IMG/VR virus record: IMGVR_UViG_3300036766_001719
Length of the DNA: 20,000 bases
DNA from: an uncultured virus (IMG/VR IMGVR_UViG_3300036766_001719)
Lineage: Duplodnaviria > Heunggongvirae > Uroviricota > Caudoviricetes
Reading direction: 5' to 3' (one strand)
Part shown: positions 1 through 20,000 of the stretch, in pieces
How the letters are laid out: every line of letters starts with the position of its first letter
Position numbering within the stretch: position 1 is the stretch's first letter
Translations under genes and position numbers: made by a program
The notes under the pieces: generated by a model
Seen by the model: the letters and a program-made list of their open reading frames with translations, nothing else
Told to the model about the DNA's origin: nothing
Database searches by the model: none

Positions 1-376
1 TTAAAATAGCGTTACTGTCTTTAGAAAGTTTTTCTTTTGCCCAAGTTTCTAACGTTACTTTCCAGTATTGATAAAATTCAATTGCTTCTTGTGCCGATTC
101 ATACCTACATCGTTCATAAAAATCACCAGGCCGACCACTAGGCATTCCCTGATATTCCCATTCTCCTAACTTATTAAGGCAGCAATTCCCACCATCTCTG
201 AAAATCCCCCACTTATCTGCTCCTTCACCATCAGGATTACCCATATTTCTTACATAAATTGAATAACGGCGAAGGTCTTTAGGATACTTTTCCCACCAAA
301 AGGCACGTCCATTTACAATAGGCTCTGGTCCCATTGTAAACTCCGATGCCATTTTGAGAAGTTCTTCGTTATTCAT
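1..376 (-). CDS. Hypothetical phage protein, 3'-partial (MNNEELLKMASEF...CCLNKLGEWEYQGMPSGRP...)
   Basis: Manual translation: open from ATG at 376 to the window edge; not in the ORF track. Confidence 0.75.
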   Translation of the reverse strand, partial: MNNEELLKMASEFTMGPEPIVNGRAFWWEKYPKDLRRYSIYVRNMGNPDGEGADKWGIFRDGGNCCLNKLGEWEYQGMPSGRPGDFYERCRYESAQEAIEFYQYWKVTLETWAKEKLSKDSNAIL

Positions 377-386
377 GTTTTCCAAG

Positions 387-458
387 GGTGAATAATGGTA
401 TTCGAAACCACTCTTCTTGCTCCACAGGCAAGCGTGCTACCATTACACCATATCCACC
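387..458 (-). tRNA. tRNA-His(GUG) with encoded G-1
   Basis: G-GUGGAUA/UAUUCAC-C acceptor, D arm GUGU/GCAC, anticodon arm CUUGC-CUGUGGA-GCAAG, T loop UUCGAAU. Confidence 0.92.
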
Positions 459-481
459 ATAAGTAAATTTCCTTGGTACAA

Positions 482-889
482 TTATTCCACTTTTTTCATT
501 TCAGCTAAAGGTTTATCGCCACAAGACATAGGTTCATCATAATTTATAAACATCCTATGCTTAAAATCATTAGGAATGCCGTCTCTATCAGCACGATCAT
601 GACTCACTCTATGCCTAATAACTTGATGTAAATCCCAAGCAACTCTGGCTGTATCTGGGAGTTTTTTACTATGAATGGCATAAAAACCATTAGGAACACC
701 TGTTACTAACGGCACAAGTTCCCTTAGTTTATCTCCCAATTCAGAATATTTAATGCCATCCATTGTAACGAAGCAATCGGCAATGGAATTGAGTTGTCCC
801 ATGTAGATACGGGACAAAAGTTCACACGCTTGACTCAAAACATTGGCCTGTTCTTCATCAAGCGTGAGCGTGTACTTTTGCGTAGACAT
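482..889 (-). CDS. Hypothetical protein
   Basis: 135-aa ORF collinear with neighbours. Confidence 0.75.
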   Translation of the reverse strand: MSTQKYTLTLDEEQANVLSQACELLSRIYMGQLNSIADCFVTMDGIKYSELGDKLRELVPLVTGVPNGFYAIHSKKLPDTARVAWDLHQVIRHRVSHDRADRDGIPNDFKHRMFINYDEPMSCGDKPLAEMKKVE

Positions 890-923
890 GATAGGATTAT
901 ACCATCAAATCTCTCTTTGTAAA

Positions 924-1568
924 CTAGATTCTCCTCACTGCCAAATCCTTTAAAGTAATACTCCAACTTGCCTTCCTTGGCGATTTATTCAAACAAAAAT
1001 CCAAAATTTCTTCGGAAGCTACAGCAACCGAAAGCATGATGATGTTTCTGGCCAAGGGATAATCACAAACATCACCTTCAACATCCTTTGGAACTTTGTA
1101 ATTTTCATCCCAAATCACTTCTCCATAATCTTCATAAAGACCAACATGGAGACAAGGAAGCTTTCTTGCTCTGATTTCATCCTGAATTAACTTCCTAGAT
1201 GCTGAATTATCGAAGGCATCAATAACCAATCCAGAACCCTTCAACAAAGACTTAACATTACTTCCAGTCAATTCTTTGTTACAATCATCAACTTCGACGC
1301 CAACATCACGGAAAACCTTATTTTTGAGTGCTGCAACCTTTAATGCTCCAACATCCTTTTCACCATAAACTTGTGTGTTTAGATTCTGAATTTCTACACG
1401 ATCCTTATCAATAACTCTCAACTTACTGAACCCTTGGCGAACAAGATTATCAGTAAGATTACTACCTAAAGCACCAACACCACAAATAGTAATATTAAAA
1501 GTCCCCAACTTGGCAATTAAGTCCTTGCCACGGTAGATTTCCTCATGATGGAACTTTGAATTAGCCAT
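924..1568 (-). CDS. ThiF/MoeB/E1-like ubiquitin-activating (adenylating) enzyme
   Basis: GVGALG nucleotide-binding loop, DKDRVEIQNLNTQ, DAFDN..SR, candidate catalytic Cys in DVCDYP. Start moved to ATG 1568 (MANSK), preceded by AAAGGAAAG. Confidence 0.9.
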   Translation of the reverse strand: MANSKFHHEEIYRGKDLIAKLGTFNITICGVGALGSNLTDNLVRQGFSKLRVIDKDRVEIQNLNTQVYGEKDVGALKVAALKNKVFRDVGVEVDDCNKELTGSNVKSLLKGSGLVIDAFDNSASRKLIQDEIRARKLPCLHVGLYEDYGEVIWDENYKVPKDVEGDVCDYPLARNIIMLSVAVASEEILDFCLNKSPRKASWSITLKDLAVRRI

Positions 1569-1569
1569 A

Positions 1570-2133
1570 TTACTTTCCTTTATTCTTATAAATGGCTTCA
1601 CACCACTCTACCAATTCTTTTTCTGTTAATGTTCTTTTCATCCAATTAACGACTTTGTGAACCCATTGAACATTGTCAAAAACATATCCTTTAGAGTTGT
1701 CTATTCTATCTAAAGATGCAGTTTGTCTCTTAGGATTCTTAATATACCTTCGCTCAAACCTTAGCGGCACTCCAGAAATTGCACATTTCCCATCTTGTTT
1801 AAGAAACAAATCCCAAACTTCTTCAATAGAAACATCTAATGTTTTATTTCTTTTCAAAGCACCATGCTTAAAATGACTCCAATAAGCACCACTTATCTCT
1901 CCGCATCCACGCCAATTATCTGCTGGCCCTCTGCACTTACCACAACTTTTAGTATTTTTACTAGTTAACGATCTTCCTATTATATCTTTTATATTGCCAC
2001 ATTCACATTGACACGTCCATAATGATAAACCGCCTTTCTTATCTGATTCCGCAAGCACTTTTAATTTTCCAAACTCTCTCCCTACAAGTTCTAACTTATT
2101 CCGAGCCTTTTTCATATAACTCCTTGAGTACAT
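1570..2133 (-). mobile_element. Free-standing HNH-type homing endonuclease
   Basis: N-terminal GREFGKLKVL..WTCQCECG..KSCG module; C-terminal SLDRIDNSKGYVFDNVQWVHKVVNWMK. Confidence 0.82.
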
Positions 2134-2175
2134 AATCGCTTTATCTTAAATAAAGTAGTTATGTACTCAAGAAAA

Positions 2176-2584
2176 TTAATCTTCAATTTCAGTAGTGCCT
2201 ACCAATAAATTACCAAATCTTTTAATCTCACATTCCACTGGTTCTTCAACATCGTCATCATACCAATACGCACGCAACCCATCTGTTCCATGAATCGCAC
2301 AAATAAGACTTTTCCCTAAACAACTCACCCATGCGGTCATGGTTTTAAAATCACGGTCACTTGGCGAGGCAGTCCAATGCGGATGCGTATGTAAAAATCC
2401 TATAACATTATGGTGAGCGTCTTCTTGATTAAGAACATAGTAAGGATCAAAGTCAACACTTGCTATCTTCCCTGAAGTCATCTTACGGCGCTTCGCCCAC
2501 CACAACTTGCCTTTCTGTCCCCCCTACCAAAATCCAACAATGCTCAACTTGACAGTCTATCTTCAATTCATTAGTCGTAGTCAT
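2176..2584 (-). CDS. JAB/JAMM (MPN+) metalloprotease with an apparent +1 frameshift at the G6 run 2519-2524
   Basis: HTHPHWTASPSDRD fits HxH-x7-S-x2-D. The N-terminus MTTTNELKIDCQVEHCWILVG (ATG 2584, GGAG upstream) is in a different frame and joins if one G is removed. Confidence 0.82.
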
Positions 2585-3455
2585 CTTCGTATTCTCCACC
2601 ATAATTGTCACCTACACGCACGATCCTATGCCTGTTTCGCCCCTCCTTGATAACACCTACTAAACTTTGCAAATCAAAGGCTTTATCTCCGCCAGAGAGA
2701 CAAATGCCAGCAGATTCTACACTCAAATCATCCTTTTTTACAACAGAACGATGACGTTCACCTTCTACAGTATACTCAATTGTATAAGTATTACCACGTT
2801 CAATATAGCTGGAATATCTTGCTCCTGCCCTACGCAAAGCCGACTTGATTCTTTCTTCATTCTTATCCTTCTTGGCTTCAATATCAGCTTCTAAAGCAGG
2901 CCCATATGCCATTAAATAGGCATCTTGTTCTTCTACTGACATACCAGAACATACCAACTTACCAGGATCAACAAGCTTATTCAGACATTCACGCAAATAA
3001 ATTGGAATCTTTGGATCGGCCCCAGCACAAGTTTCTTGAAACCAACAATTTGCACCATCAAATCTAGCTTGTACCACTTCGAAAAGCTGAACTTCTTCTG
3101 GCAAAAAGACTGGAACAAGACCAGTTACCTTAAATCTAGTATCTGACCTAGATGCAGGCAACCCCAGCCATTGATTGTTGTTATTTCTGCACAAAATCAA
3201 TCTAATTGCAGGAAATAAATTAAAATATTGAGTTTTCTCAGACATATTAGGGGCACGAACAAACTTAGCTTCCTTATAAGAAGCAGGAGAAAATACACCC
3301 CATCCTTGAAAATCCTTTGGCTTAGAAACACTTAAATTAACAATAATTCCAGAAATACGAACTCTAATCGGCTTCCCTCTAAGAACAGGAGATAAGAATT
3401 GAGAGTTAAAAAAAGCGTTCTCTTCAGCAGCCAGTTTGTCAAATAAGTTACTCAT
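2571..3455 (-). CDS. Uncharacterised protein with a C-terminal E2-like motif (putative Ubl-conjugating enzyme)
   Basis: ESAGICLSGGDKAFDLQSLVGVI resembles the E2 G-x-I-C-L active site plus following helix; lies among E1, JAB and Ubl genes. Start moved to ATG 3455 (MSNLF). Confidence 0.55.
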   Translation of the reverse strand: MSNLFDKLAAEENAFFNSQFLSPVLRGKPIRVRISGIIVNLSVSKPKDFQGWGVFSPASYKEAKFVRAPNMSEKTQYFNLFPAIRLILCRNNNNQWLGLPASRSDTRFKVTGLVPVFLPEEVQLFEVVQARFDGANCWFQETCAGADPKIPIYLRECLNKLVDPGKLVCSGMSVEEQDAYLMAYGPALEADIEAKKDKNEERIKSALRRAGARYSSYIERGNTYTIEYTVEGERHRSVVKKDDLSVESAGICLSGGDKAFDLQSLVGVIKEGRNRHRIVRVGDNYGGEYEDDYD

Positions 3456-3484
3456 AAAAATTTCCTGGTAGACTATAATATAGT

Positions 3485-5830
<2,346 letters not shown>

Positions 5831-5880
5831 ACTCTAGCCTAACACAACATTAAATTAATTACTATCCCTAAATCAAAAAA

Positions 5881-5949
5881 TCCGTCTTAGTTTGGAAAGC
5901 TTTTTACCATTTGCAACAATGTTTGTAAGCTTTCCGTATCGGAGACGGA
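5881..5949 (-). ncRNA. Y-like RNA A (minimal, open-ended stem)
   Basis: UCCGUCU-CCGAUAC-GGAAAGCU-UACAAAC...AGCUUUCC-AAACUA-AGACGGA. Confidence 0.75.
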
Positions 5950-5982
5950 TGTATCGGTGTTGCCATTTAAGGCAACTCTATA

Positions 5983-6102
5983 TGGCGGGCGAGGCAAGAT
6001 TTTACTTGCATACTTCAGTTTTACGGACTGATGCTTGTATGTTTCTAAAGTAGGGAACACTTGCATGTTCTAGTCTTAAAAACTGGTTTCAGCTACTCGC
6101 CC
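5983..6102 (-). ncRNA. tRNA-like RNA B (GUA anticodon, CCA encoded) with a Y-like stem inserted in the D loop
   Basis: GGGCGAG/CUCGCCC-GCCA acceptor, UCAGU-CCGUAAA-ACUGA arm, degenerate T loop; insert ACUA-GAAC...GUUC-CCUA...ACAUACA. Confidence 0.72.
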
Positions 6103-6669
6103 ATAATGTTCTTTTCTATGGCAATTCCCGCACAACAAAATACACTTCATGATCTCTTCTAAAATCACCTTAATAGAACACTTTTTATGACAAAGGTTTC
6201 CAATTACATCTCTTTTGTCTTTAATGTGGTGAAATTGCAAACATTCTGTATCTTTTAGAGCACAAACCGCACAACTACTCATAGACTTATAATCCCATAC
6301 AAACGCTATGTTTCTATTTACTCTTGGGTTTAAGTTAACGTAATTATCATCTTTCTTGTGAAATTTTAAATGGCAATTTACACACAGCAAATCGCATTTA
6401 TTTATTTCCTCTAGAACTATAGCGTGACTAAATCTAGTAATGCCATCGGCTATCTCAAATAACTTTTCCTCTGGATTTCTGTGATGAAACTCCAAGCATA
6501 TTACTTCTTTCTCTCCACATTTGATGCAATAACCTTTACTTTTTAAATCGTTAATTAACGACTTAAAATTTTTTCTACTCCTACTTGCTCTCTCTCGAAA
6601 GCTTTCTTTGTTGTTTGAATAATAAGAGGCTCTCCATCTTACCTCTTCCGCTTTGTCTTTATAAGGCAT
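6076..6669 (-). mobile_element. Tandem (two-domain) HNH homing endonuclease
   Basis: Two CxxC...FHH...CxxLCxNCH repeats; 3' end overlaps the 5' end of RNA B. Confidence 0.85.
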
Positions 6670-6697
6670 AACTTAAAGTAGTTATACCTTATTGATT

Positions 6698-6768
6698 TAA
6701 CCGTCCAAGTTAAAAAAGCTGTTATAAACACCACTTGTTTGTAAGCTTTTTAGGTGCGGGACGGATTA
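6698..6768 (-). ncRNA. Y-like RNA C (minimal)
   Basis: CCGUCC-CGCACCU-AAAAAGCU-UACAAAC...AGCUUUUU-UAACUU-GGACGG. Confidence 0.75.
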
Positions 6769-6769
6769 G

Positions 6770-6842
6770 TGGCAGCGATAGGATTTGAACCTATGATCTC
6801 AACGTTATGAGCGTTGCGAGATAACCACTTCTCTACGCTGCT
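6770..6842 (-). tRNA. tRNA-Met(CAU), initiator-like
   Basis: Cloverleaf with CAACG-CUCAUAA-CGUUG and T loop UUCAAAU. A1:C72 mismatch and A11:U24 are initiator traits, but the three consecutive G:C anticodon-stem pairs are missing. Confidence 0.88.
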
Positions 6843-6860
6843 ACACTTAAAAACCTCATT

Positions 6861-6981
6861 TCGTCCAAGTTTTGAAAACTGTTTGGAAAACAATACTGGA
6901 TTTGAACCAGTACAGCAACTTGTTAAGAGTCGTGACCTACCATTGGTCAAATTGTTTGTAAGTTCTCAACATTGGGGACGA
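6861..6981 (-). ncRNA. Y-like RNA D carrying a complete tRNA cloverleaf (UAA anticodon, internal CCA)
   Basis: UCGUCC-CCAAUG-UUGAGAACU-UAC-[AAACAAU, GACC/GGUC, CGACU-CUUAACA-AGUUG, ACUGG-UUCAAAU-CCAGU, AUUGUUU-UCCA]-AAC-AGUUUUCAA-AACUU-GGACGA. Confidence 0.8.
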
Positions 6982-7001
6982 AACAAAGCTTTCTTACAAT
7001 T

Positions 7002-7229
7002 TCAACCGAAGACCGCATCAGGTCGCAACGTCAACTCGCCCGTTGCCTCATTACGGTCAATAGCAAAGTTTCTAAGCTTTGCCAAAGGAACATTGAGATG
7101 CGTAGCTACGGCGGTACGAATCTGCTCATCCGTAGAGAGCGTTCCAACGTCCAGGTCGTTCAGGGGAATATCCCAACTACGACCTTCATACCGAACGTGA
7201 ATTTGCGGAGCCGTCATCGTGTTTTCCAT
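7002..7229 (-). CDS. Small ubiquitin-like (putative beta-grasp) modifier ending in ...RPDAVFG
   Basis: 75 aa, AGGAGG Shine-Dalgarno, pattern compatible with beta-beta-alpha-beta-beta, terminal Gly, same strand as the E1 and JAB genes. Confidence 0.7.
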   Translation of the reverse strand: MENTMTAPQIHVRYEGRSWDIPLNDLDVGTLSTDEQIRTAVATHLNVPLAKLRNFAIDRNEATGELTLRPDAVFG

Positions 7230-7268
7230 CTCAACCTCCTTTTTACTCTTGTTTACTTCATCTACAAC

Positions 7269-7297
7269 ATTATACTCGACATCAACTAGATTGTAAA
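7269..7297 (-). promoter_or_regulatory. Sigma70-type promoter TTTACA-17-TATAAT upstream of the Ubl gene
   Basis: Near-consensus match. Confidence 0.75.
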
Positions 7298-7300
7298 GTA

Positions 7301-7424
7301 AAATTCGTCCAAGTCAATAAAGCTGTCAAGAAACTTTCGGAATTGAACCGAAAACTTCAACCTTGAGGGTTGCGCTCTACCAATTGAGCTAAGTTTGTAA
7401 GCTCTATCCATTGGGGACGAATTT
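7301..7424 (-). ncRNA. Y-like RNA E carrying a tRNA-like cloverleaf with a short acceptor stem
   Basis: 10-bp AAAUUCGUCC/GGACGAAUUU, AUAGAGCU-UAC-AAACU/AGUUU, D arm GCUC-AAUUGGUA-GAGC, CAACC-CUCAA-GGUUG, UUCGG-UUCAAUU-CCGAA. Confidence 0.8.
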
Positions 7425-7426
7425 AG

Positions 7427-7561
7427 TGGGGGAGCCTGGATTTGAACCAGGACTCTTTAGCTCCGAAGGCTAACGTCTTTGCCGTATGTAAGTTGAAAAT
7501 GTCGGGAACAATTTCTTGTTCAAGTCTCAACAACTGACAGTCTTAATTAGACTACTCCCCC
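7427..7561 (-). ncRNA. tRNA-Arg(UCG)-like RNA F with a Y-like stem inserted in the D loop
   Basis: GGGGGAG/CUCCCCC, GUCU/AGAC D stem, UUAGC-CUUCGGA-GCUAA, CCUGG-UUCAAAU-CCAGG; insert ACUU-GAACAA-GAAA-UUGUUC-CCGA...CAACU-UACAUAC. Confidence 0.8.
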
Positions 7562-7591
7562 ATATATCAAACTAACTAACATTCTTTTTAA

Positions 7592-7693
7592 CTGCTGTCA
7601 AACTTTCTCATTTATAGCCCTTTCGACTTTTTAAAGTCATCGTTTGTAGGCTATTAAAGTGGAGACGCTTTCGCATCTAAGTTTTAACAGCAG
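7592..7693 (-). ncRNA. Y-like RNA G (GAAA-capped stem, two alternative folds)
   Basis: GCUGUUAAA-ACUU-AGAUGC-GAAA-GCGUCU-CCAC-UUUAAUAGC-CC-UACAAAC. Confidence 0.65.
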
Positions 7694-7726
7694 ACGGACC
7701 AAACCTTTAAGAAATTCTTCTGCTAA

Positions 7727-7780
7727 GTTTGTACGCTGCACATCTAGGGGACGCTTTCGCATCCAAGTTTCAGCAGCAGT
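7727..7780 (-). ncRNA. Y-like element H (GAAA-capped stem; may extend over 7689-7806)
   Basis: GCUGC-UGAA-ACUU-GGAUGC-GAAA-GCGUCC-CCUAGAUGU-GCAGC-GUACAAAC. Confidence 0.65.
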
Positions 7781-7818
7781 GCTTACCGTTAGGTAAAGCC
7801 TCTGCTACGTCAACCATA

Positions 7819-7885
7819 GTCCAATTTCCGCATGTTTAAATTCCTCTTAGCTTTCTTTAGTTTGTAAGCTATAAAGGTTGGGGAC
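7819..7885 (-). ncRNA. Y-like RNA I (divergent 3' strand)
   Basis: GUCC-CCAACCUUUA-UAGCU-UACAAAC...AGCUA-AGAGG...AAUU-GGAC. Confidence 0.55.
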
Positions 7886-7975
7886 AAGTAGTAGGACCGC
7901 CCCTACGTTATCCGAGTTTTCACAGCGGGTCGCAACTCATTAATCTTTTTCTAGACTTAACTCATTGCTTCTATC

Positions 7976-8003
7976 ATTCTACTTCGTTTCGGTCAATTGT
8001 AAA
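7976..8003 (-). promoter_or_regulatory. Putative sigma70 promoter TTTACA-16-TAGAAT
   Basis: Near-consensus match upstream of RNAs I/H/G/F/E. Confidence 0.55.
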
Positions 8004-8028
8004 CTAAATTTTCCGAAAAAATAAAAAA

Positions 8029-8359
8029 CACTGTTTTAGTTTCCAGAGCGAAAGGACATATTACTATGGCCGTGCGTGATGTACAGATATTACTCTGTAC
8101 ACTCGTTTACACGCAAGTCAATCGGCCCTGGCTTCCGCCAGTGGGTTGATATTTAAATCAACCCTCGACCACCTTTTCAGGCTCCCGTAAGAGACTGACC
8201 GTGCAATTGCGGAAAAGGTTCACACCTTACATCCGATATTTTTTATCAGATGCTCCTTGGGATGTTCAACTATGCTTTGTCGGCATAGTCATTAAACCAA
8301 GGAAACTCGCTACCTTAGGACCGGCAGTTGTTTGTAAGCTCCAAAGGTCGGAAACAGTG
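8029..8359 (-). ncRNA. Large (~330 nt) multi-hairpin RNA J enclosed by a Y-like stem
   Basis: CACUGUUU-CCGAC..GGAGC-UUACAAAC ... GCUCU-GGAAACUA-AAACAGUG followed by U6; many internal hairpins. Confidence 0.72.
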
Positions 8360-8362
8360 CAG

Positions 8363-8485
8363 CGGCGTTTGAAGGATTCGAACCTTCTCAAAAGCTTATT
8401 AGGCTTTCTCATTCCAATTGTTTGTAAGCTTAAAAGATGGGGAACAATTTCTTGTTCAAGTTTATCAAGCCACTTTTAAACGCCG
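8363..8485 (-). ncRNA. tRNA-like RNA K (AAU anticodon) with the D arm replaced by a Y-like stem
   Basis: CGGCGUUU/AAACGCCG, AAAGC-CUAAUAA-GCUUU, GAAGG-UUCGAAU-CCUUC; 22-nt core identical to F and M. Confidence 0.78.
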
Positions 8486-8492
8486 TAAATTA

Positions 8493-8635
8493 AAACCGTC
8501 TTAGTTGAAAAAACTATTCTTAACGTGTCACTTTAAAAGAGTGATGCCTTTACCATTAGGCTACAAATTCTTACGAACTTGACGGGATTCGAACCCGCAT
8601 ATGTGTATGTAAGTTCTATCTGTTGGAGACGGTTT
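8493..8635 (-). ncRNA. Y-like RNA L carrying a circularly permuted tRNA-Lys(UUU)-like domain
   Basis: Order inside the Y stem: T arm GCGGG-UUCGAAU-CCCGU, acceptor CAAGUUC-GUAA-GAAUUUG, D arm GCCU-AAUGGUAA-AGGC, anticodon arm UCACU-CUUUUAA-AGUGA. Confidence 0.82.
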
Positions 8636-8637
8636 AG

Positions 8638-8756
8638 TGGATGACCTTGGAATCGAACCAAGAAGAAATTTAAAAATTTCTTTGCCAGTTTGTAAGCTCA
8701 AAAAGTTGGGAACAATTTCTTGTTCAAGTTATACAAGCTAACTTTTTAAGTCACCC
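8638..8756 (-). ncRNA. tRNA-like RNA M with the D arm replaced by a Y-like stem and a degenerate AU-rich anticodon arm
   Basis: GGGUGAC/GUCAUCC, CUUGG-UUCGAUU-CCAAG; 22-nt core identical to F and K; UACAAAC present. Confidence 0.75.
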
Positions 8757-8797
8757 ATTTAATTGTAAAAGATCAACTTCATTCATTCGACTTTTTA

Positions 8798-8825
8798 ATT
8801 ATACTTGATATACGAGTGTTGTCAA
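8798..8825 (-). promoter_or_regulatory. Sigma70 promoter TTGACA-16-TATAAT at the head of the RNA array
   Basis: Perfect -35 and -10 hexamers. Confidence 0.82.
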
Positions 8826-8844
8826 CCGATTTTCACAACTTTTT

Positions 8845-9105
8845 TCATTTTTTTTCTAAATTTTCTTTTTCATAATCCAAAATCGGTTTCTTCAAAGCTT
8901 CTCTTATTTTCTCAATCTGCCATTCTAACCCTTCCATATCCTCTGAGGAAAGGCTGATTGGTTCTTTCGTATATCCAAGCTTATCATCATGATAATATAC
9001 TTCATGTACGGCAAAATATTCAACAAATTCAGGAAAAACGCCCTTATTTTTCTCATAATGGGGATGTTTCTCCCTATGTTTCAGTACTCGATAATTCCAA
9101 GACAC
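8845..9105 (-). CDS. Hypothetical phage protein (MSWNYRV...HEVYY)
   Basis: ORF track; GTG start at 9105 preceded by GGAGG. Confidence 0.75.
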   Translation of the reverse strand: MSWNYRVLKHREKHPHYEKNKGVFPEFVEYFAVHEVYYHDDKLGYTKEPISLSSEDMEGLEWQIEKIREALKKPILDYEKENLEKK

Positions 9106-9214
9106 AGGCACCTCCAATAAGGTTCACGAAAATTCGATCAAGCAATGCCGAAAGTCGCCTCCACTTGCGTTAGTCGTTAAAGGCACTGTAAACGCAGACT
9201 ACATCAACGAATAG

Positions 9215-9290
9215 TCTAACTGAGTGGATTTGAACCACTGTGCTTCTGCTTCCAAAGCAGACGAGGTAAACCAGACTCCTCAACAGTTAG
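9215..9290 (-). tRNA. tRNA-Pro(UGG)
   Basis: CUAACUG/CAGUUAG, UCUGC-UUUGGAA-GCAGA, AGUGG-UUCAAAU-CCACU. Confidence 0.9.
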
Positions 9291-9374
9291 AATTAAAAGG
9301 TTCAAATCAAAAAATATAGATTCAACCGATTTTTTTCTCTGTCGCATACATAACATAACAAGGAGGAATTTCAA

Positions 9375-9518
9375 ATGACAATGTATTTCTTAGTTGGTTT
9401 AGTTGTAGTTTGTGTAATAATAGGGGTCGCTACACTTTTTATGAAGTGTAACTGCTCCTGTTGCGGACACGACCAATGTGGCGGAAAAGATTGCAAATGC
9501 GATTGCTGCCCTCATTAG
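9375..9518 (+). CDS. 47-aa membrane-anchored Cys-rich (metallothionein-like) peptide
   Basis: AGGAGG Shine-Dalgarno; MTMYFLVGLVVVCVIIGVATLFMKCNCSCCGHDQCGGKDCKCDCCPH. Confidence 0.75.
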   Translation: MTMYFLVGLVVVCVIIGVATLFMKCNCSCCGHDQCGGKDCKCDCCPH

Positions 9519-9718
9519 TGTTGTTCTGTACCGTAATAACCTAAGCCTAGAAATTTTCTTTTCGGCTTGACCTCTCCATGAATAAATGGGGAGGTCTTTC
9601 TTTTATTACGTTCTATTCTTTCTTTGCTGAAGGTAACTTGCGTCAAATCTCTTGGTGCATCCAAAAAATGGTCATCAGACACATCAGGTAGAGATTCAAG
9701 CCAAGCTTTGAAATTCAT
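9515..9718 (-). CDS. Hypothetical protein (MNFKAWLE N-terminus)
   Basis: 67-aa ORF. Confidence 0.65.
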   Translation of the reverse strand: MNFKAWLESLPDVSDDHFLDAPRDLTQVTFSKERIERNKRKTSPFIHGEVKPKRKFLGLGYYGTEQH

Positions 9719-9846
9719 CCAAGTATATAGTATCTCTCTATCCCAAACGGCGGCAGAGGCTTATAAATTTAATTATTCCTCTGCCTCAAATTGTCAAAGA
9801 TCAACCATGCCAAGAATCTTGGTACAGTTAACAAATCCTGCGAATC

Positions 9847-9918
9847 TAGCCCGTAGGAGAATCGAACTCCTGTCAACTGATTGAAAGCCAGTTATCCTTG
9901 CCGCTAGACGAACGGGCC
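9847..9918 (-). tRNA. tRNA-Glu(UUC)
   Basis: GGCCCGU/ACGGGCU, ACUGG-CUUUCAA-UCAGU, AGGAG-UUCGAUU-CUCCU. Confidence 0.92.
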
Positions 9919-9929
9919 ATTTTCCCAAC

Positions 9930-9962
9930 AAAAAACCCCACTCAGTTACCTAAGCGGGGTTG
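9930..9962 (-). terminator. Intrinsic terminator
   Basis: AAACCCCGCUUAG-GUAA-CUGAGUGGGGUUU running into a U tract. Confidence 0.75.
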
Positions 9963-10089
9963 ACTCATGTTCCCGGCTCAGGCATTTGCTCCTGAGCCTT
10001 TATTTAAACTCAGAGCATCAGCTTATCCGCTTCATTTGCGGGTTCATGATTAAAACATGGATGATTCTGAGTCATTTTCATACTACCTT

Positions 10090-10118
10090 ATTGTACGCAT
10101 CACAAAACAAATTTTCAA
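10090..10118 (-). promoter_or_regulatory. Putative sigma70 promoter TTGAAA-17-TACAAT
   Basis: Near-consensus match upstream of a structured ~150-nt segment. Confidence 0.55.
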
Positions 10119-10122
10119 GGAA

Positions 10123-10173
10123 AATTTTGGAAGTGGGAGAAAATTTTTTACCAGACCTCCCACTTCCAAAATT
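10123..10173. terminator. 17-bp perfect inverted repeat, probable terminator
   Basis: aattttggaagtgggag ... ctcccacttccaaaatt just downstream of ORF 10183-10275. Confidence 0.65.
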
Positions 10174-10182
10174 ATTCAAACT

Positions 10183-10275
10183 TTACCCGCCACAAGTTGA
10201 AGCAGGGGTTTTCTTAGGAGAAGCCTTCTTAGGAGCTTTCTTTGGCTCCTTCTTCGGAGATTTACTCTTACTCAT
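10183..10275 (-). CDS. 30-aa basic xPKK-repeat peptide ending in CGG
   Basis: MSKSKSPKKEPKKAPKKASPKKTPASTCGG; AAAGGG upstream and inverted repeat downstream. Confidence 0.7.
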   Translation of the reverse strand: MSKSKSPKKEPKKAPKKASPKKTPASTCGG

Positions 10276-10364
10276 GTTTTTCCCTTTCTAGAAAAAAGTT
10301 ACCGTTAACATAGTAGATGTTTACTTTTTTTCTTTGTAATTGTCAATATTATTTAAAATATTTA

Positions 10365-10673
10365 TCATAATGAATTAATCAATTCATTTAATCTTACCTC
10401 GTTTTGCATACCAACTATTTTCTTTACCAAATTCCCATCTTTAAAAAATAATAAAGCTGGAATTGTGGATATCTCATAGGCAACTGACAATTCTCTATTC
10501 TCTTCCACATTAACTTTACAGACTTTAATATCTGGATTGTTTTTAGCGAAACTTTCAAGAATTGGAGTTAAAGCTCTACATGGAGGGCACCAATGAGCGA
10601 ACATATCAACTATTACTAAGCCTTTAGCACTCATTACTTCAAAATCAAAACTCTCATTAGTAAGTTCTATCAT
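10365..10673 (-). CDS. trxA: Thioredoxin
   Basis: WCPPC active site, TIP cis-Pro motif, 102 aa. Confidence 0.93.
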   Translation of the reverse strand: MIELTNESFDFEVMSAKGLVIVDMFAHWCPPCRALTPILESFAKNNPDIKVCKVNVEENRELSVAYEISTIPALLFFKDGNLVKKIVGMQNEVRLNELINSL

Positions 10674-11129
10674 TTATAAACTCCAAACAAATCTATAGGC
10701 ATCTTCTTTATCAAACCAATTTTTAAGCACTTGAGTAGCTTTAAACTTCTGAGCTTTCAAAAACAAATGTGCATCTAAATTAGTTTCTCTGACATCAAAA
10801 ACCAACGCAGTTCTTTTATCAGGCTTTAACTTATCTTTCAATATATTTAGAAGTTCTGTACCTATTCCTTTTCTGGAATATTTCGCATCTACTACAAGTT
10901 TAGTCAGTCTGATATGGTCCTTATCCAAATGATAAATACAAATCCCAACTACTTTATTATAATTTTTATCTTCTGCTACAATGCCAACATTATTGATGCT
11001 TCTTAGATATGAAACGCACTCTTCTTCTGTCCAATTATTTTCCTTATCCTCTTTAGATATTCTCATTACATCCTTCATATCTCTTCTTATCATGATGCGG
11101 AAATATAAATTTTTAACTTTTGTTTTCAT
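10674..11129 (-). CDS. RimI-like GNAT acetyltransferase
   Basis: RKGIGT acetyl-CoA motif, VRETNLDAHLF, EDAY. Confidence 0.82.
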   Translation of the reverse strand: MKTKVKNLYFRIMIRRDMKDVMRISKEDKENNWTEEECVSYLRSINNVGIVAEDKNYNKVVGICIYHLDKDHIRLTKLVVDAKYSRKGIGTELLNILKDKLKPDKRTALVFDVRETNLDAHLFLKAQKFKATQVLKNWFDKEDAYRFVWSL

Positions 11130-11137
11130 GTAGACCT

Positions 11138-11740
11138 CTAAAATTCCTTACAAATGCAAGCTTGATACCTAAGAATCAAATTACCTAACCAATGACTATA
11201 AGTTTTTGTATATGGCATCATTTTAGACCTAAAAATTTCAAATAAATTAGTATGTCTAAGCATTATATGGGCCAATACCTTCTTATAATTATCAAATCGT
11301 TCATCAAATGTCAATTTCTTATCAATAGTCTCAAAAACAGAATTTTTAAAGCTTTTAGTGCCATAATTAGCTAACCATTGATCGCAATAGCAAATCAATA
11401 TTTCCCAAAAAGCCAAAACTACTTCTTTTTCTCCTACTACTGGCTTCAATTTTACTCCTTTAGCAAAATTCATAAAATAATAGTAATAATCATCCCATTC
11501 GAAAATTTTCTCATAATCACTAGTAACAAAACACTCTTTATTATCTAGTAATCCATTTGCTGAAGGGTTGAAATAATTTAAATAATATCTACCAGGGTGA
11601 TTTTGGAATTCTTTCCATTCAAAAGTTAAAAGTAAATAAGGTCGCTCTGGAATTGAAAGCAATAAAGCTCCCTTTGCCGTAAAAGGAATCAATGGAACAT
11701 TTAAGTTATGTCGCTTAAAATATTCTTCTTGAAGCAACAT
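11138..11740 (-). CDS. Hypothetical protein
   Basis: 200-aa ORF, translationally coupled. Confidence 0.75.
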   Translation of the reverse strand: MLLQEEYFKRHNLNVPLIPFTAKGALLLSIPERPYLLLTFEWKEFQNHPGRYYLNYFNPSANGLLDNKECFVTSDYEKIFEWDDYYYYFMNFAKGVKLKPVVGEKEVVLAFWEILICYCDQWLANYGTKSFKNSVFETIDKKLTFDERFDNYKKVLAHIMLRHTNLFEIFRSKMMPYTKTYSHWLGNLILRYQACICKEF

Positions 11741-11955
11741 TAAATTTCAACTCCCATCGACTGAAAAAGATCAGGTGTCGTAATCCAACATTTTTCCTCA
11801 TCATTCCAGATAACAGGATACTTTTCTGGAAATGAATCCAATATATCGAACAATTCCACTGCTGTTCTAGACCTTTCAACAGACCGATGAAAGATCAAAG
11901 GATGAATGTTACTGTATCTTTCTTTTAATTTTTCTACCGTTACTTTATCCAACAT
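11740..11955 (-). CDS. Hypothetical protein
   Basis: 71-aa ORF overlapping neighbours. Confidence 0.7.
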   Translation of the reverse strand: MLDKVTVEKLKERYSNIHPLIFHRSVERSRTAVELFDILDSFPEKYPVIWNDEEKCWITTPDLFQSMGVEI

Positions 11956-12445
11956 CAGAATCCCTCAAATAATCCAAATTAGTTTTCAGCAATTGATGAA
12001 TTCGGGTCTTTGACAAATTTACCTTTTCTCCAATTTCTTTAAGAGTCATATCTTGCGCATAATACATCCAAAGAACTTTTTTACCAATATCAGAAACATC
12101 TCTGGTCAGTTCATCAAAAGAATCTGAAAAATTTTCTGGCTCTGGCTCTGCTGCAAATTCATATTGTTCATCCCATTGATAAAACTTGGTCCCCCATTTT
12201 CTTCCTCCCAACCTTATACTTCTCATATAATCTTTAATTTCTCCAGAAATTCTATATGAAGCATAGGCTAAAAATGGCGTAAATCCATCATATTTAGATG
12301 CAGCATCTACTAGACCCATATAGGCAGCGCTTTTAAGCTCATCTAAATTGGTTTGGGAATTTTTTCTAAATTGATTTTTAGCAATGCTATCCGCAAAAGA
12401 AACATGATTTAAAATTAGATCATTGCGTTCCTCAATCGTTAACAT
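11945..12445 (-). CDS. Sigma70-family (FliA/WhiG-like) RNA polymerase sigma factor
   Basis: Region 2 DELKSAAYMGLVDAASKYD..FLAYASYRISGEIKDYMR; region 4 TLKEIGEKVNLSKTRIHQL. Confidence 0.88.
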   Translation of the reverse strand: MLTIEERNDLILNHVSFADSIAKNQFRKNSQTNLDELKSAAYMGLVDAASKYDGFTPFLAYASYRISGEIKDYMRSIRLGGRKWGTKFYQWDEQYEFAAEPEPENFSDSFDELTRDVSDIGKKVLWMYYAQDMTLKEIGEKVNLSKTRIHQLLKTNLDYLRDSDVG

Positions 12446-12511
12446 AGTTATCTCCTAGTTTAAAAAGTTACTATATGTAGTATAGTTGCAAGTATATTTT
12501 TTTATTAAAAA

Positions 12512-12733
12512 TTATTCAATAGGTCTTTCGTCCATCCTATTGTATGGCACTTGAGATGTAGTAACATCCACTAAGCCATTATCTACTTTAGTAGGCTGTT
12601 CGTCTGTTGTCGAAAAGATATTAGTAAAATATTCGCCAAATCTAACTAAAAACAATGAAATGCCAACCAATATAATTAACTGAATCATTGATAAAATCAA
12701 TAAAATTATACAAACCAAAATTTCAGCGCCCAT
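12512..12733 (-). CDS. Small membrane protein
   Basis: Long N-terminal hydrophobic stretch. Confidence 0.7.
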   Translation of the reverse strand: MGAEILVCIILLILSMIQLIILVGISLFLVRFGEYFTNIFSTTDEQPTKVDNGLVDVTTSQVPYNRMDERPIE

Positions 12734-13844
12734 TTTGTATGCCCACTTTCAAAAAAGGATCAGTTCGCCAATCCCTGCCTTTAAATAAGGCAAGTCCATC
12801 ATCTAAAATTTTTGACTTTACAGTTACATTAGATGCTGAAGTCACAGAATTATTCTCAGTATTATAGTTAAACAGTATTTTAAATTTATTTTCCATATTA
12901 TAAATTGGCTCTGTGGTAAAAAACACACTAAATCTTGTCGCCTTATTATCTTTACTAATTATCATGTTAAATTGCCAATCATTAGTTTTTCCATCTATGC
13001 AAACCAATTTGAATAAGAATTTCCAAGAAGACATTTGAACTGACCCTTGCCAAGAATCATCTGATGATACATGAGTCAAAGCCACATCTAATTTTTTTTT
13101 ATTTTTCTCAAGAAATTCTCCTAAAACACTAGTTTTATGCAAGTTATGCTCAAAAGATAAAACGGTAGGGAAAGATGCTCCAAATCTAGTAGAAACTAAT
13201 TTTTTAGTTGATTTTAAAACATTAAAGTTTTCCACCTTATAGCCAGAAATCAAGTCCAATTTATTTAAGCTTATTATAGGAGTACTAATGCTTGGGGCGC
13301 AGGGATCAGTTGAGCATGGAAAAGCTACAATTTGGTCACAAGGATCAATAAAGGGAGCGCAATCACATATTAAAAAATCCACATCCTCGTATTGGTCTGA
13401 AACTGACTCTCCTTCATTTAACATTTTTTTAACATCACAACACAAAGTTGGGCGCATATATTTTTGGACTCTACGAATAAATCCTCCGGGCTTACGATTA
13501 CAACAATCTTCTTTAAATCTCTCACACAAATGTTCAACACTTGTAGCCAAAACATGCCATAGCTCTAAAGTGGTTGAAACGCAATTGGTGACTGGATCAC
13601 AACTTGGGATTATACAACAATCCCAATCTCGACCTTGGAAGCTACAAGTTGATATACCAGGGACACATTGATTTGAAGGACAAAATCCATTAGAAAATTC
13701 AACTCTATACCAATAAAGCGGACCTTCTCCAACAAACCATTCAAAGGTTTTATCAACACCTATTGCGCCTTGAAGATTCCATTGGAATTCCCTAGTTACA
13801 CTAATAACTTCCGATATTACTGTTCTACTGCAAAAATCAATCAT
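12723..13844 (-). CDS. Hypothetical protein with a Cys-rich N-terminal half
   Basis: 373-aa ORF. Confidence 0.75.
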   Translation of the reverse strand: MIDFCSRTVISEVISVTREFQWNLQGAIGVDKTFEWFVGEGPLYWYRVEFSNGFCPSNQCVPGISTCSFQGRDWDCCIIPSCDPVTNCVSTTLELWHVLATSVEHLCERFKEDCCNRKPGGFIRRVQKYMRPTLCCDVKKMLNEGESVSDQYEDVDFLICDCAPFIDPCDQIVAFPCSTDPCAPSISTPIISLNKLDLISGYKVENFNVLKSTKKLVSTRFGASFPTVLSFEHNLHKTSVLGEFLEKNKKKLDVALTHVSSDDSWQGSVQMSSWKFLFKLVCIDGKTNDWQFNMIISKDNKATRFSVFFTTEPIYNMENKFKILFNYNTENNSVTSASNVTVKSKILDDGLALFKGRDWRTDPFLKVGIQNGR

Positions 13845-13906
13845 AATATAATTAAGTTTTCAATTCAATTATATTTAGCCTACGACTAAATATTCATAGA
13901 TTATAT

Positions 13907-14575
13907 ATGACTAAAAAATCACAAAATCACGGCTCACAATCTTACCATAATAAAAAAGGCTTTCATTTAGAGTTTAAAAATGCTAATCAAAAAATAGCTT
14001 GGTCTGAATTTGAACAAAACGACATCCTATTTATGACAGGACCAGCAGGTGTGGGGAAGTCTTACCTAGCTGCCGCTTTTGCTATTAGCGAGATACTTAA
14101 TAAAAACAAAAAAAAGATAATATTAACAAGACCCATATTAGAGGCAGGAGAATCTTTGGGTTTTTTGCCAGGAACCTTTGAAGAAAAAGTTAACCCTTAT
14201 ATGACTCCTCTTTATGACTCAATAGATAAAATCCTTGGAACATATGGCCCAGAACGAGAAAAAATAGATCAAGCCATAGAAATAGCCCCCATTGCTTATT
14301 TGCGTGGAAGAACTTTAGACAATGCAGTTTGTATTCTTGATGAAGCTCAAAACTGTACCCGCATACAATTAAAACTATTTTTAACTAGACTAGGCGAGAA
14401 CTCAAAGATGATTATTACCGCTGATCCAAAACAATCAGATTTAAAAGGCGAAGTACAATTAACAGAAATTCTTAATAAAATAAAAACAATCCCTGGAATT
14501 GCAACAATAGATTTCAAAGAATCTTCGATTGTTAGACATCCCCTTGTCGCTAAAATATTAGAAAGATTAGAGTAA
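13907..14575 (+). CDS. phoH: PhoH-family ATPase
   Basis: GPAGVGKS, LGFLPG, YLRGRTL, ILDEAQN. Confidence 0.95.
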   Translation: MTKKSQNHGSQSYHNKKGFHLEFKNANQKIAWSEFEQNDILFMTGPAGVGKSYLAAAFAISEILNKNKKKIILTRPILEAGESLGFLPGTFEEKVNPYMTPLYDSIDKILGTYGPEREKIDQAIEIAPIAYLRGRTLDNAVCILDEAQNCTRIQLKLFLTRLGENSKMIITADPKQSDLKGEVQLTEILNKIKTIPGIATIDFKESSIVRHPLVAKILERLE

Positions 14576-14583
14576 ATAATTTA

Positions 14584-15030
14584 ATGAACAGCTTTAAGTT
14601 ATTTTTTGAAGCCAGCGAAGAAGAAAAAAACGTAAAAGACACTCTAAACAAACTTCCTAAGTCACATGCTGCTTTAATAAAAAATTATAAATTTAAATGG
14701 CAAAAAGGGAATTGTTTAGATGGAGACAATAATCATGTTGGAGTAATTAATCCTAAAGCAAAAACCATTACAATAGCAGCTTCCTATAACTTTGGCAGAG
14801 AACATATAATATTACATGAATTGGCGCATAAAGTTTGGGAAACATTCATCATAAATGATTCAAAATTATTAAAAAAATGGAATAAAATAGTAAAAACCAC
14901 TAAAAATCGACCTAAGCAAAACAAAGAAGAACTTTTCTGTCATGCTTATAGCATTTACTATTGCAATAACAAAGTTGAAAAATTCAACTATCCAGAGTGG
15001 ATGCAATTTATTAAAAATTTATCTACGTAA
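14584..15030 (+). CDS. Putative zincin metallopeptidase
   Basis: ILHELAH (HExxH) with downstream EELFC. Confidence 0.65.
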   Translation: MNSFKLFFEASEEEKNVKDTLNKLPKSHAALIKNYKFKWQKGNCLDGDNNHVGVINPKAKTITIAASYNFGREHIILHELAHKVWETFIINDSKLLKKWNKIVKTTKNRPKQNKEELFCHAYSIYYCNNKVEKFNYPEWMQFIKNLST

Positions 15031-16014
15031 ATATTCTTTCCATGTCTTGCCTAATAAAAACCTATTTACCTGAGTTTTACTCATATTAACTCTCTTGGCT
15101 ATTTCTGTTTGACTAATATTGTTATTATGCAAATTAATTATTTCAACAGCAATATTTTTATTCATAATATGTCTATATTTTGTTTGTTTAAGTCCATCTA
15201 AGTTAATTTTATATTCCATACATTTATCTGGAACATATGGCTTTATAGAGTTTATAAAATCTAAATAAGAAGAGAATCCAATTGCTATTTCTGGTTTTTT
15301 ATTACGATCTCTAACCCAACAATTAGATATACCTAAATCCTTAATTTTATTAACTAAAAATTCACATTCGTCAAATGTAAAAGACAATGTTGAGAAATAC
15401 GCTTGTCCGTCATTTTCATTCCTCCATCCATCATCAAAAAACCAGATAGCCAAAGATAAAAAGGTGATTTTAATATCTTTAGGAACAATTTTAATTCTTT
15501 TTCCATTTTTATTAAATATATAATCGCCATTTGCATCACGTAAATACCATTTTAACTCCATTCCTTTAAATAAAGGATGAAATATTGTTCTCATGAAATA
15601 AAATTCATGCGGTCTATTTTCATAGATTGCCTTTAAAATATCTTTGTCAAAGCCCACAATAGTTTTATTATTAACTAATTTAGAGAATTTCACAGAAAAA
15701 GGCTTCAATCTTTCAAATTTCCAATGTAAGTAATCTTTCTGCTGTAGGCAATGTCCTTCCTCGTAACTAGACAATTTATTTTTTTTACCAATCTTAGTTA
15801 AACTGCCATCCCCTAACAATGAACCTGTTAAAATCTGCTCTTGATACTCCGTAAAAGGCACAGTAATGTCTTTATGTCTATTTGTTTTTCTTTTAATACC
15901 TAATTTCCTGGCACGCTTCCAAACTGACACAGCACAAATACCAAAATGATTAGCCGTATCTTGATTGGAATGACTAAGAAAATATTCTTCAAAATATTTA
16001 TTATCATCTATCAT
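15019..16014 (-). mobile_element. LAGLIDADG homing endonuclease flanked by HTH domains
   Basis: ILTGSLLGDGSL and SLAIWFFDDG motifs. Confidence 0.85.
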
Positions 16015-16030
16015 CTATTGAATTACTTAC

Positions 16031-16756
16031 CTAACTAATTAAAGTAGCATCTCGCATCAATTTAGGAATTTCTATTTGAGCTTTTTCGGTCAAAATCTCA
16101 AAGTCATTAACATCCAAAGAAAATATCCTATAATGATGACATATTTGGTTTCTCATAACTTGAGGTTTATAACCTTTTTGTTGCGCCTTCATAGTTGTAA
16201 TAAAAGATGTGCCTATCTGCGGAAGACTTTCTGGATATGGGCCAGTATCCTTCCAACAATCCCTAGTCATCAACAAACACCACTCTTGAACAAAATCCAC
16301 TTTTTGATTTTGAATAAAATAAGATTGTAATTCTACGCCAACCATTCCTGAGTTCTGAGATTCGGAAACATTAATCAAAAGATCAATCCAGGCAGGATTT
16401 AAAATTATCACATCACAATGCAAAAAGATTATATACTTAGAATTTTTATCAACCGCATTAGCACCTTTAGTAGCCGCTGGACCCCAATATAAATTCTTCT
16501 CATTTCTTATGACTTTTACTTCATCCTGAATCTCATCTAGGAAATCTTGACTTTCCTTGCCAGAACCATTATCTACTACTATAATCTCATAGTTGTTATT
16601 CATACTAGTAATAGCAATGCTCTGTAGGCACATATTCAAATATTCTGGCCTATCCTTATGAACTACTACTATAGAGACTTGTTCATCTGATCCATCATGC
16701 AAAGAAATATTCATCTCTGCACGATTCCCCTCTAGTGGATTATGCGGTCTATTCAA
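16031..16756 (-). CDS. Family 2 glycosyltransferase
   Basis: VSIVVV..., EIIVVDNGS, IFLHCD. Confidence 0.85.
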   Translation of the reverse strand: MNRPHNPLEGNRAEMNISLHDGSDEQVSIVVVHKDRPEYLNMCLQSIAITSMNNNYEIIVVDNGSGKESQDFLDEIQDEVKVIRNEKNLYWGPAATKGANAVDKNSKYIIFLHCDVIILNPAWIDLLINVSESQNSGMVGVELQSYFIQNQKVDFVQEWCLLMTRDCWKDTGPYPESLPQIGTSFITTMKAQQKGYKPQVMRNQICHHYRIFSLDVNDFEILTEKAQIEIPKLMRDATLIS

Positions 16757-16757
16757 A

Positions 16758-16967
16758 TTATTCCTCCAATATTATTTCATGAATTCCCCTCTGACATACA
16801 AATTCAATTAATCCATCTGGCGTTTGTACTTTTTCCGTAAAATTTTTCGAAAGTGTATTGGCATATTCTTGAGCCTTAACTACATCTTTATATGCCTTTT
16901 CAAATCTAACTAACATCATTTCGCCTTCAACTTGCCTTGATATAGTAACTACAAAATATATTTTCAT
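16758..16967 (-). CDS. Hypothetical protein
   Basis: 69-aa coupled ORF. Confidence 0.7.
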   Translation of the reverse strand: MKIYFVVTISRQVEGEMMLVRFEKAYKDVVKAQEYANTLSKNFTEKVQTPDGLIEFVCQRGIHEIILEE

Positions 16968-17476
16968 TTCACCCCTGTACTTCCAAAACCACCATTTCTT
17001 TCTGATGGGTCTAATTGTGCCACTTGTTCAAAATCAAAATAATAAACTGGTTTAATTGCCATTTGAGCTATGCGATCTCCATGTTCAATTGTAATCTTAT
17101 CTTTACTTAAATTAGTAAGTACCACACACAATTCAAAACGAAAATCAGCATCAATTGTTCCAATCCCATTAGTAACTATTATTCCTTTAGAAGCTCTGCC
17201 AGATCGTGATCTTATTTGAGCTTCATATCCTTCTGGCATTTGAATCTTAAACCCACATCCAATTTTTCTTGTTTCCCCAATCTCCATAACTACAGAACCT
17301 TCTGGAAGAAATGCTCGCAAATCACAACAAGCTGCCCCTTCCGTTTCATATTGAGGAATAAACCGCTCATCTTCAGCTATAATTCTAGTCTTTATTTTAC
17401 TAGATGATCTTTCATTAAAGCTTTCTGTAATAGATTGCGGCACTTTACTACAACATATGGCCTTTTTTCTTTCCAT
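16964..17476 (-). CDS. dut: Trimeric dUTPase
   Basis: AACCDL, RSRSG, GTIDADFR, GDRIAQ, RNGGFGSTG. Confidence 0.95.
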   Translation of the reverse strand: MERKKAICCSKVPQSITESFNERSSSKIKTRIIAEDERFIPQYETEGAACCDLRAFLPEGSVVMEIGETRKIGCGFKIQMPEGYEAQIRSRSGRASKGIIVTNGIGTIDADFRFELCVVLTNLSKDKITIEHGDRIAQMAIKPVYYFDFEQVAQLDPSERNGGFGSTGVK

Positions 17477-17739
17477 TAGAATTGCTCCTTAAAACTATCT
17501 GGATTCATAGCCTTGAAACCTTCTTGCGGAACTTTAGGAGGCGAAACATGTTTATATTGACTGTTTATATACTTAATCGCTAATACTTTAAACAACTCCA
17601 CATCGTTTATACTAGATTCATCTGGAATTAATACTTCATTTTTAAAACGATCCAAATATACAAACACTGACTTTTCAGTGTCTTTTTCTGTATATTCTAT
17701 TAAGGTGGGAAATAAAAATGTAATCCTGTTTATCTTCAC
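17476..17739 (-). CDS. Hypothetical protein
   Basis: 87-aa coupled ORF. Confidence 0.6.
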   Translation of the reverse strand: MKINRITFLFPTLIEYTEKDTEKSVFVYLDRFKNEVLIPDESSINDVELFKVLAIKYINSQYKHVSPPKVPQEGFKAMNPDSFKEQF

Positions 17740-17746
17740 AATATAT

Positions 17747-18163
17747 ATGAGTATGAAATTTAAAAGTTATTTTAATTTAATGGAATTCACTCTAAGTACA
17801 CCATTAGGAATAACCATCCCTCCACCTGCTTTTGGGGCTTTAACACCTGATTGGACTGGAACCGATACTAATTCCATGCCTTTAAGGGCAGGAGGCTTTG
17901 TAGGAACAAATCACCATCATCAACAATTAGACATAGGACTTCCAACAACTTCAAAAACAAGCAAAATCTGCATCTTAAAAGATAAACAAAACCCTATATT
18001 AATGGCACTAGAAGATGGTACACGACTATATCTGCCTTACGATTCTTTTAAACGAATTACAGGCGAACCAGAATTGGGCAGAATGGTTACTATAGTGATG
18101 CAACGAAGAATAGATGATAATTCAGCCACGCCATCACAAATCCAAAGTATTCATTGCCATTAA
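17747..18163 (+). CDS. Hypothetical protein (MSMKFKSYF N-terminus)
   Basis: ORF track; start moved to ATG 17747/17753 to avoid overlap with the divergent gene. Confidence 0.7.
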   Translation: MSMKFKSYFNLMEFTLSTPLGITIPPPAFGALTPDWTGTDTNSMPLRAGGFVGTNHHHQQLDIGLPTTSKTSKICILKDKQNPILMALEDGTRLYLPYDSFKRITGEPELGRMVTIVMQRRIDDNSATPSQIQSIHCH

Positions 18164-18651
18164 TCAACCGGCGTGGCTTTTAAAGAAATATTGTCTACAT
18201 TTATTAAATACCATTCCCCATCAATATATTCATATGTCAACTTAGCTAATCCATTTAAATAAATCCTAGAAGGCAACTTAGAATTAGTAACTGATTCTTT
18301 AGGCTGCGTTGTTGGTTTATTAGGATTAGTTGCCGTATGTTCTTTGGGGAGAACTTTTTCTTCTTTAGCCTCGCTTACTTTTGCAGATGCCTTTATATCT
18401 ACTACCAATACTTGAAAATCATCTACATATTTTTTACCAACAACCGAAACAACCATACTTTGAGTAAAATCAAACGGCCAAACCTGATTATAACTTATTG
18501 CAACACTTTTTCCGTCTAACTCCTTAACTAATTTATCACTATTTGTAATAAAAGACTTCTTACTGTGAATAAACATATATGAAAATACTAAAATTAATCC
18601 CACAAGAGCAGCAGCACTACCATAAATTATTTTATTCATTTTCCCCCTCAA
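18160..18651 (-). CDS. Membrane-anchored or exported hypothetical protein
   Basis: N-terminal hydrophobic helix. Confidence 0.7.
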
Positions 18652-19618
18652 ACTTAGTTAGTTTTTCAACAATCTTTCTATATTCCTTAGAAATTTTCTC
18701 TGGAATATCCACAATAGTAAATACAATCAAGTCTCCTTTAGTATCACTATTCAATCTGGGGACTCCCATGCCTTTTATTCTAAATTGAGTGCCATTTTTA
18801 GTACATTCTGGCATACTAATCTTTACTTCTTCATCTAACAAATTTTTGAATTTAATTTCTGCCCCCAATATAAATTTACTATATGGCATATGAGATTCAA
18901 GAATTAGATCATCATTATATCTTTTAAATTCCTCATGTTCATTTACATGGAAAAATATAATCAAGTCTCCATTTCTACGCCCAACTTCGCCCTCGCCAGC
19001 TATCCTTAAATGCATTCCATCAGCTATGCCAGGAGGGAATTTAAAGTTAATAGTCTTACCATTACTTTCTTCAAATCCAGTTTCTTTACAGGTTAAACAA
19101 GACTTTATGCCCTTTTTCCCTGATTGACCGCAAGAATTACAAGGAACTAATATGCTAACAGAACCTTGTTTAAGGGCTATTACTTTACCTTTACCGTTAC
19201 AATTAGAACATGCCTGCCATTCTGTGTATCCCACCCCCTTACATTCAGTACATTTGATCTTTTTAGGTACAATTACTGATCGTTCTCCTCCCGTAATAAC
19301 ATCTTTTAACTCTAAATTAACAGTAACTTCTATGTTTTTAGGTCGTTCTCCAACTAAATTATTCCACATCTCGCTAATATCAAAATTAGCGAACATAGAA
19401 TTATCTTCCGCAGAGCCATATAAATCATAATGATGACGTTTATTACCGTCACTCAAAATATGATACGCTTCTTGAACCTGTTTGAATTTTTCTTCTGCTT
19501 CTTTATCCCCTACATTACGGTCGGGATGAAAGGCAAAGGCAAGTTTTCTATAAGCTTTTTTTATTTCTTCTTCGGAAGCGTTCTTATCAACACCTAAAAC
19601 TTCATATAAGTTATTCAT
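18632..19618 (-). CDS. dnaJ: DnaJ chaperone
   Basis: J domain with HPD, four CxxC zinc-finger repeats, C-terminal domain. Confidence 0.95.
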
Positions 19619-19925
19619 CTTCTTCTAAAAGAACGCACTTTATGGCGTGAGCTTCTACCATGCCCAAATCTCTAGAACCATCACCAAATTTAGGCAGTGG
19701 AACAAAGCTACCTTGCAAAACTACTCTATCGCCAATTTTAATACCCCATTCTTCTCCTTTTAAAGCTGGGCCAATATCAATAATAAACCCTTGTGGCGGC
19801 GTTTGAGTATCTTTGCCAACATAAAGCTTAGTTCCCAAAGCTTCATCTGGCTTTAACATCTCCACTAATACACCTGATCCTATTGCCTTCACGCCAGCAA
19901 TAGTACCTGTTTTACGTAATCTCAT
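19611..19925 (-). CDS. GroES/Cpn10-like co-chaperonin
   Basis: [11 protein letters not shown]...GFIIDIGP...IKIGDRVVL pattern, 104 aa. Confidence 0.7.
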
Positions 19926-20000
19926 AATATATCCTCCTACGCTAGAATAGTAATTTTTAAAAAAAATTTAACAACAACATCTACTAATTCCACATTTATC

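Follow-up and report, generated by a model that had tools for sequence, protein, structure and literature searches.

Y-RNA-like units upstream of a huge-phage Ro60 gene carry whole tRNA cloverleaves joined through the acceptor end

Introduction

As described in PMC4201824, known Y RNAs mimic tRNAs and are encoded upstream of Ro60, on the same strand and within about 4 kb of it. The Ro-binding motifs given in that source are GGUCCGA in vertebrates and GNCGAAN0-1G in YrlA, the family modelled as RF02553, which is reported from Salmonella, many other bacteria and phages (PMC4201824; bioRxiv 10.1101/312249). The YrlA of Mycobacterium smegmatis is described as cut by RNase P in vivo and as gaining CCA while still bound to Rsr (PMC4201824). 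Among phages, the Ro60 protein of Thermus phage phiLo is reported to bind the upstream RNAs Yrl1 and Yrl2 and the host PNPase (PMC12135203; PDB 9KOP and 9L5Y), and gp130 of phage Bas63, a Ro60-like protein, counters the Ppl defence system according to a preprint (PMC11482910). To our knowledge, the Y RNAs of bacteria and phages always mimic tRNA without an anticodon loop and with the acceptor end sealed.

Results and discussion

General features of the locus

The window, that is, the whole stretch of 20,000 nt analysed (IMG/VR record IMGVR_UViG_3300036766_001719), is a fragment of a huge uncultured phage, and units D and E and all other elements lie on its minus strand (Table 1). A stem-bulge-stem module is present in at least 12 copies upstream of a Ro60 gene. 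In five records the module gave 39 matches, which were clustered and strand-specific, against 0 to 1 per strand for a control pattern. Circularly permuted forms and variable cargo were seen among the copies, and cargo-free versions are represented by unit C and other units of 66 to 77 nt. Since the stem occurs without cargo, it is a functional element itself, beyond a tRNA leader and trailer. Another unit, at 8495-8633, is of the permuted YrlA type and gives a weak RF02553 match (25.5 bits, 8546-8599). A segment resembling 23S rRNA is another mimic carried on the same scaffold, and genes for HNH and LAGLIDADG endonucleases are located near the array.

The product of the Ro60/Rsr gene was modelled by AF2 with a pLDDT of 81, and Foldseek ranks 1 to 12 were all Ro60 structures, aligned over the full length with TM scores of 0.53 to 0.64. 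The protein also matches the phiLo structures 9KOP and 9L5Y. Judging from the alignment with homologues, its real start is probably the ATG near 5786. Pfam TROVE gave no match to this protein, with only sub-threshold hits to vWA families, and NCBIfam gave no useful match. Units D and E share the strand of this gene and lie about 1.0 kb and 1.5 kb upstream of it, which is within the distance described for Y RNAs. This context was not mentioned in the first-pass annotation of D and E, and it changes the meaning of both units: because their stem is a repeated module upstream of a Ro60/Rsr gene, they are best read as Y-RNA-like partners of Ro60.

The conserved 75-aa ORF between E and D recurs upstream of Ro60 in 15 of 17 related loci, and its model had no significant Foldseek match (best E = 0.1). 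The candidate promoter would drive this small ORF, D, a tRNA-Met gene and unit C. No terminator-like sites were found between the units of the array. Metatranscriptome contigs from two soil runs of one study cover positions 8055-8342 of the window, and none lies on D or E.

Table 1. Features of the Ro60-associated array in the window
Feature	Position	Strand	Basis
Ro60/Rsr orthologue, helical-repeat ring and vWA domain	4290..5822	-	AF2, Foldseek, PDB sequence matches, phrog_850
Unit C, stem module without cloverleaf, carrying just a small AAAC:GUUU-type hairpin	6700..6765	-	Sequence, fold, R1 42 bits
Unit D, whole Y-stem-plus-cloverleaf module, 123 nt	6860..6982	-	R1 123.1 bits, full-length; fold z = -3.84
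D lower helix, 3' strand GGACGAA, within conserved ACUUGGAC	6860..6866	-	Pair probability >=0.98
D upper helix, 3' strand AGUUUUCAA	6872..6880	-	Fold, covariation, pair probability
D cloverleaf, class I (short-armed), 74 nt, anticodon UAA	6884..6957	-	ARAGORN; Rfam tRNA 51.9 bits
D upper helix, 5' strand UUGAGAACU	6961..6969	-	Followed by unpaired UAC of the CUUACAAAC motif
D lower helix, 5' strand UUCGUCC	6976..6982	-	Sequence; followed by CC bulge 6974-6975 and AA 6972-6973
Conserved 75-aa ORF, between E and D	7002..7229	-	AF2 pLDDT 85
Candidate promoter (TTTACA, 17 nt, TATAAT), just downstream of E	7269..7297	-	Consensus scan, 11/12 matches
Unit E, whole Y-stem-plus-cloverleaf module, 118 nt	7304..7421	-	R1 104.5 bits, full-length; fold z = -4.22
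E stem, 3' half: upper helix 7317-7324, lower helix 7304-7310	7304..7324	-	Sequence, covariation
E cloverleaf, 5-nt loop CUCAA (7363-7367), no CCA	7328..7398	-	ARAGORN; Rfam tRNA 51.2 bits
E stem, 5' half: lower helix 7415-7421, CC bulge, upper helix 7400-7407	7400..7421	-	Sequence, covariation

Structure of units D and E

The first-pass annotation had described D as a full cloverleaf with an internal CCA inside a Y stem, and ARAGORN, Rfam and the fold agree with this. The enclosing stem of D consists of a 7-bp lower helix, a CC bulge, two A:U pairs and a 9-bp upper helix. Both helices are in the minimum free energy (MFE) structure, none of 200 shuffled sequences was as stable (z = -3.84), and the pair probabilities are at least 0.98. 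The acceptor stem of D has 7 bp (AAACAAU/AUUGUUU), followed by the discriminator U (U73) and an encoded CCA at 6884-6886. It is rich in A and U and weak in the energy model, with pair probabilities of 0.22 to 0.25, and the full design has -28.1 kcal/mol versus -33.5 kcal/mol for the MFE structure. The anticodon loop CUUAACA (6921-6927) has the canonical 7 nt, with U33, the anticodon UAA at 6923-6925 and C at position 37.

In unit E, the five contiguous acceptor pairs and the shortened loop noted earlier were read again from the sequence; the five pairs are followed by a C-C mismatch and one more pair. The flanking stem of E also forms in silico (z = -4.22). In the MFE structure of E, the acceptor stem gives way to an extended T hairpin. 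At 5 nt, its anticodon loop falls short of the 7 nt of a decoder, and in a soil relative an AT insertion at the edge of the loop gives 7 nt. As had been proposed, the 5' strand of the acceptor stem contains the AAAC of the conserved CUUACAAAC motif in each of the two units. The acceptor end continues into the conserved stem, and the elbow and anticodon arm are free.

Against RF00005 (gathering threshold, 29 bits), D and E scored 51.9 and 51.2 bits with a cloverleaf fold. Against RF02553 (gathering threshold, 69 bits), neither gave a match, and the best score in the window was the 25.5 bits of the permuted unit. The 5' and 3' ends of the D/E family pair in a conserved bulged stem, as those of Y RNAs do. 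Neither the vertebrate nor the YrlA Ro-binding motif was found in the D and E stems; the 5' strand of the stem reads CGUCCCCAA(U/C)G and, by eye, shares just GUCC and a bulged C with the vertebrate motif.

Conservation and covariation of the acceptor-linked units

A covariance model of the acceptor-linked unit (R1) was used to search 18 related sources, and 29 full-length units were found, with at least one in each of the 18 phage contigs. In their alignment, 91.8% of the cells are paired, and double-sided changes are seen at 37 of the 39 pairs. These include all 16 pairs in the two principal enclosing helices, namely 7 of 7 in the lower helix (98% paired, with a conserved CC bulge) and 9 of 9 in the upper helix, helix 3 (86.6% paired). 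The covariation score was 0.677, versus 0.08 to 0.12 with the partners slid, and RNAalifold recovered both enclosing helices from an independent MAFFT alignment. When R1 was applied to the ordinary tRNAs of the same loci, the cloverleaf part alone matched. Compensatory changes, seen in both helices, suggest that RNA pairing is under selection.

The six viral contigs identified by several copies of the DNA pattern alone were all found again through their Ro60 protein. Copies are confined to the neighbourhood of Ro60 and persist where Ro60 identity is as low as 41%; the counter-case is a 58-kb contig with a unit and no detectable Ro60 gene. In most related loci the units lie upstream of Ro60 on the same strand, the exceptions being L201, where they lie downstream, and L203, with a unit on the opposite strand. 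Of 57 viral loci with a single match, 56 were chance matches of the 14-base pattern and served as the negative control for R1.

Megablast of the array against the phage collection returned no matches, and a scan of viral_contigs with a single protein confirmed no relative, while an alignment-based scan did find relatives. The DNA pattern hit at least 116 loci in metagenome_contigs, where one of the matches listed had two loose motif copies and none was useful. In genome_contigs it hit at least 120 loci; five candidates picked from the matches listed had no R1 match, and no host or cellular copy was identified among those matches. In the cultured Bacillus phage G and Streptomyces phage Evy, which have Ro-like genes, four tRNA regions were folded and showed no significant enclosing stem (z = -0.05 to -1.6).

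Comparison of the cloverleaves with ordinary tRNAs

Bacterial tRNAs for Leu and Ser carry a long variable arm (class II), and bacterial LeuRS needs A73. D, with its 74-nt body, 4-nt variable region and U73, yet the anticodon UAA, has neither the class nor the identity of a Leu tRNA. Leu or Ser anticodons occur in 12 of 26 units, on bodies of 71 to 77 nt, versus 15 of 116 ordinary tRNAs (p = 4e-4; related sequences are treated as independent in the anticodon statistics). L195 and L202, the two relatives checked, also encode normal long-armed Leu and Ser tRNAs of 83 to 94 nt, and their Y-enclosed UAG anticodon is duplicated by a tRNA-Leu(UAG) of 84 to 86 nt. In addition, it is the conserved AAAC:GUUU of the module itself that supplies the first acceptor pairs, irrespective of the anticodon. 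CCA is encoded in 12 of 26 units versus 26 of 116 ordinary tRNA genes, which fits a CCA that needs to be present while internal.

Variation is concentrated in the anticodon loop. Among the four closest D-type units, the anticodons are UAA, UGU, CCA and UAG, and 10 of 26 anticodon loops spell UAG, UGA or UAA. Between L193 and L207, 5 of 7 loop positions differ, compared with 11 of 118 positions elsewhere in the unit (p = 3e-4), and these two strains diverge by about 10% in other non-coding parts. D and its soil relative have 4 differences in 112 nt, 3 of which are in the loop (p = 6e-4). Such fast change could reflect relaxed constraint instead of an arms race.

An alternative explanation, which is considered rather unlikely, is that the D-type units are genuine tRNA genes in pre-tRNA cassettes, where the leader-trailer stem would aid processing or stability, perhaps assisted by Ro60, and RNase P with 3' trimming would free a tRNA of about 75 nt for codons used often by the phage and seldom by the host. 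Several features suit such a function, including Rfam tRNA scores of 51 to 52 bits, a 7-bp acceptor stem with an exact discriminator and CCA in D and about 12 other units, and 7-nt loops in 26 of 29 units (5 nt in the other 3), with U33 in 21 of those 26. With the 7-bp acceptor stem, exact CCA, 7-nt loops and U33, D-type units look wholly competent as tRNAs, and RNase P could therefore cut them, as it is described to cut the M. smegmatis YrlA in vivo (PMC4201824). The first anticodon position is U in 17 of 26 units, which would read A-ending codons and also fits codon supply, and D has a polycistronic context, with an ordinary tRNA-Met following after 17 nt. However, ordinary tRNA genes of these phages mostly lack an encoded CCA, so that a released tRNA would need none encoded, and Leu or Ser anticodons stand on short-armed bodies, with a long-armed tRNA-Leu(UAG) already present in L195 and L202. 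The shared first acceptor pairs and the U73 of D also argue against this explanation, as do the retention of the stem by E-type units with 5-nt loops and no CCA and the occurrence of the same stem without cargo.

In a second alternative, judged quite improbable, RNase P would cut at A1, and the 25-nt 5' strand would stay annealed to the trailer through about 18 base pairs, giving a nicked or caged, two-piece Ro60-bound RNA. Its tRNA part would be held back, to be freed or degraded only on opening or cleavage of the stem. In silico, this stem is stable at the pair probabilities given above, and the CCA in the internal loop would be readable by RNase P, which contacts CCA. Both halves of the M. 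smegmatis YrlA are reported to stay bound to Rsr after RNase P cleavage, but by the reasoning in PMC4201824 the weak acceptor stems of E-type units would make poor RNase P substrates. This alternative overlaps with the explanation preferred below. That the module is a small mobile or recombining selfish repeat which picked up tRNA genes and does not itself function as RNA is hardly credible, since the many copies, permuted forms, variable cargo and nearby HNH and LAGLIDADG genes that suit it are set against copies on a single strand in all five records, compensatory changes in both helices and confinement to Ro60 neighbourhoods down to 41% Ro60 identity.

Proposed function of the acceptor-linked units

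The evidence leans, if modestly, towards D and E being members of a conserved family of Y-RNA-like phage Ro60 partners that display a tRNA mimic as bait or decoy. What is established is the architecture with its covariation, the linkage with Ro60, the variability of the anticodons and their mismatch with the body class, and such a design resembles a tRNA bait or decoy more closely than it does an ordinary tRNA. Binding by Ro60, persistence of a full-length or nicked form and the decoy role are inferred. The first-pass annotation had interpreted the blocked acceptor end and exposed anticodon as those of an anticodon-nuclease decoy or a caged tRNA; the anatomy on which this was built stands, and the bait or decoy part is one that the body class, the fast loops and the degenerate E would fit.

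In the proposed model, each unit is a stem-bulge-stem module and a class I cloverleaf joined via an apical AAAC:GUUU helix. The array may be transcribed as long precursors, because promoter-like sites are present and terminator-like sites are not found between units. Ro60 would bind the bulged lower stem, and the cloverleaf would project from it, with the elbow and anticodon loop free, the acceptor end locked in the stem and the CCA, where present, in an internal loop. The particle would thus display a tRNA look-alike that is unlikely to take part in decoding and whose anticodon loop is the variable part giving specificity. Most likely, it would bait or divert host factors that recognise anticodon loops, for example defence nucleases that cut tRNAs; another possible use is to bring Ro60 and its exonuclease partners to the tRNA-handling machinery.

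A further elaboration, held with considerable doubt, is that the units form a library of Ro60-bound, unchargeable "anticodon display" RNAs in which the loop sets the target and which serve as nuclease baits or as tRNA guides. As baits, they would soak up or expose host anticodon-cutting defence nucleases. As guides, they would pair loop to loop with complementary anticodons, and the tRNAs so caught would be handed to Ro60 and the exonuclease. It is striking that, on the guide version, the UAG, UGA and UAA loops would be complementary to the anticodons of the stop-codon suppressor tRNAs that phages with altered genetic codes use. The cargo resembling 23S rRNA would make the scaffold a general decoy platform.

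If the units are bound by Ro60, the anticodon loop would be a functional surface of the Ro60 particle, and the phage Ro60 would be tied directly to the conflict between phages and bacterial defence over tRNAs. For annotation, some "tRNA genes" of huge phages, for example short Leu and Ser genes, may not be tRNAs.

Comparison with known Y RNAs

Of the described phage systems, phiLo resembles the window in having a phage Ro60 with Y-like RNAs directly upstream of its gene (PMC12135203). The phiLo RNAs, however, are two stem-bulge-stem RNAs with a CGAA motif, and their description in that paper mentions no tRNA cloverleaf, whereas at least 12 modules, with tRNA-type cargo, are arrayed in the window. 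The gp130 gene of Bas63 also lies beside a run of annotated tRNA genes, some of which its authors guess to be Y RNAs; unlike for the window, the description in the preprint includes no RNA structure (PMC11482910). Whole cloverleaves linked to Y stems through the acceptor were not described in the literature searched, the supplements of PMC4201824 with their lists of phage YrlA aside.

Among bacterial Y RNAs, Yrn1 of Deinococcus radiodurans is similar to D and E in that T-arm and D-arm features can be drawn for it, in a different orientation, along with a possible anticodon arm on a 5-bp stem (PMC4201824). As drawn there, it differs in having a 6-nt loop and an incomplete cloverleaf, without a full D arm and variable arm. 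The M. smegmatis YrlA is similar to D in its 7-bp acceptor-like stem, a tRNA-type acceptor end on a Y RNA (PMC4201824). In that RNA, as reported, CCA is added after cleavage of the capping loop, whereas D encodes its CCA and has an acceptor helix that runs into the Ro-type stem.

YrlA RNAs in general share with D and E a non-coding nature, a position upstream of Ro60/Rsr, a terminal stem as the presumed binding site of Ro60, and a tRNA-like domain. In the YrlA RNAs as described, the order of arms is permuted (T arm, capped acceptor, D arm), the terminal stem takes the position of the anticodon stem, the acceptor stem ends in a closed loop, and there is neither an anticodon loop nor a CCA. D and E have the normal order of arms, a stem linked to the acceptor and a complete anticodon arm, with an internal CCA in D, and their topology is the reverse of that of known YrlA. 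Here an entire cloverleaf, whose anticodon loop is canonical but fast-changing and whose CCA is internal, is mounted in reverse on a putative Ro60-binding stem, and this design is conserved across at least 18 huge-phage contigs.

Structure of units D and E

All tRNA-type elements in the window, including units D and E, lie on the minus strand. The first-pass annotation described D as a full cloverleaf with an internal CCA inside a Y stem and E as a cloverleaf with a 5-bp acceptor stem and a shortened CUCAA loop, and both descriptions agree with ARAGORN, with the Rfam tRNA scores (model threshold, 29 bits), and with the sequence read on the minus strand. In this reading, the two units share a 5' flank of the form UUCGUCC-CC-AA-(2-3 nt)-upper helix-UAC-AAAC... 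and a 3' flank of the form ...upper helix-(3-4 nt)-UU-GGACGAA, and the AAAC of the motif opens the acceptor stem in both, as had been proposed. The acceptor stem of D has 7 bp (AAACAAU/AUUGUUU) and is followed by discriminator U. E has a 5-nt loop and five contiguous acceptor pairs and lacks a CCA. The flanking stem, on which the earlier description depended, also holds: both helices formed in single-sequence folds of D (z = -3.84) and E (z = -4.22), with 0 of 200 shuffles as good, and the flanking-helix pair probabilities of D are at least 0.98. The energy model gives the A-U-rich acceptor stem of D little stability (pair probability 0.22-0.25), and the minimum-energy fold of E favors a long T hairpin.

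Features of the Ro60 locus and its upstream array
Feature	Position	Strand	Remarks
ThiF/E1-like and JAB-domain genes	924-1601 and 2176-2505		
LAGLIDADG endonuclease ORF	3485-4327	+	overlaps Ro60 3' end
Ro60 ORF	4290-5822	-	510 aa; same strand as tRNA-type elements, downstream of them
Capped lower-stem copy	about 5810-5832	-	Ro60 gene 5' leader
HNH endonuclease ORF	6076-6669	-	between two cargo-free stem units
Unit C	6700-6765	-	cargo-free
Unit D	6860-6982	-	
D cloverleaf	6884-6957	-	ARAGORN: tRNA, 74 nt, anticodon UAA; Rfam tRNA, 51.9 bits
D CCA	6884-6886	-	within internal loop, ahead of upper-helix 3' strand
75-aa ORF	7002-7229	-	between E and D
Promoter-like site	7297-7269		right after E, ahead of 75-aa ORF, D, tRNA-Met, and unit C; pattern match only
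Unit E	7304-7421	-	
E cloverleaf	7328-7398	-	ARAGORN: 71-nt element; Rfam tRNA, 51.2 bits
tRNA-like RNA	7427-7572	-	anticodon arm replaced by capped stem
Large open unit	about 8040-8362	-	insert of about 270 nt
tRNA-like RNA	8363-8480	-	D arm replaced by capped stem
Permuted-cargo unit	8495-8633	-	open
tRNA-like RNA	8640-8790	-	D arm replaced by capped stem
Promoter-like site	8825-8798		perfect consensus; head of array; pattern match only
148-aa ORF	14584-15030	+	HExxH-type motif

Conservation and covariation of the enclosing stem

A covariance model of the acceptor-linked units (R1; 124 positions and 39 pairs), built from 17 units, was searched over 18 sources, namely, the window, the related locus L001, and 16 loci identified by way of the Ro60 protein. 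In total, 29 full-length matches were obtained (55-132 bits), with at least one in each source, including loci in which Ro60 shares only 41-48% identity with that of the window. Ordinary tRNAs of the same loci matched only the cloverleaf part (positions about 26-98), and 57 unrelated loci (161 kb) yielded one match. In the 29-row alignment, which is fitted to R1, 91.8% of cells are paired, and both-side changes occur in 37 of the 39 pairs; the covariation score of 0.677, against 0.08-0.12 for slid partners, was reached in 0 of 500 shuffles. The lower helix is 98% paired and the upper helix 86.6%, with covariation in 7/7 and 9/9 pairs, respectively, and the anticodon stem is 100% paired. RNAalifold, run on an independent MAFFT alignment of the 17 seeds, predicted the two enclosing helices as well as the D, anticodon, and T arms. 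The covariation and this independent prediction indicate that the enclosing stem is under selection as an RNA structure and did not arise as a flank by chance.

A lone acceptor-linked unit (83 bits) also occurs at 14442-14560 of a 58-kb viral contig (G006; loci L039/L210; estimated 79% complete), in which neither a second unit nor a Ro60 gene was detected. This unit weakens a strict dependence on phage-encoded Ro60.

The stem module and the other array RNAs

The stem is an independent element, since units without cargo exist, including C and others of 66-77 nt. The 12 copies of a loose 5'-half pattern in the window all fall within 5946-8713 of the minus strand, and the core TTTGTAAGC motif occurs more often than expected (21 matches versus 8.9). 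Within 4 kb upstream of its Ro60 gene, L001 contains 14-15 copies of the module (17 matches versus 2.1 expected), and five huge-phage records gave 39 matches to the stem pattern, all on one strand, compared with 0-1 per strand for a control pattern. As read from the window and L001, the open form of the module (C, D, and E) ends at the base of the lower helix, while in the capped form a GAAA tetraloop closes this helix (GGAUGC-GAAA-GCGUCC or GAACAA-GAAA-UUGUUC) and the open end takes the place of the D arm or anticodon arm in other tRNA-like RNAs. By eye, three tRNA-like RNAs of the window have free acceptor ends and one arm replaced by a tetraloop-capped stem, and Rfam gave only weak tRNA matches to them (25.4 and 18.5 bits).

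One open unit carries a circularly permuted tRNA mimic in the order T arm, GUAA-capped acceptor stem, D arm, and full anticodon arm with UUU. It scored 25.5 bits, below threshold, with the Rfam YrlA model, and seven permuted units of this type occur across the loci. At the start of the insert of the large open unit, 26-32 nt share 87-93% identity with Escherichia coli 23S rRNA, with 7 matching places per genome, all annotated as 23S. Similar inserts are present in L001 (8741-9060) and L193 (4422-4750), and no Rfam family matched the unit. The insert may mimic a fragment of rRNA, carried on the same stem scaffold. Soil metatranscriptome contigs (two runs of one study, at least 99% identity) cover only 8055-8342 within 5800-8800, which falls in this unit and not in D or E. 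In pattern searches, the only terminator-like matches between units were the T-arm and D-arm hairpins of D.

Ro60 gene and neighboring ORFs

The window encodes the phage-type proteins PhoH, dUTPase, a sigma factor, DnaJ, and HNH and LAGLIDADG endonucleases. The 510-aa ORF matches the TROVE protein of Thermus phage phiLo (E = 1.2e-5) and phrog_850, annotated as "RNA-binding protein" (2.9e-8), and a profile from 19 of its homologues matches human Ro60 (E = 6.9e-5); Pfam gave a vWA domain alone, below threshold. With its AlphaFold model (pLDDT 81.1), Foldseek ranks 1-12 were all full-length Ro60/Rsr matches (E, 1.8e-10 to 1.5e-7; TM, 0.53-0.64). On these sequence matches and the predicted fold, the product is a Ro60 orthologue. 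It has more than 2,700 metagenome homologues, and its sole close relative in the phage collection is from a 595-kb uncultured phage (65% identity).

A capped lower-stem copy (AACUUGGAUGCGAAAGCGUCCC) is located directly ahead of the ribosome-binding site of the Ro60 gene. It also occurs in L001, L193, and L207, is absent from the other 15 related loci, and may be a site for Ro60 autoregulation. The positions of the HNH ORF and of the LAGLIDADG ORF, on the strand opposite to the Ro60 gene, indicate that the array is a landing place for homing endonuclease genes. The conserved 75-aa ORF lies ahead of Ro60 in 15 of 17 related loci, with RP(E/Q)AVFG as its C-terminal residues. In its predicted structure (pLDDT 85), the elements run strand-strand-helix-strand-strand, and the top Foldseek rows were ubiquitin-like domains, none significant (E >= 0.1). 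Together with the ThiF/E1-like and JAB-domain genes of the same window, it may form a Ro60-linked phage ubiquitin-like system. The ATLF metalloprotease domain of Pfam matched the 148-aa ORF below threshold (25.4 bits; cutoff, 27.4), and this ORF probably encodes a small zinc-protease-like phage protein.

Nature of the enclosed cloverleaves

By analogy with known Y RNAs, D and E most probably work as Y RNAs in which a putative Ro60-binding stem displays a tRNA-shaped module. The reading that we favor, with moderate confidence, is a Ro60-tethered, non-decoding tRNA mimic with the anticodon loop as the specificity surface. Several features of the body, anticodon, and acceptor suggest that the cloverleaves do not behave like tRNAs. 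The first acceptor pairs are the conserved AAAC:GUUU of the module, independent of the anticodon, and the same small helix closes cargo-free units. The enclosed bodies are short-armed (71-77 nt). Leu/Ser anticodons occur in 12 of 26 enclosed units with 7-nt loops versus 15 of 116 ordinary tRNAs of the same loci (Fisher p = 4e-4), and UAG, UAA, or UGA in 10 versus 7 (Fisher p = 7e-5), although the rows are related and these p values are no true probabilities. The two relatives checked (L195 and L202) possess normal long-armed Leu and Ser tRNAs (83-94 nt), and in both the enclosed UAG is duplicated by an 84-86-nt tRNA-Leu(UAG).

The anticodon loop has 5 nt in 3 of 29 units, including E, and 16 different triplets occur among 26 units, with UAA, UGU, CCA, and UAG in the four closest D-type units. 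A unit of L193 differs from that of L207 at 5 of 7 loop positions versus 11 of 118 elsewhere (p = 3e-4). Over D, a soil metagenome contig differs at 4 positions in 112 nt, of which three fall in the 7-nt loop (6922, 6924, and 6926; p = 6e-4), and in the E copy of that run a 2-nt insertion at the loop edge restores a 7-nt loop. Judged from these comparisons, the anticodon is the variable part of the acceptor-linked units.

Other features keep the likeness to tRNAs and fit the main rival explanation, in which the D-type units are genuine tRNAs freed from a processing cassette related to Ro60. The loop has 7 nt in 26 of 29 units, U33 is present in 21 of 26, and the D and T loops are conserved in sequence. 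An encoded CCA after the discriminator is present in 12 of 26 units versus 26 of 116 ordinary tRNA genes (loose window), and it is nearly absent from the ordinary tRNA genes of the closest relatives of the window. Encoding CCA is best understood if the triplet is needed while still internal, where it could serve RNase P or some CCA-reading partner. Given the non-tRNA-like acceptor, body, and anticodon features, we regard released tRNAs as rather unlikely. That D-type units are nicked or caged intermediates is less probable still. For the favored tethered mimic, Ro60 would bind the stem of an RNA with the predicted ends, and this RNA would most likely serve to bait or decoy host factors that read anticodons.

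Near their Ro-like genes, L201 (13099-13175) and Streptomyces phage Evy (8707-8782 and 8941-9015) have free-standing "tRNA-Leu" genes of 75-77 nt that lack a long variable arm and are not enclosed by a stem. All three have the anticodon UAG, and short-armed UAG tRNAs may occur more widely among phages.

Comparison with known Y RNAs

The Y RNAs known from bacteria and phages are encoded on the Ro60 strand, upstream of the Ro60 gene, and have a terminal Ro-binding stem; the YrlA class mimics tRNA, and in Mycobacterium smegmatis RNase P cuts YrlA, which bears CCA while Rsr bound (PMC4201824). Likewise, the Ro60 of phage phiLo is described as binding upstream Y-like RNAs and host PNPase (PMC12135203), and Ro60-like gp130 of phage Bas63 as countering a defense system, with a guess by the authors that adjacent "tRNA" genes are Y RNAs (PMC11482910). 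The literature searched contained multiunit Y-RNA arrays and permuted tRNA mimics, and no acceptor-linked whole cloverleaf was found in it. In YrlA, the stem is attached where the anticodon stem would be, the acceptor stem forms a sealed loop, and the anticodon loop and CCA are absent (bioRxiv 10.1101/312249). Membership of D and E in YrlA is ruled out by their inverse topology, and they also gave no match to RF02553 and lack the GNCGAAN0-1G motif. The permuted-cargo unit, in turn, has the known YrlA-like arm order, with an anticodon hairpin in addition.

Follow-up and report, generated by a model that had tools for sequence, protein, structure and literature searches.

Y RNAs share an architecture in which the ends of the RNA pair into a stem, followed by a conserved bulge and a second stem (Chen et al., 2014, PMC4201824; PMC12135203). 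Among the tRNA-like members, YrlA (RF02553; PMC4201824; bioRxiv 10.1101/312249) is described as a same-strand neighbour of a Ro60/Rsr gene, as having an end-paired stem with a protein-binding module, and as carrying a T arm, a closed acceptor, a D arm and the elbow nucleotides as effector domain, all of which recur in the RNA reported here, the protein-binding module as a putative one. The criteria applied to YrlA also include Rsr binding and modification by tRNA enzymes (TruB, DusA). As for what the tRNA-like domain binds in bacterial Y RNAs, Wang et al. (2018; bioRxiv 10.1101/312249) expect an elbow-binding tRNA factor. According to Chen et al. (2014), the YrlA of Mycobacterium smegmatis also has a 7-bp 'acceptor stem', but no anticodon loop, and Yrn1 of Deinococcus radiodurans can be drawn with a potential anticodon arm (5-bp stem, 6-nt loop) in another orientation. 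A phage example is provided by Thermus phage phiLo (PMC12135203; 9KOP, 9L5Y), where Yrl1 and Yrl2, likewise with a stem/bulge/stem module, lie upstream of a phage Ro60 gene; these RNAs carry a CGAA motif, the available text of that report mentions no tRNA-like domain, and they number two, as against about twelve here. Finally, the Ro60-like protein gp130 of phage Bas63 is encoded next to tRNA genes, which its authors suggest may be Y RNAs (preprint PMC11482910).

The sequence analysed (hereafter the window) is a 20,000-nt stretch of an uncultured Caudoviricetes virus (IMGVR_UViG_3300036766_001719). It contains, at 8635..8493 on the minus strand, a permuted tRNA-like RNA of 143 nt, with coordinates identical to those of an earlier note made on this DNA, and no ORF of at least 50 aa overlaps 8493-8635 on either strand. 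Read from 5' to 3', the element consists of P1, a loop, P2, a box, a linker, the T arm, a capped acceptor, the D arm, the anticodon arm, a second linker, P2' and P1', as follows:

8635-8627 with 8501-8493, minus strand: P1, the outer stem of the handle, nine perfect pairs (sequence, MFE fold, RNAalifold)
8621..8626, minus strand: 5' internal loop or bulge of CC-N-AC type at the P1/P2 junction (consensus of the best 150 matches)
8620-8612 with 8515-8507, minus strand: P2, the second stem, with 8 of 9 pairs formed
8605..8611, minus strand: single-stranded conserved box, UACAUAC here and UACAAAC in most units
8599-8604, minus strand: 5' linker of 6 nt
8582..8598, minus strand: T arm with 5 bp and a 7-nt T loop, aligned to the T arm of Rfam YrlA
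8564..8581, minus strand: acceptor stem of 7 bp closed by a GUAA tetraloop at 8571-8574 (sequence)
8562-8563, minus strand: two-nucleotide connector, the U8-A9 equivalents
8546..8561, minus strand: D arm with 4 bp and an 8-nt loop containing a GG dinucleotide, aligned to Rfam YrlA and Rfam tRNA
8528..8544, minus strand: anticodon arm with a 5-bp stem and the 7-nt loop CUUUUAA, anticodon UUU at 8535-8537
8516..8527, minus strand: 3' linker of 12 nt from the anticodon stem to P2 (exit of the variable region)
8507-8515, 8502-8506 and 8493-8501, minus strand: 3' side of the handle, namely the P2 3' strand, an ACU/ACUU-type loop and the P1 3' strand

The MFE fold of 8635..8493 reproduces these helices (z = -3.65), and equal stability was reached in 0 of 200 shuffles. 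Fold and helices thus agree with the permuted four-arm tRNA mimic that the earlier note had drawn, with the arms in the order T, acceptor (GUAA), D and anticodon and the CUUUUAA loop retained, as well as with the attachment point it had named, since the outer stem joins between the anticodon and T stems, at the variable-loop position. The check proposed there, namely scoring of the re-permuted sequence as tRNA, was run with ARAGORN: with the permutation undone in silico, tRNA-Lys(ttt) was called in 22 of 22 junction variants versus 0 of 500 dinucleotide shuffles, and in the native, permuted order no tRNA call was made. The Rfam tRNA model (RF00005) scored 36.4 bits on 8570..8491, a hit in which the D and anticodon arms are the true ones but the T arm and acceptor are spurious. 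A canonical tRNA was rejected on the grounds that the acceptor is closed by GUAA, that there are no free ends and that the native order is not called.

Permuted genes of another kind are known from red and green algae, whose permuted tRNA genes, like the permuted genes of two-piece tmRNAs, encode the 3' part upstream of the 5' part. Cutting at the acceptor ends converts their transcripts into ordinary molecules, in the case of the tRNAs via a circular intermediate, and in the algal genes the leader and trailer form a bulge-helix-bulge by the tRNA body, with a processable spacer. The element differs from this type in its 4-nt acceptor closure, its handle-like leader-trailer module and the lack of a bulge-helix-bulge; because no helix abuts the body, the linkers are unpaired and the place of the spacer is taken by a tetraloop, assignment to the algal type was rejected.

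Comparison with YrlA gave a mixed result. In a local search, the Rfam YrlA model scored 25.5 bits (E 0.0011; gathering score 69), its positions 30-81 aligning to 8599..8546, i.e., to the T arm, the closed acceptor and the D arm. The element retains a canonical 5-bp/7-nt anticodon arm, whereas YrlA, as described by Wang et al. (2018), has no anticodon loop; the contrast drawn in the earlier note, that the anticodon arm is replaced in YrlA, agrees with that description (bioRxiv 10.1101/312249). Furthermore, the handle of the element exits from the variable loop, whereas in YrlA as published the equivalent of the anticodon stem leads into the Rsr module, and another bulge, the UACAAAC-type box and a second stem stand in place of the GNCGAAN0-1G motif of YrlA. 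Unlike Yrn1, the element has four canonical arms, with the anticodon arm placed after the D arm in the manner of tRNA. The element therefore shares with YrlA the linkage to rsr and the tRNA-like core and departs from it in Rfam score, in the GNCGAAN0-1G motif and in the attachment point with absent anticodon loop; given these three departures in defining features, membership in RF02553 was rejected.

The element is one cistron of a larger array, which lies directly upstream of a divergent Ro60/Rsr gene on the same strand:

5880..8756, minus strand: array of about 12 units with a common handle
5950..5880 and 6766..6699, minus strand: nearly payload-free units
6983..6859 and 7422..7303, minus strand: tRNA-like cloverleaves whose acceptor stem continues the handle
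about 8362..8030, minus strand: large payload, an RNA of about 290 nt
8756-8638, 8484-8363 and 7561-7427, minus strand: hairpin-form handles inside tRNA-like units
5822..4290, minus strand: Ro60/Rsr orthologue of 510 aa (HEAT-repeat ring and vWA domain), the presumed protein partner

An exact 10-mer around the box occurs seven times in the window, always on the minus strand, and about 12 units can be located between 5880 and 8756 if one or two mismatches to this 10-mer are tolerated. Each unit is built from P1, a CC loop, P2, a UACAAAC-type box, the payload, the P2 3' strand, an ACUU-type loop and the P1 3' strand. A covariance model of the handle (R1), built from eight units, matches within the window at 8494-8634, 6859-6983, 5880-5950, 6699-6766, 7303-7422 and 7671-7756. 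The three hairpin-form handles are circularly permuted, with P1 capped by GAAA, and occupy the place of the D arm, the acceptor ends being open; a T arm and a perfect 7-bp acceptor pairing surround 30 of 42 hairpin-form handles. The same handle hence flanks acceptor ends or replaces the D-arm region in other units, which bears out the suggestion of the earlier note that the array tethers tRNA from three different faces. Six tRNA genes were called by ARAGORN in the window, on the minus strand like all other features, and the ordinary ones (His, Met, Pro, Glu) have no handle; nor do the ordinary tRNAs of the approximately 40-gene cluster in a related phage genome (G001). A megablast search with 7300-9300 found no counterpart in the phage collection, and a scan of viral contigs with an exact 21-mer of the hairpin handle found nothing. 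A self-cleaving ribozyme, a large RNA of GOLLD/ROOL type and an intron were dropped from consideration, there being no such Rfam match in 6000-11000 at E values up to 10.

The permuted mimic of the earlier note is upheld; the note mentions neither the handle as a module of Y RNA type nor the Ro60/Rsr gene 2.7 kb downstream of the element. For the 510-aa product of this gene, Pfam reported a weak vWA domain and nothing else, PHROGs assigned it to phrog_850 'RNA-binding protein' (2.9e-8), and phmmer found the Ro60 of Thermus phage phiLo (9L5Y/9KOP) as the best PDB sequence match (E 1.2e-5). The AlphaFold model, computed from an alignment of 32 relatives, has a pLDDT of 81.3, and its best 12 PDB fold matches are all Ro60/Rsr proteins over their full length (human, Xenopus, Deinococcus and phage phiLo), with E values down to 9e-12 and TM scores up to 0.66. 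Three relatives scored 26.1, 27.1 and 28.7 bits with the Pfam Ro60 vWA domain (cut-off 27.7). A viral contig scan with a single Ro60 protein query found nothing, and one with the 32-sequence alignment succeeded. The family comprises more than 2,700 relatives, on contigs of up to 595 kb. These are huge phages, which harbour a large Ro60 clade invisible to Pfam.

Linkage of the handle to this gene was analysed in loci that surround relatives of the Ro60 orthologue, 17 of them viral and 80 metagenomic. The box motif occurred 45 times on the strand of Rsr and 0 times on the opposite one, and was present in 12 of the 17 viral loci. The R1 model gave 266 matches (E up to 1) in 655,559 bases. The best 150 of these include 145 that fall outside the window, and 142 of the 145 share the strand of Rsr. 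Where 5 kb of flank was available on each side (29 loci), 55 matches from the same best 150 lie upstream of Rsr and one downstream. When five whole contigs (340-572 kb) were considered, 20 of 21 full-length matches were found at most 4.4 kb upstream of Rsr; the one exception belongs to a cluster of tandem tRNAs in G001, 25 kb away from Rsr, and tandem tRNAs are the type of false positive cautioned about by Chen et al. (2014; PMC4201824). The best 150 of the 266 matches also define the consensus of the handle, which on the 5' side has GUCC at the end of the P1 strand followed by CC.AC, and on the 3' side G.ACUUGGAC; the UACAAAC-type box was found in 145 of these 150 aligned units and GNCGAAN0-1G, the proposed Rsr contact in YrlA, in 0 of them. 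The CC bulge occupies the position described for the Ro60-contacting motif in Y RNAs (Chen et al., 2014; PMC4201824). Neither the window nor 33 related loci contained a match above threshold to any Rfam Y RNA or YrlA model. This Ro60 clade has an RNA handle of its own, which current Rfam models miss. Because of its linkage to the gene and its stem, bulge and stem architecture, the handle is most likely the docking module of the phage Ro60, although such a leader-trailer stem could also be a processing site.

A pattern scan for a T arm followed by a closed acceptor and a D arm returned 48 units, every one of them on the Rsr strand. Alignment of the best 150 of the 266 matches separated two classes. 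The sister class (39 rows) has no anticodon arm after the D arm and shows the layout of classical YrlA; one of its units scored 38.3 bits with the Rfam YrlA model, in an alignment that extends into the equivalent of the anticodon stem. Upstream of the T arm, a stem-loop with a perfect 5-bp stem and a 7-nt loop was seen in just 5 of these 39 rows, and the idea that it is generally anticodon-like was rejected on this count. The variable-loop class, to which the element belongs, comprises 20 rows, 19 of them distinct (L005 is identical to L040), in which the D arm is followed by a hairpin of 5 bp with a 7-nt loop; its units lie upstream of related huge-phage Ro60 genes.

The fold is conserved in this class by compensatory change. 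Tested on eight homologues, the hand-written structure had 95.2% of cells paired versus 34-45% when the partners were slid by one to three columns, a control that is somewhat generous in that the structure was derived from the same sequences; this concern is answered by RNAalifold, which independently recovered the same six helices from 18 sequences, with compensatory changes at 33 of 37 pairs. Both sides had changed at 32 of 43 pairs in the eight homologues, and 0 of 500 shuffles attained any of five covariation measures in that set. Among the individual helices, pairs altered on both sides amounted to 8 of 13 for P1, 8 of 9 for P2 (eight homologues), 7 of 7 for the acceptor stem and 5 of 5 for the anticodon stem; the T arm had 100% of cells paired, and the D arm is almost constant among the variable-loop-attached homologues across anticodon types. 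The Ro60 proteins of the loci with covarying helices are 41-75% identical. No helix between the two linkers (13 and 12 nt) appears in the RNAalifold consensus of the 18 sequences. As read from the homologue table, the nucleotide before the T stem could form a Levitt pair (A15:U48 or G15:C48 type) with the second D-loop nucleotide in 14 of the 19 distinct members, twice as G:C, which argues that the handle enters at the variable-loop position. No anticodon-bearing, variable-loop-attached Y RNA was found described in the literature, nor any Ro60-linked array of this size in huge phages; both statements are provisional. We provisionally regard the element as a new, anticodon-bearing and variable-loop-attached form of the known Y RNAs.

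When the 20 rows of this class were re-permuted, ARAGORN called a tRNA in 18, namely Lys ttt (two, the window and its closest relative, L004), Asn att (two), Ile gat (three), Ile tat (one), Ser tga (three), Leu caa (two), Leu taa (two, the identical L005 and L040), Leu aag (one), Tyr gta (one) and Gln ctg (one); two rows with non-canonical loops received no call. Four groups of members carry the same loop on different stems and account for nine of the 19 distinct members: CUUUUAA in the window and L004, CUAUUAA in L031 and L010, CUGAUAA in L008, L011 and L039, and CUUGAAA in L018 and L058. In the first pair, identical anticodon loops sit on stems that differ at 5 of 5 pairs. A pyrimidine-U ... 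purine-A frame is kept in most of the loops, and the anticodon loop thus seems, from these alignments, to be under selection by type. The near-constancy of the D arm across types indicates paralogues of one body with exchanged anticodons and disfavours independent permutation of each tRNA. Two members (L041 and L072) share the same acceptor and D arms and have the anticodons UGA (Ser-type) and CAA (Leu-type), respectively. In G001, the 373-kb related phage that holds the UUU orthologue, ordinary tRNA-Lys(ttt) genes account for three of the 58 tRNA calls. CCA is present in the acceptor-closing loop, directly after the 3' strand or the discriminator, in 6 of 19 distinct members (L031, L010, L041, L072, L005 and L028), a feature that fits both a dimeric-tRNA origin and a possible two-piece chargeable product.

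Taken together, the recurrent stem-bulge-stem module and the same-strand position upstream of the Ro60/Rsr gene argue that the element is probably a YrlA-like Y RNA, that is, a capped tRNA mimic docked on Ro60 and one cistron of a phage array. In this model, the paired ends form the stem/bulge/stem/box handle common to every unit, which would dock on Ro60, and the payload is a complete L-shaped tRNA mimic with canonical T and D arms and elbow nucleotides, a tetraloop-capped acceptor and, in the anticodon arm, the standard loop of tRNA-Lys(UUU). With the handle leaving through the variable-loop pocket, the acceptor/T minihelix, elbow and anticodon loop would all remain exposed. The RNP would then present a look-alike of tRNA-Lys, presumably not aminoacylatable as transcribed, and might either tether Ro60 to a tRNA-reading factor or hold such a factor off real tRNA. 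An anticodon loop that is kept by isoacceptor type and sterically freed points to anticodon-reading partners.

One such partner could be an anticodon nuclease. PrrC targets tRNA-Lys(UUU), and the earlier note had proposed a Lys decoy directed against it; in a broader form, the capped mimic would soak up or report a nuclease such as PrrC, its sisters imitating other isoacceptors. The 7-nt loop is indeed constant within each type while the stems covary, the acceptor is capped, and three ordinary tRNA-Lys(UUU) genes accompany the mimic in G001. Yet UUU is present in only 2 of the 19 distinct members, the remainder carrying nine other anticodons (GAU, UAU, AUU, UGA, CAA, UAA, AAG, GUA and CUG), so that a PrrC-directed Lys decoy, as stated in the note, cannot be the purpose of the family. 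To our knowledge, no dedicated anticodon nuclease exists for the Ser, Leu and Ile types present in it, and nothing in a decoy accounts for the need of Ro60. The reported ability of the phage Ro60-like protein Bas63 gp130 to counter the Ppl defence (PMC11482910) speaks for a decoy, which is nevertheless rather unlikely, if plausible, and could be the function of a Ro60-docked RNA instead of an alternative to docking.

The remaining explanations are a two-piece tRNA and functionless debris. If RNase P opened the acceptor loop and 3' trimming and CCA addition followed, as for M. smegmatis YrlA, two halves joined by the acceptor stem and the handle would constitute a chargeable tRNA-Lys with a giant Ro60-binding variable arm. 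The 7-bp acceptor stem, a feature on which Chen et al. (2014) remark, is in keeping with this, and for the same reason 'unchargeable', the term of the earlier note, is not certain. Further points in its favour are the CCA-bearing closing loops, the U33 and purine-37 framework retained in the anticodon loops and, by inference, the A/U-rich anticodons, as often found in phage tRNA sets. However, the loop in the window is a bare GUAA without CCA, G001 already possesses its own tRNA-Lys(UUU) genes, and the shared body of L041 and L072 under Ser- and Leu-type anticodons fits specific charging poorly; these three observations favour a mimic over a decoder. We also know of no precedent for a protein-bound variable arm of about 60 nt on the ribosome. 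The two-piece tRNA consequently ranks third, as improbable, behind the capped mimic on a Ro60 handle and the decoy. Least probable by far is decayed, functionless debris left where two tandem tRNA genes meet, the T arm and 3' acceptor strand of one tRNA being followed by the 5' acceptor strand, D arm and anticodon arm of the next. Dimeric-tRNA origin is the published model for YrlA (Wang et al., 2018; bioRxiv 10.1101/312249), and the CCA-bearing loops resemble former tRNA 3' ends with a short spacer, but debris would not covary, and all six helices are kept by compensatory changes across loci of the Ro60 divergence given above. The tandem-tRNA origin may be right without the element being functionless.

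Beyond the single element, it is tentatively proposed, and rather less probable than docking itself, that the Ro60-adjacent arrays of huge phages are sets of isoacceptor-specific tRNA surrogates on one handle, joined at the acceptor end, at the D-arm position, at the 26/anticodon-stem position or at the variable loop. In the variable-loop class, the anticodon loop would be the selected read-out engaging anticodon-reading machinery. Were this true, the RNPs would serve as decoys or sensors for anticodon nucleases of the host, or would engage the decoding site, and the arrays would offer a first handle on the effector of tRNA-like Y RNAs. Phage 'tRNA arrays' beside Ro60 genes can in any case be largely Y RNAs, as suspected by the Bas63 authors (PMC11482910). 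With regard to expression, the whole array is contained in one sequencing run only, of sediment DNA, from which the window may itself derive. Contigs from RNA libraries cover 8055-8342 only and none extends over 8493-8635; they derive from two soil metatranscriptome runs of one study and are 98-99% identical to the window over this interval, which corresponds to the neighbouring large payload.

Besides the circularly permuted tRNA-Lys(UUU) mimic, in which the handle leaves at the variable-loop position, the Y RNA array contains units in which a hairpin-form handle, with P1 capped by GAAA, substitutes for the D-arm region. Three units of this kind, each having a T arm and an acceptor stem of 7 bp that is left open, were found in the window:

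8756-8638, minus strand, tRNA-like unit with hairpin-form handle
8484-8363, minus strand, tRNA-like unit with hairpin-form handle
7561-7427, minus strand, tRNA-like unit with hairpin-form handle

The D-arm-replacing design is repeated in the related Ro60 loci, where 42 hairpin handles were identified, all of them (42/42) on the strand of the Ro60 (Rsr) gene, and 30 of these 42 are accompanied by a downstream T arm and perfect 7-bp acceptor pairing.

In two further units the tRNA-like sequence is the payload of the handle itself, and both were called as tRNA genes by ARAGORN:

6983-6859, minus strand, handle payload called tRNA-Leu (taa)
7422-7303, minus strand, handle payload called tRNA-SeC (tca)

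The start of the acceptor stem of each payload lies within the conserved box of the handle, and the anticodon loops, as read by eye, are unusual, having a pyrimidine at position 37 or C replacing U33. These tRNA-like sequences may be Y RNA payloads and not decoders; were the SeC (tca) unit not such a payload, it would be an opal suppressor. The 373-kb viral contig G001 of a related huge phage, which carries the closest relative of the permuted mimic (L004), yielded 58 ARAGORN tRNA calls, including three tRNA-Lys (ttt) and one tRNA of the amber-suppressor type with anticodon cta, called Pyl by the program. Nearly all of them are clustered at 42-56 kb, in clusters without a Ro60 handle.

Among the 19 distinct variable-loop-class homologues of the permuted mimic, six (L010, L031, L041, L072, L005 and L028) harbor CCA within the acceptor-closing loop, located immediately after the 3' strand or after a discriminator-like base. 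Such loops resemble the relic of a tRNA 3' end followed by a spacer. They lend support to the model in which YrlA arose from a dimeric tRNA, and they are a hint that RNase P may process these RNAs.

The array also includes a unit with a large payload and two minimal ones:

8030-8362, minus strand, handle unit with a payload of approximately 290 nt
5950-5880, minus strand, minimal handle unit with a payload of <20 nt
6766-6699, minus strand, minimal handle unit with a payload of <20 nt

The start of the large payload (~8323..8298) is identical at 24 of 26 bases to positions 1920-1945 of E. coli 23S rRNA, where the I-CeuI homing site is situated, and the 8030-8362 unit matched no Rfam family. 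Within the array, contigs from RNA libraries were found for this unit alone; they match 8055-8342 with 98-99% identity and originate from two soil metatranscriptome runs of one study. The unit may encode a Y RNA that is stable and mimics rRNA. The minimal units, scoring 46 bits (5950-5880) and 44 bits (6766-6699) with R1, the covariance model built from eight handle units, would be suitable payload-free controls in tests of Ro60 binding.

The 20-kb window contains four ORFs resembling homing endonucleases, two of the LAGLIDADG and two of the HNH type; one of the HNH genes is located within the Y RNA array. They are listed here together with the ORFs of other types that lie downstream of the Ro60 gene:

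15019-16014, minus strand, LAGLIDADG-type ORF
6076-6669, minus strand, HNH gene within the array
3485-4327, plus strand, LAGLIDADG endonuclease gene abutting the Ro60 gene, between it and the 310-aa ORF
3503..2571, minus strand, unassigned 310-aa ORF, farther downstream on the Ro60 strand
2505..2176, minus strand, JAB/MPN-type domain ORF
2133..1570, minus strand, HNH-type endonuclease ORF
1601..924, minus strand, ThiF/E1-like ORF

The E1-like and JAB pair near Ro60 may constitute a ubiquitin-like conjugation module. Elsewhere in the window, a 148-aa ORF (14584-15030, plus strand) matched the Pfam lethal-factor-type metallopeptidase domain family only weakly, at 25.4 bits and below the cut-off of 27.4, and probably encodes a small zincin-like peptidase with no relation to the permuted tRNA mimic.
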